Shown here piece by piece: positions 1-64,000 of a stretch of 64,000 bases of DNA; the first letter of the stretch is position 1; the number at the start of each line of letters is the position of its first letter. Below the pieces are notes generated by a model. The model was not told the origin of the DNA and did no database searches. It worked only from the letters and a program-made list of their open reading frames with translations. Origin of the DNA: a virus. Both the position numbers and the translations under genes were made by a program. The stretch is from the IMG/VR virus record IMGVR_UViG_3300023174_003623, positions 32,001 through 96,000 of that record; one strand, written 5' to 3'.

Positions 1-197
1 AAATAGATAAACTTGGAAAAGATTTTTTTAAACGATCTATTTTACGTTTATGTAAAACTCGTGGGGAATGTAATTATTGGGAAGCTAAATTACAATTCCA
101 ACAAGATGTTTTGTGTGCAAGGCTTGACAACGGTGAAGAAGCATACTATAATGACAACATATTGATGAAGTTTACAAGAAAGAATATAGGAAAATAG
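1..197 (+). CDS. 3' end of a GIY-YIG-like nuclease conserved in T4-like phages (partial)
   Basis: Frame 3 reads IDKLGKDFFKRSILRLCKTRGECNYWEAKLQFQQDVL...YYNDNI..K, stop TAG 195-197; F.R.IL..C...E......YYN pattern of the GIY-YIG core C-terminal half. Confidence 0.6.
   Translation, partial: IDKLGKDFFKRSILRLCKTRGECNYWEAKLQFQQDVLCARLDNGEEAYYNDNILMKFTRKNIGK
124..152 (+). promoter_or_regulatory. Consensus sigma70 promoter upstream of the tRNA cluster
   Basis: TTGACA (124-129), 17 nt, TATAAT (147-152); 50 nt before tRNA-Arg. Confidence 0.8.
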
Positions 198-201
198 AAT
201 T

Positions 202-275
202 CTGCGCGTAGCTCAGCTGGATAGAGCATTCGGCTTCTACCCGAATGGTCGGGGGTTCGAATCCCTCCGCGCAGG
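202..275 (+). tRNA. tRNA-Arg (TCT)
   Basis: Acceptor CTGCGCG/CGCGCAG, anticodon arm TTCGG-ctTCTac-CCGAA, T-loop TTCGAAT; followed by CAA rather than CCA. Confidence 0.93.
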
Positions 276-324
276 CAATTAATAATAATATTCCTGATTG
301 ATAGCAAAAAGCAAGAAAATAAAT

Positions 325-409
325 GCGAATGTGGCGGAACGGTTTACGCACAAGACTTAAAATCTTGCGGGATTATCCCATATGGGTTCGAATCCCATCA
401 TTCGTACCA
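325..409 (+). tRNA. tRNA-Leu (TAA)
   Basis: Acceptor GCGAATG/CATTCGT, CAAGA-ctTAAaa-TCTTG, long variable arm, encoded CCA. Confidence 0.95.
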
Positions 410-417
410 AATACAAC

Positions 418-493
418 GCCCCCGTAGCTCAGCGGTTAGAGCAGACGGCTTATATCCGTCCGGTCGGTGGTTCAATTCCATCCGGGGGTACCA
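418..493 (+). tRNA. tRNA-Ile (TAT)
   Basis: Acceptor GCCCCCG/CGGGGGT, GACGG-ctTATat-CCGTC, discriminator A, CCA. Confidence 0.92.
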
Positions 494-503
494 AATAAAA
501 TAT

Positions 504-596
504 GGGTGAGTTGATGCTATGGTGTGTGCATCTCCAGACTGTAAATCTGGTCCCTCTGGGTAAACATTGTCAGTTCGACTCTGACCTCACCCACCA
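504..596 (+). tRNA. tRNA-Tyr (GTA)
   Basis: Acceptor GGGTGAG/CTCACCC, CCAGA-ctGTAaa-TCTGG, long variable arm, CCA; atypical D arm. Confidence 0.88.
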
Positions 597-604
597 TATA
601 AAAT

Positions 605-678
605 GCGGGATTGGTATAGGGGCTGTGCCTTAGCCTTCCAAGCTAAAGAGACCGGTTCAAATCCGGTATCCCGCTCCA
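605..678 (+). tRNA. tRNA-Gly (TCC)
   Basis: Acceptor GCGGGAT/ATCCCGC, TTAGC-ctTCCaa-GCTAA, discriminator T, CCA. Confidence 0.95.
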
Positions 679-682
679 TTTC

Positions 683-757
683 GGGATTGTGGTGAAATGG
701 TATCACAACGGACTTTTAATCCGTAAATTTTGGGTTCAAGTCCCAACGATCCCACCA
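683..757 (+). tRNA. tRNA-Lys (TTT)
   Basis: Acceptor GGGATTG/CGATCCC, ACGGA-ctTTTaa-TCCGT, CCA. Confidence 0.94.
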
Positions 758-759
758 AA

Positions 760-1098
760 TTATTTTTTTCTGTGTTTAGAATGTATTATGTCTATACGCA
801 GTGTATGTAAAAAGAAAAGTAAAGTTGTTCCGGCAATCCAAAAATTAAATAAAATTTCACCAAAAAATCCAAGATTTTGATAGGACAAAGGAAATTGTGG
901 TCCGTATATCCATCCTAATATCATTGAAATCATAATTAAAAATGAACTACATGCTATATACCACAAACAGGTGCTTAACCATGTTGGAATAACTCGACTG
1001 TGAACTGCTATATAAAGACCACCAATAAAGACAGTTAAATGGCAAATGAAGTTGATTGGTAATGATAATGAAGTTAATAACATTACTATATCAGTCAT
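760..1098 (-). CDS. Small membrane protein (about 3 TM segments), possible lysis accessory/holin-like
   Basis: 112 aa, three hydrophobic segments, basic C-terminus HSKHRKK; directly follows 1105-1443. Confidence 0.55.
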   Translation of the reverse strand: MTDIVMLLTSLSLPINFICHLTVFIGGLYIAVHSRVIPTWLSTCLWYIACSSFLIMISMILGWIYGPQFPLSYQNLGFFGEILFNFWIAGTTLLFFLHTLRIDIIHSKHRKK

Positions 1099-1104
1099 AT
1101 ATGA

Positions 1105-1443
1105 TTAATCCTTATTATTAGTGTGACGAATATCATTTACAACCGATACAATATCGTTGTTTTGATGTTTTTGTAAAAAGTTAGCAATCATACCAAGAAC
1201 ACTATATGATGCAAACCCCACACAAAATCCAGATACACCATAATTTTCTATTGATTGTGAAAGGCCAATAACTTCAAGTAAAGTAGTTGAGAATATAATT
1301 GCGGTACCAACTGAAACACCACCGCGAATAAATGCTTCACCTATAGTTTTTGGTCGAATGAATGTTAGAATAGCAGCACCACCAAAAAAGCCACCAATCA
1401 TTGATGCAAATTTAACTGATATGTAAGTGGTAGGTTCTGCCAT
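1105..1443 (-). CDS. Putative holin-like membrane protein
   Basis: 112 aa, three Gly-rich hydrophobic helices, hydrophilic tail, GAGG RBS, minus-strand late promoter upstream. Confidence 0.55.
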   Translation of the reverse strand: MAEPTTYISVKFASMIGGFFGGAAILTFIRPKTIGEAFIRGGVSVGTAIIFSTTLLEVIGLSQSIENYGVSGFCVGFASYSVLGMIANFLQKHQNNDIVSVVNDIRHTNNKD

Positions 1444-1499
1444 GTATTAAACCTCTAGTTGAATAAAAAGCATAGCAAAACAAATCAAGTATTTGATGT

Positions 1500-1507
1500 T
1501 ATTTATA
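1500..1507 (-). promoter_or_regulatory. T4-type late promoter
   Basis: TATTTATA on plus strand = TATAAATA on minus, upstream of the membrane gene pair. Confidence 0.7.
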
Positions 1508-1541
1508 AATCTTAATAATTTTAATTAATGAGAATCATAAA

Positions 1542-2039
1542 ATGAAAGTTTACATCGGACCATATAAGAAAAATTCTGATGAACGTAAGATTAATGTTCG
1601 TATTGATAAGTACGATACATGGAATATGAACTCTACTCTTGCATATATTGTTCTTCCTATGCTTAAGCAGTTGAAGGCAACTACACATGGGTCTCCCGGA
1701 GATATGATTGAATTTGAACAAACTTCAAATTCAGCGCAATACTCCTTTCATTTCTATGAAGAAGGTGATAAACTTGCTTGGGAAAAAGGACATGAACACT
1801 GGCACCAAATTCTCGATAAAATGATTTGGTCATTCGAGCAGCTAAATACTGATTGGGAAGAACAGTTTCATTCTGGTGAACATGACTTTTATTTTGAAGA
1901 AGTCAATGATTATTGTATTATGCAATATGGGCCTAATGATACGCATAAATTTGATTCTGAAGGATACTTTAAATTTCAGAATCGTATGCAAGAAGGATTT
2001 GAATTGTTTGGGAAATATTATACAAATTTATGGGATTAA
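1542..2039 (+). CDS. Phage hypothetical protein
   Basis: 165 aa ORF; YDTW....TLA.I..PMLKQLK and EGFELFGKYY.NLWD motifs recur in T4-like phages. Confidence 0.75.
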   Translation: MKVYIGPYKKNSDERKINVRIDKYDTWNMNSTLAYIVLPMLKQLKATTHGSPGDMIEFEQTSNSAQYSFHFYEEGDKLAWEKGHEHWHQILDKMIWSFEQLNTDWEEQFHSGEHDFYFEEVNDYCIMQYGPNDTHKFDSEGYFKFQNRMQEGFELFGKYYTNLWD

Positions 2040-2041
2040 AC

Positions 2042-2224
2042 ATGAAAAAATTTATAATCAAAGATTCTCTTGGTGGTGTATTTGAAGAGGATGTGGAATT
2101 TGTTATTCCATCGCACTCTAACCTAGAACAGGTTTGTGAATCATTTACACTTTTTCTAAAAGCATGTGGTTATAATCTTGATAACCAATATGTTACAATA
2201 GATCATCATGATGACTTAAGATGA
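2042..2224 (+). CDS. Hypothetical protein
   Basis: About 60 aa (MKKFIIKD...F..FLKACGY), overlaps the next start (ATGA). Confidence 0.65.
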   Translation: MKKFIIKDSLGGVFEEDVEFVIPSHSNLEQVCESFTLFLKACGYNLDNQYVTIDHHDDLR

Positions 2225-2952
2225 AAACATATATATTTGATGTTGATGGTGTATTGGCTACACCTAATGAACCAATTGAATCAAATTTTATGCGTATGTT
2301 TGAGCATTGGATGCTTAAAAAAGACGTATACATTTGTACTAACAATACTTATCAAAACATTTTACCTAGACTTGGACGTAGAATTTTAGATAATTGTCAA
2401 GCAGTTTTTACTTGTGGTGGCAATTCTATATGGAGAGGAAATAAAGAACATGTACGAAGTGTTTGGCGTCCCTCATTTGAATTGACCTCTTTTCTTGAAT
2501 CTTTGCTGAAAACCTCAGAATTTAAAATGAGAGTTGGGCCAAATATTGAATATCGCACAGGAATGATTAACTTTTCTTTAGTTGGAAAAACTGCAACAGA
2601 AGATGAGATTAAACGTTATGTACAATGGGATAAGCACGCAAAAGAAAAGAAAGCTTTTATAGAAAGTATTAAATCTTTTTTTCCACAATTGAGTGTGACT
2701 CTTGGTAGCGATACTTCTATTGATATTTGTGAAAAATCTAATGACAAATCACAAATTTATCAATTTTTTAAAACTAAAACTGATGTTACTTCTGTTTTTC
2801 ATTCTACATATGGTACAAATAAAGAAATGCAAGAATGTATAAAAACCCTAACAGAAAATTATGTTTTAATTAATCAAATAGAAATTAAATCTATATTTAA
2901 TACTATTATTAGTAATAGTCCTGAAGATACAAAAAAATTATTGAGATTGTAA
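2221..2952 (+). CDS. HAD-superfamily phosphomannomutase-like protein
   Basis: YIFDVDGVL motif I; IEYRTGMINFSLVG cap motif; SIDI...DKSQI. Confidence 0.75.
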   Translation: MKTYIFDVDGVLATPNEPIESNFMRMFEHWMLKKDVYICTNNTYQNILPRLGRRILDNCQAVFTCGGNSIWRGNKEHVRSVWRPSFELTSFLESLLKTSEFKMRVGPNIEYRTGMINFSLVGKTATEDEIKRYVQWDKHAKEKKAFIESIKSFFPQLSVTLGSDTSIDICEKSNDKSQIYQFFKTKTDVTSVFHSTYGTNKEMQECIKTLTENYVLINQIEIKSIFNTIISNSPEDTKKLLRL

Positions 2953-2964
2953 ACTAAAAATATA

Positions 2965-2993
2965 TTGACTTTTATTTTTGTGTGTATTACAAT
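2965..2993 (+). promoter_or_regulatory. Sigma70-type early promoter
   Basis: TTGACT, 17 nt, TACAAT with AT-rich upstream region. Confidence 0.75.
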
Positions 2994-3046
2994 TGATAAA
3001 TGGGTGCTAGTGACCAACACTAGAATTATTGAACTGGAGATATAAT

Positions 3047-3235
3047 ATGAGTAAAACCGAAAAACTTCTTCGCGCACTTGAACGTGGTCAGCATCTTACT
3101 GCTCGTCAGATTACTGCTCGCTTCAAGCTTGTTAATCCTCGTGCCGCTGTTTCGAATATTCGCATTCGTCATGGCGTTAACGTTGAAATTAACAAGGGTA
3201 AGAACGGCTCTAAGTATAGTGTTGCTGTAGGTTAA
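3047..3235 (+). CDS. Small basic winged-helix-like DNA-binding protein
   Basis: GGAGA RBS then ATG 3047; 62 aa, LT..QI..RF...NPRA.VS.IR..G..V pattern. Confidence 0.7.
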   Translation: MSKTEKLLRALERGQHLTARQITARFKLVNPRAAVSNIRIRHGVNVEINKGKNGSKYSVAVG

Positions 3236-3261
3236 TTGCTAGACTTAGATTAGGTTCTAAT

Positions 3262-3292
3262 AAGAGGGTCTTTCGAGACCCTCTTTCATTTT
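3262..3292 (+). terminator. Rho-independent terminator with UUCG loop
   Basis: AAGAGGGTCT-TTCG-AGACCCTCTT followed by T-rich tract. Confidence 0.85.
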
Positions 3293-3307
3293 GTTAAAGA
3301 GGATATT

Positions 3308-4249
3308 ATGCCAATTGCAGTTGATGAACTTTCAAAAAATTCTATGGGTGGAACTGAACGAATGAAGTATGGTCTTCAAGATAGAATTTCCCCAGAAATC
3401 CTAGATAAGTTTCAAATTATTTGTTCTCGTGTAAGGGAAATTGATCCTAAACTTATTCCAATTTATTGGCTTCATGATCTACCAGAAGATCCCGAATCGG
3501 AACATCTAAAGTCAGGTGGGTGGAATAAATTTGAAAAAAATGTATTTGTATCTAATTGGCAAATGCAATCTTATATTAAACATTTTAATATGCCATGGCA
3601 TAAAAGCTTAGTCATTCAAAATGCTATTGAACCAATTCCACTTGTCAAAAAATCTGTTGACAAGATTAAGCTTATCTATCATACTACTCCACATCGAGGA
3701 TTAAATCTCTTAGTTCCAGTTTTTATTAAACTTGCAGAAAAGTATGATAATATTGAACTAGATGTGTTTTCTAGTTTTGAGATTTATGGTTGGAAGCAAC
3801 GTGATGAGCCATTTGAGGCTTTGTTTGATCTTTGTAGAAACCACCCTAAGATTAATTATCATGGGTTTCAACCAAATGATGTTGTACGCAAAGCCTTACA
3901 AGAATCGCACATTTTTGCATACCCTTCTATTTGGCTTGAAACATCTTGTATTGCTTTGATGGAAGCTATGAGTGCAGGATGCCTTTGTGTTCATCCGAAT
4001 TATGGTGCTCTGCCTGAAACATCCGCTGGTTTCAATTGGATGTATCAGTATCGTGAAGACCTTCGAGATCATATGGTTGTTTTCTATTCTATATTAGATA
4101 AAGCGATTGCTTCAGTCTTACATGAAGAAGTTCAAATTTCTCTTGAGACTACAAAAAGTTATATCGATACTTTTTATAATTGGAATAGACGAATTGAAGA
4201 ATGGGACAATTTTCTAAAATCTATCTTGAGAGAAAAGAAGCTACTCTAA
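3308..4249 (+). CDS. GT-B fold glycosyltransferase (GT4-like)
   Basis: GGTE N-terminal motif, YHTTPHRGL, YPSIWLETSCIALMEAMSAG (EX7E). Confidence 0.88.
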   Translation: MPIAVDELSKNSMGGTERMKYGLQDRISPEILDKFQIICSRVREIDPKLIPIYWLHDLPEDPESEHLKSGGWNKFEKNVFVSNWQMQSYIKHFNMPWHKSLVIQNAIEPIPLVKKSVDKIKLIYHTTPHRGLNLLVPVFIKLAEKYDNIELDVFSSFEIYGWKQRDEPFEALFDLCRNHPKINYHGFQPNDVVRKALQESHIFAYPSIWLETSCIALMEAMSAGCLCVHPNYGALPETSAGFNWMYQYREDLRDHMVVFYSILDKAIASVLHEEVQISLETTKSYIDTFYNWNRRIEEWDNFLKSILREKKLL

Positions 4250-5379
4250 TGCCTAGTGTTAACAAACTTGCTGATAAAATTTTTGCCGAAAAAATTCATG
4301 GTGCAGAACCAATTTATAAAAAGGTCATCTCTACTAAGAGCGATCCTATGATTGGTAAAATGCTGAATTGGTACAACTTTATGGCTGAAGATAAAGATAA
4401 GGATATTTGGCTTACTGATTATATGAAGAATACTGGATACAGTACATCAGATGTATCTAGTATTATCAACCTACAGGGATTAGGGGCAGTGAGTAAAAAC
4501 TCTGCTTCTATTCTTGCAAGGATTGAGTCAAATGGAACTATTTTTTCTGGTGAGTTGGAAGGTATTGTTAAAGACAAGATTGAACATGCTTTAACTTTTA
4601 AGCAGAAAGTAACAGAACAGGAAACTGTTATTTCAAAAGTTGTTTCCATTCAAGATCGAGTTAAAGCTGTGGCTGAACAACATGTTGTGTTTGTAGATGA
4701 TCAAATTTCTTCTTGGTTTCAAAATCGTCAAAAGAAAATTGACTTTTCTTTATATGATTATCTTCAGAAAAACCAACTTAATAGTCAAATTTGCAATCAT
4801 ATCAAATCTTGTATCAGTTCTCGATACGAAGAACATGCTGAGATGGTTGCGGGTAATGATGAGCAGTTGAACGAGGCTTATGCATATCTTTCACTTTCTT
4901 CAAAGAAAGAAATTTTAAAGCAATTGAAATTATGCTTATCTGACATTGAGCGTTATGTTGGTAACGTAAAGGCTGCTAAACCTAAACAAACTAGAAAAAA
5001 GAAGCCGATCTCAATTGCGAAACAGATAAATAATCTTAAATATCAAAGAGAATTTACTAAGTTTAAGATTAAGTCAATTTCTCCTGAGAGTATTATTGGT
5101 GCTCAACAACTTTGGGTTTTTAATACTAAGTACAATCATTTATCGATGTTAAATACTGATAATCCAAAGGGGTTCTCAGTAAAGGGTACTACGATTTTAA
5201 ATATCGATACTCAAACTAGCATTAAGAAAACTGTGCGAAAACCAGAAGAAACTATTCAAAAAGTTTTAAATGGAGGAAAAGTAGTACTAAAGAAACTAAT
5301 GTCTGAACTTAAAACAAAATCGATTGATGTTAATGGTAGAGTTAGCGATGATTGTATATTATTAAAAGCAATAAAATAA
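4249..5379 (+). CDS. Conserved T4-like phage hypothetical protein
   Basis: ATG overlaps previous TAA; C-terminal LWVFNTKY..KGTTI..RKPEE..NGR motif familiar from this locus upstream of rnh. Confidence 0.75.
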   Translation: MPSVNKLADKIFAEKIHGAEPIYKKVISTKSDPMIGKMLNWYNFMAEDKDKDIWLTDYMKNTGYSTSDVSSIINLQGLGAVSKNSASILARIESNGTIFSGELEGIVKDKIEHALTFKQKVTEQETVISKVVSIQDRVKAVAEQHVVFVDDQISSWFQNRQKKIDFSLYDYLQKNQLNSQICNHIKSCISSRYEEHAEMVAGNDEQLNEAYAYLSLSSKKEILKQLKLCLSDIERYVGNVKAAKPKQTRKKKPISIAKQINNLKYQREFTKFKIKSISPESIIGAQQLWVFNTKYNHLSMLNTDNPKGFSVKGTTILNIDTQTSIKKTVRKPEETIQKVLNGGKVVLKKLMSELKTKSIDVNGRVSDDCILLKAIK

Positions 5380-5388
5380 GGGGTCTTT

Positions 5389-5742
5389 ATGCTAGATAGT
5401 GCCTTTGAAAAACTAGCTGATAATGTCATCGTTTTCCCTAACAAAAAATGTCAAGGTCCAGCTTCATCAGTAGAAGAACTGAAAAAAAATATTATAGCAA
5501 CAAAAACAGAAGTGATAGAGTGTTTTGTTGAAGAACTTACAAAAGAGATTTTTCGTATAACTTCAGATCATGGTTATCACATAGAATATACTAAAGATAT
5601 AGCATTTATTCTTCTTTCTTTAAAAGCTATAATGTTAAGGTATGAAAACATTTATCATCCAATCCAAGATTTTATAGATCAATCTGTAAATACTGAAGAT
5701 GAGGATTCACTTAATATGGATTTAGATCCTGTAGACGAGTAA
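5389..5742 (+). CDS. Hypothetical protein
   Basis: 117 aa, NVIVFP and HPIQ motifs, RBS AAGGGG. Confidence 0.7.
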   Translation: MLDSAFEKLADNVIVFPNKKCQGPASSVEELKKNIIATKTEVIECFVEELTKEIFRITSDHGYHIEYTKDIAFILLSLKAIMLRYENIYHPIQDFIDQSVNTEDEDSLNMDLDPVDE

Positions 5743-5752
5743 GGTATTTAAA

Positions 5753-6631
5753 ATGATTATTCTTGATTTGAATCAAGTTATGATTGCGAATATTATGTCT
5801 TTGTATGGTAAGCATATTGGAAAGACTCCAATTGAATTAGATCTTTTTAGATCTATTGTTCTGAACACTATTCGTTCTTTGAATAAAAAATTCAAAGTAG
5901 ATTATGGACAATTAGTTATTGCCTCCGATGGCAAACGCAGTTGGCGTAAAGATATATTTCCTCATTATAAAGCCAACCGAAAAAAGAATCGTGAAGAATC
6001 TGAAATTGATTGGTCTTTAATTTTTAATTGCCTTAATACCATTCGAGAAGAGCTTCGAGATAATTTTCCATATCCAGTAATACATCTTGATGGCGCAGAG
6101 GCTGATGATGTAATTGGAGTATTGGTACAAGAATACTCCAAGCGAGATGTTTCTGAAAAAGAAAATATTTTGATTCTTTCTGGTGATAAAGATTTTATTC
6201 AATTACATAGATATAATAGTGCTGTTGTAGTCAAACAATACGATCCTATAAATAAAAAGTATGTAACTTCAGACGATCCAGTAAAATTTATGAAGGAACA
6301 TATTATAAAGGGTGATGCAGGGGATGGTATTCCAAACTTTTTATCACCTGATAATAGTTTAGTCGATAATTTAAGACAGAAACCTATATTGTCAAAAAAT
6401 TTATCACAGTGGGTAATCTTTAATACCCCAGAAGAATTTTGTAATGAAGAACAATTAAGAAATTATAAACGTAATGAATGTCTTATTGATCTTAAGTTTA
6501 CACCTAAAGAAATTCGTGATAAAATAATGGCTCAATATGAAGAACAATGCTTAAAAACTAAATCATCTATTATGAATTATATGATAAAGCATCGACTTAA
6601 AGTTTTAATGGAGTCTATTAATGATTTTTAG
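5753..6631 (+). CDS. rnh: T4-like RNase H (5'-3' exonuclease/FEN family)
   Basis: MIILDLNQ, SWRK..FP.YKANR, AEADD, SGDKDFIQL, KGD.GDGIPN. Confidence 0.95.
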   Translation: MIILDLNQVMIANIMSLYGKHIGKTPIELDLFRSIVLNTIRSLNKKFKVDYGQLVIASDGKRSWRKDIFPHYKANRKKNREESEIDWSLIFNCLNTIREELRDNFPYPVIHLDGAEADDVIGVLVQEYSKRDVSEKENILILSGDKDFIQLHRYNSAVVVKQYDPINKKYVTSDDPVKFMKEHIIKGDAGDGIPNFLSPDNSLVDNLRQKPILSKNLSQWVIFNTPEEFCNEEQLRNYKRNECLIDLKFTPKEIRDKIMAQYEEQCLKTKSSIMNYMIKHRLKVLMESINDF

Positions 6632-6639
6632 GATTAAAT

Positions 6640-7077
6640 ATGTATAAATCAATTTATGAGTTTTTATCAGAAATTTCTGAACTTAAGACAACAAAAGAAA
6701 AAATCGAAGCTCTTGTAAATCATCCTCATTCAGAAGCTTTTAAAGTTTTGTTTGCCTATGCTTTTGATCCAAATATTAAATGGCTGCTCCCCGAAGGTAA
6801 TCCGCCCTACAAACCAACAGATATATTGGATGTTGAGGGGCGGCTTCTCCATGAAATACGCAGACTATATTTGTTTGTAGAAGGTGGCAATCCAAACTTA
6901 TCGAAGATTCGTAGAGAAACTTTGTTCATTCAATTATTAGAATCAATTCACCCTAAAGACGCTATTCTTTTATCTTCAATTAAAGATAAAAAGATTCCAT
7001 TTAAAGGATTGACTAAGAAAATTGTGCATCAAGCATTTCCTGATATTAATATAGAGGCAAGTAAAGAAGAAGTATGA
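6640..7077 (+). CDS. Conserved T4-like hypothetical protein downstream of rnh
   Basis: LPEGNPPYKP, RRETLFIQLLES.HP.DA motifs. Confidence 0.8.
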   Translation: MYKSIYEFLSEISELKTTKEKIEALVNHPHSEAFKVLFAYAFDPNIKWLLPEGNPPYKPTDILDVEGRLLHEIRRLYLFVEGGNPNLSKIRRETLFIQLLESIHPKDAILLSSIKDKKIPFKGLTKKIVHQAFPDINIEASKEEV

Positions 7078-7244
7078 GTAAGTCGTTTAGAGAAAAAAAA
7101 TCTCGTGAAAGAGATCTTTTTGAAATTGTGCAAAATCGTAAACAACAACCTAAAAGTTTTAGACGTAAGGAAAAGGTTGTTAATAATGCTCTAAGGACTA
7201 GGGATATTGAAACTCTAGTCAGATTTACCGAGGATGATGAATAA
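7074..7244 (+). CDS. Small basic hypothetical protein (not in ORF track)
   Basis: 56 aa MSKSFREKKSRERDLF...TEDDE; overlaps both neighbours (ATGA, TAATG). Confidence 0.65.
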   Translation: MSKSFREKKSRERDLFEIVQNRKQQPKSFRRKEKVVNNALRTRDIETLVRFTEDDE

Positions 7245-7480
7245 TGCCAACTTATACATTTTGTAATATTGAAACAAATGAAGTGTTTGACCAGTTCTTC
7301 ACTTCATTTTCTAAAAAAGATGAATTCCTTGAGCAGAACCCCCATCTACAACAAATGCTTCATCCAGTTGCATTCGGGGATGCGATTAGGATGGGCTTTA
7401 GGAAGCCAGACGATGCCTTTAGAGATAAGCTCAAAGATATTAAACGAAAGCATAGAGGAAGCACAATTAACACTTTCTAG
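7244..7480 (+). CDS. FmdB-like small regulatory protein
   Basis: MPTYTF..., FL..NPHL.Q, KPDD.FRD.L..IK..H; usual position before phoH. Confidence 0.7.
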   Translation: MPTYTFCNIETNEVFDQFFTSFSKKDEFLEQNPHLQQMLHPVAFGDAIRMGFRKPDDAFRDKLKDIKRKHRGSTINTF

Positions 7481-8204
7481 GAAAGAAACTAAAAAGAAAA
7501 AACGACAACAAGTGTTTAAAGATCAAGAGAATTCTATACAAAAACAAAAGTTTTCACTTAAAGAAATTGATCCTATAACCCAAAATCAAAAAATAGCCTT
7601 TCAACAATGGAACAAAGGCCAAAACCTGTTACTCCATGGACTTGCAGGAACAGGTAAATCATTTATATCTTTGTATCTTGCTCTCAGAGAAATTTATAAT
7701 TACAACTCTGTTTATAAGCATATACTTATAGTTAGAAGTGTAGTTCCAACAAGAGACATGGGATTCCTTCCCGGTTCTATTAAAGACAAAGCAAAAGTTT
7801 ATGAACTACCATATCAAGGTATATGTTCTGATCTTTTTGGTCGTGGTGATGCATATGATATACTTAAAACTAAACATATCGTAGATTTTACCACTACTTC
7901 TTTTATTCGAGGAAATACTTTTCATGATACTATAGTGATAGTTGATGAAGTCAACAATCTTACCTTTCATGAGCTTGATTCTGTAATTACTAGATTAGGA
8001 AATAATTGTAGAATAATCCTTTGTGGTGACTATAGACAATCTGATTTAATCTATAATAATGATAGATCTGGATTAATTACGTTTATGGGAGTTCTAGATA
8101 TGATTAAATGTTTTTCTCACATTGAATTTCAAATAGAGGATATTGTGAGATCTGGCCTAGTGAAGGAATATATAATTGCTAAAACAAAACTTAATATCTC
8201 GTAG
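7452..8204 (+). CDS. phoH: PhoH-like ATPase (start uncertain)
   Basis: GLAGTGKS Walker A, RDMGFLPG, FIRG.TF, IVDE, GD.RQSDL, IVRSGLVK. Confidence 0.9.
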   Translation: MEEAQLTLSRKETKKKKRQQVFKDQENSIQKQKFSLKEIDPITQNQKIAFQQWNKGQNLLLHGLAGTGKSFISLYLALREIYNYNSVYKHILIVRSVVPTRDMGFLPGSIKDKAKVYELPYQGICSDLFGRGDAYDILKTKHIVDFTTTSFIRGNTFHDTIVIVDEVNNLTFHELDSVITRLGNNCRIILCGDYRQSDLIYNNDRSGLITFMGVLDMIKCFSHIEFQIEDIVRSGLVKEYIIAKTKLNIS

Positions 8205-8865
8205 TAAAACTTTTTTATTGAATGAGTTGGACTTCCCCGATTTGAAGTCTTTTTCTGAAAATGGTAAACGTTTTTATGAAACGCCCACTGGAGAAAAGTA
8301 CCCATCAGTCACGACCGTATTAGGTAGTCGTGATAAAAAATGGTTGTATGAATGGCGGGCTAGAGTAGGCGAAAAAGAGGCTAATGCTATTTCGACAAAG
8401 GCTTCTAATCGGGGAACACAACTTCATACAATATGCGAAAAGTACATTCGAAATGAAGACGATTTTGCAGGCAATAAGCCTTTTAATGTTATTGAGATGT
8501 TTAAGTCGATTCAAAAATATGTAGATAAAATTGAAGAAGTATATGGCAACGAAATTGCTGTTTACTCTCATGATTTGAAAACTGCTGGAAGAATTGACGT
8601 ATTTTGTAAGATGGGTGGTAAACCAGTTATTTTAGATTTTAAAACATCTAGTCGTTTAAAAGAAGAGAAGACAATTGAAAATTACTTCCTTCAAGCAACC
8701 ACATACGCTATGATGATACGAGAACTAAAAGGAATTGAAGTACCTAAATTGGTTATTCTAATCGCTGTAGAAAATGAACTTCCTCAATTGTTTATTAAAA
8801 ATACTAAAGATTATGAAGATCAAGTTAAACAAGTATTTAATGAATATCATCTAAAGAATGCTTGA
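8176..8865 (+). CDS. PD-(D/E)XK exonuclease
   Basis: YPSVTTVL, RGT.LH, AGRID, ILDFKTS, YFLQ..YA; TTG start with GAAGGA RBS. Confidence 0.88.
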   Translation: MLKQNLISRSKTFLLNELDFPDLKSFSENGKRFYETPTGEKYPSVTTVLGSRDKKWLYEWRARVGEKEANAISTKASNRGTQLHTICEKYIRNEDDFAGNKPFNVIEMFKSIQKYVDKIEEVYGNEIAVYSHDLKTAGRIDVFCKMGGKPVILDFKTSSRLKEEKTIENYFLQATTYAMMIRELKGIEVPKLVILIAVENELPQLFIKNTKDYEDQVKQVFNEYHLKNA

Positions 8866-8902
8866 CGACACATAATCTATGTGTTAATATAGTGTATAAA
8901 TA
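8862..8902 (+). promoter_or_regulatory. Tandem sigma70 promoter and late promoter for tRNA-Thr/SleB
   Basis: TTGACG, 17 nt, TAATAT (8862-8890) and TATAAATA (8895-8902). Confidence 0.7.
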
Positions 8903-8910
8903 CGAAACAT

Positions 8911-8986
8911 GCTGACGTAGCTCAGTTGGTAGAGCTACTGATTTGTAATCAGTGGGTCGGGAGTTCGATTCTCTCCGTCAGCACCA
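8911..8986 (+). tRNA. tRNA-Thr (TGT)
   Basis: Acceptor GCTGACG/CGTCAGC, ACTGA-ttTGTaa-TCAGT, CCA. Confidence 0.95.
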
Positions 8987-9069
8987 TTCTATAAAACTGC
9001 ACGTTATATTATTTTTATGTGATTCTTTTAACAGGATATTTATCCTCTCCCTTAAATAAGGAGCAAGCT

Positions 9070-9603
9070 ATGTTTAAATATGCAATATTATTAAGCCTAA
9101 CCATTTTTTCAATTCCTATTGGCGCTAGTTCTTATAAACCATCTTATACAATGTTTTCTAAACCTAAAATAGAAAAACTAGGGTATAAAGCTTATAATAA
9201 AATTTTAAATGAAAAAGAGTTAAAATGTTTAACAGATAATATCTATTTTGAAGCTAGAAGTGAAAAAGATATCGGTAAAAAAGCTGTCGCACTTGTTACT
9301 CTAAATCGACTAAAACACGATAATGATAATGAATACCCTAATACTATTTGTGGTATAGTACATCAAAAAAACAAATACAAATGCCAATTTGCATGGACAT
9401 GTAATAAACGACAGCCTATTAAAGAGTATGCCCTTTATAAAAACTGTCATGATATAGCTAAAACCATAATTATGAATTATGGCGTTATACATGATGTAAC
9501 AAGAGGTGCCACTAATTACCATAGAAATGATATTAGACCTAGTTGGGCTGTTAAGAAAAAACGAACTATAATAATAGGAAAACACTTGTTCTATAGACTA
9601 TGA
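9070..9603 (+). CDS. SleB-like cell wall hydrolase with N-terminal signal/anchor
   Basis: AAGGAG RBS; CL..NIYFEAR.E, VTLNR, YP.TICG.V.Q, CQF.W, GAT.YH, IG.H.FY. Confidence 0.9.
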   Translation: MFKYAILLSLTIFSIPIGASSYKPSYTMFSKPKIEKLGYKAYNKILNEKELKCLTDNIYFEARSEKDIGKKAVALVTLNRLKHDNDNEYPNTICGIVHQKNKYKCQFAWTCNKRQPIKEYALYKNCHDIAKTIIMNYGVIHDVTRGATNYHRNDIRPSWAVKKKRTIIIGKHLFYRL

Positions 9604-9842
9604 AAAAAGTAAATATTAAATCTATAAAACCAATTCAAAATTTTATCAAGGAAATTGAGGAATTTGTTCAAGAATCAAGATTAGATTATATTGATGCTGT
9701 TCTTCTGTATTGCGAAAAAAATTATCTAGAGATAGAAACTGTAGCTGCAATGATACAACATTCTTCTATAATTAAAGCTAAGATTCAAGAAGAAGCAGAA
9801 AATTCTAATTATCTACCTAAGACAACTAAGCTACCTATATGA
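9600..9842 (+). CDS. 33: gp33 late transcription coactivator
   Basis: YIDAVL.YCE...EIE, K.KI..EA...N.L; synteny with 59 and 32. Confidence 0.88.
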   Translation: MKKVNIKSIKPIQNFIKEIEEFVQESRLDYIDAVLLYCEKNYLEIETVAAMIQHSSIIKAKIQEEAENSNYLPKTTKLPI

Positions 9843-10408
9843 CTGACGCTTATCAAGCGTATAAGACTTATTTAAATCTTAAGCTCCATTTTACTAAGAA
9901 AAATTTTAATTATTTTAATGTATCTAAAAATCGTGTAAGTCAAGAAGCTTTGGAAGCAAGACGAGATAAAGGGTTCTTTTATGTTTTATCTAAAATAAAA
10001 GATTTAGAAAACTTTCTCATTGCTAATTTTGTAGTTAAAGATAAATTCATTACAGATTTAGTTGACAAAGAATCTGAAAAAGTTTATATGGAATGGCTTA
10101 AACGTCAAGAATCCATAACCTATATTTTTAAAAATGAGATAGAAAACTTAGATGATGATTTGAATAAAGAATTGAAAGTCATTGATGGTCAGCATCCAAT
10201 GTTACTTGTTCGATTTATGAGAAAAGAAATTTCAATCGAAACATTAATTATTCTGAATGAGGTGTTGACATTCTTCAAGCATTGGGAGTATAATATTCAG
10301 GAAGGAATAATTTGGAAGGACATACAACTCAAGTGTGAGAAGTATCGACCATTTCTAAAGTTCGATGTAAAGGTGTGTAAATCAATTCTAAAGGAAAGGT
10401 TTACATAG
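9839..10408 (+). CDS. 59: gp59 helicase loader
   Basis: AYK.YL.LK.HF, HP.LL, IS.ETL, KY.PFL. Confidence 0.9.
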   Translation: MTDAYQAYKTYLNLKLHFTKKNFNYFNVSKNRVSQEALEARRDKGFFYVLSKIKDLENFLIANFVVKDKFITDLVDKESEKVYMEWLKRQESITYIFKNEIENLDDDLNKELKVIDGQHPMLLVRFMRKEISIETLIILNEVLTFFKHWEYNIQEGIIWKDIQLKCEKYRPFLKFDVKVCKSILKERFT

Positions 10409-10430
10409 TGTTTTAAATGTGGTATAAATA
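10400..10430 (+). promoter_or_regulatory. Gene 32 promoter: late TATAAATA overlapping a possible sigma70 promoter
   Basis: TTTACA (10400), 17 nt, TATAAA; TATAAATA at 10423-10430. Confidence 0.7.
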
Positions 10431-10501
10431 TATTGTTCATTATGATACTTTGGACAAATTTAAATACGCTGTTAATACGTTGTTAATATCAAGGAGACTA
10501 T

Positions 10502-11410
10502 ATGTCATTTTCTTTTGCAGATTATAATAAAAGCCGTAAAGACCAATTCGATAAGTTAGCCACTCAGCTTAATAAACAGACTAACAATGCTAAAACTCAG
10601 GATGATCGTTTCTGGAAGCTAGAAGTTGATAAGGCTGGAAATGGGTATGCGGTAATTCGGTTTCTACCCCAACACCCCACAGAAATGGAACATGCGCCAT
10701 ATGTTCTTTATTTTGATCATGGTTTTCAGGGTCCGGGGGGTTGGTATATCGAGAAGTCGCTTACTTCTATCGGTAAGGCAGATCCGGTTAGCGAATACAA
10801 TCGTCAACTTTGGACTTCTGGTCTAGAGGAAAACAAGAAGATTGCTAGCGATCAGAAACGTAGAATGCACTATGTTGCAAATATCTACATCGTTAAAGAT
10901 CCTGCCAATCCTTCTAACGAAGGTAAGGTGTTCCTTTACCAGTTTGGTAAGAAGATCTTCGACAAAATCAACGATTTGATGTTTCCTCAGTTTCAGGACG
11001 AGAAGGCAGTCAATCCGTTTGACTTGGTTGATGGTTCAAACTTTAAGCTCAAGGCTCGTGGTATGGGTCGTGACCGTAACTACGACAAGTCTGAGTTTGA
11101 AGAATCTTCTCCGTTGTTTGATGAAGAGTCAAAGTATGATGCGGTCTTGAGTAAGATTCAACCTCTTCAGACCTTCCTAGATCCTACTCAGTACAAGACT
11201 TACGATGAACTAAAGACTCGTTTGAATAAGGTTTTGGGTTGGGACAAGAATGCTTTTGAAGATCGAGCTAAGGTAACTGAACGTGCTGAAGATTTAGAAG
11301 AAGATTTGACACCACCATTTGCGTTGAAGTCTGCTAAACCTTCAGCGGTAGATCTTTCAGAAGATGATGATGATGGTCTAGACTTCTTCAACAAATTGAA
11401 CGAAGACTAA
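10502..11410 (+). CDS. 32: gp32 single-stranded DNA-binding protein
   Basis: DDRFWK..DKAGNGYAVIRFLP, HGFQGPGGWYIE, GKKIFDKI, acidic C-terminal tail. Confidence 0.97.
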   Translation: MSFSFADYNKSRKDQFDKLATQLNKQTNNAKTQDDRFWKLEVDKAGNGYAVIRFLPQHPTEMEHAPYVLYFDHGFQGPGGWYIEKSLTSIGKADPVSEYNRQLWTSGLEENKKIASDQKRRMHYVANIYIVKDPANPSNEGKVFLYQFGKKIFDKINDLMFPQFQDEKAVNPFDLVDGSNFKLKARGMGRDRNYDKSEFEESSPLFDEESKYDAVLSKIQPLQTFLDPTQYKTYDELKTRLNKVLGWDKNAFEDRAKVTERAEDLEEDLTPPFALKSAKPSAVDLSEDDDDGLDFFNKLNED

Positions 11411-13191
11411 ACTGGAGCAAAATGCTCTTTCCATTGCCTTTGAATAGCATCTGGATTGAGTATTGATTTGACCTTACCAAATCGTTCGTCTTTGATTGTT
11501 GGGCTTGGTTGAGACTGGTTTACTACTATAGTGGGGCCAGTCTCAACATTTTCAGATTCTATATTTGCAGCTACAGAAGCTTCTCCAATTCGAGTACCGG
11601 AATCCGCTGGCTTTAAATCTGGAGTAGCTGGTGTTTGTGTAGATGCTATTTGTTTTTGTAAAGATTTCTCATAAAGAGATGCTAAGCCTCTATCACTTTG
11701 AGTTGTTTCAACCCCTCCAGCTAATGAAGTCCAAGTTCGATTTAATTGTCTTCCAACATCTGCAACTTTACCTTGTTCAAGATCTTTTAATACATCACCT
11801 TTATATTGTTCTTGTACTAAGTACCATGCGGCTTTGTCTTGATTTTCTGGAGAGAAATCTGTTAAATCTGAATGTTTACTTTTTAACGCTTTCCAAGTAG
11901 TTTCGGTAAATTGATATCTACCTGCTGCTGTACTAAATCCTCTTGGAGTTCGCATTCCACGAATTCCGGGATGTTTACTGAAATCTGTAAACGTAGCAGG
12001 GGCTTTATCATATCCTTTATTTTTATTTGCTGCTTTATCTTCTTCAGTTAATCCTTGCTCTGTTCCCATACCCACGATAATATCATATCTACCACCTGAT
12101 TCATTTTGAGCAATAGCATCCAATAAAGCTCTTCCTTCTGGTGGAATTTCTTTGGCTGAAGCTAAAGTATTAGAAGGTTCTGGTCGAGCATCTTTTCCAC
12201 CACCAGTCCCACCTTGACCAGCACTACCACCAGTCCCTGCTGATTTTCTGGTGTATGATTTTGGTATAGGAACTGCATCACCTGAAGGAGTCGTTATATT
12301 ATAACCAGATTTTTGTAAGACTTCTATTGAGTGTTCAATTTCTTGTTTTGAATATTTACCTTCAGTAAGCTCATGCATTAAATCGTCACTAATGAATGAT
12401 TTAAAAGCATCAACTACAACTGAAAGACCTTCTTCCATTGAGGATATAAACATATCCCATACTGCTGTTACACCTTGACCAAAAAAATCCTTCAATGGGT
12501 CAAAGACATGTTTATTTAAAAGTTCCTCTATTTTTGTTGAAGTAAATTTAAAAATAACTTTAAATGCGTCTTGCACCATTGTAGAGATGTTGGAAAACAC
12601 TTCTCTAATTTGAGGTAGGAATTTCATTATAACTGGAAGAAATACTAAAAGAACACCTAACACATTTTTTGCAATAGTAAATAGAAGGCTACTTTCTTTT
12701 TTGTCAGTATCTTCTTCAGTATCATCTTGTCTAACCTTTTTGGCGTTAGATTTGCCTTCTATAAATTTTTCGGCTTGAGCGGCTTCCTTTGCCTGTTCTT
12801 GTTTATATAACTTTTTCTCATAGTCTTTTACAGTATTGTTTAATATTTTTGTTTGTCGATATATAAGCTTTAAAATATTTGGTCTTTTTGTTTCTACTGT
12901 GGTTTCTTTGGATTCAGTAGTAACATCTGAAATTTTATCAGATAATTCTTTTGGAGCTAATTCAGGTTTGGCATCTGAGACTTCTGATCTTGCTCCACTG
13001 GAATTAAGTTCCTTAGCATCTTGTTCTGCTTTGTTTAATTCTCTTGACTTTGCTTCGTTTTCCTTTTTACTGTCGTCCTTTTCTTCGGTAACAGCAGCAT
13101 CATCCTTTTTCTCTTCAGATTTATCATCTTTAACTTTATTTTTTATAATTTTTGTAAATAAATCTGCAACTAATTTTGTTGGTGCTTTCAT
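11407..13191 (-). CDS. Tape-measure/hub-like protein with lambda-type (GH104-like) muramidase domain
   Basis: Coiled-coil N-terminus, hydrophobic segment, then LLDAIA..ES, F.D.SKHP, STAAGRYQF...TW, DFSPENQD.AA, W.SL. Confidence 0.75.
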   Translation of the reverse strand: MKAPTKLVADLFTKIIKNKVKDDKSEEKKDDAAVTEEKDDSKKENEAKSRELNKAEQDAKELNSSGARSEVSDAKPELAPKELSDKISDVTTESKETTVETKRPNILKLIYRQTKILNNTVKDYEKKLYKQEQAKEAAQAEKFIEGKSNAKKVRQDDTEEDTDKKESSLLFTIAKNVLGVLLVFLPVIMKFLPQIREVFSNISTMVQDAFKVIFKFTSTKIEELLNKHVFDPLKDFFGQGVTAVWDMFISSMEEGLSVVVDAFKSFISDDLMHELTEGKYSKQEIEHSIEVLQKSGYNITTPSGDAVPIPKSYTRKSAGTGGSAGQGGTGGGKDARPEPSNTLASAKEIPPEGRALLDAIAQNESGGRYDIIVGMGTEQGLTEEDKAANKNKGYDKAPATFTDFSKHPGIRGMRTPRGFSTAAGRYQFTETTWKALKSKHSDLTDFSPENQDKAAWYLVQEQYKGDVLKDLEQGKVADVGRQLNRTWTSLAGGVETTQSDRGLASLYEKSLQKQIASTQTPATPDLKPADSGTRIGEASVAANIESENVETGPTIVVNQSQPSPTIKDERFGKVKSILNPDAIQRQWKEHFAPV

Positions 13192-13193
13192 GA

Positions 13194-15038
13194 TTATGCT
13201 CTAGCGTAATTTATAAAAAGCTGCTCTGATAATGACCCAAAATAAGGTGATGGATCTGGGACATTATTAATATCCCAAGGTTGCCCCGGTTTTATTACAG
13301 GTCTAGATCCAGCACTTGGTGTCATAACTGTAGGGGCTTTTACTTTTGGTTTTGGTTTTGGTTTAGTAACTTCCATGGTTTGCTTGGTAAGTTCTGTTCC
13401 TTTTTTTTCTTTTTCAGCAGCCATTTCTGAAGGAGTTAATAAATTTGCATCTACTGTTTTAGATGTTTCTCTCTTCCATCCCGGTATTCCACTTAATTCA
13501 TTAGGCTCCATCGGTTTTTCAGCCATAGCGGATTTAATAGTTTGTTGTTCTTTATCTGATCTTCGCTTTTCCATAGCGCCACTTTTTAAAGATCTCTGTT
13601 CTTCAAAATTTCCTGTGCGAGGATTGTATCCCATAGAAGCGCCATTAGCTCCAGTATCTTGACTGCTAACAATTCTACGTTTAAGATCTAATCCTTTTTC
13701 TCCAAAAATAGATTCTGCATGTGCTGCTTTTGTGTTTTTATCTGATGTGGACTGATAATCTTCAAGTTTTTTTTCAAGAACTTTAAGTTCTCCGGGGGGC
13801 ATCTGTTGAATGTATTTTTTAAATTTATCTGAATCAATATTTTCTTTAGCTAGTAATCCACTCTTTTCAAAATTTTTAACTATATCATCTTTTCTGGATG
13901 TATCTGCAACTTCTTCTGCGCGCAATCTTTCTCCAGCCCGATCCTCACCTTCTTTCATTAGATCATTAATTTTTTTGCCAATCCACATACCAGCCGCTGC
14001 GCCAGCTAATATTGCCAGCCCAGCAGGACTTACTAAAAATTTAAGTAGTGTGGGTAGAAATGATCGTATAGGTAATGTTAAAGCTTGTAACATCATTTTA
14101 ATAATTGTGCCCTTAACTCCGGGTAATAATAATAACAATCCAGCCGCTTGAAGAATTTGAATTCCAGAAATATGCTTTAACATATCCTCTGAAAACGCAT
14201 CATTGACAATTTTAGGTAAACCTTCTTTAAAAAATTTGGGAAGATCTTCAGTCATCCATTTCAACGCACCTTGTAACATTTCACCAAGTTTTTCTGGATT
14301 CTCTTTTAAGAATCTAACTATTGCTGGTGAAAATGCAAATAAAGCTAATCCAAGTGTCGATAAAAAATTGCCTTTTGCTTTTGGAGACTTAACTTTTCCG
14401 GGTTTATTGTATTCTGGCTCTTCTTCTATCTTAGTAGCATTTGTTTCTATAACAGGTTGTTCTGATAAAGACTTCAAAACATTTTTAAAGGATTTGTTTA
14501 TTTCAACGAAATTATCATATATGCCATTAAGAACCGTCTTCTCAGCTTCATCATTTTTTGAATTTACTTTTATAGCATCTGTTGTTTCAGGTAGACTCTC
14601 ACTAAGAGATTTAAACTCTTGAAATTTTTCTTCAATTATTTTTTCTTTTTTTGATAAATTTTTAAATTTATCAGTTAAAGCCTTAATTGACTTAATTGTA
14701 CTATTAAATCTTTTTTCATTTAATTTAGATTCTTTTCTAGCATCTTTTTTAATTTCAACTATATCTTTTTTAATTTCACCGATATCTTTTTCAAGCTCGT
14801 TTACTCTATCAGGAAGCGTTTCTATATCTTCTTGTAACTTTAATTTTTTAAAAGATGCAAGGACTTCTTTGAATTTTACAAATTTTTTATCTTCAATAGA
14901 TTTAAATCTATTAGTTTTTTCATTATATTCTAGATTAAGTTGCTTAAGTTTCTTTTTACTTTTTGAAACTTCAGCAATAATTTCTTTATCTTCACTTGAT
15001 ATAGTATTGCTAACAGGTTTATCGGAGGGTTTATCCAT
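13194..15038 (-). CDS. Tape-measure/baseplate hub-like protein (gp29 position)
   Basis: 614 aa, K/E coiled coil then several hydrophobic helices; downstream of 26/51. Confidence 0.55.
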   Translation of the reverse strand: MDKPSDKPVSNTISSEDKEIIAEVSKSKKKLKQLNLEYNEKTNRFKSIEDKKFVKFKEVLASFKKLKLQEDIETLPDRVNELEKDIGEIKKDIVEIKKDARKESKLNEKRFNSTIKSIKALTDKFKNLSKKEKIIEEKFQEFKSLSESLPETTDAIKVNSKNDEAEKTVLNGIYDNFVEINKSFKNVLKSLSEQPVIETNATKIEEEPEYNKPGKVKSPKAKGNFLSTLGLALFAFSPAIVRFLKENPEKLGEMLQGALKWMTEDLPKFFKEGLPKIVNDAFSEDMLKHISGIQILQAAGLLLLLPGVKGTIIKMMLQALTLPIRSFLPTLLKFLVSPAGLAILAGAAAGMWIGKKINDLMKEGEDRAGERLRAEEVADTSRKDDIVKNFEKSGLLAKENIDSDKFKKYIQQMPPGELKVLEKKLEDYQSTSDKNTKAAHAESIFGEKGLDLKRRIVSSQDTGANGASMGYNPRTGNFEEQRSLKSGAMEKRRSDKEQQTIKSAMAEKPMEPNELSGIPGWKRETSKTVDANLLTPSEMAAEKEKKGTELTKQTMEVTKPKPKPKVKAPTVMTPSAGSRPVIKPGQPWDINNVPDPSPYFGSLSEQLFINYARA

Positions 15039-15271
15039 TACTTTTTACTCGCCCAAGTGGTGAATCCCATATATGCGCCAACAACAGAAGCCATAGCAAA
15101 ATAAAAAGTGTCAAATACACCATCAAGAGATTTAATTCTTTCATCAGAAATAAATGGTGTTAAAAGAAGTCCAGTAAAAGAGACCATAGATGCCATAGCA
15201 AGCCATGCCATCTTTCTTCTATTTTTCCATCTAGCAGAATCTATTTTTTCTGGTTGTATTTCGTCTGACAC
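15038..15271 (-). CDS. Small two-TM membrane protein
   Basis: 77 aa, GTG start overlapping the gp51 TAG; RWKNRRKMAW then two hydrophobic helices. Confidence 0.7.
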   Translation of the reverse strand: MSDEIQPEKIDSARWKNRRKMAWLAMASMVSFTGLLLTPFISDERIKSLDGVFDTFYFAMASVVGAYMGFTTWASKK

Positions 15272-15456
15272 TATTTTGCAGCCCTTTCTTTACGTTCTTT
15301 TTCTTCTTTTAAATATTCTAGTAGCATGTCTACATAGATATCTCGCTCAAATGGTATCAATTCTTCTATTTCATTTATTGAATACTTATGATGCTGAGCC
15401 ATTGCAAAAACTGTGGTATAGTAGTTTTTGAGGCTAGTATGACTCAGCCCTAAGTA
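15271..15456 (-). CDS. 51: gp51-like baseplate hub assembly chaperone (not in ORF track; probably reached by -1 frameshift from gene 26)
   Basis: Reads YLGLSHTSLKNYYTTVFAMAQHHKYSINEIEELIPFERDIYVDMLLEYLKEE..; QHHKYS..E....P.ER.IY signature; first in-frame ATG only at 15402. Confidence 0.85.
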   Translation of the reverse strand, partial: YLGLSHTSLKNYYTTVFAMAQHHKYSINEIEELIPFERDIYVDMLLEYLKEEKERKERAAK

Positions 15457-16148
15457 AAAAAATCCTGTATTGAACTCAACTTAATACTTCTATCGTTACC
15501 TAATGCATTCTTATAGTTAATTTCGTGATACAACTTAGGCATGGTCAAGAAAAATTCTTCTATTTTCTTAAATGTTTTTGTATCTAAATTTTCGAGGAAC
15601 TCGATCAATTCTTCCTTGGTACTTTCATTTGCTGGGTATACGTTTTCGGCATCATATACGGTATCAATTGTGTGGATCAAAATGTTGTTTAATAAATCAT
15701 TTTCATTATCGATACTTGAAAGTTGTTCAGTGATTTTTATGCTTGGAAACTTTAAAACCATTCCCACATCTTCATTGATTTGAATTTTTTTATTGTTATC
15801 AGGATTGTAGGTGACTTCTATTTCATCTAGATTTACATCAAACTCATAAACTTGGTCATCCTCATTATCCCGATATCGTAACTTGACAACGTTATTTACA
15901 GACCTTGCTCTAAGCTTAAGAAAGATATACTCAACATCAAATGTGGTTAGTTCTTGTACATTAATTTCTTCTAAGCAACAATTGTTAATTACTTGCAATA
16001 AAGAAAAAATACCATCACCATCACCACCTTGTTGAGCAATTAAAAGAAGCTTTTCCTCTTTTACAAGGAAAGGTCTGAATCGAAAGTCTTTCCCCGTAGA
16101 AGGAATTCTAATAGTAAAAACCGGTGCTGTAATTTTTGGTAAAGCCAT
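15450..16148 (-). CDS. 26: gp26-like baseplate hub assembly protein
   Basis: MALPKI, RPFLVKEEKLLL, FD.EYIFL.LRARSV, FF.TMPKL, ends DFFT. Confidence 0.92.
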   Translation of the reverse strand: MALPKITAPVFTIRIPSTGKDFRFRPFLVKEEKLLLIAQQGGDGDGIFSLLQVINNCCLEEINVQELTTFDVEYIFLKLRARSVNNVVKLRYRDNEDDQVYEFDVNLDEIEVTYNPDNNKKIQINEDVGMVLKFPSIKITEQLSSIDNENDLLNNILIHTIDTVYDAENVYPANESTKEELIEFLENLDTKTFKKIEEFFLTMPKLYHEINYKNALGNDRSIKLSSIQDFFT

Positions 16149-16165
16149 TGTATACTCCTAATTAA

Positions 16166-16975
16166 TTAAAAAAATCCACTTAATCCACCACCAATAATAT
16201 TGGCATTGTTTACTAAGTTTATCGCATCACCTACACCTTGAGGTTTCTTTAATGATGCTATTGTTTCTGCAATAGTTGCTGCTTTGATTATTTTCTGTAA
16301 AAAAGTTAATCCGGGTGTTGCTCTTTCTGTTACTTTGAAATGTTCACAAGTCCAATATTTAAATGTAAAATTCATATCAATAACCATCATATTATTTTGA
16401 GTTGCCCAACTCATAGGTATATTATTTAACCGATAAGGAAAGGCTTCATACAAAGTATATTCCATTACTTTATCAGAAGTGTTATTATATACTGTAATTA
16501 CCATATCACTAATATAGCTGTCTCTATAATTAACTCTATGAAAAGTTTCTGGAGAACTAAATTGCTTACCAAAATCTTTATCATATTGAACTATATTACT
16601 CATCCAAGTTTGCATTTGTTTCATAATATATCCATTGGAATCTCCTATAAATTCCAATTTGATATCATTAAAAATTGCTGCATAAGGAAATTTGTCTACA
16701 GGTCCAGTACCATCAATGATGTTTTCTTCTAATGCAATATCAATCCCCGGAAGATCTGTTGCCATAGTAAAAAACGTTACTACTTTTTCAAGTTGGGGAG
16801 GCGTATGTCGATGAAATGTTACTAAAAATAAATTAGTAGGAAGAATGCCATTTAATGAACTAAGATTACTTCTAAATTCTTGTATATCAAATCCACCTGC
16901 TTTTGCTTTAGGTAGACTGGTATTTAATCCTATAAACGACCCAACTTTGCTTGTTATTGAATCAAGAATGCTCAT
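16166..16975 (-). CDS. Tail tube-like baseplate protein (gp54-like)
   Basis: LPG..., W...I, Y.L.EAFP, F.FKYW tube-fold pattern; position next to gene 2. Confidence 0.7.
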   Translation of the reverse strand: MSILDSITSKVGSFIGLNTSLPKAKAGGFDIQEFRSNLSSLNGILPTNLFLVTFHRHTPPQLEKVVTFFTMATDLPGIDIALEENIIDGTGPVDKFPYAAIFNDIKLEFIGDSNGYIMKQMQTWMSNIVQYDKDFGKQFSSPETFHRVNYRDSYISDMVITVYNNTSDKVMEYTLYEAFPYRLNNIPMSWATQNNMMVIDMNFTFKYWTCEHFKVTERATPGLTFLQKIIKAATIAETIASLKKPQGVGDAINLVNNANIIGGGLSGFF

Positions 16976-17592
16976 GGGCTTCTTCCCTTTTTAATTTTAG
17001 ATATACTTTCTTTCCAAACAGTAGCATCCGATTGCTTTTGAAATCTCTGTAAAGGTAAAAATAAAGCCAATTCCCATTCACTCGGAGGAATCAATGCCAT
17101 TTTAGATTTTATATGTGTACTCAAATATCGTTTTACACAAGGAATATAAGGCTTTAGGCCGCTCTTAGATTTTAATATACTGTAACTTATCTTAGCTAAT
17201 CTTGTTGTATCTTTGTCCATATCAGTTGAGTTTGCAAACTGATAAAGCCCATCCATTAAAACTGCTCTATATGGGTATGGTAAATAATGTAAATTTAAAC
17301 CTAAAAATCCGTCAGATAAAATTTTAAATGGAAATACTATAGGGAATGTGTCATAATAAGGAAGCGTTTTTTTAAGTTTTGGAGAATAGTTATATAAAAA
17401 TAAGCTACCTATAAATTTATTAGAGTTTAAAGTAGTTACTTTTTTATCTCTATCTTCAATAACTTTAGTAGGAGGTAATCGAGACTTGCTTACTTTTTGT
17501 GCTCTATCTCTAAACCACATTCTAGAGTCTTCAACTCTGTTAAATGTCTGGGCTTCGCTTTCCTGCAAAATAGTGTCGTAAAATGTTGGCAT
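16972..17592 (-). CDS. 2: gp2 DNA end protector
   Basis: PK.K.TLPYYD.FP, GFLGLNLHYLP, C.KRYL, W..A.FLP...F. Confidence 0.93.
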   Translation of the reverse strand: MPTFYDTILQESEAQTFNRVEDSRMWFRDRAQKVSKSRLPPTKVIEDRDKKVTTLNSNKFIGSLFLYNYSPKLKKTLPYYDTFPIVFPFKILSDGFLGLNLHYLPYPYRAVLMDGLYQFANSTDMDKDTTRLAKISYSILKSKSGLKPYIPCVKRYLSTHIKSKMALIPPSEWELALFLPLQRFQKQSDATVWKESISKIKKGRSP

Positions 17593-18035
17593 TAAACTAC
17601 GATTCCTAATTCTTTTTCTGTTATTATCAGAAATTTCCAGTTTTTATTTTCACAATATTTATTCGCTGCTTCCCATTTTGCTTGATTTATTCCCCATGTT
17701 TGCACTTCGTATAAATACCTTTTAGTAATTTGTTTTTTGGGTGTTGGCGGCATGGTTTGAGATTTAGGTTTTACCTCAATTACTACTGTTTCTATTATAC
17801 CTTCTTTATTCTTTTTCTTTACCCAAAAATCTGGAAAATAGCGATGAACTTTACCATCTATTGGTGATTTATAGGGAACAAAAAACTCTTCGCTAGCCCA
17901 TTGGATAACGTTGGGATTTCGATCAAGGTAAGTCATCAACTTAAGCTCATAAGAAGAGCGATAAATTATTTGCTGAACATCACCTTTATACTTTTGTGGG
18001 TACTTTGCATTAAAATACCCTTTATAAGTTTTCAT
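17592..18035 (-). CDS. 4: gp4 head completion protein (TnsA-like nuclease fold)
   Basis: KYKGD...IIYRSS.E, W.SEE..PY.SP.D...HRYFPDF, EVKP..QT, N.AKW.AA, TEKEL. Confidence 0.93.
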   Translation of the reverse strand: MKTYKGYFNAKYPQKYKGDVQQIIYRSSYELKLMTYLDRNPNVIQWASEEFFVPYKSPIDGKVHRYFPDFWVKKKNKEGIIETVVIEVKPKSQTMPPTPKKQITKRYLYEVQTWGINQAKWEAANKYCENKNWKFLIITEKELGIVV

Positions 18036-18158
18036 TTTTCCATTTTAATCTTCAATGTTATTAATTATCATATAAATAAACATGGTGTACTACCTTTTGC
18101 TTTATGTATATTTACACAACAAAGCAGGATTACCTTTATACTTTTGTGGGTACTTTGC
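17982..18158. repeat. 27-bp exact direct repeat duplicating the 5' end of gene 4
   Basis: ACCTTTATACTTTTGTGGGTACTTTGC at 17982-18008 and 18132-18158 (offset 150). Confidence 0.95.
18071..18078 (+). promoter_or_regulatory. Late promoter for the baseplate operon
   Basis: TATAAATA upstream of the gene at 18208. Confidence 0.65.
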
Positions 18159-18182
18159 GTTAAAAAAACCATGGTAGCTCAT
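18102..18182 (-). pseudogene. Truncated duplicate 5' end of gene 4
   Basis: AAGGA RBS then MSYHGFFNAKYPQKYKGNPALLCKYT*; same frame as gene 4. Confidence 0.75.
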
Positions 18183-18187
18183 ATCCT

Positions 18188-18195
18188 TATTTATA
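18188..18195 (-). promoter_or_regulatory. Late promoter for the minus-strand 4-2-54-26-51 block
   Basis: TATTTATA on plus strand = TATAAATA on minus. Confidence 0.75.
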
Positions 18196-18207
18196 AGAGG
18201 AACGAAA

Positions 18208-19428
18208 ATGTCATTCGACTCATTAAATTTTGTAAGTGATGCTGGTAAAAATATTGGCTCCATGGTAACAGGTGCTGCATCATCACTTACAAGTAAATTG
18301 GGTAGCACTATATCTGGTTTATCAAAATCTGGATTGTCTTTAGATGGTATAAAATCTATAGCCACTTCCAAATTAGATTCTTTATCGAATGCCCTCAATC
18401 CCGATACAAATTTATCATCTAATTTTGCTAGGGTTTCTCCCAATGAACTTTTGTCTTCTAGGTCTAATTCTCAAACTGGAAGTGGAGATCCATCTACAGC
18501 TATAGGTGCAAATCAAAAAAATCAAAAAACTCAAACGTTGGAATATCCTCTATCTAAAGATATTCATACGGATTTTATGAAAGTTAAATTTTCAAAATAT
18601 GTTAGACCAAGTGCAGTTGAAAGAGGCACATTTAATACAGAAATGGAAATTTGCCTTCCTCTTCCTAGAGACTTAAGAGATACTCATAGTGTGCAATTAA
18701 ATGCACAGGCTACTAGTATTGTTGGTGCAATGGCAGGAACTTTAGAAATGTTAGGTAATGAATTTGGTAAATTTAGTTCTGATTTATCAATGAAAGATTT
18801 ATTGTCTGAAGGTGGTGGTATTGGTTATTATGCAGCAAAAGCTGCGGTGTCATCATCATCACCATTAGGTATGTCGGGTGAACAGATTGCGGATACTTTT
18901 GGTCAATATATTGGAGCAATACCAAATCCACATATTTCTTTATTTTTTAATGGCGCAGACATAAGAGGTGCTATAGAATTTTCATGGTTGTTTTCTCCAA
19001 GGAATGCTGATGAAAGTGATCGCATAAAACAAATAATACAGCAATTTAAATCAAGAACTTTACCTAAAGTTACTAATGGTAGTGGTAATATTATGGGTTA
19101 CCCTAATATGGTAGAAATTGAACTTTATCCGTGGGCCGATCAAAAAGGTGGTCTTCAGACAATGCCAATTTACAAAAGAGGTATGATTGAATCTATAAAC
19201 GTAAATTACACACCAACCGGATTATCTTTGTTTGCTGATGATAATGCACCAGTTTTTGTTATATTTTCTTTTCTATTTCAAGAAATAGAAGTATTTACAG
19301 CTAATGATTTTGGTTCAGAAAGTTTTGATATCAATACTATAGCAGCCAAGGCTTTATCTACTATTGATAATGCTACTTCTAGTTTACAAACAGTATCTTC
19401 AATACCAAGTCCAGTGACGAGAACATAA
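18208..19428 (+). CDS. 48: gp48-like baseplate tail-tube cap
   Basis: YP, LPLP, NPH..L.F.G, F.W.FSPRN..ES, VNYTP.G, FQE.E; Ser-rich N-terminal extension. Confidence 0.75.
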   Translation: MSFDSLNFVSDAGKNIGSMVTGAASSLTSKLGSTISGLSKSGLSLDGIKSIATSKLDSLSNALNPDTNLSSNFARVSPNELLSSRSNSQTGSGDPSTAIGANQKNQKTQTLEYPLSKDIHTDFMKVKFSKYVRPSAVERGTFNTEMEICLPLPRDLRDTHSVQLNAQATSIVGAMAGTLEMLGNEFGKFSSDLSMKDLLSEGGGIGYYAAKAAVSSSSPLGMSGEQIADTFGQYIGAIPNPHISLFFNGADIRGAIEFSWLFSPRNADESDRIKQIIQQFKSRTLPKVTNGSGNIMGYPNMVEIELYPWADQKGGLQTMPIYKRGMIESINVNYTPTGLSLFADDNAPVFVIFSFLFQEIEVFTANDFGSESFDINTIAAKALSTIDNATSSLQTVSSIPSPVTRT

Positions 19429-20298
19429 ATGAAATATTTTTCTAATCTACCCATAATCAATTACGCAAATAGTTTTGTTCGCAATATTTTTACTCGTGTA
19501 AAGTTTAAACATAATTTTAAACAAGACAATTCGGCATTCTATCCTTATGTTCAGCAAGAAGCTGAAGGCACTCAGTTACGATATGAAAATCTTGCATTTG
19601 ATTATTATGATGATGTTGATGATGTGTGGATTTTACATTTAACTAATGAAGTAATAGATCCTTATTATGATGTTGCATTAACTCAAGAAGACCTTGATGC
19701 ATATATCGAAAAAAAATATGGTTCATTACGAAAAGCCAATCAAACTGTTTTATTTTATAGAAATAATTATGATCAAGATGATCGTCTTTTAACTGAAGCT
19801 GCATATAATGGATTACCAGCAGATACTAAAAGATTTTGGACACCTGCTGTAAACTTTGATAACAACATTATCGGCTATCAACGTTTGGCGGATGATATCG
19901 TATTGTCAACCAATAAACTTTTATCTATTGACATAACGCTAGCTAATACGAACAATACTTTTATTGTTAATGAAAAGGTCACACAAACTACAAGTGGTGC
20001 GACGGGCTTTGTCACGTTTAGTAATACATCAATGGTTTCTGTTCAGCACATTACAGGTACATTCAGTGATACTAGCACTTATTATATAACAGGTGAAACT
20101 TCATTAGCAAACGCAGCACCTTCAATTGTCACAACAGTTTATAATAACATTCCCACAAATCAGCAAATATATTTCTCCGCTGTAACTGCGTATGATTATG
20201 AGAATGAAATGAATAACAAAAAGAAAACAATTACAATTTTGGATAAGCGTCACCAGCCATACATTCATTCTTTGTTTAGAGAATTGGTCACAGAATAA
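19429..20298 (+). CDS. 53: gp53 baseplate wedge subunit
   Basis: MKYFS..P.I.Y, LA.DYY, W.....N...DP, KYGS, YDYE...N..K..I. Confidence 0.88.
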   Translation: MKYFSNLPIINYANSFVRNIFTRVKFKHNFKQDNSAFYPYVQQEAEGTQLRYENLAFDYYDDVDDVWILHLTNEVIDPYYDVALTQEDLDAYIEKKYGSLRKANQTVLFYRNNYDQDDRLLTEAAYNGLPADTKRFWTPAVNFDNNIIGYQRLADDIVLSTNKLLSIDITLANTNNTFIVNEKVTQTTSGATGFVTFSNTSMVSVQHITGTFSDTSTYYITGETSLANAAPSIVTTVYNNIPTNQQIYFSAVTAYDYENEMNNKKKTITILDKRHQPYIHSLFRELVTE

Positions 20299-21593
20299 TG
20301 GGTAATTTAAGTTTTCAGCCCGGAGATGTGGAAATCACTGCCATTGATTTGATTGATATTGATGGTAAAAAAAGACCAGTATCTATTAAAAATCTTATTG
20401 AAAGTGTAGACATATTTGAATCAATAATGTCCCCTGTTATTTGTGGTAGCATTTTAGTTACAGATGCAATAAAGTTAAGAGAATCATATGCTCTAGTAAA
20501 TAAGTGCAAGATTTATTTTGAATTTCATTTACCGTCTGGAATGACACCTACACCATTGAGAAAATTTGAATTGCTTGTTACTGGTATAGAAAACGAACAG
20601 CCTGTTAATAATGGAACCGCACAACAATATACTTTAACTCTCTGTTCAATTGAAATTCTTGATAATTCAAAACAATTATATACTATACCTTTAACCGGTA
20701 AACTTATTAATGATTATGTTATTTCAATAATGAAAAATCAAATAAAAACTAAAAAAGATGTGTTTGTAGATCCAAGCGGAACAAAGGGTACTCAAAATTT
20801 GGATGTTGTCCAAGTAAAACCTTTTCAATCTATTGACTTCCTAAGAAGAAAAGCAGTATCAGCAAAATACATATCATCTACCTTTACATTCTTTGAAAAT
20901 AAAATGGGATTTAATTTTTATCCAATTGAATACATGTTCGAGCGCCCAAATGGTAAATTGCAAGATGCTCTTTTCTTTTATGATTCTGATGTTTCTACAG
21001 ATGTTACCAATATAAGTTTCAGAAATATCTTGGCATACGCACATGTCACACAACAATCTACTGCGAAACTTGTGCAAAATGGTGCTTTAAAAAATACAAC
21101 TAGAAGCTTAGATTTAAAAACAAGAACTTCAAAAGAGGTCGTATTTGATATATCAAAAGAACAAGATAATTTTAAATTTATGGGTAAAAATAATATGGGG
21201 TTTAATACATCATCCTTTGAGGTTGATTTTGCTAAGCTATCAACCACCAATTACTATATGATTAAAAGTTCAAATAATCCAGAAACATATGAAGATGAAA
21301 AGATAGGTTACAGTAAAGCTTTCACCGAATTACTCACACAAAACATTTTGCGTATTATGACTTGGGGTGACAGTATGCTTTCTGCTGGATATAGAATTGA
21401 TTGTAGACTTCCAGCATTTGGTGGTCTTACTAGCCAATCAGGTAAACCAAAATCTGAAATGTCAAAATTAGTATCCGGTGAATATTTAATTTCAAACCTT
21501 CGACATATGTTTACCAGAATTCAAGGTAGATATCGATATTTTAATTCTATGGAACTAATTAAGGGTTCCTTTGGCGAATCGGGGTCAGTATAA
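20298..21593 (+). CDS. Baseplate hub protein (gp27-like)
   Basis: IFESI.SP...G.I, FFEN..GFNF, SG.YLI..LRH; lies between 53 and 5. Confidence 0.7.
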   Translation: MGNLSFQPGDVEITAIDLIDIDGKKRPVSIKNLIESVDIFESIMSPVICGSILVTDAIKLRESYALVNKCKIYFEFHLPSGMTPTPLRKFELLVTGIENEQPVNNGTAQQYTLTLCSIEILDNSKQLYTIPLTGKLINDYVISIMKNQIKTKKDVFVDPSGTKGTQNLDVVQVKPFQSIDFLRRKAVSAKYISSTFTFFENKMGFNFYPIEYMFERPNGKLQDALFFYDSDVSTDVTNISFRNILAYAHVTQQSTAKLVQNGALKNTTRSLDLKTRTSKEVVFDISKEQDNFKFMGKNNMGFNTSSFEVDFAKLSTTNYYMIKSSNNPETYEDEKIGYSKAFTELLTQNILRIMTWGDSMLSAGYRIDCRLPAFGGLTSQSGKPKSEMSKLVSGEYLISNLRHMFTRIQGRYRYFNSMELIKGSFGESGSV

Positions 21594-21594
21594 T

Positions 21595-22395
21595 ATGAGT
21601 AATAATAGATTTATAGGTGACATTCCATTCACTTGGTTTTTTGCAGAAATTGTAAACGTAAAAGATCCTGACATGTTGGGCCAATGCCAAATTCGCATAA
21701 ATGGATTTCACGATGCTTATAGAGACGAAGATCTCCCATGGGCAATGCCAGTATTACCTATTACAAGCGCAAGCTATCAGACACCAGAGTTTGGTGAGGT
21801 AGGAACTTCACCTACAGGAATTCTAGTCGGAAGTTTTGTGTATGGATTTTTTGCTGATGGACCTTCTGCAAAAGTTCCTGTGTTGTTGGGGACAATGCCT
21901 TCAATTAAAGGTGGTGATGTAAAAAGCCATGATGTTCCACAATTAGCTAGAGAAGTCAATACCTTTTCTTCAAGAAAACTTTTAGGCCCAGAACCAGAAA
22001 CAACTTATGGTTCAAAATATCCATACAATAAAGTTACAAGAACTCAAAGCGGTCACACTATAGAAATAGACGATACACCTAATGCAGAGAGAATACATAT
22101 ACACCATAAGTCAGGAACATATGTGGAAATTAGTGCAGATGGTAGAATGGTAACAAAAGTTGAAGGTGATAATTATTCAGTTTTAGCTAAAAATAATGAG
22201 GTCTACATTCAGGGAGATGTGAATATAGTAGTTAAAGGAAACGTTACTATGCAGGTTGATGGTAATTTTAATACTAAAATTAATGGTACTTGTAATATAG
22301 AGTCTGAAAAAGAAATGAATTTAATTGCATCAAAGATAAATCTTAAAAATGCATATGTTGATGATTCTAGTAATGGATTATTAACAGAACAATAA
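21595..22395 (+). CDS. 5: gp5 baseplate spike (OB-fold plus beta-helix, no lysozyme domain)
   Basis: DP..LG...RI.G.H, LPWA, V.GFF.DG, YPYN.V..T.SGH..E.DDTP..ERI...H.SGT. Confidence 0.9.
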   Translation: MSNNRFIGDIPFTWFFAEIVNVKDPDMLGQCQIRINGFHDAYRDEDLPWAMPVLPITSASYQTPEFGEVGTSPTGILVGSFVYGFFADGPSAKVPVLLGTMPSIKGGDVKSHDVPQLAREVNTFSSRKLLGPEPETTYGSKYPYNKVTRTQSGHTIEIDDTPNAERIHIHHKSGTYVEISADGRMVTKVEGDNYSVLAKNNEVYIQGDVNIVVKGNVTMQVDGNFNTKINGTCNIESEKEMNLIASKINLKNAYVDDSSNGLLTEQ

Positions 22396-22422
22396 ATATA
22401 GGATTCAAATAAGGATTCCGAA

Positions 22423-22854
22423 ATGGCGTTACCTTCAGTTGCTGATAGATATTCTGCTCAGAAGCCTAAAAATCAAGCACTATATTCCGACTTCCTAACA
22501 AACTTTAATGCACACCCAGATTCAAAACAATTGATGTCTGTTAAAGATGAAGTTGCTGTCATGCGCTCAATTAAAAGTCTATTATTGACTAATAAATATG
22601 AAAGATTGTTTCAACCATCTTTAGGATCAAACCTAAGAAATTTTTTATTTGAAGATATTTCTCGTCAAACTCAAGCTTCAATTCAAAATGCAATAAGAGA
22701 AACAATTAGAAACCATGAGCCAAGAGCTAATATAATTGATATAACTGTTACAGGATACCCAGACCAAAATGGATATGTTGTAACAATAATTTTCTATTTA
22801 AGAAGTATAGAAAATGCAGTAACCTTAAACATACCTCTAATTAGAGTAAGATAA
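22423..22854 (+). CDS. 25: gp25 baseplate wedge subunit
   Basis: YSD, A..RSI..L..T...ER.FQP..GS, EPRA. Confidence 0.92.
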   Translation: MALPSVADRYSAQKPKNQALYSDFLTNFNAHPDSKQLMSVKDEVAVMRSIKSLLLTNKYERLFQPSLGSNLRNFLFEDISRQTQASIQNAIRETIRNHEPRANIIDITVTGYPDQNGYVVTIIFYLRSIENAVTLNIPLIRVR

Positions 22855-24653
22855 TGTCTTCAAACACAAGTATAAATTTAGTAAACTTAGATTTCGCGAA
22901 TCTCAAAGAGAGTTTCAAAACATATCTTAAAAATCAAAATTTATTTAAAGATTATGATTTTGAAGGAAGCAATATTAATGTATTGCTCGATGTGCTTTCA
23001 TATAATACATACATGAATTCTTTTTACTTAAACATGGTCGGTAATGAAATGTTCTTGGATAGTGCTCAGTTACGAGAGAGTGTCATTTCGAGAGCAAAGG
23101 AACTCAACTATACACCAAGATCGTTTAAATCTGCTAGAGCAACGGTTACGCTAACCATTCAGACTGATGGTACTGTTGCTTCAGTTCTTATGCCTAAAGG
23201 AACTACATTTACTAGTAGAATAGGATCTAATTCTTTTACTTTTTCAACGGATGAGAATAAAGTAATATCAGGAGCAAATAACACATTTGTTTCTGATGAA
23301 ATTGTACTCTATGAAGGGCAATATGTCAATGATACCTTTAATGTAAATACTTCAGATACCACACAAAGGTTTATTCTTTCTAATCCAACAATAGATACGG
23401 ATTCTCTTACTGTTACTGTACTTGAAGATAATGGCACAGAGATATTGACTTATTTAAGAGCAACATCTTTATTTGACAAACAAGCAAATTCACAAATATT
23501 TTTTATTCAAGGTGCAGAAAATGATAAGTATGAAATTGTTTTTGGTGATGGTGTATTAGGAAGAAAGCCAAAAGACAACTCAGTAGTAGTATGTGAATAT
23601 CGTATTTGTAAGGGTGAACTTCCAAATGGAGCATTTAAATTTACATGCGATGGTACTATACCACCACAAGGTGGATTTTCAAATGTAGCTGTATCTACAA
23701 TATCTGCTGCGGCTCAAGGTGCTATTCACGAATCAATTGAGTCAGTTAAATTTAATGCTCCAAGATATTTTACCACACAAGAAAGAGCAGTAACTGCTGA
23801 AGATTATAGAAATCTTCTTATTTTAAATTTTCCTGAAATTAATGCAGTATCAGTATATGGTGGTGAAGAAGCAACTCCTCCTGTATATGGAAAAGTTTTT
23901 ATTGCAGTAGATTTAAAAAATGTAGATGGTGTGCCCGATACTCGTAAACAACAATATTACAATTTTATCAAACCAAGATCTTCACTTTCTATTGACCCAG
24001 TGTTTATTGATCCAGATTTTATGTATGTAGCAATAGAATCTACAGTTAGGTACAATTTAAATACAACTGCTTTAAATAGTGAATCTGTAAAAGAATTAAT
24101 CCTAAGTGCAATCAAATCTTATAATAATAGTTATCTTGATGATTTTAATAGCACTTTACGTTACAGTAGTTTAGTTAAAGCTATAGATGCTGTTGATAGA
24201 AGTATCTTAAGTAATGATACTACTATAAGACCTTTGAGAGTCATACTTCCTGAAATTGGAAAAGATCAAAATTATGTTATAGATTTTGCACAAGAATTAG
24301 AAAACAACTTTGCTAATCTTTCAGTTAGCCATCCTAGTAATTATTTGTCTACAATTGAATCCACTAATTTTGTTGTTCAAAATAAATTAGTAAGCTTAGA
24401 AGATGATGGTAAAGGTACTATAAGAACAATTGCACTTGATGAAACTACTCATGTTGTAGTGAACAATGTAGGGACAGTGGATTATAAAACTGGCAAAATA
24501 CAACTTCAAAAATTAAATATCACATCATATTCAGGTTCTGGTATAAAGATATTTGCTAGAACAAAACGAAAAGATATATCCTCTTTATTAAGAACTATTT
24601 TAACAATTAAAGAAGAGGATGTCAATATTACTGTAGTCTCTGAAAGGGAATAA
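22854..24653 (+). CDS. 6: gp6 baseplate wedge subunit
   Basis: LDF..LK, DYDFEGS, NEMFLDSA.LR.SV.S.AK.L.Y.PRS, FGDGV.G, Q.RAVT..DY, G.VDY.TG. Confidence 0.95.
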   Translation: MSSNTSINLVNLDFANLKESFKTYLKNQNLFKDYDFEGSNINVLLDVLSYNTYMNSFYLNMVGNEMFLDSAQLRESVISRAKELNYTPRSFKSARATVTLTIQTDGTVASVLMPKGTTFTSRIGSNSFTFSTDENKVISGANNTFVSDEIVLYEGQYVNDTFNVNTSDTTQRFILSNPTIDTDSLTVTVLEDNGTEILTYLRATSLFDKQANSQIFFIQGAENDKYEIVFGDGVLGRKPKDNSVVVCEYRICKGELPNGAFKFTCDGTIPPQGGFSNVAVSTISAAAQGAIHESIESVKFNAPRYFTTQERAVTAEDYRNLLILNFPEINAVSVYGGEEATPPVYGKVFIAVDLKNVDGVPDTRKQQYYNFIKPRSSLSIDPVFIDPDFMYVAIESTVRYNLNTTALNSESVKELILSAIKSYNNSYLDDFNSTLRYSSLVKAIDAVDRSILSNDTTIRPLRVILPEIGKDQNYVIDFAQELENNFANLSVSHPSNYLSTIESTNFVVQNKLVSLEDDGKGTIRTIALDETTHVVVNNVGTVDYKTGKIQLQKLNITSYSGSGIKIFARTKRKDISSLLRTILTIKEEDVNITVVSERE

Positions 24654-24656
24654 TAA

Positions 24657-27600
24657 GTGAAAGACATTGTTACTTATATTTCGCCACTGATTGAATCACA
24701 ATTTCCTTCTTTTTATAGAGAAGATGGTCAAGTTTTTATATCGTTTGTAAAATCTTATTATGAATGGTTAGAACAAGCAAATAATGCGCTTTATCATTCT
24801 CGTAGATTATTAGAATATCGTGATGTAGATCAAACTGTAGAAGATTTTTTAGTTTATTTTAAAGAAGAAACTTTAAAAAATATTCAATTTGATACTGCCA
24901 CAAATAAACGTCTTTTTATAAAAAATGCTTTAGATTTTTATAGATCTAAAGGTACAGAACGCTCTATAGATTTATTTTTTAAATTAGTTTATGCACAACC
25001 AGCATCAGTTCGTTATCCGGGAGATGATGTTTTTAAACTTTCGGATAATACATGGAAAATCCCCACCTATATTGAAGTAACGGAAACACCATACAATTCA
25101 GAATTTGATGGTAAACAAATTACTGGTGTAGATAGTGGGGCTACTGCATTTGTTGATAATTATTCTGTCAAGAAAAAAATTAATGATACAACCGATATTT
25201 CTGGTAACAAAGTAAAAGTATCTAAAAATATCCATGTTTTTTTCTTAAGTAATTTAAGAGGAAACTTTAAATATGGAGAAAAAGTAGTACATACTGGCAC
25301 AACTGATCCTAGAAATGCACCTGTTATTACAGGATCATTAAATGAATTAGAAGTGCTTACTGGAGCTTCAAATTATAATGTAGGTGATATTGTTACTCTC
25401 ACTTCAAATACCGGAATGAATGGTAAAGCTGTAGTTTCATCTACATACAATACAACTGGTCAAGTAGAGTTTACTTTATTAGAAGGTGGATGGGGATATA
25501 CAGTTTCTCCAAAAATTATAATTTCAGAAAAAACATTACAAGTTAATAATGTTATAGCGGAAAGTGGTGGGTTAATAAGTCCATTTATTCAATTTGAAAC
25601 CGTAGTCCAACCCAAAGCAAATATTAATTTTCAAGGAATGTCTGGAACATTTCAAACAAATGATTTTGTTTATAATTATTATGCAAATAATAGTTTGTCT
25701 GGATACGGTAAAATAGCATCTATTTCTGTTTCAACTAATGATTCCACTACAGGAAATATTTACGTTTCAGTTATTTCTGGTAATTTACAATCAAATGCAA
25801 GATTTTATAATTCCGGTAATACCATATATGCAAATACGGTAACGTATATTGATAGAACTGCTACTGCAAATATTGTAGCATATACAACAGATAATACTTT
25901 AACACTTTCTGATGTTCAAGATGGTATTTTAATAATAAAAGGTGAAAAAGTATATCAATCTAATTCTACAGTTGAATGGGCAAATGCTACCGTACAAACA
26001 ATATCTAGAAATGGTGCCAATTTAATTGTACAAGTTACAAATACGCAAGGTGTTTTTTTAGCCAATCAACGAGTATTAGGAAGGACTTCTTCAGCCAATA
26101 CTCTTTTAAATTCATATTCTACATATATTGGAATTAATGATAGCTCCACTACATCTGTTAGATCTGTTACCATAACAGCAAATGGTGCAAATTATTCAAA
26201 TGGAGATGTAGTAAGTTTTACTTCTACAACTGGGTATGGTGCATATGCAAGAATATCTACAACGGCTAGCGGTAATATTTATGCTGTTACAGTTGTTAGA
26301 GGTGGTACTGGTTATTTAACTACACCAAGCGCCACTATTGCAAATAGCGCAAATCAATACTTTTTTAATGCAAACTCTGATGTATCGAATACTACAGATT
26401 TTATAACAATATCTAATCATAATTTTGTAAATGCCCAATATGTACAATATAAAGTTACAGCTACCAACACTGCATTAAGTCCATTAACAAATAATGGAAA
26501 ATATTATGTAAGAACAGCAAATTCACTAGGTATAACTATTTCTACTGCCCCTAAAGGTAATGTAATTAATATAACTTCTGGTGCAACTGAAAATGGTCAT
26601 TCGTTTACTGCGGTTGTGTCTGGAGGATATGGTGCTGCATTTACTGCTATTTTAGGTAATGAAATAGATTATAATAATGGATTATTTTTATATGGAAGTA
26701 AATCAAATACTACTGCATATTTAACTTCTGCCAGTCAAGGTAGTTTAGCATCATTTAAAGTTGCTAGTATTGATGATGAAGAAACTGTTTCTTTAAATTC
26801 AGATTTTCTTTATAGTAATAACATTTATGGTGCCGATTATTTAAATATAATAATTGATGGTAGCAGTAATACCGCGCTTTCTGGTTCTAACTCTTATGGA
26901 TTTCCTGCTAATCCTTCAGCAAATTTAACTGATGGAACTATACAAAGTCTTTTAGCTGTAGATGATTATACAATTGGCTCTATAAGTCTAATTAGTAAAA
27001 CTAATCCCGGAGAAGATTATAATATAGATCCTTTAGTGACAGTAATAGAACCAGTTGTTTATGGTTATAAAAAAGCAGATTATTTTTTAACTACAAGAGA
27101 ATCTACATCCAGTTTTCTATCTGGCGAAAATTTGCTTTTTATTTCTAGAAAATCTTTTAATGGTAAAACTGATGTTTCTAGTGATTTTATTAGTATAACT
27201 AATAATTTTTGGGCTAATGGAACAGTTATTACCTACAGTGTTGATGCTGGTAATACCGTAATTGGTAATCTTGCTAATAACACAAATTATTATATTGGTT
27301 ATGCCAACTCTTTAGGATTTAAATTATCTACTACGCTAAATGGGCCTGCTATAACACTTTCTCCTTCTCCAACTTCAGAAATTGGACATTATATTCAAAA
27401 TGGTAGTTATTCCAAACTTGGTATAATTAAATCTATTGTTAATGATAATACTTTACAGGTTACTAGAGCATCTATGTTTGCTGATATTGCAGAATATGCA
27501 AATACATATGTAAAGGGTGAAACTTCCGCATTCGTAACAATGATCGCTTTAGCTGGAACTGATACCACTTTCTCTGGTTTAAATGCTAAAGTAACAGCAA

Positions 27601-28286
27601 ATGTTGTTACTGCAAATGGTGTAGTCGGGTCATTAACTGTTTTTGATTCTGGTTATGGGTATGAACGATTTGATATATCATCATTTGCGAAGGCAGATGA
27701 CCCAGATTCTACTATCGGTTTAGCAAAAGCTGTTGTAGAACGACAGGGTAAAGGTGAAGGATTTTATCAATCTACTAAAGGTTTTTTAAGTCAAGATAAA
27801 TACATACATGATGGAGATTTTTATCAAGATTATTCATATGAATTAGTGAGTAGAGTACCTTTTGAAAGATACTCAGAGATGTTAAAAAAAGTTCTTCATG
27901 TTGCTGGCACTAAAATGTTCCCAGCAGCAGAAGTGGAAAGTAATATTTCGTTACCAATAACTGCTTCTAGAACAATTGAATTGAGAACTACATTTAATCC
28001 TTATGGCGATGGATGCACAGCTATTGTAGATGTATCAACTGATTTTATTAATTTACCTAATGGAAATAGTAGCGTCCTAATATTAGGAAATACTGATATA
28101 GTTGTTTATGATGTTGATACTGGAAATACTGTTATAACTGGTTTAGCTAATGGTCAATTTTATTATATTGCTTATGCTAATTCTTCAGGATTTAAATTAT
28201 CTACAACAGCTAACGGTTCTAGTATTGTGGATTTAGACGGTCCATTACTAAATGAAGATGGTCATGGTATTACTAATATTGTATAA
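24657..28286 (+). CDS. gp7-like baseplate wedge initiator with inserted repeated domains
   Basis: F..F.K.YYEWLE, FY.SKGT..S..LFF, D..FYQDYSYE, LH.AGTK.F; GTG start. Confidence 0.8.
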   Translation: MKDIVTYISPLIESQFPSFYREDGQVFISFVKSYYEWLEQANNALYHSRRLLEYRDVDQTVEDFLVYFKEETLKNIQFDTATNKRLFIKNALDFYRSKGTERSIDLFFKLVYAQPASVRYPGDDVFKLSDNTWKIPTYIEVTETPYNSEFDGKQITGVDSGATAFVDNYSVKKKINDTTDISGNKVKVSKNIHVFFLSNLRGNFKYGEKVVHTGTTDPRNAPVITGSLNELEVLTGASNYNVGDIVTLTSNTGMNGKAVVSSTYNTTGQVEFTLLEGGWGYTVSPKIIISEKTLQVNNVIAESGGLISPFIQFETVVQPKANINFQGMSGTFQTNDFVYNYYANNSLSGYGKIASISVSTNDSTTGNIYVSVISGNLQSNARFYNSGNTIYANTVTYIDRTATANIVAYTTDNTLTLSDVQDGILIIKGEKVYQSNSTVEWANATVQTISRNGANLIVQVTNTQGVFLANQRVLGRTSSANTLLNSYSTYIGINDSSTTSVRSVTITANGANYSNGDVVSFTSTTGYGAYARISTTASGNIYAVTVVRGGTGYLTTPSATIANSANQYFFNANSDVSNTTDFITISNHNFVNAQYVQYKVTATNTALSPLTNNGKYYVRTANSLGITISTAPKGNVINITSGATENGHSFTAVVSGGYGAAFTAILGNEIDYNNGLFLYGSKSNTTAYLTSASQGSLASFKVASIDDEETVSLNSDFLYSNNIYGADYLNIIIDGSSNTALSGSNSYGFPANPSANLTDGTIQSLLAVDDYTIGSISLISKTNPGEDYNIDPLVTVIEPVVYGYKKADYFLTTRESTSSFLSGENLLFISRKSFNGKTDVSSDFISITNNFWANGTVITYSVDAGNTVIGNLANNTNYYIGYANSLGFKLSTTLNGPAITLSPSPTSEIGHYIQNGSYSKLGIIKSIVNDNTLQVTRASMFADIAEYANTYVKGETSAFVTMIALAGTDTTFSGLNAKVTANVVTANGVVGSLTVFDSGYGYERFDISSFAKADDPDSTIGLAKAVVERQGKGEGFYQSTKGFLSQDKYIHDGDFYQDYSYELVSRVPFERYSEMLKKVLHVAGTKMFPAAEVESNISLPITASRTIELRTTFNPYGDGCTAIVDVSTDFINLPNGNSSVLILGNTDIVVYDVDTGNTVITGLANGQFYYIAYANSSGFKLSTTANGSSIVDLDGPLLNEDGHGITNIV

Positions 28287-28297
28287 AAGAGAGTAAG

Positions 28298-31200
28298 ATG
28301 GCAAATAATAAATTAATTACAAGTTATTTTAGATTGCATAATGTAAAGCAGTTCATAGAATCAATAAATGAACCTGCTAACACGATCTATTATGTCTTCG
28401 GCGGTAAGCCTACTCAATACAGTTTAGGTGATAATACTATTGATGCACCTAATGGAAGCATTCAAAGTTTAAATGCTAATGTATACGATGAAATGGTTTT
28501 TGCTAAAAAAATTGGGTCTTCAGATGTTGCGGTAATGGCTAATCGAACTAATTGGACTACTGGTACTGTTTATGATATGTATGATAGTCAAGACGGTAAT
28601 TTAGAAGATAAGCCATTTTTTGTAGTATCACCCGAGGGTGGTACTTATTATGTGTATAAATGTTTATTCAATAATAATGACAGTCCAGCAACAAGTCAAC
28701 CTCTTTTTAGTGCAACTGGTGCTGATGATGTTGTCTATGAAACCGCAGATGGTTATATTTGGAAATATATGTATAAAGTAGATGCCACTACTTTTAATAA
28801 ATTTTCCACCTCACTCTATATTCCAGTTATTGAAGATGCTAACGTCACTTCTAATGCAATTTCTGGCGCAATCGATGTAATTAAAATTGAAACTGGTGGG
28901 AGATTGTATAACAATTATCTTTCTGGGGCTTTTACTGCATCAGATGTGCGTTATGGTGGATTTCCTTTAAAATATAGAATATCATCAGGCGATGCATCCC
29001 CTACCGCAGATTTTTATACAGGATGCATTATTAAGATAATAACTGGTGAAGGCTCAGGTCAATATAGAAAAATTACAAGTTATACAACAGATGGTGAATA
29101 TAAATTCATTTATATTGATACGCCTTTTACTACTATCCCCACATCTTCTACATTTGAAATAAGCCCACAAGTTGTTGTTCATGGTGATGGAAGACAAACA
29201 TCAAATGTTACTGCAAGAGGATTAGTTAATTCTGCATCATCAAATTCTATCTATAAAATTGATATATTAAATCGAGGGTCTGGATATTTTATTGCATCAG
29301 CTAATGCTTATGCATCTCCTATAGTAAGAATAGCCAATTCTGTAAATGATTCAGTTTTACGACCAATAATTAGCCCCAAAGGTGGTCATGGTTATGATAT
29401 AGAAAATGAACTATACACTAATCATTTAGGTATAAGTGTAAAATTTTCTAACACAGAAAATGATACAATATCTACAGATAATGATTTTAGAACAGTTGGT
29501 ATAATTAAAGATCCTAGATTTAATAATGTAAAATTGAATTATAACTCTTTAAAGGGTAGTGGATTTACAGATACAGAAGAAGTTGTTCAATTAGATATTA
29601 AAAGACTTGGTGGTAGTGTTGGCGTTTCTTCTACAAGTAAAAATGTAGTAGGACTTGGTACTCTTACTACTTTAACTATAAATTCTCCCGGTAATACTAC
29701 TTTTTCAAATTCTGATGTAATCACTATTTCAAATGTAGCAGTAAATGCTATTTGCAATTTAGTATCCAACTCAACTGGTTATATTTCCAGTATTAGTGTA
29801 GTATCTGCTGGGTTTGGTTTTAGTGATACGGTATCACCAGTTATTTCTGTTGCTAATTCGTCTGGTGGTAATGTTAGATATGTTAATTCAAATATAATTT
29901 CTTCGGTTTCTATTAGTGCTGGTGGTAGAAATTATTCAAATACTGATTATGTGATTGTTTCTGATATAAGTTCTACCATAAATGCAACTTCAAATATTAC
30001 AACAGATAGTACTGGTAGTATTGCTTCTCTTCTTATAACAAATAGCGGTAGATCATTTTCTTCAAGTGGACCCTTTACTGTAAGAATTGCCAACAGTTCT
30101 GGTGGTTATTCAAATGGAGCTAAAGTAGTAAATGCTTCTGTAATCTCAAGTGGAAGTGCTGGTTTATACTCAAATACAGATTATCTAATTTTTCCAAGTC
30201 CATCTGCTCCCGCTGGTGGTAATGCTTTTGCAAACGTCTTTACAGTAATCAATGGGAGTATGTCTTTAGCATTAGTAAATGCTACTGTAATCACATTAGG
30301 CAATAATTATGGATTCACTTTAGACCCAACCTCATCTATAAATGGTTATGTAGCTAATAGTACAGGCGGAAAAATAAGATATTTAAATTCAAATATTGTA
30401 AGTTCAATAATTGTTTCAAATTCTTCGCCCGTATATAGAGTTGCTAATGTAGTTATAACTGGCACTGCTAATGGACAAAATTATAATTCTACTAAGGTTT
30501 TAAGAGTTGATATTGCGGATGGTGGCGTAGGATATAATTCAATAGCCAATAATATATTAATTTTCAGTGGTGGTGCAGGTTCTGGTGCCAATGCTACATT
30601 TGTTAATAATAGCTTAGGTTCTATTATTTCGGTTACAATGGTAGCTAATGGCACCGGCTACACCTCTGTTCCAGCCGTAACAGCAAATGCGACAGCAAAT
30701 GGTGTAGGTGCAAATTTAGTTGCAGTATTAGCTAATTCAATAACTTTTTCTAGTACTACTGGTGGTTATGGTGCTGTAGCATATTTTACAAATACTGCAT
30801 CAGGAAATATTGTATCAATATCTGTTGTAAATGCAGGATTTGGTTATACTTCAGTACCAACTGCAACTATATCAGATCCAGTTGGTACTGGAGCAGTATT
30901 TACAGTATCTGCAAACGGAGGCGCAAATCTATTTGCTGTAGATGATATTGTCTATGTAACTAATGGCAATATAAATGCTACTGCTACTGTAGCAGTGAAT
31001 GCTACACTTTTTATAACATCTACGACAGTCACAAATAGTGGCAAAGGATTTAATCCTTCTACTATGTTTGTTTACGCTGCAAATTCGAGTGGTGGAAATT
31101 ATCGATATTTTAATAATACTGTAATTAGAGATATTTCTGTTGCAAATGGTGGATTTACTGGTTTTTGTAGTAATAGTGACGTTTTAACTATTACAAATGG

Positions 31201-32677
31201 CGCTATAAATGCCATAGCAAACGTGAGATCAAATACTGTTGGTGGTTTATCTACTATAAATCTAACGACCAGTGGTCTTGGTTTTGCGAATCACTCTTCT
31301 TTGGTTATGAAATTAACCAATTCTACTGGTGGTGATATTCGTTATTTAAATGACTATATTGTAAATTCATACTCGATTTCAGATGGTGGTTCAGGATATA
31401 ATAATACAGATGTAATTATTATATCAAGTAATGATTCTACTATCAACTCTACTGCTAATATCATTACAACAACTACTGGGACAATTACTTCTGTTACATT
31501 TAATAATAGAGGAAAAGGTATTGCACCATGGTATATTTCTAATTTAAATATTGTAACTGGTGGGACTGGTTATTCTAACGCTGATAAAATTGTATTTTAT
31601 GGTGGTGGTGGAAGCGGCGCAAATGCAGTACTTCTTACAAATACTTCTGGTGGAATTGTTAGAGCGTATATTGTTGCTCCCGGTATAAATTATACAAGCG
31701 CACCAACAGTAGCAATAACAACATCGACAGGTAGTAGTGCAAATATTACTGCTAGCATTACTAAACCTTCTAGACTTAGAATATATGATGCAAACAATAA
31801 TCCATCATCTGGTCAATTTGCAGATATATCTTTCATGGTGTCTTTATCAGCAAATGCAGTGGCTAATTTAGTATATGCCCCTATTTTAGGTAATACTACA
31901 ATGATTGCTAATGTTGTAAGTGCTGCAAATGTTTCTGTAAATTTAAGTGATACTGCTAATTTAATTTTTGTATCTAATGCTGCACCAAACGTTTCAATTA
32001 ATCTAACTGGTCAGACTACATCATTTAGTAGTTCATTAGGTGCTGGTGATTACATTTACCTACAAACAAATAATGATCAATCGCAATTATTACAAGTCAA
32101 AAGTGTAACAAATTCTTCTCATTTAGAGGTAAATTCTTTTCCAGCATTCACTTCTAATGGTGTTGCAATTTCTGCTGCGAATGTGCATGCTCGTGGAAAT
32201 GTATTAGATAAAGCTTCAGGATATATTCAAGTTACAAATGTAGTTGGTTTTTTCACACAAGCAAATATTGTATATGGATTATCTTCTCAATCATCAGGAA
32301 ACGTTACTGCCATTTCCTTCAATGGAGTTTCTAAAACTGGTACAACTGTAAATCAATTATTTTATTATGGGGTGTCATCTGTTTCTGGCATTTTCCAAGA
32401 AGATGAAACAGTATATGCCAGTGGCGCTACTGCTACTTATCATTCTGGTAATAGCTCATCAATATTTGTGACTAGTCAAAATGGAATTTTTTATCCGGGA
32501 AATACAGTCACAGGGGCTTGTAGTTTTGCAACTGCTGTATTATCTTCAGGTAGTTCATATAAATATGAAGGTGATTTTATTAGGGGGTCTGGAGACGTAA
32601 TCTATATTGAAAATATAGAACCCATTTCTCGTTCTAATACCCAATCGGAAACTATAAAACTTATAGTGGAGTTTTAG
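28298..32677 (+). CDS. gp8-like baseplate wedge subunit with a very large insertion
   Basis: W..GT.YDMYD, VYKCL.NN, DGY.WKYMY, P.GGHG, DFR.VG.IKDP; C-terminal SG..IYIEN..PI.R...Q.E.IKLI.EF. Confidence 0.85.
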   Translation: MANNKLITSYFRLHNVKQFIESINEPANTIYYVFGGKPTQYSLGDNTIDAPNGSIQSLNANVYDEMVFAKKIGSSDVAVMANRTNWTTGTVYDMYDSQDGNLEDKPFFVVSPEGGTYYVYKCLFNNNDSPATSQPLFSATGADDVVYETADGYIWKYMYKVDATTFNKFSTSLYIPVIEDANVTSNAISGAIDVIKIETGGRLYNNYLSGAFTASDVRYGGFPLKYRISSGDASPTADFYTGCIIKIITGEGSGQYRKITSYTTDGEYKFIYIDTPFTTIPTSSTFEISPQVVVHGDGRQTSNVTARGLVNSASSNSIYKIDILNRGSGYFIASANAYASPIVRIANSVNDSVLRPIISPKGGHGYDIENELYTNHLGISVKFSNTENDTISTDNDFRTVGIIKDPRFNNVKLNYNSLKGSGFTDTEEVVQLDIKRLGGSVGVSSTSKNVVGLGTLTTLTINSPGNTTFSNSDVITISNVAVNAICNLVSNSTGYISSISVVSAGFGFSDTVSPVISVANSSGGNVRYVNSNIISSVSISAGGRNYSNTDYVIVSDISSTINATSNITTDSTGSIASLLITNSGRSFSSSGPFTVRIANSSGGYSNGAKVVNASVISSGSAGLYSNTDYLIFPSPSAPAGGNAFANVFTVINGSMSLALVNATVITLGNNYGFTLDPTSSINGYVANSTGGKIRYLNSNIVSSIIVSNSSPVYRVANVVITGTANGQNYNSTKVLRVDIADGGVGYNSIANNILIFSGGAGSGANATFVNNSLGSIISVTMVANGTGYTSVPAVTANATANGVGANLVAVLANSITFSSTTGGYGAVAYFTNTASGNIVSISVVNAGFGYTSVPTATISDPVGTGAVFTVSANGGANLFAVDDIVYVTNGNINATATVAVNATLFITSTTVTNSGKGFNPSTMFVYAANSSGGNYRYFNNTVIRDISVANGGFTGFCSNSDVLTITNGAINAIANVRSNTVGGLSTINLTTSGLGFANHSSLVMKLTNSTGGDIRYLNDYIVNSYSISDGGSGYNNTDVIIISSNDSTINSTANIITTTTGTITSVTFNNRGKGIAPWYISNLNIVTGGTGYSNADKIVFYGGGGSGANAVLLTNTSGGIVRAYIVAPGINYTSAPTVAITTSTGSSANITASITKPSRLRIYDANNNPSSGQFADISFMVSLSANAVANLVYAPILGNTTMIANVVSAANVSVNLSDTANLIFVSNAAPNVSINLTGQTTSFSSSLGAGDYIYLQTNNDQSQLLQVKSVTNSSHLEVNSFPAFTSNGVAISAANVHARGNVLDKASGYIQVTNVVGFFTQANIVYGLSSQSSGNVTAISFNGVSKTGTTVNQLFYYGVSSVSGIFQEDETVYASGATATYHSGNSSSIFVTSQNGIFYPGNTVTGACSFATAVLSSGSSYKYEGDFIRGSGDVIYIENIEPISRSNTQSETIKLIVEF

Positions 32678-32681
32678 CTAA

Positions 32682-35600
32682 ATGCCTATTAATACAGATT
32701 TAAACGTATCTCCTTATTTTGATGATTATAATGAGAATGATGATTATTATAAGATTTTATTTAAACCGGGAGTTGCGGTTCAAGTTCGTGAGCTAAATCA
32801 GCTTCAGACAATTTTACAAAAGCAAATTGAGCGGTTTGGTGATAATATCTATAAAAGAGGTACTATCATTGATGGTTGTAATTTTGTTTTTCATAATCCA
32901 TTACCTTATGTTAAAATTAATGATCTCGAAACTGATGGTACTCCAGTAAACATTTCTGCATTTAAAGGTTATCTAGTTAAGAACTCAGCAAATCTTGTTG
33001 CTCAAGTTTTAGAAACCTCAACAGGATTTGAGGCAACTTATCCTGATTTAAATACTATTTTTGTTAAATATTTAAATCATGGTATTTCTGGAAATAAAAC
33101 CAATTTTTCCGCAGATGATATTCTGACTGTTTATGATCCAGCCTTAGCTATTTCTGATGTTGATGTTAATGTAAAGTCTTCTGGATTTAGCAATACCGAT
33201 ACTCCAGTATTTTTAAGTGCAATTGCAGTACAAAATAGTATTGGTGGGCAGTCTTTTGTCAATGCAACGGGGCAAGCTTGTACTTTTATTGTTGGTGAAG
33301 TACTTACACAAGATGTAACTGGAGCAAGAGCAGAAATCAGACAAGTTAATGCAACAGCAAATGTTGATAACTTAATTCTTAAAATTAGACCTTTAGCATC
33401 TGAACTTCGCATAGGAAATACTGATTCTTGGTCCTTTTTTGAAGGGTATTCATTTACTTCATCTTCTTCAAAGATCACAGCAAATTTAACATCAATAATT
33501 GGTTCTGGAGCTAAAGGAAGTATTATTACTGATGTTAATGGTGGCGTAACTTCTTTTATAGTTACATCTGGTGGCCGAGGTTATTATGTTGAGCCATACG
33601 CAACAGTTAAATATAATCTTGCAAATACAAGCTCATCTGCTAATGCTTTAATTGATGCTCTTAATATCACATCCAAAAATTATGCTGCAAAGATAACGGT
33701 AAACAGTGCTGCCGACGCTATTGGTAGTGGGTATGGTTTCAGTGTTTCTGATGGTATCATTTACCAAAAAGGTTATTTTTCAAGAGTAAGTGAAAATTTT
33801 GTAGTAGTGGAAAAATATTCCACCTCGACTAATAATGTCGTTGGGTTTGATACAATAGAAGATATAGATGATTATACTAATAACCCTAGATTATATGATA
33901 ATGCTACTGGCACATTTAATGTTAATGCACCGGGAGCAAATCGTCTTAAATTAACTCCAGTGCTTACTGTTCTTACAAAAGAAGAAGCTGAAGCTAATGA
34001 TACTTTCTTTTCAATTGTAGAATTTAGTGAAGGTAAACCGTTTAAACAAAATAAAACTACACAATTCAATACCATTAATAAACAGTTGGCAAGAAGAACT
34101 GCTGAAGAAAGTGGTGATTACGTTATTGATCAGTTTCTTGTAACAACTACAGGACAAGAAACATTTGCAGATGAAGCTTCTCAGTTTGAAGTTGCAATTG
34201 ATCCGGGTTTAGCATATATCGATGGATATCGAGTAGAGACAAATAGTTCTTATTATAAAGATATTCGTAAAGGTACAACTACTGAAGTTATTTCAAATAC
34301 TGCCATTTCTATAAATTATGGAAATTATATTCAGGTAAAAGAACTTGGTGGTTTGTTTAAATTTTCAGTAGGAGCTACCATTTCTTTAAGAAATACTGCT
34401 GCAACTTATTTGACAAGTTCATCTGGAACTTCTCAGTTTGCTACTCCTAGTGCAGTTGGTAATGAAATTGGCACAGCTAGAATTCGTTCATTATTACTAG
34501 TAAATGGAGTGGCGGGAGAACCATCAGCCACCTATTATATGTATTTGTTCGATATTAGAATGAATACTGGAAAAAACTTTAAAGATACAAGAAGTGTTTT
34601 TTATGATGGAACTGGTACGAATGATGGTGTTGCTGATATAATCTTAAATGGTACAGAAGCTACAATTTATGATCCTAAAAATAGTTCTTTATTGTATTAT
34701 TCTGGCGCAACATCTCTTAAAAACGCAAATAATCTCTCATACACATATAGAACAGTAGATGACACTATAAGCTGCGCTACTAGTGGACAAATGTCGGTTT
34801 CTGTTGCAGCTAATCCCGGAGAATTTTTTCCTTATAATAGCACACTATCAGATACACAAAAACTCTCAATTATTGTTGTTCCATTGGCTACTGCTATTTG
34901 TGTTAATGCTGTTGGGGGTATTAGTGTTACAACATTGGCTAATACTACTGTTACAGGAACATCTACAGTATTTAATAGTGTGTTTCAAGTTGGCGATTAT
35001 GTAAGAATTGCTAATTCTACTGCCGCAGAAATTAAACGAATTACTGCAATTGCTAATGCTACATCAATGACTGTTAATGGCACTATTGCAAATGCTTATT
35101 CTTCAGGAAACGTATCATTAATATTTCCAAAATATGCACCAATTCCTTTATATTTGAGAAATAATAGAACTGTAACTGTAAGTGCTAATACCACATTAGT
35201 AATTAATCTTGGTAATACAATTGCGTCTGCTGTAAATGTTGCAGTTTCATATAATGCACAAAGAAATGTAAATGCAGTTTCTAAAACTATAACTCGCAAA
35301 GCTTATGTGCAAATTAATACTGCAACAAATATTGCCAACAATAAAGGTCCATGGTGTTTAGGTGTACCCGATATTGTTAGATTAAGAAATGTATATTTGG
35401 GTAATAGTATTGCAGTTACAACAAGTGATACAGTTGTTACATCAAATTTCTGGATAGATCATAATCAAAAGAAAGATTATTATGATGTTGGGTTTTTATA
35501 TAAAAAACCAGAATATCCCGTATCTTCTAGTGTATTTTTACTTGCGGAATTTGATGTATTAAATGTCACTCAACAAGGATTAAAAACGATAGCATCATAT

Positions 35601-37265
35601 CCAATTGATGATAGTGTATTATTAGCTAATAGTGCAACATCTATCAATACTGTTGAAATTCCTGAAATGTATAATGATAACGACGAATATTTTGATTTAA
35701 GAGATTATTTTGATTTCAGACCATATTCATCAAATACAGCTACGATCACCACAACAGCAGCTAGTGCAACACTCAATCCAATTGAACCAACGCAAGCTAA
35801 TAGATTTGATACTACTTATGATAAAAAATTTCCAGCACCCCAATCAGATTGCGTTACAACTTTAGAAAAATACTTAGGACGAACTGACGCTATTGTAATT
35901 TCTTCTAATGGAGATTTTAGAATTATAGAAGGAACATCTTCAAATAAACCTAAACTTCCTGATATTCCAAGCGATGGATTATTAATTAACTATTTGGTTA
36001 TTCCACCATATCCATCTTTACCTAAAAACAACAGTGCAAATACTAATCAGTTTTTAGATAAAAAAATAGCAAATATCAAACTAACTAATAAACGACAAAC
36101 TGATTACAAAGTTTCAGTTCCTATTGATGAACAGGGATTGGCATTTTCTCAACCAAAACGTTATACTATGAAAGAGATTGGTTCTCTTGAAAGACGTATT
36201 TCTGATTTAGAATATTATACATCATTGAGTGCTACTGAAGATACAATAAATAATTTAGAATTGACTAGTTCTTCAGATAATACAAATAGATATAAGTTTG
36301 GATTCTTTGTAGATAATTTTACTACTGTTAATTTTGCAGAAATTAATGACCCAACATATAATGCACAAATTTATGGGTATGAATTACATCCTGCAAAGAA
36401 ACAAATACAAATTAAATATACTGCAAATCTTAATGATACGGGAACCGTTACTTGTTTAAATGGTGAGAAAATTATTCTTCCTTCAACAAGAAAACGTTTG
36501 ATTGGTCAATCGATTGCAACGGAATCCACTACAATAGATGTAGCAGTAACATCAACATTATATACCACTACTGGTACTCAAATACAATCTCAGACTACTC
36601 AAGTAAAACAAATTACTACTACTGATTATGAATTATTATCTGGAACTACTCAAGTATCATCAACAAAAACTGTTGCCGATACAAAAGGTAGTATAGGTAG
36701 TGTGCCGGCAGGACGCACTTGGTCTAGAAAATTTGAAGTTGGAAAATTAGCCGGTAGAATATTTGCACAAGGTGACTGTCAGCAAAATAAAGGAAACTTG
36801 CCTTATTTACAAAGATATGTAAACGGCACTTGGACGACTATTGCTAGCGGTTATTTTGGAGGAGAAGCACCATCTACTGTTGGAACAAATGGTAATAGAC
36901 ATTGGGCCTTATCTTATAATTATACACCTAATTCTTCTGCAACTGATAGACAATTTAGAGTTGTATTGGATAACAATTCTGGCACAGCCGATTTAGATAA
37001 TAGTTATTATCCTAGATCTAAAGATGTGACTACTATTAGCAATGCCACAACATATAAAGTAAATGCTGATACTAGTACTGAAACAAAAACTGAAATTATA
37101 CCAAATTCGACAATAGTTGAAAATACAACATATATAATTCAACCATTGTTTAATTCTAAATTAACTGGATTAATGACTATAGATAATTTATTTAATTCTC
37201 CATCTTCATTAAATTCTCCATTTATTGACCTTGCTTCAACAATTAGAAATGATATAAATTCGTAA
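32682..37265 (+). CDS. VrlC/DUF4815-like large virion protein, N-terminal part
   Basis: LNVSPYFDDY, LF.PG..VQ.RELNQLQ.ILQ.QIERFG, APGA.RL, LARRT.EESGDY, YTM..IG.LE.RI..LEYYTSL, GFFVDNF. Confidence 0.85.
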   Translation: MPINTDLNVSPYFDDYNENDDYYKILFKPGVAVQVRELNQLQTILQKQIERFGDNIYKRGTIIDGCNFVFHNPLPYVKINDLETDGTPVNISAFKGYLVKNSANLVAQVLETSTGFEATYPDLNTIFVKYLNHGISGNKTNFSADDILTVYDPALAISDVDVNVKSSGFSNTDTPVFLSAIAVQNSIGGQSFVNATGQACTFIVGEVLTQDVTGARAEIRQVNATANVDNLILKIRPLASELRIGNTDSWSFFEGYSFTSSSSKITANLTSIIGSGAKGSIITDVNGGVTSFIVTSGGRGYYVEPYATVKYNLANTSSSANALIDALNITSKNYAAKITVNSAADAIGSGYGFSVSDGIIYQKGYFSRVSENFVVVEKYSTSTNNVVGFDTIEDIDDYTNNPRLYDNATGTFNVNAPGANRLKLTPVLTVLTKEEAEANDTFFSIVEFSEGKPFKQNKTTQFNTINKQLARRTAEESGDYVIDQFLVTTTGQETFADEASQFEVAIDPGLAYIDGYRVETNSSYYKDIRKGTTTEVISNTAISINYGNYIQVKELGGLFKFSVGATISLRNTAATYLTSSSGTSQFATPSAVGNEIGTARIRSLLLVNGVAGEPSATYYMYLFDIRMNTGKNFKDTRSVFYDGTGTNDGVADIILNGTEATIYDPKNSSLLYYSGATSLKNANNLSYTYRTVDDTISCATSGQMSVSVAANPGEFFPYNSTLSDTQKLSIIVVPLATAICVNAVGGISVTTLANTTVTGTSTVFNSVFQVGDYVRIANSTAAEIKRITAIANATSMTVNGTIANAYSSGNVSLIFPKYAPIPLYLRNNRTVTVSANTTLVINLGNTIASAVNVAVSYNAQRNVNAVSKTITRKAYVQINTATNIANNKGPWCLGVPDIVRLRNVYLGNSIAVTTSDTVVTSNFWIDHNQKKDYYDVGFLYKKPEYPVSSSVFLLAEFDVLNVTQQGLKTIASYPIDDSVLLANSATSINTVEIPEMYNDNDEYFDLRDYFDFRPYSSNTATITTTAASATLNPIEPTQANRFDTTYDKKFPAPQSDCVTTLEKYLGRTDAIVISSNGDFRIIEGTSSNKPKLPDIPSDGLLINYLVIPPYPSLPKNNSANTNQFLDKKIANIKLTNKRQTDYKVSVPIDEQGLAFSQPKRYTMKEIGSLERRISDLEYYTSLSATEDTINNLELTSSSDNTNRYKFGFFVDNFTTVNFAEINDPTYNAQIYGYELHPAKKQIQIKYTANLNDTGTVTCLNGEKIILPSTRKRLIGQSIATESTTIDVAVTSTLYTTTGTQIQSQTTQVKQITTTDYELLSGTTQVSSTKTVADTKGSIGSVPAGRTWSRKFEVGKLAGRIFAQGDCQQNKGNLPYLQRYVNGTWTTIASGYFGGEAPSTVGTNGNRHWALSYNYTPNSSATDRQFRVVLDNNSGTADLDNSYYPRSKDVTTISNATTYKVNADTSTETKTEIIPNSTIVENTTYIIQPLFNSKLTGLMTIDNLFNSPSSLNSPFIDLASTIRNDINS

Positions 37266-37280
37266 AGAGGAAAGAACACT

Positions 37281-40259
37281 ATGGCATCATTTGCTGTAAC
37301 TCCACAAAAAGTAACACAAGACCAGACTAATTTCATTTATCCAATGAATTGTAGTGTTTCTGGATTAAAACCAAATTCTACATATGATTTTTATGTAGAT
37401 GGAAAAAAAAGAAATGATGCAGTAGTACAAGGCACTAGTAAAGTTTATACTGGAACTGGTACAGTTAATGGATTAAAAAGTGATGCTAGCGGGAAATGTT
37501 CTTTTACCTTTTTTCCTATAGTAATAAATGGATTTAATAATGCAAATATTGGTGGTCTTAATTCTCGTAATAATTGGAATACTCCATTACCTAAAAAATT
37601 AGAATTAATTGGGCCTGATGGTAAATCTGCTGCTATTTCTAAACCACCCGCAGTTAGTGCTTCTAATCCAATAGTATATTCAAATAAGCCACCAACTGTC
37701 CCACCAGACAAAGTTACTGAAAAAATTATTTCTAATAATACGATTGAAACTGGAAGAACTGATTTAGGAGTAATTAGACAAACTACTTCATATGGTACGG
37801 GTAATCAAACTCCACTTTCAGAAGTTTCATTATATTTTGACTATATACAATCATTTTATATTGACCCATCATCTGTTGGTGGTAGTCAAACTGTAAGTGT
37901 ATCTGATATAGAATTATTTTTCAAGCAAAAACCTAATGCTAAACACAATCAATCTCAAATATTAAATCCCGGTGTATATTTGTACATCTGTCAAATGAAA
38001 GATGGTCAACCCGATTTATCTAAAATATATGCTGAATCTAAAATAAGATTAGAATATAGTGAAATTTTTCCATCATTAGATGCTAAATCTGAGACTATTT
38101 TTTCTTTTAAATCCCCTTTACTTTTAAAAACAGGTGAATCTTACGGTATTGTAATCAATTTTGAAGATCCTCAATTTTCTTTATGGACAGCAACTCAAGG
38201 TAAAAACTCAATTAATACTGGAAAGATTTGTGGCAGTGCCTATACATCTGGTAAATTATTTAGAGCAAGTAACTATCTAGAAATTGATAATGACCCTAAA
38301 ACCTTTGATCAACTTTTTAAACCATTATCCGATACAGATTTAAAATTTTATGTAAATGTTTTAGAATTTGATACTACAACTAGAACTGTAGAATTAGTCA
38401 ATCAAGATTATGAATTTTTAACTTTTACAAATTTGGTAGCAAACAATGTATTGATGTCGTCATTTTTAATTGGTGAAAATATATATCAAGATTTTGGCAA
38501 CACTAGTGCGAATGTAACCTTTTATAAATCGGGTACATTGAATATTAATGCTGGAGTATTAGGTGCAATTCATAGTCTCGATTCAGTTCAATATAATGTT
38601 TATGGAACTGGTACAAAATTTTTTACAGATGTGGATTATAATGATGCCATAGTTATTACTGATGGTACATTAGGAAATACAGATATTAGAAAAGTATCTA
38701 AAATTATAAGTGATACACAAATAAGATTAGATAAACCAACATCTTTTACAAATTCTGCTGCCAGATATAAAGTTACTGCTGTTGGTACTTTTGAGAATTT
38801 ATTATTAAACCCAAATACTGCCATTTTAAATAATTCAAATGCTAGTGACACAACTCGATTTATTAAAGATGGGGTGAATTATATTACTTTTACTGGTGGT
38901 AGTAATTATGCAAATAGCGATTATATCATATTTACTGGTGGTGTAGTAGAAGGCAGAGCTAATCTAGTTACAAATTCTTCAGGTGGTATTATAAGTATTA
39001 ATATTACAAATACTGGATATGGATTTACAGCTACACCAACAGCTACACTTTATACATCATCTGGAGTATCAGGTGGCACGGGTACATCTGCGGTTCTTAC
39101 AGTTTCTAGTGGTGCTCAATTAAAAGGTGAAATGTCTTTAGTTAAAGCAGAAATTTCCAATGTAACCGTTTTTTCAGTCGATTCGGTTATTCCAGATGTT
39201 CAAGTGCAAGTAAAAGGTTCTTCGTATAAAGAATCTAAAATGAATTTTGCAGTATTAGACACAGTTTCAAATGCATATACAATATCTACATCAAACTATA
39301 TTCCTGTGATTAATGATTCGATTGATATTAAAAATTATGATGCATCTATTCTTTCAAAATCACTTGAAATTGCAAATAAATCAACATTAATTTCCTCTAT
39401 TTCAGAAGGAAAAAGTTCTATTTTAAAATTTGATATTGGAACTTCTAACAAATACGAATCTCCAGAATTACATACCTCATTAGCTTCAATATATGCGTTT
39501 TATAATTCAATTAATAATGATGCGACAAATGAACATACAAATTCTGGTAACGCAACGTCACGCCACATTTCTAAGAAAATTACTTTTGCTAAAAACAGAT
39601 TTGCTGAAGACGTTAGACTCATTACAAACGTATGGAGACCTTCTGGCACCGATGTTAAGTTCTATGCTCGTATTCATAATTCAAAGGACGAGGATGCCTT
39701 TGATGATAAAGATTGGTCAGAACTTGAACTAAAAGATGCTGCATATGGTGGTCGAGTTTATAGTAGTTTAACAGATAGTAAAGATTATGTAGAATTGACA
39801 TATGGATTTCGTTCCTATCCTATAATCGCAACGACTGCATCTGGAATAGCAACTCTTGCTAATTCTAGTATAACAAATACTACTGTGACAGGTGTGGGTA
39901 CATCTTTCAATACAGAAATAGCAAATGGTGATGTTATTGTATTTTATGATCCATTATTTGCAAATACAAATTATGCTGTTGCGGTTGTTGCAAACACTCC
40001 AGTTTCATCTTCTTTTGAAATAAATAAAGCAATAGGTAATGTAAGTTTAGGTACAGCTTCTCTTAAAATTGGAGTAGCTTCTCGTAAAAATAGTGCATTC
40101 AATAATATTCAAAACGAAAATGTTGTACGTTATTATTCGACTAGTCTTACTGAGTTTGATACATACGATACCTTAGCTATTAAAATTGTACCATTATCAA
40201 ATAATTCTAATATTGTTCCGAGAGTAAATGATATAAGTGTTATTGGAGTTTCTGCATGA
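37281..40259 (+). CDS. VrlC/DUF4815-like virion protein, C-terminal part
   Basis: GLKP.S.Y.FY.DG, QSFYI, LFFK.K, T.F.F.SP, DLKF, ISKKIT, AIKIV..S.....VPR. Confidence 0.75.
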   Translation: MASFAVTPQKVTQDQTNFIYPMNCSVSGLKPNSTYDFYVDGKKRNDAVVQGTSKVYTGTGTVNGLKSDASGKCSFTFFPIVINGFNNANIGGLNSRNNWNTPLPKKLELIGPDGKSAAISKPPAVSASNPIVYSNKPPTVPPDKVTEKIISNNTIETGRTDLGVIRQTTSYGTGNQTPLSEVSLYFDYIQSFYIDPSSVGGSQTVSVSDIELFFKQKPNAKHNQSQILNPGVYLYICQMKDGQPDLSKIYAESKIRLEYSEIFPSLDAKSETIFSFKSPLLLKTGESYGIVINFEDPQFSLWTATQGKNSINTGKICGSAYTSGKLFRASNYLEIDNDPKTFDQLFKPLSDTDLKFYVNVLEFDTTTRTVELVNQDYEFLTFTNLVANNVLMSSFLIGENIYQDFGNTSANVTFYKSGTLNINAGVLGAIHSLDSVQYNVYGTGTKFFTDVDYNDAIVITDGTLGNTDIRKVSKIISDTQIRLDKPTSFTNSAARYKVTAVGTFENLLLNPNTAILNNSNASDTTRFIKDGVNYITFTGGSNYANSDYIIFTGGVVEGRANLVTNSSGGIISINITNTGYGFTATPTATLYTSSGVSGGTGTSAVLTVSSGAQLKGEMSLVKAEISNVTVFSVDSVIPDVQVQVKGSSYKESKMNFAVLDTVSNAYTISTSNYIPVINDSIDIKNYDASILSKSLEIANKSTLISSISEGKSSILKFDIGTSNKYESPELHTSLASIYAFYNSINNDATNEHTNSGNATSRHISKKITFAKNRFAEDVRLITNVWRPSGTDVKFYARIHNSKDEDAFDDKDWSELELKDAAYGGRVYSSLTDSKDYVELTYGFRSYPIIATTASGIATLANSSITNTTVTGVGTSFNTEIANGDVIVFYDPLFANTNYAVAVVANTPVSSSFEINKAIGNVSLGTASLKIGVASRKNSAFNNIQNENVVRYYSTSLTEFDTYDTLAIKIVPLSNNSNIVPRVNDISVIGVSA

Positions 40260-40471
40260 CACAATATGCTAAAACTAATCATTCTGGGATTCTTCGTGAT
40301 ATATCGACAAATGTTATCATAAATACTAATGATGCAGATTATAATCGAATCTTAGAACAAAGAAAGCAAAATAGACAATCTCAAATGATTCAACAGCAAA
40401 TTGATAGTCTTAGAAATGAATTTGTTGAATTAAAAGAAATGCTTAAACAAGTAATAAATGGAAACAAATAA
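40256..40471 (+). CDS. Small coiled-coil protein
   Basis: 71 aa, RD.S..IIN, C-terminal heptads; overlaps both neighbours. Confidence 0.75.
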   Translation: MTQYAKTNHSGILRDISTNVIINTNDADYNRILEQRKQNRQSQMIQQQIDSLRNEFVELKEMLKQVINGNK

Positions 40472-43389
40472 TGGCGAGAACAGTAGCAAATCTTGATGTA
40501 TCCGTAGATACTTTTCAGAATTGGGTAAACAAAACTAATCAACTTGCGTATTCTCTTTCAACTGAAATAATTACTGGAAATTCTACTGTAGGGATTACTG
40601 GTACAACTCTAGAGCCTAGATATGCTCAGCTTGTAGGAAGATTTGGTGCAAATAGTATTGTTGCTACTGATGAACTTCGCGGTGGAAATGTATCTGGTTA
40701 TGCTCTTCTTACTATTACATCTAATACTACATTCAGTGGTAATTCTTCAGCAAATGCATCTTATGTAAATGCTCAAGCTAATGTGTATGTTAATAATGCG
40801 GTATTTCAAGTTAATAGTCAAGCAGTAACTATTACTGGTAATACAAATATTAAAGGAAATACTTCAGTAACTGCTATTACGGTTACAGGTAATTCTACCG
40901 TATCAAATACGATCATTACCGGTACAGATCTTTTTATTACTACGGTCAATACTTCTGTTAATAGTAGATCTATTTTTACTGGCAACACATATATTAAAGC
41001 AAACTCTACTGTTACCAATATTACGGTTCAAGGTAACGGCACTACAGCAAATACAATTCTTGCTGGTAATCTTACACAGATTACTTCTAATTTAGATGTA
41101 ACTGGTACGGTCCATACGATTGCGGGTAATGTAAATTTTGATAGTGCTACTCTATTTGTAAATAGTGTTGACAATCGTGTAGGTATTTCAAATTCCACAC
41201 CTGACGCTACATTTGTAGTTACAGGAACAGCAAATGTTTCTGGTGCATCACGATTTGCAAATACATTAAATGTAGTGGGTGCAGTCACATTATCAAATAC
41301 ATTAAGTGTTACTAATACTACATCTTTATCAAACACATTAACTGTGACAGGTGCAGTCACATTATCAAATACATTAATTGTTACTGGTAATGTCACATTA
41401 TCAAATACATTATCTATTGTTGGAAATGTTGCTTTAGCAAATACTCTAAGTGTCACAGGAAATGTTATTTTAGCGAATACTCTAAGTGTTACTGGTGCTG
41501 CTAATCTAATGTTTACTTTAGGCATAAGTGGTGCAGCTAATGCATTAAGTACGTTCGGTGTCACTGGTGCAGCTAACGCTTTGAGTACGTTCGGTGTCAC
41601 TGGTGCAGCTAACGCTTTGAGTACGTTCGGTGTCACTGGTGCAGCTAACGCTTTGAGTACGTTCGGTGTCACTGGTGCAGCTAACGCTTTGAGTGCGTTT
41701 GGTGTGAATGGATTACTTACAGCAGCAGGGAATATAAATGTAACTGGGGTTGCTAATGTATCCTCTAATTTGAATGTTGGTGTTTTTGGAACCACAAATG
41801 GTGTCAATATACAAAATACTGCAATTATTGTAGGTAACTCAACAGCCAACGCAACACATGCGTTTAATCTTGTACAAGTAGCTAACAGCACATTTATTGC
41901 TAATTTGACTTCATCTACATTAACGATTGGAACAACGACAGTAAATGGATCTCATATTAATGCGATCAATCTTACAGTTGGTTCTAACTTCATAGCTAAC
42001 TCTACTGCTATTGTTGGAACTGGATTTGCTAATGTAACCACCAGTGTTAACTCTTCTTTGTTAACGGTTGGTACTAACTTTATAGCGAATACTACCGGGG
42101 CTTATCATACTGGTACCGTCAATGCTGCTAGTCACACTGTTGGATCTAACTTTATAGCAAATACTACTGGAGTTTATCATACTGGTACTGTTAATGCAGC
42201 TAGTTATACAGTAGGTGTATTATTTACAGCTAACAGTACATTAGTCAACGCTGTGGCACTCAATATTGTTAATCAAGTTAATACCGCAACAATTTATGTG
42301 ACTACTAGTGCAAATGTTGGTAGTGCATTCTTAGCTAACACGACTGGTGCTTATCATACTGGCACGATGAACGCAGTTAGTCACACTGTTGGTTCTAACT
42401 TCATAGCTAACTCTACTGCTATTGTTGGAACTGGATTTGCTAACGTTACTACTAGTGTCAACTCTGCGCTACTAACGGTTGGTACTAATTTTATAGCGAA
42501 TACTACCGGGGCTTATCATACTGGTACCGTCAATGCAGCTAATGTTACGGTAGGATCTAACTTTATAGCAAATACTACTGGAGTTTATCATACTGGTACT
42601 GTTAACGCTGCTAGTCACACTGTTGGATCTAACTTTATAGCAAATACTACTGGAGTTTATCATACTGGTACTGTTAACGCTGCTAGTCACACTGTTGGAT
42701 TAATTGGTATATCAAATGGTAGCACTATTAATGCTACAGCAATTATTATCGGTAATACTACATCAAATGCAGTTATTTCTGGTAATTTAGTATCTGTATC
42801 GAATACTGCTAACTTAACTTCTATTGCTTTAACTATTGGCACGACGACTGTAAATGCAGGGCATATTAATGTTGGCACATTAATTGTAACTGGATCAGGT
42901 AACGTTGGAAGCACATTCGCTATAGGTGGTGCAGCTAACGCTTTAAGTACTCTAGGTGTTAGAGGTGCTACCACTCTTGCTAATACGCTAACGGTTACTG
43001 GTAATGCGACTTTTGTTAATACTGTATCAATAACCGGTACCACAGTATTTAATGCAGATTACAGTATTCAAGTAACTGCTAATGGAAATCTTGGTGCAAC
43101 AGTTGGTTCTCCATTGCTAGTGTATTCTTTTGATAAGACAGAGTATTCTTCAGCAAAAATTTCAGCACAAATGAAAAATAGCACTTCTTCTATTACACAA
43201 ATTAACGAAATTGTGCTTGCTCATGATACAACAACTCCATATATAACAGTATATGCCACAGTTGTTTCGCCCGCTGGTGGTAACAATGGTGTATACTCTG
43301 TGGTTATAAATAATGCAAATGTTGAATTAAAATTCACGCAGTCTGCTGCAAGTTCTAACGCTAGAATCATAGCTCATCTAATAAAGTAG
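40471..43389 (+). CDS. Tail fibre protein with tandem beta-repeats
   Basis: DTF..W..KTN N-terminus, LFV....NRVGI, 12-aa and 24-aa repeats. Confidence 0.8.
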   Translation: MARTVANLDVSVDTFQNWVNKTNQLAYSLSTEIITGNSTVGITGTTLEPRYAQLVGRFGANSIVATDELRGGNVSGYALLTITSNTTFSGNSSANASYVNAQANVYVNNAVFQVNSQAVTITGNTNIKGNTSVTAITVTGNSTVSNTIITGTDLFITTVNTSVNSRSIFTGNTYIKANSTVTNITVQGNGTTANTILAGNLTQITSNLDVTGTVHTIAGNVNFDSATLFVNSVDNRVGISNSTPDATFVVTGTANVSGASRFANTLNVVGAVTLSNTLSVTNTTSLSNTLTVTGAVTLSNTLIVTGNVTLSNTLSIVGNVALANTLSVTGNVILANTLSVTGAANLMFTLGISGAANALSTFGVTGAANALSTFGVTGAANALSTFGVTGAANALSTFGVTGAANALSAFGVNGLLTAAGNINVTGVANVSSNLNVGVFGTTNGVNIQNTAIIVGNSTANATHAFNLVQVANSTFIANLTSSTLTIGTTTVNGSHINAINLTVGSNFIANSTAIVGTGFANVTTSVNSSLLTVGTNFIANTTGAYHTGTVNAASHTVGSNFIANTTGVYHTGTVNAASYTVGVLFTANSTLVNAVALNIVNQVNTATIYVTTSANVGSAFLANTTGAYHTGTMNAVSHTVGSNFIANSTAIVGTGFANVTTSVNSALLTVGTNFIANTTGAYHTGTVNAANVTVGSNFIANTTGVYHTGTVNAASHTVGSNFIANTTGVYHTGTVNAASHTVGLIGISNGSTINATAIIIGNTTSNAVISGNLVSVSNTANLTSIALTIGTTTVNAGHINVGTLIVTGSGNVGSTFAIGGAANALSTLGVRGATTLANTLTVTGNATFVNTVSITGTTVFNADYSIQVTANGNLGATVGSPLLVYSFDKTEYSSAKISAQMKNSTSSITQINEIVLAHDTTTPYITVYATVVSPAGGNNGVYSVVINNANVELKFTQSAASSNARIIAHLIK
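41530..41706 (+). repeat. 36-bp coding tandem repeat (GAANALSTFGVT), about 5 units
   Basis: GGTGCAGCTAACGCTTTGAGTACGTTCGGTGTCACT exact x3 at 41566-41673 with degenerate flanking units. Confidence 0.95.
41977..42700 (+). repeat. Internal duplication (offset 411) and 72-bp units (VGSNFIANTTGVYHTGTVNAASHT)
   Basis: Near-identical DNA starting at 41977 and 42388. Confidence 0.9.
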
Positions 43390-43398
43390 TGGTACTAA

Positions 43399-46300
43399 AT
43401 GGCTAATACACGTTTTAAAGCAGAAAATGGTCTTATTGTAGTTAACGGCAATTCGCAATTCGATACTACTACTCAATTCAATGCTAACGTTACAGTTGCA
43501 GCAGATCAATGGTATATTGGTGGTAATCTTTATGTGGCCGATACAAAAGTATTCATTGGTGGAACTGTAGCTACAGCGGATATTATAGCAGGTACATCTG
43601 GATTAAAACTTGCAAATAGTACTTATCAATTTGATGCTTATTTAAGTAATGTTTATGTTTATGGAACTGCATTAAATCCAGTTGGAAACACTACTCTATT
43701 AGGAAATTCAACAAATCGTTGGGTCATTTCAGGTAACTCTCTTAATATTTCCACTACTACTGTATTAACTGGTGCTGCTAACGCTTTAAGTACGTTTGGT
43801 GTTACTGGTGCTGCTAACGCTTTAAGTACATTTGGTGTTACTGGTGCTACCACTCTTGCTAGTACTTTATCCGTTGCTGGTGCTGCTAACGCTTTGAGTA
43901 CGTTTGGTGTTGCTGGTGCTGCTAACGCTTTGAGTACGTTTGGTGTTACTGGTGCTACCACTCTTGCTAGTACTTTATCCGTTGCTGGTGCTGCTAACGC
44001 TTTGAGTACGTTTGGTGTTACTGGTGCTGCTAACGCTTTAAGTACATTTGGTGTTACTGGTGCTGCTAACGCTTTGAGTACTCTAGGTGTTAGAGGTGTT
44101 ACCACTCTTGCTTCTAATTTATCTGTTGCTGGTATAACAACATTATCTGGTAATGCTGTATTAAGTGGTAGCTTACAAACTATTTCTGGTAATACCTCAT
44201 TTAATGGTGGTGCTCTATTTGTTGATGCTATTAATAATCGTGTCGGTATTGGCACAACAACACCAGATAGAGGACTAGATGTTGCTGGGGGGTTTAGAGT
44301 TTCTCTTGCATCTGATTTTGGAAATACTACCACCCATCTTGGTGCAGCTACATTCTCCAATACTATTACAGTTACTGGTAATTCAACATTCAATAACACT
44401 GCTACATTTAATGCTAATGCTATTTTTAATAATGCGGTAACTATTTCTGGAAATTTAACGGTATCTGGCACTACGACTTATGTTAATACTCAAACCTTAA
44501 ATGTAGCTGATAATATCGTTACACTAAATGCTGATGTAGTCGGCGCTCCTCCTTCAGAAAAAGCTGGTATTGAAATTAATCGTGGAACTTCTGCTAATGC
44601 CCAATTAGTATGGGACGAAGCCGCTACTCCAAAAACATGGAAATTATCTTCTGATTCTATTACTTACTATAATATTGTAAATGAAGGCACATCAAATACT
44701 AGTTTAGATGGTGGTGTTTTATTTGTTGATGCGTTAAATAATCGTGTAGGTATTAACACAACAACTCCCGGTGCAGCTTTAAATGTCGTTGGAAACACTT
44801 TAATTACTGATACTGTTAATGCTGCTAGTTATACAGTAGGATCCAACTTCATTGCTAATACATCAAGAGTTACCATTTCAGGAATTCCATTACAAGCAAA
44901 TGGTAGCGTTGGTACTCAAGGTCAAATATTAGCAAGTAATGGTTCTATAGGATCTCCATATTGGACTACTGTACCTAGTGGTAGTGGTCCCGGCGGCGGA
45001 GGTTCTAGTACACAAGTGCAATTTAATGACGCTACTGCATTAGGGGGATCTGCTGGATTTACTTTCGATAAGACTACGAATAATGTAACTATTGCTAATA
45101 CCTTAACAGTTGGAACTGTAACTGCTACAACTGGGGTTTTTTCAAATAACTTCGTTAAAGCGCAAAAAATTGTAGCACCCACACCAATTATCAATAAAGG
45201 AACAGGTCTTCTTACTTCAATAGGAGCAACTACATCATTAGGTTCAAGCATCTTTAATCTGGCAGTTGACCCTACTGGTAGATTTCTTTATGCGCCTGTT
45301 TCAGGAGGAACTACTGTCGAGCAATATACTATTGATCAATCTACTGGTGCCTTAACTAGTATTGGTGCTGCAACAGCCGGTAATGGTCCTCGTGCTGTGG
45401 CAGTCGATCCTACTGGTAGATTCGCATATGTCAGTAATTTTACTGATAACTCGATAAGTCAATTCAGTATTGTTCAAGCTACCGGCGCATTAACTGCATT
45501 ATCGCCTGCTACAGTAGCGACGGGCACTAGCCCACAACAAAACTTGATGGTTGACCCTACTGGCAGATTTTTATACATAGGCACAACAACTGGTGGTCTT
45601 GCCTATGTTTATCAATATAGTATTGATCAATCTACTGGTGCATTAACTCTTATTCAATCAACATTACTTTCTTTTGCAACTAGTAGGTGTTCGGTATGGG
45701 TTGACCCTACTGGTAGATTTGTGTATGCCGCTGGAAGTGCTAGCATAAGCGTGTACCGTATTAATCAATCTACCGGTGCATTAACAATCGTGGGATCTGC
45801 TACGGCTCTTAGTGGCACTATATCCAGTATAGCAGGCGATCCTACTGGTAGATTCGTGTATCTTGTAGATCAAACTGGATCCCTAGTAAATCAATTCAGT
45901 ATTGATCAAAATACTGGCGCTGTAACTTCTCTCGGCACAGTGTCAACTGGAAGTACTCCAGTATATATTGCAATCAGCCCTAACGGTCTATACGCTTATG
46001 TTGTTAACAATACTGGGCCTAATATACAACAATATAGTATTAATCAAAGCACCGGTGTATTAACTAGTTTAGGAACAACTTCGGGATCAGGTATTGGACT
46101 AAGCTTGGCAGTTGACCCTACTGGTAGATTTGTTTACGGGGCTAGTTCATCCATAGGTTTATTCTTAGTAAACAATTTATCAGCCGGTAGCGTAACGATT
46201 GCGGGGTCATTAACATCATCAAGTAACTCACTGACTTTAGGAACATCAAGTATATCTTCCAGTGGATACTCTAGATTACCCAACGGTCTTTTAATGCAGT

Positions 46301-46509
46301 GGGGAAATATTTTAGCAAATTCCACAACAGCGTCTTTTAATTATCCAACAACTTTTTCAGCCCTATACAGCACACAAGCAACAGCTTCAAATTCTACATA
46401 TCATGTAACGTACACTGCTCAGTTAATTGCTGTTACAACTTCTAGTACTACTATCAGAACCGCTAATACAGCAAATACCACCGTATATTGGACTGCGATA
46501 GGAACCTAG
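43399..46509 (+). CDS. Tail fibre/receptor-binding protein with beta-propeller and C-terminal fibre-tip domain
   Basis: 12-aa repeats, AG.EI.RG, about seven VDPTGRF.Y blades, C-terminal GY.RLPNGL..QWG...W.AIG. Confidence 0.82.
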   Translation: MANTRFKAENGLIVVNGNSQFDTTTQFNANVTVAADQWYIGGNLYVADTKVFIGGTVATADIIAGTSGLKLANSTYQFDAYLSNVYVYGTALNPVGNTTLLGNSTNRWVISGNSLNISTTTVLTGAANALSTFGVTGAANALSTFGVTGATTLASTLSVAGAANALSTFGVAGAANALSTFGVTGATTLASTLSVAGAANALSTFGVTGAANALSTFGVTGAANALSTLGVRGVTTLASNLSVAGITTLSGNAVLSGSLQTISGNTSFNGGALFVDAINNRVGIGTTTPDRGLDVAGGFRVSLASDFGNTTTHLGAATFSNTITVTGNSTFNNTATFNANAIFNNAVTISGNLTVSGTTTYVNTQTLNVADNIVTLNADVVGAPPSEKAGIEINRGTSANAQLVWDEAATPKTWKLSSDSITYYNIVNEGTSNTSLDGGVLFVDALNNRVGINTTTPGAALNVVGNTLITDTVNAASYTVGSNFIANTSRVTISGIPLQANGSVGTQGQILASNGSIGSPYWTTVPSGSGPGGGGSSTQVQFNDATALGGSAGFTFDKTTNNVTIANTLTVGTVTATTGVFSNNFVKAQKIVAPTPIINKGTGLLTSIGATTSLGSSIFNLAVDPTGRFLYAPVSGGTTVEQYTIDQSTGALTSIGAATAGNGPRAVAVDPTGRFAYVSNFTDNSISQFSIVQATGALTALSPATVATGTSPQQNLMVDPTGRFLYIGTTTGGLAYVYQYSIDQSTGALTLIQSTLLSFATSRCSVWVDPTGRFVYAAGSASISVYRINQSTGALTIVGSATALSGTISSIAGDPTGRFVYLVDQTGSLVNQFSIDQNTGAVTSLGTVSTGSTPVYIAISPNGLYAYVVNNTGPNIQQYSINQSTGVLTSLGTTSGSGIGLSLAVDPTGRFVYGASSSIGLFLVNNLSAGSVTIAGSLTSSSNSLTLGTSSISSSGYSRLPNGLLMQWGNILANSTTASFNYPTTFSALYSTQATASNSTYHVTYTAQLIAVTTSSTTIRTANTANTTVYWTAIGT
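43771..44110 (+). repeat. 36-bp coding repeats (GAANALSTFGVT / GATTLASTLSVA)
   Basis: About 9-10 near-identical units. Confidence 0.92.
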
Positions 46510-46528
46510 CATGGCAACCTCAAGAATA

Positions 46529-46536
46529 TATAAATA
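46529..46536 (+). promoter_or_regulatory. Late promoter
   Basis: Intergenic TATAAATA. Confidence 0.7.
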
Positions 46537-46611
46537 TGAAAGACTTGGTTGATTCTTCATATACAAAATGAATTGAGGACAAAAATGTTATCAAAATTTT
46601 GGTAAAGCAAA

Positions 46612-46941
46612 ATGGCAACAAAAGCAAATCTAATAATCGATCAAGGTTCTTCCTTTTCTACATCAATCGCTTTAACCGATAATGATGGTGTTGCATTAAA
46701 TTTGACTGGGTATACTGGTGCTGCTCAAATAAGAAAACATTATACTTCATCAACCGCAGTGACATTTACAGTTACAATTGATGAACCTAATGGAGAAGTT
46801 TTGTTGTCTTTAACATCCACGCAAACGGCTGCAATTGCGGCTGGTCGATATGTTTATGATGTAGAACTTACTATTGGAAGTTTAGTTTCTCGCGTAATAG
46901 AAGGAATCATTACAGTTACTCCAGAAGTTACCAAGGCTTAA
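46612..46941 (+). CDS. Small Ig-like virion/fibre adaptor protein
   Basis: NL.IDQG..F, LTGY...AQIRK, GRYVYDVE, R.IEG..TV.P.VT. Confidence 0.8.
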   Translation: MATKANLIIDQGSSFSTSIALTDNDGVALNLTGYTGAAQIRKHYTSSTAVTFTVTIDEPNGEVLLSLTSTQTAAIAAGRYVYDVELTIGSLVSRVIEGIITVTPEVTKA

Positions 46942-46954
46942 AGGAACTACTAAA

Positions 46955-47194
46955 ATGAAAGCCTATGTAAAATTGAACAATAACGGTGGCATCTTATCGC
47001 CAACTGGTTCTATAAGTTTAAAGAATCAGCCTAATGTATTAGCAACTATTCAAGATATTCCAGATGTTAGTGAGATTGAAGTTTCAACTGGATCAACACT
47101 AATTTATAATTCCTCTACTGATAATTATGAAATCAAGCATATGCAATTTGCAGATATTTCAGGTACTCTCGATTTAGATGGAGGCACCTTTTAA
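46955..47194 (+). CDS. Small fibre-associated protein
   Basis: 79 aa, DV......G.TLIYN, ends LDGGTF. Confidence 0.7.
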   Translation: MKAYVKLNNNGGILSPTGSISLKNQPNVLATIQDIPDVSEIEVSTGSTLIYNSSTDNYEIKHMQFADISGTLDLDGGTF

Positions 47195-47208
47195 TTAAAG
47201 GAAATTAA

Positions 47209-48786
47209 ATGGCTAATAATACCATACAAATAAAACGAAGTTCTACTGTAGCTTCGCCACCAATATTAGCAAATGGTGAATTAGCATATTCATCTGCTAT
47301 TCATGTTCTTTATATTGGCAGTCCAACAGCAACAAATACCCCAATTCCAATTGGTGGTATAAGATCTCCCGGTACACTTACGGCTAACCAAGCAATTGTA
47401 GTAGATGCTTCGAGTTTTATTGATACTATAAAAGTAAGTGGTCAAGCAACAATGAACGTTATTGTTGCAAACGGAGCACTCGGTACTGCTGGTAGAGTTT
47501 TAACATCAAATGCTACTGGTGGCATTTTTTGGTCAACACCTTCTGCTTCCGCCACAGCATCAGGTTCAGATACACAAGTACAGTTTAACGACGGTGGTAC
47601 TGCATTTGGTGCTACGGCTGGTTTTACTTTCAATAAAGTGACAAATAATATTAGCGTTGGTAATACTCTTATTGTTCCAACTGTTAATGCTACATCGAAT
47701 TTGGCAGTAGGGTTATATGGTACAACAAATGGCGTAAATATTCAAAACACCGCGATACTTGTAGGTAATACTGCTGCATACGCTAACTTAACATTTGGTG
47801 TACTTTCCATAGTTAATGCAACAAGTACAGCAAATTTAACACCATTAGCATTAACTATTGGTACAGCAGTTGCCAACAGTACAGGATTTGTTGTAGGCCC
47901 ATTTGGTGTTACTAACGGTACAAATATCACTACAACCTCTATATTAACTGGTAACTCTACTGCTAATGCTACACATGCATATAATTTAATTCAAGTAACT
48001 AATGCAACAAGTACTGCAAATTTAACACCATTAGCATTAACTATTGGTACATTACTTGCTAATAGTACTTTTGTCAATCTTGGAACAGTAGGTACAACGA
48101 ATGGCACATCAATTGGCGTAAGTACATTTTCAATAGGTAACTCTACCGCAAACGTTACTGCAACAGGAGCAACTCTTACTTCAGATTATGTTAATGTTAG
48201 AAGAGATTTAGCAGTTTCTGGTAATTTAAGTGTAACCGGTGCTCTTGTTACAATTGATGTGAGCAATATAAACATTAGAGATCCATTAATTAAATTAGCG
48301 AAAGATAATACTACTACCGCTGATAATATTGATATTGGTTTATATGGTGTTTATACTAATACAACAGCAGGATATTTTACTGCTCTTTATAGAGATAATA
48401 CATCCAAAAATTGGAAACTAGTCGATAGTATTGCATCTGGTTCAGAACCTACTACTACTGTTACTGGTGGAACACAAGCATTATTGCAAGCGTATATAAA
48501 TGCTGGCGGGTTAATTTCTAATAGTACAGTAGTTAATATCACTGCTACACCTTCTATAAGTTCTGCGATTGTTGCTAATACTTTATCATTGACCACTGCT
48601 CTTCCAGCAACATCAGGTGGTACTGGACTAAATACATACGCTGCTGGTGATATAGCTTATGCTGGTTCTCTTAATCCCACAGCTTTAACAAAATTAACAA
48701 TCCCCGCTTCTGCTGCTAATGGACAAGTTCTTCAGATAAAAAACAATCTTCCAGCATATGACACATTAGATGGAGGCACTTTCTAA
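47209..48786 (+). CDS. Tail fibre protein
   Basis: IQIKRS....P..L..GELAY N-terminus, QVQFND, DPLI.L, DIG.YG; ends LDGGTF. Confidence 0.8.
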   Translation: MANNTIQIKRSSTVASPPILANGELAYSSAIHVLYIGSPTATNTPIPIGGIRSPGTLTANQAIVVDASSFIDTIKVSGQATMNVIVANGALGTAGRVLTSNATGGIFWSTPSASATASGSDTQVQFNDGGTAFGATAGFTFNKVTNNISVGNTLIVPTVNATSNLAVGLYGTTNGVNIQNTAILVGNTAAYANLTFGVLSIVNATSTANLTPLALTIGTAVANSTGFVVGPFGVTNGTNITTTSILTGNSTANATHAYNLIQVTNATSTANLTPLALTIGTLLANSTFVNLGTVGTTNGTSIGVSTFSIGNSTANVTATGATLTSDYVNVRRDLAVSGNLSVTGALVTIDVSNINIRDPLIKLAKDNTTTADNIDIGLYGVYTNTTAGYFTALYRDNTSKNWKLVDSIASGSEPTTTVTGGTQALLQAYINAGGLISNSTVVNITATPSISSAIVANTLSLTTALPATSGGTGLNTYAAGDIAYAGSLNPTALTKLTIPASAANGQVLQIKNNLPAYDTLDGGTF

Positions 48787-48797
48787 GGTAAATAAAT

Positions 48798-49016
48798 ATG
48801 GATATGAATAGTGAATTTATTAATTTGTATATTGAACGAATGAAAGCGACATTAGATGAGTTTCTTGCTAAGAATATATTAGTAGAAACTCAACTAACTA
48901 TAGCTACACAACAAGTAAATGCGTTAACCAAGGAATTAATGGAAGCCAATTTAAAAATAGAACAGCTTTCTAAGAAAAAAGAAAAAGTACAAAAGACTGA
49001 AGAACATTCTTTTTAG
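48798..49016 (+). CDS. Small coiled-coil protein (possible fibre chaperone)
   Basis: 72 aa with heptad pattern. Confidence 0.65.
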   Translation: MDMNSEFINLYIERMKATLDEFLAKNILVETQLTIATQQVNALTKELMEANLKIEQLSKKKEKVQKTEEHSF

Positions 49017-49060
49017 TCTATAAACTTCCCTTGGTATATACCAATTAAATAGGGAGCCAC

Positions 49061-50398
49061 ATGGCAAATAATACATTTCAAATAAAAAGAACAACTATAT
49101 CTGGTCGTACACCAAATACAACTAGTTCTGCAAATAGTTCATATATTAATATTGGTGAATTAGCATTAAATCTTACGGATTCAATTCTTTATAGCGCCAA
49201 TTCCACTAGTGGTTTAATAACTGTCGGTTCAAATTTAACTTCCACTTCTATTGGTGGCGGTGCTCTAATTGCTAACTCCTCTAGAATTACTATTACGGGC
49301 GTTCCATTGTCTGCTAATGGTAGTGTTGGTACTCAAGGTCAAGTATTAGCGAGTAATGGTTCTACAGGATCTCCATATTGGAAAGACGACGCCACTGGCG
49401 GAGGTGGTGGTTCCCCCGGTGGATCTACTACACAAATTCAATTTAATGATGCTAGTGCATTTGGTGGTTCTGCTGGATTTACTTTTAATAAGACTACGAA
49501 TAACGTAACTATTGCTAATACGTTATTCGTGACTACTCGTGTTAATACCGCAACTTTAGATGTTACCAGTCGAGCAAACGTTGGCGCTAACGTTCAATTA
49601 TCTACAAGTAATTTATCCATAGCAAATAGCACATTTCGGGTTGATTTAACTGCAAAAACGTTAGTAATAGATAATTTAGCAGCCCAAGCAGCTATTGTAA
49701 ATTCAAGTATAATAAAAATAAACGGTCCCGGTGGCACATCTTCCTCAATGGATTCAAATACTTTTGGATTTGGTTTTGAAAGTTTTTGGACGTATGATGC
49801 TCCAAGCAGTGGAAGTACGCTTTATTTTACTAATGGAGGAGATGGCAGTTCAAATTTAGTGCCCAATGGTTTAACTCTTACTGCTTTAGATGGTTATGGC
49901 ACTCCTACTGGTAGTTATACTGTGTATAGTTCAGGAACTTATGGGAGCGCAATTGTTAGTTATTATGCAGAACCAGTCAGTTTATTTACTTATAATTTTG
50001 CTCTTGGTCCTACTAAATTATCTTTTAGTGCTGCATCTAGACCAAACTTGATAAATTTATATATTGATACTCCTGATGCTCCAACAGGAACATATAATAC
50101 TGGACAATTAGACTTATTTAAATATTCTGCAACAAATTTGAATAATAAAGATAAAGGTATGTCGGTTGTTTCTGATAGAATAACTGCATATACTTATGAC
50201 TCTGGTGGAGTATCTTCTACAGTTTATGAAGCAAATGGAAGTGGGTTTTATCATACTGGTACTGTAAATATTGGTAATTCAACTGTAAACTCAACGATAA
50301 ATTCAACAAGTTTTAAATTTTCAGATTCAACAACACAAACATCTGCTGCAACGCTTGGTATAATATATGCTACTGCGGCAGGTTTTGCTATGCCATAA
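49061..50398 (+). CDS. Tail fibre protein
   Basis: FQIKRT.....P......GELALNL.D..LY N-terminus; QIQFND linker; F.D.TTQT.A. Confidence 0.78.
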   Translation: MANNTFQIKRTTISGRTPNTTSSANSSYINIGELALNLTDSILYSANSTSGLITVGSNLTSTSIGGGALIANSSRITITGVPLSANGSVGTQGQVLASNGSTGSPYWKDDATGGGGGSPGGSTTQIQFNDASAFGGSAGFTFNKTTNNVTIANTLFVTTRVNTATLDVTSRANVGANVQLSTSNLSIANSTFRVDLTAKTLVIDNLAAQAAIVNSSIIKINGPGGTSSSMDSNTFGFGFESFWTYDAPSSGSTLYFTNGGDGSSNLVPNGLTLTALDGYGTPTGSYTVYSSGTYGSAIVSYYAEPVSLFTYNFALGPTKLSFSAASRPNLINLYIDTPDAPTGTYNTGQLDLFKYSATNLNNKDKGMSVVSDRITAYTYDSGGVSSTVYEANGSGFYHTGTVNIGNSTVNSTINSTSFKFSDSTTQTSAATLGIIYATAAGFAMP

Positions 50399-50410
50399 AG
50401 GAGATATACA

Positions 50411-51175
50411 ATGCCTAGTAATATTAGTCCAATTTATACAAGAGAAGGAGACATTCAAGGTGGCGTTTTACTACAAAACCTTGCAAATGATTACTCCGGT
50501 CAGAGTGCAAACACTGTTCCCGTTTTCACTGCGAATGCTACGAATGGTGGTTTCGTTCAACGTTTAAGATTTAAAGCTGCGAACTCAGTATCTACTGCTT
50601 CGGTTGTTCGTATATACATTAATGAAGGCGTTTTAAATTTAACAGGTCTCGGTGCTCAGCCAACTTCTGTCACTGGCGTAGCGAGTTCGACTGGTGGGAG
50701 TTTATCTAATGGTACTTTTTTTGCTAGAGTGCAAACTGTAGATCAATATGGCGGATTCGGCCCAATATCTACTGAATCTTCGGGCGTTACAGTTACTAGC
50801 GGTACAGGTGTTGGCAGTATAACATGGCAATGGACAGCTTCAGCAAACGTACAATCATATAGATTATTTGTCGGTCCAGTTACTGGTGGTGAATATACAA
50901 CTTTCAATGGAACAGCAGCCAATTCATATGTACAAACTACATCAAACGGCAGTGCAATTGGCACAGTTGAAGACTTCACTTATACTAATATGCTTATAGG
51001 TGAAGTTTCTTTACCTATTGTTACAGCATCAGCTACAGCAGCCACTACAGATATTGATTATCCATTAAATATTGCTCTTCCTCCGGGTTATAGAATTTTA
51101 GTTGGATTAAATTCAACAACAGGTTTTACTGGTGGTAATGGTTGGATTTGCACGACAATTGGAGGCAAATATTAA
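50411..51175 (+). CDS. Virion/fibre-associated protein
   Basis: 254 aa, PIYT..., V.RIYIN, L.GEV.LP, ALPPGY.I, GGKY; GGAG RBS. Confidence 0.65.
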   Translation: MPSNISPIYTREGDIQGGVLLQNLANDYSGQSANTVPVFTANATNGGFVQRLRFKAANSVSTASVVRIYINEGVLNLTGLGAQPTSVTGVASSTGGSLSNGTFFARVQTVDQYGGFGPISTESSGVTVTSGTGVGSITWQWTASANVQSYRLFVGPVTGGEYTTFNGTAANSYVQTTSNGSAIGTVEDFTYTNMLIGEVSLPIVTASATAATTDIDYPLNIALPPGYRILVGLNSTTGFTGGNGWICTTIGGKY

Positions 51176-52152
51176 TGTTAGATGTATTTCATGTACCGGA
51201 TAATCCAAAAACCAATCAGCAAATATTTGTTGGCACTTCCATGACAAATGGTACTAGTTGGGCAACATGGGTTAAACCGCGTGGAGTATCATTTGTTCAT
51301 ATTATAGCAATAGGAGGGGGCGGCGGAGGTGGCAGTGGAACATCTGGTGCAGTTTCAACTGCCGCTGGAGGTGGTGGTGGTGGTTCTGGAGCACAGTGTA
51401 ATTTTATCTATCCAGCATGGGCATTGCCTGATATTCTATATGTGTCTGCTGGAGCTGGAGGAAGAGGTGGCGCTGCTGCTGTAACTGCATCTGGTTCAGC
51501 AGGAACTCTTGGCATTAATTCATATGTGGCGTTTAATCCTAATATTAATCTTGTAGGAAATATTATAGCTCAAGGAAATGGTGGTGGTGCAGGTGGCGGC
51601 GGAACTGCTGGCGCAGCGGGTTCAGCAGGCGGCGCAGCGGGTGCAACTGCTATTGGTAATGCTTGGTTTGCTGGTGCCGGATTTCCTGCATTTGGAACAG
51701 CCGCTACAAATATTTCTTTAGCAGGAATGGCTGGTTCCGCTGGGGGCGGTGCTGTGGCTGGAGTTGCTACGACTTCGACTACGACGGGTTTGTTAGTTAC
51801 TGGTGGTTCTGGAGGAGCAGGGCTGGGCGCAGCAGCATCAACCGGATTTGCTGGAGGAGTTATAACTATGACGAATGTTATAGTTGCAAGTATCCCCGGT
51901 GGTACAGCCTCAGGTAGTGTAACTGGATCTGGAGGACAAGGTACAAATGGATATAGAGTAAATCCTAAATTTTTATTTTTCTTAGGCGGAACTGGAGGAG
52001 GGAGCAGCGGTGCAACTTCTGGTAATGGGGGTGACGGTGGTTCTGGTGCTAATGGATGTGGTGGTGGCGGAGGGGGCGGATGTATTACAGGTGGTACATC
52101 TGGTAGAGGTGGTAATGGCGGAGATGGTATCGTTATCATGACAGCATGGTAA
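51175..52152 (+). CDS. Glycine-rich adhesin-like protein, copy 1
   Basis: GGAGG RBS; W.KP.G...V.I..IGGGGGG, repeated poly-Gly motifs, GGNGGDG.V...W. Confidence 0.75.
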   Translation: MLDVFHVPDNPKTNQQIFVGTSMTNGTSWATWVKPRGVSFVHIIAIGGGGGGGSGTSGAVSTAAGGGGGGSGAQCNFIYPAWALPDILYVSAGAGGRGGAAAVTASGSAGTLGINSYVAFNPNINLVGNIIAQGNGGGAGGGGTAGAAGSAGGAAGATAIGNAWFAGAGFPAFGTAATNISLAGMAGSAGGGAVAGVATTSTTTGLLVTGGSGGAGLGAAASTGFAGGVITMTNVIVASIPGGTASGSVTGSGGQGTNGYRVNPKFLFFLGGTGGGSSGATSGNGGDGGSGANGCGGGGGGGCITGGTSGRGGNGGDGIVIMTAW

Positions 52153-52174
52153 TTTTCATAGGAGTCATATATTA

Positions 52175-53170
52175 ATGTTAGATGTATTTCATGTACCGGG
52201 TAATCCAAAAACCAATCAGCAAATATTTTATCCCAATAATCTAGCATCCGCTAGTGCTACTGCATTTCAAACATGGGTTAAACCGCGTGGAGTAAATTTT
52301 GTGCATATATTTGCATTAGGTGCTGGGGGAGGAGGTAGTAGTGGAGCAGTTGGATCAAATTCATTAGCTGGTGGAGGAGGTGGTGGTGCTTCTGGAGCAC
52401 AGTGTAATTTATTATATCCTGCATGGTTATTGCCTGATGTGCTTTATATTTCAGTCGGAGTTGGTGGAAGAGGCGGCGCTAGTAGAGTTTCAACACTCGG
52501 AGCTGGTAATGTAGGAACTAATGGAATAACCAGTCAGGTATTGTTATATCCAGATAGTTCGCTTGCAGGAAATTACATAGCACGAGCCAATTTTGGGAGT
52601 GGTTCAGCAACTGCTCCCACTAACGTTCCTGCTGGTGGTGTTGGTGGTGTCGCTGGCGCAGTCGCAGCTATTTCTAGTGCTTGGTTTGCAGGTTTATCTA
52701 TTGCTGGATGGGGCACGGCTGCTACAAATATTTCTTTAGCAGGGCAAACTGGAGCCACTGGAGGAACAACTTCGTTCCCTGTATCTTCATCGGCTCCAGC
52801 GACTGGATTATTAGTTACTTGTGGATCGGGTGGTGCTGGATTGGGTGCTGCCGGTTTAGTTGGAAGCAACGGTGGGAATATAAACAATGTAACTATTCTT
52901 CCCACTAATGTTCTCGGTGGTGTTGCATCAACATCGTTAACTGGGAATGGAGGTTCAGGAACTAATGGGTTTAGAGCAGATCCTAAGTTTTTATTTTTCT
53001 TAGGCGGAACTGGTGGTGCTAGTGGTGGCGGTAATGGCGGTAATGGCGGTAATGGCGGAGATGGTTATTATGGATGTGGTGGAGGTGGAGGTGGAGCCGC
53101 ATTAACAGGCTTTTCAAGTGGTGCCGGCGGTAATGGCGGAGATGGTATCGTTATCATGACAGCATGGTAA
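52175..53170 (+). CDS. Glycine-rich adhesin-like protein, copy 2
   Basis: Paralogue of 51175-52152 with near-identical termini. Confidence 0.75.
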   Translation: MLDVFHVPGNPKTNQQIFYPNNLASASATAFQTWVKPRGVNFVHIFALGAGGGGSSGAVGSNSLAGGGGGGASGAQCNLLYPAWLLPDVLYISVGVGGRGGASRVSTLGAGNVGTNGITSQVLLYPDSSLAGNYIARANFGSGSATAPTNVPAGGVGGVAGAVAAISSAWFAGLSIAGWGTAATNISLAGQTGATGGTTSFPVSSSAPATGLLVTCGSGGAGLGAAGLVGSNGGNINNVTILPTNVLGGVASTSLTGNGGSGTNGFRADPKFLFFLGGTGGASGGGNGGNGGNGGDGYYGCGGGGGGAALTGFSSGAGGNGGDGIVIMTAW

Positions 53171-53207
53171 AACATAAATAGAATAAACTATATTACCGGA
53201 GATATAA

Positions 53208-53948
53208 ATGGCTGCACCTACTACACGAGATCAATTTAAAGCCTATTGTCTTAGACGATTAGGTGCTCCAGTCATTGAAATTAATGTAGACGACGATCAA
53301 GTAGAAGATCGTGTAGATGATGCTTTGCGTTATTATTGGGACTATCATTTTGATGGTACTGATAAAGTTTATTATAAACACTTAGTTACTGAAACTGATA
53401 GAACTAATAAGTATATTACTATACCTGAAAATATTATTGGTGCAATTAATGTTTTTCCAATTGCAGATCCATCAATTCGTTCAGATGATCTTTTCAATAT
53501 TCGATATCAAATTGCTTTAAATGATTTGTATACACTTACCTCTGTATCAATGGTTCCATATTATATGGTCATGGAGCATCTTTCTTTAATTGCAGAGATG
53601 TTAGTCGGAAAACAACTTATCCGTTATAATCGTCATAAGAATCGTCTTTATGTCGATATGGATTGGAATTCTATCTCAAATGAATATCTTCTTATTGAAG
53701 CATATGAAGTTGTAGATCCCACAACTTATGTGGATGTTTGGAAAGATCAATGGCTAATGAGATATGCTACTGCTTTAATTAAACGCCAATGGGGTTCTAA
53801 TTTAACTAAGTTTGTAGGAATGCAACTTCCCGGTGGTCTAACATTTAACGGTGAAAAAATTTATAACGATGCTGTAGCCGAAATACAAGATTTAGAAGAT
53901 AAGATGATTTCGAGTTATTCATTGCCGGTTATGGATATGGTAGGCTAG
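53208..53948 (+). CDS. 13: gp13 neck protein
   Basis: YCLRRLG.PVIEINVDDDQ.EDR, Y.TALIK.QWG.NL.KF....LPGG...NG. Confidence 0.95.
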   Translation: MAAPTTRDQFKAYCLRRLGAPVIEINVDDDQVEDRVDDALRYYWDYHFDGTDKVYYKHLVTETDRTNKYITIPENIIGAINVFPIADPSIRSDDLFNIRYQIALNDLYTLTSVSMVPYYMVMEHLSLIAEMLVGKQLIRYNRHKNRLYVDMDWNSISNEYLLIEAYEVVDPTTYVDVWKDQWLMRYATALIKRQWGSNLTKFVGMQLPGGLTFNGEKIYNDAVAEIQDLEDKMISSYSLPVMDMVG

Positions 53949-53959
53949 TTACCCCATTT

Positions 53960-53992
53960 TATAAATACTCTAAAACAATAGGAGTATTTGTA
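53960..53992 (+). promoter_or_regulatory. Late promoter inside an RBS-sequestering hairpin
   Basis: TATAAATACTC (53960-53970) pairs with GAGTATTTGTA (53982-53992), covering the RBS and the A of ATG. Confidence 0.8.
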
Positions 53993-54666
53993 TGGAAAAA
54001 TATGGATTTGTATATATTTGGAGAGATCGTAAACATAATAGATATTATATAGGATCTCATTGGGGAACTGAATGCGATGGATATGTTTGTAGTTCTAAAT
54101 GGATGAATAAATCTTATAATAGAAGACCCAAAGATTTTAAAAGAAAAATTTTAGTTAAAATATATTCGTCTAAAAATGAATTATTAGAACAAGAATATAG
54201 GTGGCTTTCATTAATATCAGATGAGGAATTAGGTAAAAAATATTACAATTTTACTAAACATAAAAATGGACATTGGACAGCAGAAGATTATGAAAAAGAT
54301 ATAAGAAGAAGGATATCTCTTAAAACCAAAGAAGCAATGCAAAGACCAGAAGTTCGGCAGAAATATGAAGAAGGTTTAAAGACGAGAGATTGTCGTTCTT
54401 CAGATCTAGAAGTACGGGCAAAAAGAAGCTCATCTATGAAAGGTAAGAATAGAGGAGTTTTAAATAAATTGGAATCGTTATCAAAAGCATGGGAAACTAA
54501 TCGCGGAAAATCTTTATCACAAGATCACAAAGATAAAATCAAATCTGCTGGAATGTTTACGCAACTAAATAATAAACGTGTTACATGTACAGTATGTGGG
54601 TTTGAAGGTAATCCGGGTAATATTGGAAGATACCACAATAACAAATGTAAGAAAAGTATAAAATAA
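53992..54666 (+). mobile_element. Free-standing GIY-YIG (Seg-like) homing endonuclease gene between 13 and 14
   Basis: GFVYIW..YYIGSH.G...DGY..SS, F.R.IL, E...L, YYN; NUMOD3-like GK.LS..HK.KI; C-terminal C..C...H...C. Confidence 0.85.
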
Positions 54667-55398
54667 ATGTGCCCTACCAGCGTTTTCTTCAATAACTTCG
54701 CAAGTTCTATGGAACAGAACTTGATTGAAAATTTGATTATCGAGTCAATTCGTATACATGGTCACGACATTTATTATATCCCAAGAGTATTGAAAAATAA
54801 AGATGAAATTTATGGAGAAGATAGTATCTCGGAATATAATGCCTCATATTTTGTTGAAGTTTATATTAAAGATATATCTGGATTTCAAGGTGAAGGCGAT
54901 TTTTTATCTAAATTTAATCTTCAAATTAGAGACCAAATAACATTTACTATAGCTCGTAGAACATTCTTTGATGAAATCTCCAGTTCTGATGAAATTGCCA
55001 GACCCCGTGAAGGAGATCTCATTTATCTCCCATTAAATAAAAAAATATTTGTAATTAAATTTGTTGAGCATGAATCAATTTTTTATCAATTAGGCGCACT
55101 ACAAACATTTGACATGATCTGTGAACTTTGGGAATACTCTAACGAAATTCTTAATACGGGTATTACAGAAATTGATTCTAAACAAAAACTATATTCTTTT
55201 GATTTTTCAAATTACAATCTATTAACTCAAGATTTATTTGCGATTCAAGATGAAGATGGTTATGATATTATTCAAGAGCAATTTGATTTTGTGACTCAAG
55301 TGGGTGATGCTTTTGAGGATAATACAGAACTTGAATTAGAAGCAGATGAGGTAATCGATTTTACAGCAATAGACCCCTTTAGTGAAGGTAATTATTAA
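54667..55398 (+). CDS. 14: gp14 neck protein
   Basis: EQ.L.E.L..ESI...G...YY.PR, FLSKF...IRD, RP.EGDLIY.P, FYQLG, DPF.E. Confidence 0.93.
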   Translation: MCPTSVFFNNFASSMEQNLIENLIIESIRIHGHDIYYIPRVLKNKDEIYGEDSISEYNASYFVEVYIKDISGFQGEGDFLSKFNLQIRDQITFTIARRTFFDEISSSDEIARPREGDLIYLPLNKKIFVIKFVEHESIFYQLGALQTFDMICELWEYSNEILNTGITEIDSKQKLYSFDFSNYNLLTQDLFAIQDEDGYDIIQEQFDFVTQVGDAFEDNTELELEADEVIDFTAIDPFSEGNY

Positions 55399-55400
55399 TA

Positions 55401-56237
55401 ATGTTTAATACTTTTTATCACGGCACAATAAGAAAGTATATTGTTGCTTTCGGAACTCTTTTTAATGACATTTATATTAATCGTGTAAATTCCGATGATG
55501 AAAATGTTCAAACAATGAAAGTACCATTATCCTATGGGCCAAAGGAAAAGTTTTTATCACGATTAGATGGAGATCCCGAATTAAATAGACCAGTTGCTAT
55601 AGTTCTCCCTAGAATGGCTTTTGAATTGGTTACTATATCATATGATCCTGAAAGAAAATTAAATACACTCAATCGAAGTATTTCACAGAGCACGAATGAT
55701 ACAACTCAGTCATCATACCAATATCAATCTGTTCCTTATAATTTTGGAATTACTTTAGATATAATGACAAAAAACGCAGATGATGCAACTAGAATAGTAG
55801 AACAAATACTTCCATATTTTACACCTCAATGGACATTTAGTATTAACTTGATACCTGAATTAGCCGTACAAGTAGACGTACCTGTAATTTTAAATACAAC
55901 AAGTTTACAAGATACTTATGAAGGTGATTATCTCAACCGTAGAGCTATTGTTTGGTCTCTTGGATTTACGATAAAAGGGTATCTATTTGGTCCCACTAAA
56001 AAAGGTGGGATTATTAAAAGAGCATATACTAATTTTTATATACCTTCTACAAATACTGCCAGTGAAGGTGTAGGAAATACTGCGATATCTGAAAGAACTA
56101 CAATAACACCCGGACTTTTGGCAAATGGCTCTCCAACTTCAAACTCAAGTCAATCAATAGATATTTCTCTTATTGATGCTAATGATGATTACGGATATAT
56201 AGTAGAATTTGATAGTATTTCGGATATCATCGTATGA
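55401..56237 (+). CDS. 15: gp15 tail terminator
   Basis: FYH..IRKY..AFGTLFN.I, VPL.YGPK.KF, LPRM.FE, QILPYF.P. Confidence 0.95.
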   Translation: MFNTFYHGTIRKYIVAFGTLFNDIYINRVNSDDENVQTMKVPLSYGPKEKFLSRLDGDPELNRPVAIVLPRMAFELVTISYDPERKLNTLNRSISQSTNDTTQSSYQYQSVPYNFGITLDIMTKNADDATRIVEQILPYFTPQWTFSINLIPELAVQVDVPVILNTTSLQDTYEGDYLNRRAIVWSLGFTIKGYLFGPTKKGGIIKRAYTNFYIPSTNTASEGVGNTAISERTTITPGLLANGSPTSNSSQSIDISLIDANDDYGYIVEFDSISDIIV

Positions 56238-56599
56238 AATCAGATAAAATTATATCAAACGCTTTAGATATTGAAGAGTTTGAAGAATGCTCAACAGTTA
56301 TTCGTCAAACTGAAGAAGATGATTATGAATTTGCTCGTAGAAATCTTAAAGAACTTTTAATTAAAGGTTCTCTTGCTCTTGATAAAATGATTGAAGTGGC
56401 AGACCTATCTCAACATCCTCGTAGTTATGAGGTTGTATCTACCTTAATAAATTCCTTGTCTGCTTCAAATAAAGATCTTTTAGAATTAACTGTCAAGAAA
56501 AAAAGAATTGAAAAATCAGATAATAAAGAACAAACTGTTAATAATAATCTATTCATAGGATCTACTGCGGAGCTTCAGAAACTTTTGAAAGGCGAATAA
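56234..56599 (+). CDS. 16: gp16 terminase small subunit
   Basis: DYE..R.NL, HPR.YEV, NNLF.GSTAELQK.L. Confidence 0.93.
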   Translation: MKSDKIISNALDIEEFEECSTVIRQTEEDDYEFARRNLKELLIKGSLALDKMIEVADLSQHPRSYEVVSTLINSLSASNKDLLELTVKKKRIEKSDNKEQTVNNNLFIGSTAELQKLLKGE

Positions 56600-56602
56600 A
56601 AT

Positions 56603-58222
56603 ATGTCAGGGGATAATTATCTTGGTAATCCTCTTATCAAGAAATCAAATGTAAGATTAAGTTTCACTGCTGAACAGATTCAAGAATACGCTAAATGCGT
56701 AAAAGACCCAGTACACTTTATACAGAATTATGTAAAAATTGTCAACATTGATGCGGGTTTGGTTACCTTTAATCTTTATTCTTATCAAAAAAAGATTGTA
56801 GAAACCGCTGTAAATAATCGATTTGTTATTTGTAAAATGCCTCGTCAATGTGGCAAAACTACAACAATCGTAGGTGTAATTCTTTGGCATATTTTATTTA
56901 ATGAAAACTATAATGTAGCTATCCTTGCTCATAAGGCTAGTCAGGCTCGTGAAATTCTATCGCGCATTCAATTTGCATATGAGCATCTTCCCAAGTGGAT
57001 GCAACAAGGTGTGGTCGAATGGAACAAGGGAAATATCGAGCTAGAAAATGGCGCGAAAGTGCTAGCTTCTGGCACATCTTCATCTGCTATTCGCGGTGGT
57101 TCATTTAATCTAATCTATCTTGACGAGTTTGCTTTCGTACCTAATAATCTTCAAGAACAGTTTTTCGCTTCAGTTTATCCTACCATTTCATCAGGTAAAA
57201 CATCTAAGGTTCTGATTACTTCCACACCAAATGGATTAAATCTTTTTTACAAGTTATGGACTGATAGTGTTGATGATAAAAATGAATATAAGCATGTAGA
57301 CGTACATTGGTCAGATACTCCCGGTAGAGATGAGCAATGGAAACGTCAAACCATTCGTAACACTTCGGAACAACAATTCAGAGTGGAATATGGTTGCGAG
57401 TTCTTGGGTTCATCTAATACGCTTATCGACCCATCCAAATTACAGACTTTAGTATTCTCTTATCCTATTAGTACCAAGTCGTATTTTGGTAGTGAAATGA
57501 AGGTCTATAAGGAACCAGAACAAGGTCATAAATACTTAGTTACAGTAGATGTAGCAGAAGGTGCGGGGTTAGACTATTCCGTTTGTCAAGTAATCGATGT
57601 TACATTTGTACCTTATCGTCAAGTTGCTACCTATAAGAACAATAATATTCATACACTAGTTTTTCCAGACGTTATAAGAAGCATTGCCATGTATTATAAC
57701 GAAGCACTGGTTTTAGTTGAAATAAATAGTATTGGAAAACAAGTCGTAGAAAGTCTTCATTACGACTTAGAATATGAAGGAATTTTGACTGTGGATAAGT
57801 CTATTGCGGCTGGTCAGAAATTGACGGGTGGCTTTGGAGGTAAAACACAAATGGGTGTCAGGACAACCACTCAAGTAAAACGGATTGGTTGCAGTAATTT
57901 AAAAACTCTAATAGAAACTGATAAACTTATTTTATGTGATTTCGATACTATTAATGAATTGTTCAGATTTGTTAGTATGCGAAATACATTTATGGCAGAA
58001 GAAGGAAACGATGACTTAGTAATGGGATTGGTTTTGTTCTCATGGCTAATAAACCAACCTTATTTTAAGGACATGTCAGAAAGTGATGTGCATAAAGTGC
58101 TGGTAGAAGCTGCAATGGAGGATGATCTTTTACCATTCATTTATGAAGAAAACGTTTCGACCTATAACAATGAACCAGTAGAGGTGGCTCCTGATCAATT
58201 TGAATCATATATGACTAATTAA
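56603..58222 (+). CDS. 17: gp17 terminase large subunit
   Basis: PRQCGKTT, LDEFAF, STPNG.N.FY, DVA.G.G.DYS, DDLVM. Confidence 0.97.
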   Translation: MSGDNYLGNPLIKKSNVRLSFTAEQIQEYAKCVKDPVHFIQNYVKIVNIDAGLVTFNLYSYQKKIVETAVNNRFVICKMPRQCGKTTTIVGVILWHILFNENYNVAILAHKASQAREILSRIQFAYEHLPKWMQQGVVEWNKGNIELENGAKVLASGTSSSAIRGGSFNLIYLDEFAFVPNNLQEQFFASVYPTISSGKTSKVLITSTPNGLNLFYKLWTDSVDDKNEYKHVDVHWSDTPGRDEQWKRQTIRNTSEQQFRVEYGCEFLGSSNTLIDPSKLQTLVFSYPISTKSYFGSEMKVYKEPEQGHKYLVTVDVAEGAGLDYSVCQVIDVTFVPYRQVATYKNNNIHTLVFPDVIRSIAMYYNEALVLVEINSIGKQVVESLHYDLEYEGILTVDKSIAAGQKLTGGFGGKTQMGVRTTTQVKRIGCSNLKTLIETDKLILCDFDTINELFRFVSMRNTFMAEEGNDDLVMGLVLFSWLINQPYFKDMSESDVHKVLVEAAMEDDLLPFIYEENVSTYNNEPVEVAPDQFESYMTN

Positions 58223-58298
58223 AATCGTAAAATAATAAATAGAACAATAGCATATATCATCAAATCTGCTAAACGTTTTTCGTAAGGGAGAATAAACC

Positions 58299-60443
58299 AT
58301 GCCATTCCAAGTTAGTCCCGGAGTCAATGTATCTGAAATTGACTTAACCACTATAGTTCCTGCGGTATCCACAACAGAAGGTGCGATTGCAGGTGTTTTC
58401 CGTTGGGGTCCAATCGATAGAGCAGTACTTATCGACTCAGAAGATAAACTTGCTGCTCGATTTGGTAAACCTGACAATACAAATCCAGAAACCTTTTTTA
58501 CTGCTGCAAACTTCCTTGCATATGGCAACAAGCTTTATGTAAGTCGTGCAGCTAATACCACTGATGGCACTGGCGTTAGCGGTGTTCTATCAGCCATGGC
58601 AAATGTTGCTGCAATCGTTTCAAATGCAGTACACATTGTATTAAATGAGGATGATTATACTACTAAATCATCTGGTTTTGAAGCTGGTGTAGACTATATT
58701 GCAAAATATCCCGGTGCATTAGGCAATTCACTTAAAGTTTCTGTATGCGATTCAGTAAATGCATATGGTTCAAATTTGTCTATGTTTGTTCCTATCAATT
58801 CAGCATATAATGTATCTATTCCTACAAATATTTCAAATGCAGGAATTTCATTTATTGTAGGATCAAACCAAGCTACTATCTTTATTGCTAATAGTGCTGG
58901 TAGTTGGGATACTGGTGCAGGTACAAGTTCTGCACAATATGGTCTAGAAGCAATTGTAGCTAATACACTTATAGTTGGTAGTATTCTAAAAGCTGGTAAT
59001 GCTACATTAGGTATACAAGATCTTCGTATTACTGGATTTGCTGCTAACGCTGTATATTCTGCTGGTAATACAACTTATGTAGTTAATTTAAATACCAATT
59101 ATAGTTTATCTTCTAATTTTTATGCAAATACAATTGTAAACAATTGGGAATACTATAACGCAGTTTCTAAAGCTCCTAGTCCTTCAGTTTATCAAAAGAG
59201 TTTTGGTGGTAATTCGGCAGTTGTCGATGAACTTCATGTTGTAGTTGCCGATGAAGATGGCAAATTTACTGGTGTTCCCGGTACAATTCTTGAAGTATTC
59301 CAAGGTCTTTCAAGAGCTACAGATGCTAAAACACAAGATGGTAATACATTATACTACAAAAATGTAATTAATCAAAATTCAAATTATGTTTGGTGGGCAT
59401 CTGATCGTGGTGGTTCTAGTTCAGCAACTTCTCTTGTAATTACCAATTCAACTAATTCTAAACCAATGACTTTATCATTTATTAATGGTTCAGATGGTGT
59501 TGATGAATCAAGCATTGCAATTGGCAATTTAACTCGTGCTTATGACAAATTTAAATCCGCAGAAGATATTGATGTTTCGCTCATTCTTCAAGGTAAAGCT
59601 CGTGGTGGGTCTACACAACCAACTGGTGCTGTTGCCACTGCTGTTGGATATCAACTTGCAAATTATTTAATTGATAATATTGCTGGCTCTCGCAAAGATT
59701 GTGTAGTGTTTATATCACCAGATAAAGATGATGTTGTCAACAATATTGGTAAAGATGAATATCAAGATATTGTTGATTTTAGACTTGCGCTTTCTTCTAG
59801 TTCATATGCTGTGATAGACTCTGGTTATAAATACCAATATGACAAGTATAATGATGTTTATCGTTGGGTTCCTTTGAATGGTGATATTGCTGGTCTTGCA
59901 GTTCGTACTGATAATTTAAGAGATCCATGGTGGTCACCTGCTGGTTTTAATCGTGGTCAAATTAAAAATATCATTAAACTAGCTTATAATCCTGCTAAAG
60001 CAGAACGTGACATTCTTTATAAGAATGATATTAATCCAGTCTGCATATTCCCCGGCCAAGGTACGGTGTTATTTGGTGATAAAACGCTTCTTGGCAAACC
60101 AAGTGCATTTGACCGAATCAACGTTCGTCGTTTGTTCATCGTTCTTGAAAAAGCAATTGCAACTGCCGCTAAATTTACGTTATTTGAATTTAATGATGCA
60201 TTTACAAGAGCACAATTTAGAAACTTAGTTGAACCTTTCCTAAGAGACGTTCAGGGTCGTCGTGGTATCTACGACTTCAAGGTTGTTTGTGATGAAACAA
60301 ACAATACTGGTGAAGTTATTGACCGCAACGAATTTGTAGGAGACATTTACATCAAACCAGCACGCAGCATCAACTTTATTCAGTTGAACTTTGTAGCAGT
60401 TAGAACTGGTGTCGAATTCTCTGAAGTTGTTGGCAATTTCTAA
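58299..60443 (+). CDS. 18: gp18 tail sheath protein
   Basis: SPGV...EIDLT, W.SPAG.NRG, FDRINVRRLF, IKPARSINFI.LNFVA. Confidence 0.97.
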   Translation: MPFQVSPGVNVSEIDLTTIVPAVSTTEGAIAGVFRWGPIDRAVLIDSEDKLAARFGKPDNTNPETFFTAANFLAYGNKLYVSRAANTTDGTGVSGVLSAMANVAAIVSNAVHIVLNEDDYTTKSSGFEAGVDYIAKYPGALGNSLKVSVCDSVNAYGSNLSMFVPINSAYNVSIPTNISNAGISFIVGSNQATIFIANSAGSWDTGAGTSSAQYGLEAIVANTLIVGSILKAGNATLGIQDLRITGFAANAVYSAGNTTYVVNLNTNYSLSSNFYANTIVNNWEYYNAVSKAPSPSVYQKSFGGNSAVVDELHVVVADEDGKFTGVPGTILEVFQGLSRATDAKTQDGNTLYYKNVINQNSNYVWWASDRGGSSSATSLVITNSTNSKPMTLSFINGSDGVDESSIAIGNLTRAYDKFKSAEDIDVSLILQGKARGGSTQPTGAVATAVGYQLANYLIDNIAGSRKDCVVFISPDKDDVVNNIGKDEYQDIVDFRLALSSSSYAVIDSGYKYQYDKYNDVYRWVPLNGDIAGLAVRTDNLRDPWWSPAGFNRGQIKNIIKLAYNPAKAERDILYKNDINPVCIFPGQGTVLFGDKTLLGKPSAFDRINVRRLFIVLEKAIATAAKFTLFEFNDAFTRAQFRNLVEPFLRDVQGRRGIYDFKVVCDETNNTGEVIDRNEFVGDIYIKPARSINFIQLNFVAVRTGVEFSEVVGNF

Positions 60444-60474
60444 TAAATAGGTTTAACTAGCAAGGAGAATTTAA

Positions 60475-61026
60475 ATGGCTTTCAATATTAATGAAATTAA
60501 AAGTCAAATGTTATTTGATGGAGCGCGACCTGCGCTCTTTCAGGTAACTCTACAAAACCCTGCAAATTCTGTAGCAGATATTAAGTTTCCATTTATGTGT
60601 GAGGCTACAGCATTACCCGCAGCAGATGTTGGTACAGTTCAAGTCCCATATTTTGGTAGATTTATCAAATTAGCTGGAGACCGTGTTTATGCTGATTGGC
60701 AGGTAACTATTATTAATGATGAAGATTTTTTAGTTAGAAATGCCCTTGAAGAGTGGTCTAATAAGATTAACTCTTTCCAAGGTAACATTAGAGCTTTTGG
60801 ATCAGCATCACCATTATTATATAAGTCACAGGCGCAAGTAATTCAATATTCAAAAACTGGTGTTCCAATTCGGACTTATCAATTTAATGGAATTTTCCCA
60901 ACTGTTATAAGCGATATTCCGCTTTCATGGTCTACACAAAATGAAATTGAAAGATTTACGGTAACCTTTGCCGTTGATTATTGGGAAGTTTCCGGTGGAA
61001 TTACCGGAAATGCGGGCGGTATTTAA
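60475..61026 (+). CDS. 19: gp19 tail tube protein
   Basis: GARP.LF.V, GR..K.AGDR....W..TI.NDEDF..R...E.W, IE.F.VTF..DYW. Confidence 0.95.
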   Translation: MAFNINEIKSQMLFDGARPALFQVTLQNPANSVADIKFPFMCEATALPAADVGTVQVPYFGRFIKLAGDRVYADWQVTIINDEDFLVRNALEEWSNKINSFQGNIRAFGSASPLLYKSQAQVIQYSKTGVPIRTYQFNGIFPTVISDIPLSWSTQNEIERFTVTFAVDYWEVSGGITGNAGGI

Positions 61027-61032
61027 TAATAA

Positions 61033-61060
61033 AGGGGGAAAATTTCTTCCCCCTATTTTT
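61033..61060 (+). terminator. Rho-independent terminator after gene 19
   Basis: AGGGGGAA-aatttc-TTCCCCCT followed by ATTTTT. Confidence 0.8.
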
Positions 61061-61074
61061 AGTGAGATAATATA

Positions 61075-62634
61075 ATGGCAGGATCACCAAGTATTTTTGG
61101 GTTTCAATTCAAGCGAAAAAAAGAAGATGATAAAAGCAATAACGAATCATTCGCACCGTTAATTCAAGATGACGGTGCAGTCGCTGTTGCGGCTGGTGGT
61201 GCATATGGTACTTATGTAGATTTAGAAGGTTCTGCTCGTACAGAAGCAGAACTTGTTACCAAATACCGAGAAATGTCGCTTCATGCAGAACTCGATTCTG
61301 CAATTGAAGATATTGTTAATGAAGCGATTATTGTAGATGATGATTTTGATCGCGCTATCGAAATCAATCTAGATAAAACTGGACTTTCTGATAAACTTAA
61401 AGGTGCTATTCGTCAAGAGTTTTCTCAAATTCTTCAGTTGTTTGAATTCAATACACACAGCTATGATATCTTTAGACGTTGGTATATTGATGGTAGACTA
61501 TACTATCATGTAATTATCGATGATGCTAGACCCCAAGATGGTATTAAAGAATTTCGGTATATAGATCCAAGAAAAATTCGTAAGATTCGTGAAGTAAAGA
61601 AAAAGCCTATACCAAATTTTAACATTGAAGTTACAAAAAATCAACAAGAATATTTTATATACAATGAAAAGGGGTTTAGTCAAAACATAGGCCCAACTTC
61701 TACTGGTACTGGTAGCACTGGTGTTAAGATTTCTGCTGATGCAATTCTTCATATTACATCAGGATTAACAGATAAAAACAATCAATTAGTATTAGGATTT
61801 CTTCATACTGCAATTAAGCCATTAAATCAACTTAGAACACTTGAAGATGCCACATTAATTTATAGAATTTCTCGCGCACCAGAACGTCGAGTATTTTATA
61901 TCGATGTAGGTAACTTGCCTAAAATGAAAGCTGAACAATATCTTCGTGATATTATGGCAAGATTTAAAAACCGAGTTGTGTACGATTCTTCTACTGGTGA
62001 AGTAAGAGATGACAGAAAGTTTATGACCATGTTAGAAGATTTCTGGCTACCTCGTCGTGAAGGTGGTAAAGGAACAGAAATTCAAACACTTCCTCCCGGT
62101 CAAAATTTGGGGCAATTAGAAGATGTTAAATACTTTCAAAGAAATCTTTACAAAGCTTTAAAAATTCCTGTCAATCGTATTGAACCTGAACAGACTTACA
62201 ATCTTGGTCGTGCAACTGAAATTACAAGAGACGAAGTGAAATTTGCTAAATTTGTAAATAGATTGCAGACTCGTTTTGCAACTTTATTTTTAAATGCTCT
62301 TGAAAAACAATTAATTCTTAAAAAGATTATCACACCAGAAGATTGGGTGGTTCTCAGTAATTCAATATCATTTGATTTTGCTAGAGATAATCATTATGCA
62401 GAATTGAAAGAATTAGAAATTGTAAACAACAGAATGGCGGCTGTACAAGCTGTAGACCCATTTGTTGGAAAATATTTCTCAGTTGAGTGGGTTCAGAAAA
62501 ACCTTTTACGTCAAAAAGATGAAGATATAGAAGAAATTATGCAACAAATAGGTAATGAAGTCCAGCAGGGAATTATTCAACCTGTAGAACAACCAGAGCA
62601 GGCTGCTGCTCCTGCCAAATCAAGTAAAAAATAA
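61075..62634 (+). CDS. 20: gp20 portal protein
   Basis: WYIDGR, YRI.RAPERR.FYIDVGNLPK.KAEQYL, EDFWLPRREGG.GTEI.TLP.GQNLG. Confidence 0.97.
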   Translation: MAGSPSIFGFQFKRKKEDDKSNNESFAPLIQDDGAVAVAAGGAYGTYVDLEGSARTEAELVTKYREMSLHAELDSAIEDIVNEAIIVDDDFDRAIEINLDKTGLSDKLKGAIRQEFSQILQLFEFNTHSYDIFRRWYIDGRLYYHVIIDDARPQDGIKEFRYIDPRKIRKIREVKKKPIPNFNIEVTKNQQEYFIYNEKGFSQNIGPTSTGTGSTGVKISADAILHITSGLTDKNNQLVLGFLHTAIKPLNQLRTLEDATLIYRISRAPERRVFYIDVGNLPKMKAEQYLRDIMARFKNRVVYDSSTGEVRDDRKFMTMLEDFWLPRREGGKGTEIQTLPPGQNLGQLEDVKYFQRNLYKALKIPVNRIEPEQTYNLGRATEITRDEVKFAKFVNRLQTRFATLFLNALEKQLILKKIITPEDWVVLSNSISFDFARDNHYAELKELEIVNNRMAAVQAVDPFVGKYFSVEWVQKNLLRQKDEDIEEIMQQIGNEVQQGIIQPVEQPEQAAAPAKSSKK

Positions 62635-62637
62635 TTT

Positions 62638-62645
62638 TATAAATA
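62638..62645 (+). promoter_or_regulatory. Late promoter
   Basis: TATAAATA just upstream of the AGGA RBS of 62658. Confidence 0.75.
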
Positions 62646-62657
62646 TAGGAAATTACC

Positions 62658-62918
62658 ATGTCTAATATAGAAATAATTGATTTAATTAAGTATGCAAATG
62701 AAAATCAACCTGTAAATTTTTCGGCTGCATTAGACAATATTTTAAGTCAAAAGACATTAGATGCTCTTGTTACAAAAAAAGAAGAAGTATCATCTACAAT
62801 GTTCAATGGCCCAGATGATGAAGAATATGAAGATGATGAAGAATATGAAGATGATGAAGAATATGAAAATACAGAAGACAACACCGAATTAGAAGACGAT
62901 GGAGAAATAGATGATTAA
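62658..62918 (+). CDS. 67: gp67-like prohead core protein
   Basis: Small acidic protein directly after the portal gene; L..KK.EV...F then acidic tail. Confidence 0.7.
   Translation: MSNIEIIDLIKYANENQPVNFSAALDNILSQKTLDALVTKKEEVSSTMFNGPDDEEYEDDEEYEDDEEYENTEDNTELEDDGEIDD
62814..62867 (+). repeat. 18-bp tandem repeat x3 (DDEEYE)
   Basis: GATGATGAAGAATATGAA three exact copies. Confidence 0.95.
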
Positions 62919-63909
62919 TTTATCAGAACTTTTAGATCGTGCTAAAAAGAAGGCTTTAGAAAAACCTGATAATAAAGATGGGTATGCTCCAAAAAGCACT
63001 GATGAATTACGATTCAAACGTAAACATGTAGTTAATACTACACCAGATGCTAATAAAAATGGTGATGATGTGTTCAAGGGCACCAGCGTTAAGGCTGTAG
63101 ATCGTGCTGGAACACGCTTTGGTTATAATCCCGGTCAAGATGAAGAAGTTTATGAAGAAGTCAAGAAGAAAAAAGTGTGCAAGGAATGTGGTAAAAAATA
63201 CACAGGAAAGCAATGTTCTTGTTGCATGAATGAAGCAAAAACAAGAATGCCATTAGATGGGCACCCTTATCATAATAAATCTGATGCTGAATTAAAATAC
63301 ATAATTAAAGATGCGGGTGAAGCTGCTCAGGCTATGCGTGGTCAAGATTCCAAAGCTGAAAATAAATATTTAGACCAAGTTAATGATGCATCCACAATTC
63401 TTGCTTATCGTCAAAAGCTTCAAAAAAATTCTTATGAACCAGATGGTGAACATATTTCTGAAATGCAATGGAATTATGGAAAAAAAAGAGAACCATCACC
63501 AAATCCACACCCAGACCATGAATTCAATAAATTATCAGACAAAGAATTAAAAAATATTATAGACACACATAATCAAACTTATCCAGAACGCAATGATTAT
63601 GACCCAACCGGTAACAGACCTTCAAGAAAAACTCCATTAGGGAGTAATTGGTCTTATATGTCAGATAGAGACAAACAAAAAGAGATAAAACAAAACCCAA
63701 AAATTCAAGAATACTTGAAATCAGCTAAAAATTTTCCAATTGCTAAGGAGATCTTACGTTGGAGAGACGGTCAAGTTAATGAATCTGCTGCTCCCGGTAA
63801 AGAAGATTGGATTAAAGCAAATAAACAAAGATTTATCAAGCAATATGGTAAAGAAAAAGGATTAAAAATCCTTTATGCCAAAGCTTGGGCAATGTCAAAG
63901 GGTAAATAA
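62911..63909 (+). CDS. Modular prohead-core/internal head protein
   Basis: 332 aa in the head gene cluster after 67; highly charged; C-terminal K..F.K.YG..G...LYA.AW module. Confidence 0.6.
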   Translation: MINLSELLDRAKKKALEKPDNKDGYAPKSTDELRFKRKHVVNTTPDANKNGDDVFKGTSVKAVDRAGTRFGYNPGQDEEVYEEVKKKKVCKECGKKYTGKQCSCCMNEAKTRMPLDGHPYHNKSDAELKYIIKDAGEAAQAMRGQDSKAENKYLDQVNDASTILAYRQKLQKNSYEPDGEHISEMQWNYGKKREPSPNPHPDHEFNKLSDKELKNIIDTHNQTYPERNDYDPTGNRPSRKTPLGSNWSYMSDRDKQKEIKQNPKIQEYLKSAKNFPIAKEILRWRDGQVNESAAPGKEDWIKANKQRFIKQYGKEKGLKILYAKAWAMSKGK

Positions 63910-63911
63910 CT

Positions 63912-64000
63912 ATGGCAACAATGATTAATAGATCTGGGGCTTCTGCAATTATTCATGTAACATCTAACGATTGTGTTGTTATTGCTGGTAATCCTACCGT
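63912..64000 (+). CDS. Start of next head-cluster gene (partial)
   Basis: ATG 2 nt after previous stop; MATMINRSGASAIIHV... open to the window end. Confidence 0.6.
   Translation, partial: MATMINRSGASAIIHVTSNDCVVIAGNPT

Follow-up and report, generated by a model that had tools for sequence, protein, structure and literature searches.

In this uncultured T4-like phage a gp51-like module overlaps the end of gene 26, and the frame that encodes it offers only one start codon, well inside the module. An earlier reading made from the letters alone (hereafter the sequence-only reading) had proposed that the module is added to gp26 by a programmed -1 ribosomal frameshift on a run of seven T residues; the alternatives are slippage of the RNA polymerase, two independent genes and an error in the sequence. 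The window, that is the whole stretch of 64,000 nucleotides that was analysed, contains the following features at this locus, in the order of transcription (TAC, tail assembly chaperone):

16166..16975, minus strand: tail-tube-like gene (gp54/gp19-type), 269 aa, upstream of gp26
15450..16148, minus strand: gp26, predicted short chaperone form (TAC-N), 232 aa, zero frame, stop TAG at 15452-15450
15456..15462, minus strand: putative slippery heptamer U UUU UUU, zero-frame register (GA)U UUU UUU
15449..15455, minus strand: 7-nt spacer from heptamer to hairpin, holding the zero-frame ACU and the first bases of the UAG stop
15393..15448, minus strand: predicted hairpin 3' of the heptamer, with an outer 10-bp stem and an inner 8-bp stem
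15400..15402, minus strand: internal AUG of the -1 frame, inside the 3' arm of the outer stem
15271..15462, minus strand: gp51-like -1 frame module, 63 codons from the heptamer, stop TAG at 15273-15271
15038..15271, minus strand: small conserved 77-aa protein (phrog_27150), between the chaperone and the large downstream gene
13194..15038, minus strand: 614-aa protein, candidate tape measure by position, size and hydrophobic segments

Gene 26 has an AGGAG ribosome-binding site in front of its start, and its product matches PF12322 (T4_baseplate) over residues 12-231 with an E value of 2.5e-52 and phrog_150 with an E value of 5e-58. Its 3' end on the minus strand reads GAT TTT TTT ACT TAG, in which 15462-15456 are the T7 run. 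From 18 nt 5' of the heptamer onwards the -1 frame is free of stop codons, and it reads FF-YLGLSHTSLKNYYTTVFAMAQHHKYS... up to the stop at 15273-15271. The peptide encoded by this frame matches phrog_634, the 'baseplate hub assembly catalyst' family (gp51), with an E value of 2.3e-25 over residues 2-61, and it also matches the tail of phrog_150; since the phrog_634 match covers residues 2-61, the homology to gp51 begins at the U-run, 20 codons before the sole ATG of the frame. This ATG (15402-15400), found 60 nt after the start of the heptamer, is the only ATG, GTG or TTG in the -1 frame, and it shows no Shine-Dalgarno complementarity (+0.9 kcal/mol, compared with -2.1 to -6.8 kcal/mol for seven real starts nearby), and its use as a start is unlikely. 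The sequence agrees throughout with the sequence-only reading in that gene 26 ends with an in-register U UUU UUU from which the -1 frame is open into gp51, and the phrog_634 match and the Shine-Dalgarno score of +0.9 kcal/mol bear out its further statements that the gp51-like part begins 5' of the first in-frame ATG and that this ATG has no obvious ribosome-binding site.

The conceptual fusion of the two frames, the long form (TAC-NC), has a length of 292 aa, and at its junction ...LSSIQDFF is followed by YLGLSHTSLK. The trans-frame peptide predicted for it is ...IQDFFYLGLSHTSLK, and the corresponding predicted tryptic peptide is LSSIQDFFYLGLSHTSLK. An AF2 model of the part added by the -1 frame, the C-module, is a small helical domain of three helices (pLDDT 72.9).

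Relatives of the locus were compared with respect to the frame and the junction. Retrieval from IMG/VR yielded 80 loci with gp26 at 34-68% identity, and the comparison set of 84 loci, all with downstream sequence, consists of the window, 79 of the IMG/VR loci and four isolates; as these loci are related by descent, a count such as 84/84 stands for fewer independent events than it suggests. Random frame offsets among homologues, which the sequence-only reading had named as evidence against a frameshift, were not found: the frame of the gp51-like module is offset by -1 from that of gp26 at all 84 loci. An in-register heptamer is present 0-24 nt before the gp26 stop in every one of them (TTTTTTT in 54, TTTTTTC in 29 and TTTTTTA in 1), the T-run being T6 in 30 loci, T7 in 41 and T8 in 13. 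The U-run always starts at codon position 3 (84/84), and position 7 of the heptamer is U or C in 83/84. In tblastn searches the homology sets in exactly at the heptamer in 83 of the 84 loci, and with the exception of one locus (L037) all -1 peptides align without gaps from the heptamer onwards (FF-x3-LSH-x-SL-x-NYY...). The closest relative (L005, 68% identity) has an identical T7 and stop arrangement. The same heptamer arrangement was found in five of six further, more distant isolates, namely Vibrio ValKK3, Aeromonas phage 65, Sinorhizobium phiM12, Caulobacter Cr30 and Acidovorax ACP17, of which ValKK3 and Aeromonas phage 65 belong to the Straboviridae. The exception is Pseudomonas phage Cygsa01, which reads ATT TTC ACC TAATG and has no heptamer; as it carries a TAATG stop-start overlap in its place, the C-module may sometimes be produced alone.

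The module itself is widespread. A tblastn search with the -1 peptide retrieved 538 phage records, with matches starting at query residues 1-7, residue 7 being the first Phe of the U-run; the matches come from phages of Synechococcus, Prochlorococcus, Vibrio, Rhizobium, Sinorhizobium, Pelagibacter, Methylophilales, Pseudomonas and Stenotrophomonas, and they fall under features annotated as 'gp26' as well as 'gp51'. A joined coding sequence was found in none of the ten annotated relatives inspected, in which the gp51-like ORF has been given an arbitrary start or left unannotated.

The heptamer at the end of gp26 lies far above chance, given its presence in 84/84 loci against a background of in-register XXXYYYZ heptamers at 0.5% of the other codon positions in gp26 genes. 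Its synonymous positions are constrained as well: the first Phe codon is TTT in 84/84 loci, compared with 64.5% of Phe codons elsewhere, and the codon before the U-run is always NNT, although the residue it encodes varies (D, S, N, A or G). This pattern points to selection on the RNA as well as on the protein. The start codons of the -1 frame are not conserved. The first canonical start is scattered from -51 to +135 nt and lies at least 30 nt inside the conserved module in 50/84 loci; in 18 loci the -1 frame opens exactly at the heptamer, with no open stretch 5' of it. A GTG located 9 nt after the start of the heptamer in 13 relatives could permit independent initiation.

Downstream of the heptamer, folding reproduced the hairpin described in the sequence-only reading, with both stems, the 7-nt spacer and the burial of the in-frame ATG. 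In the outer stem 15448-15439 pairs with 15402-15393, and in the inner stem 15430-15423 pairs with 15412-15405. The minimum free energy is -19.8 kcal/mol (z = -2.95; 2/200 shuffles as stable), and the fold is within the best 2% of 70-nt windows of its own locus. The 70-nt window that follows the heptamer ranks in the best 5% of its own locus in 16/33 loci of the clade to which the window belongs, compared with 8/51 outside it. Covariation was assessed in an ungapped alignment of 32 sequences of this clade, in which the outer stem is 85.6% paired, with two-sided changes in 5/10 pairs (for example, UG 16, UA 7, CG 6 and AU 1 at pair 21/64), and the inner stem is weak (59% paired). The whole hairpin is 74% paired, compared with 31-44% after the 3' partners have been shifted by 1-3 columns, and its covariation score was reached by 0/500 shuffles, although related sequences can beat shuffles without any structure. 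Two-sided changes are few, and since both arms encode conserved residues (LSH in one and M/L-A-Q in the other), part of the conservation reflects protein constraint.

Outside the clade the exact hairpin is not conserved; loci of the S-WAM1 type have another hairpin in another register and many loci have none. In view of these other lineages, and of the caveats on conservation, the hairpin is not regarded as universal; it is probably a clade-specific frameshift stimulator and not a universal part of the signal. The comparison of 26/51 junctions suggested by the sequence-only reading came out in two ways, the U-run and the -1 register being kept in 84/84 loci and the outer stem of the hairpin only within the clade. 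No Rfam family matched within 15100-15700. An upstream Shine-Dalgarno-like stimulator was considered and rejected: an AGGA adjoins the heptamer in the window and is absent from the junctions of the relatives.

T4 itself provides a natural comparison. Its genes 26 and 51 are adjacent and divergently transcribed, and the statement of the sequence-only reading that they are separate genes is true for T4 itself; because they diverge, no fusion is possible in T4, and the frameshift fusion concerns non-T4 lineages. Both T4 proteins carry the PF12322 domain. In T4 gp51 (249 aa) it covers residues 1-201, with phrog_150 matching at positions 13-280 of 282, while residues 147-246 match phrog_634. The -1 module of the window aligns to T4 gp51 residues ~200-249, and the alignment crosses the junction; in a three-way alignment the end of T4 gp26 (...EFFEL) coincides with the end of gp26 in the window (...DFFT), and T4 gp51 continues in frame through the homologous C-module. 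On these alignments T4 gp51 is a gp26-like domain joined to the C-module, a hard-wired long form. Since it spans the junction in one ORF, the predicted fusion has a hard-wired counterpart in nature. Thus T4 and the window have in common PF12322, phrog_150 and the phrog_634 family, a pair of short and long forms, and the position of the junction. They differ in that T4 has two separate, divergent paralogues without a slippery run, the Phe-Phe of its gene 26 being encoded by TTC TTT, whereas in the window both forms would come from one gene by recoding, and it is the clade of the window, not T4, that has U UUU UUU together with a long-range hairpin. The phage's own record of 154,777 bp, estimated to be 81% complete, contains one PF12322 gene; neither short and long forms on two separate paralogous genes in the manner of T4 nor a second, hard-wired long form of the T4 gp51 type was found in it. 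With this single gene the phage belongs to the family by homology, but in the frameshifted arrangement.

The homopolymeric nature of the site (T7 in the window, T7-T8 in 54/84 loci) suits an explanation in which the RNA polymerase adds one U on the T-run and the fusion is then translated normally. Its product would be identical to that of a ribosomal -1 frameshift, and the two mechanisms can coexist. However, efficient transcriptional slippage needs runs of about 8-9, and the T6 of 30/84 loci is short for it; moreover, the fixed codon register (84/84) and the U or C at position 7 (83/84) suit tandem slippage of tRNA-Phe and are needed by no polymerase, and a hairpin at the canonical 7-nt spacing is present in the clade of the window. 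Transcriptional slippage is consequently considered an improbable source of the fusion. The same T-run invites the suspicion of a homopolymer error in sequencing or assembly, by which the true genome would have T8 and encode the in-frame fusion only: some sequencing chemistries often produce indels in homopolymers, and the record comes from an uncultured metagenomic virus. This was rejected, because assemblies and isolates obtained independently, from many samples and platforms, show the -1 offset in 84/84 cases, with an identical T7 in the closest relative, and the chance of such an error is negligible.

The explanation implied by most GenBank records, in which relatives are annotated with two independent genes, is that no fusion is made and gp51 is translated from AUG 15402 (43 aa), from a non-canonical start or by reinitiation near the gp26 stop. 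The TAATG overlap of Cygsa01, which lacks the heptamer, and the GTG at +9 in 13 loci are in its favour. AUG 15402 was nevertheless rejected as an independent start, as it has no Shine-Dalgarno sequence, lies inside the stem and would cost the protein 20 conserved residues. Among the relatives the starts are scattered over the range given above, and in 18 loci the -1 frame does not open before the heptamer. Two separate genes would furthermore leave the invariant synonymous positions of the U-run unexplained, and in T4 gp51 the module occurs in nature as a C-terminal extension of a gp26-like domain. Expression as two independent genes is accordingly judged very improbable.

The most plausible account of the site, with a probability of about 0.82, is that the TAC gene of this T4-like phage carries a conserved signal for programmed -1 ribosomal frameshifting. 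The proposal that this phage makes gp26 and a gp26-gp51 fusion (232 and 292 aa) is supported by the frame, the heptamer and its register in 84/84 loci and by the lack of conserved starts, and is further backed by the one-ORF fusion in T4 gp51 and by the TAC-like fold of gp26 residues 1-90 described below. Most ribosomes would read gene 26 to the UAG and produce the 232-aa short form. A minority, with tRNA-Phe in both the P and the A site on U UUU UUU, would slip back by one base, read UAC UUA GGG... and add the 61-residue helical module, giving a 292-aa long form presumably equivalent to full-length T4 gp51. In the clade of the window, ribosomes are probably held up by the hairpin, which begins 7 nt downstream, and slip more often as a result; as this hairpin also hides the sole in-frame AUG, it is proposed that no C-module is produced except within the fusion. 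If the two forms divide their work as lambda gpG and gpGT do, the role of the short form would be to coat the tape-measure protein, and that of the C-module on the long form to recruit subunits of the tube or hub.

The chaperone identity of gp26 was approached through its predicted structure. The AF2 model, built with 59 sequences, has a pLDDT of 88.6 and a pTM of 0.82. In an exhaustive VIA-align search of 48,161 chains the top three matches were 3fgx (Z 8.0), 2ob9 (Z 7.3) and 3klu (Z 7.0), all over gp26 residues 1-90 with 84-85 residues aligned, and the next ones had Z <= 5; by the tool's own calibration a Z of 7-8 is middling. PMC9603447 names the same three as the TAC structures of phages in Pell et al. 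2013; in spite of their Z values, the matches form a specific set. The solved chaperones, Rbstp2171 (3FGX), HK97 gp13 (2OB9) and B. subtilis YqbN (3KLU), align to gp26 residues 1-90 at a sequence identity of 9-12% and an rmsd of about 4 A, and residues 90-232 have no counterpart in them. A Foldseek search of the gp26 model against the PDB gave no match at E <= 0.001, and the sequence profile of gp26 retrieved nothing meaningful among PDB sequences. In view of the middling Z scores and the negative Foldseek search, the support that the model lends to a TAC-like fold of residues 1-90 is moderate.

The 269-aa tube-like protein matches PF23849 (Phage_TTP_2, E 1e-14) and the phrog_45 tail tube family (E 5e-28), and this neighbour is also present in ValKK3, Aeromonas phage 65, phiM12 and Mosig. 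Homologues of the 77-aa protein occupy the equivalent position in L005 and in Stenotrophomonas phage DLP_6. The sequence-only reading had placed the chaperone pair directly upstream of tape-measure-like genes; this holds as to position, and homology gave it no support. Tape-measure genes are annotated at the equivalent position in phiM12 and Cr30, and the 614-aa protein is near T4 gp29 in size and has three hydrophobic segments. No tape-measure homology was detected for it with Pfam or by tblastn against phages, NCBIfam returned coiled-coil noise only, and tblastn against all retrieved loci gave a match in L005 only. An Atlas lead pointed from the 614-aa protein to PF25671 at 0.90, and this family had no match in the phage's own genome. 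The protein is a candidate tape measure by position, size and hydrophobic segments.

The sequence-only reading did not know of a frameshift described for genes 26 and 51; such a description exists. As cited in two later papers (PMC10885494 and PMC12846349), Vladimirov, Gautam & Davidson 2022 (Virology 566:9, doi 10.1016/j.virol.2021.11.003) identified gp26/gp51 as the chaperones of T4-like phages. The PRFect paper (PMC10885494) states with reference to that work that some T4-like phages have a short TAC gene and a longer fused gene without a frameshift, and PMC12846349 credits it with poly-T -1 slip signals in the TAC-N genes of T4-like phages. Searches of open papers for the cyanophage-type frameshift retrieved only papers that cite this work. 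Going by what they report, the frameshift arrangement of gp26/gp51 in T4-like phages was already published in 2022 and its novelty here is low. Since the chaperone insight dates from that year, the value of the present locus lies in confirmation on an uncultured lineage.

On the chaperone reading, T4-like phages would follow a pattern that is nearly universal among long-tailed phages, in which one locus gives rise to a short and a long tail chaperone, and the identity of the long-puzzling T4 genes 26 and 51 would be explained. It also bears on annotation, as 538 phage records hold the module and a joined coding sequence is absent from the ten relatives inspected. The hairpin of the clade and the exceptions, T4 and Cygsa01, form a natural series for the evolution of frameshift signals. 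A more tentative proposal, given somewhat less than an even chance, is that the clade hairpin, with its 7-nt spacer, covarying outer stem and sequestered AUG, is an undescribed lineage-specific stimulator. Were this so, lineages would tune the short:long chaperone ratio differently, through different hairpins or none, and the two-gene layout of T4 and the stop-start overlap of Cygsa01 would be further alternatives derived from an ancestral frameshift.

Among known systems the closest parallel is the gpG/gpGT pair of lambda, where a -1 frameshift, reportedly conserved in the tail assembly genes of dsDNA phages, is said to have been described by Levin, Hendrix and Casjens in 1993 and by Xu, Hendrix and Duda in 2004. 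In lambda, as in the window, two ORFs overlap, the heptamer of the -1 slip (predicted for the window) is of the form X XXY YYZ and comes a few codons ahead of the point where the upstream ORF stops, and the locus follows a tube-type gene and precedes a large gene, which in the window is the candidate tape measure. The lambda G/GT type yields a major short form and a minor long form in a fixed ratio; both are required to assemble the tail, both are missing from the virion, and they bind the tape measure and the tube protein. The same would be expected here by analogy. The proteins differ, however: lambda gpG and gp26 have no sequence similarity, and gp26, with an additional domain of ~140 residues, is roughly double gpG in size. 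The slip in lambda takes place on G GGA AAG and does not depend on a structure downstream. The -1 frameshift of E. coli dnaX combines a heptamer with a downstream stem-loop and an upstream Shine-Dalgarno-like element. The window is similar to dnaX in its homopolymer-like heptamer, in the single tRNA species that would occupy both sites and in a stem-loop 5-9 nt downstream; it is unlike dnaX in having no conserved upstream Shine-Dalgarno-like stimulator and in that the shift would extend the protein, not truncate it.

In the ten annotated records inspected, the gp26 gene, encoding the short tail assembly chaperone, and the gp51-like ORF in its -1 frame are in no case given as a joined (frameshifted) CDS. 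The gp51-like -1 ORF is without any annotation in Acidovorax phage ACP17 (L090:1950-2115) and in S-WAM1 (L002:1001-1200), and in Aeromonas phage 65 (L086:1893-2072) it is annotated only as an 81-nt 'hypothetical protein'. Among the relatives inspected, Pseudomonas phage Cygsa01 (PP179332.1; L089:1890-2111) is the sole one lacking the slippery heptamer; its gp26 ends ATT TTC ACC TAA, and its gp51-like ORF opens at an ATG overlapping that stop (TAATG). Such stop-start coupling may represent a third way of making the gp51-like C-module, possibly unfused.

Further features of the window lie on either side of the chaperone gene:

15038-15271, minus strand: conserved 77-aa protein (phrog_27150), lying after the chaperone and before the large downstream gene
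11407-15038, minus strand: two consecutive large proteins, of 614 aa and then 594 aa
18102-18443, minus strand: 113-aa ORF, ending ...GFFNAKYPQKYKGNPALLCKYT
17592-18035, minus strand: gp4-like head-closure / TnsA-like gene, just downstream of the 113-aa ORF, N-terminus KGYFNAKYPQKYKGD...

The 77-aa protein contains a hydrophobic segment and its GTG start overlaps the -1 ORF stop; homologues in L005, the closest relative, and Stenotrophomonas phage DLP_6 occupy the same position and are 60% and 43% identical to it, respectively. In both large proteins the N-terminal part is charged and coiled-coil-like, and there are hydrophobic segments; neither protein matched T4_Tape_measure (PF25671). The C-terminal domain of the 594-aa protein is lysozyme/transglycosylase-like (phrog_90, E 6e-24; PF06737 below cut-off), and no relatives of the 614-aa protein were found among 50,697 phage records. 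The N-terminus of the gp4-like gene recurs as the end of the 113-aa ORF, a repeat which suggests that the gene start was duplicated or rebuilt.

A very stable hairpin (-27 kcal/mol) also lies 3' of the heptamer in S-WAM1 (L002:1007-1070), formed by two A-L-M motifs whose coding is palindromic (GCGUUAAUGCA...UGCAUUAAUGC), and hairpins of this kind are present at the related loci L063 and L072. Since the S-WAM1-type hairpin is unlike that of the window and stands in another register, independent origins of the downstream structures are suggested.
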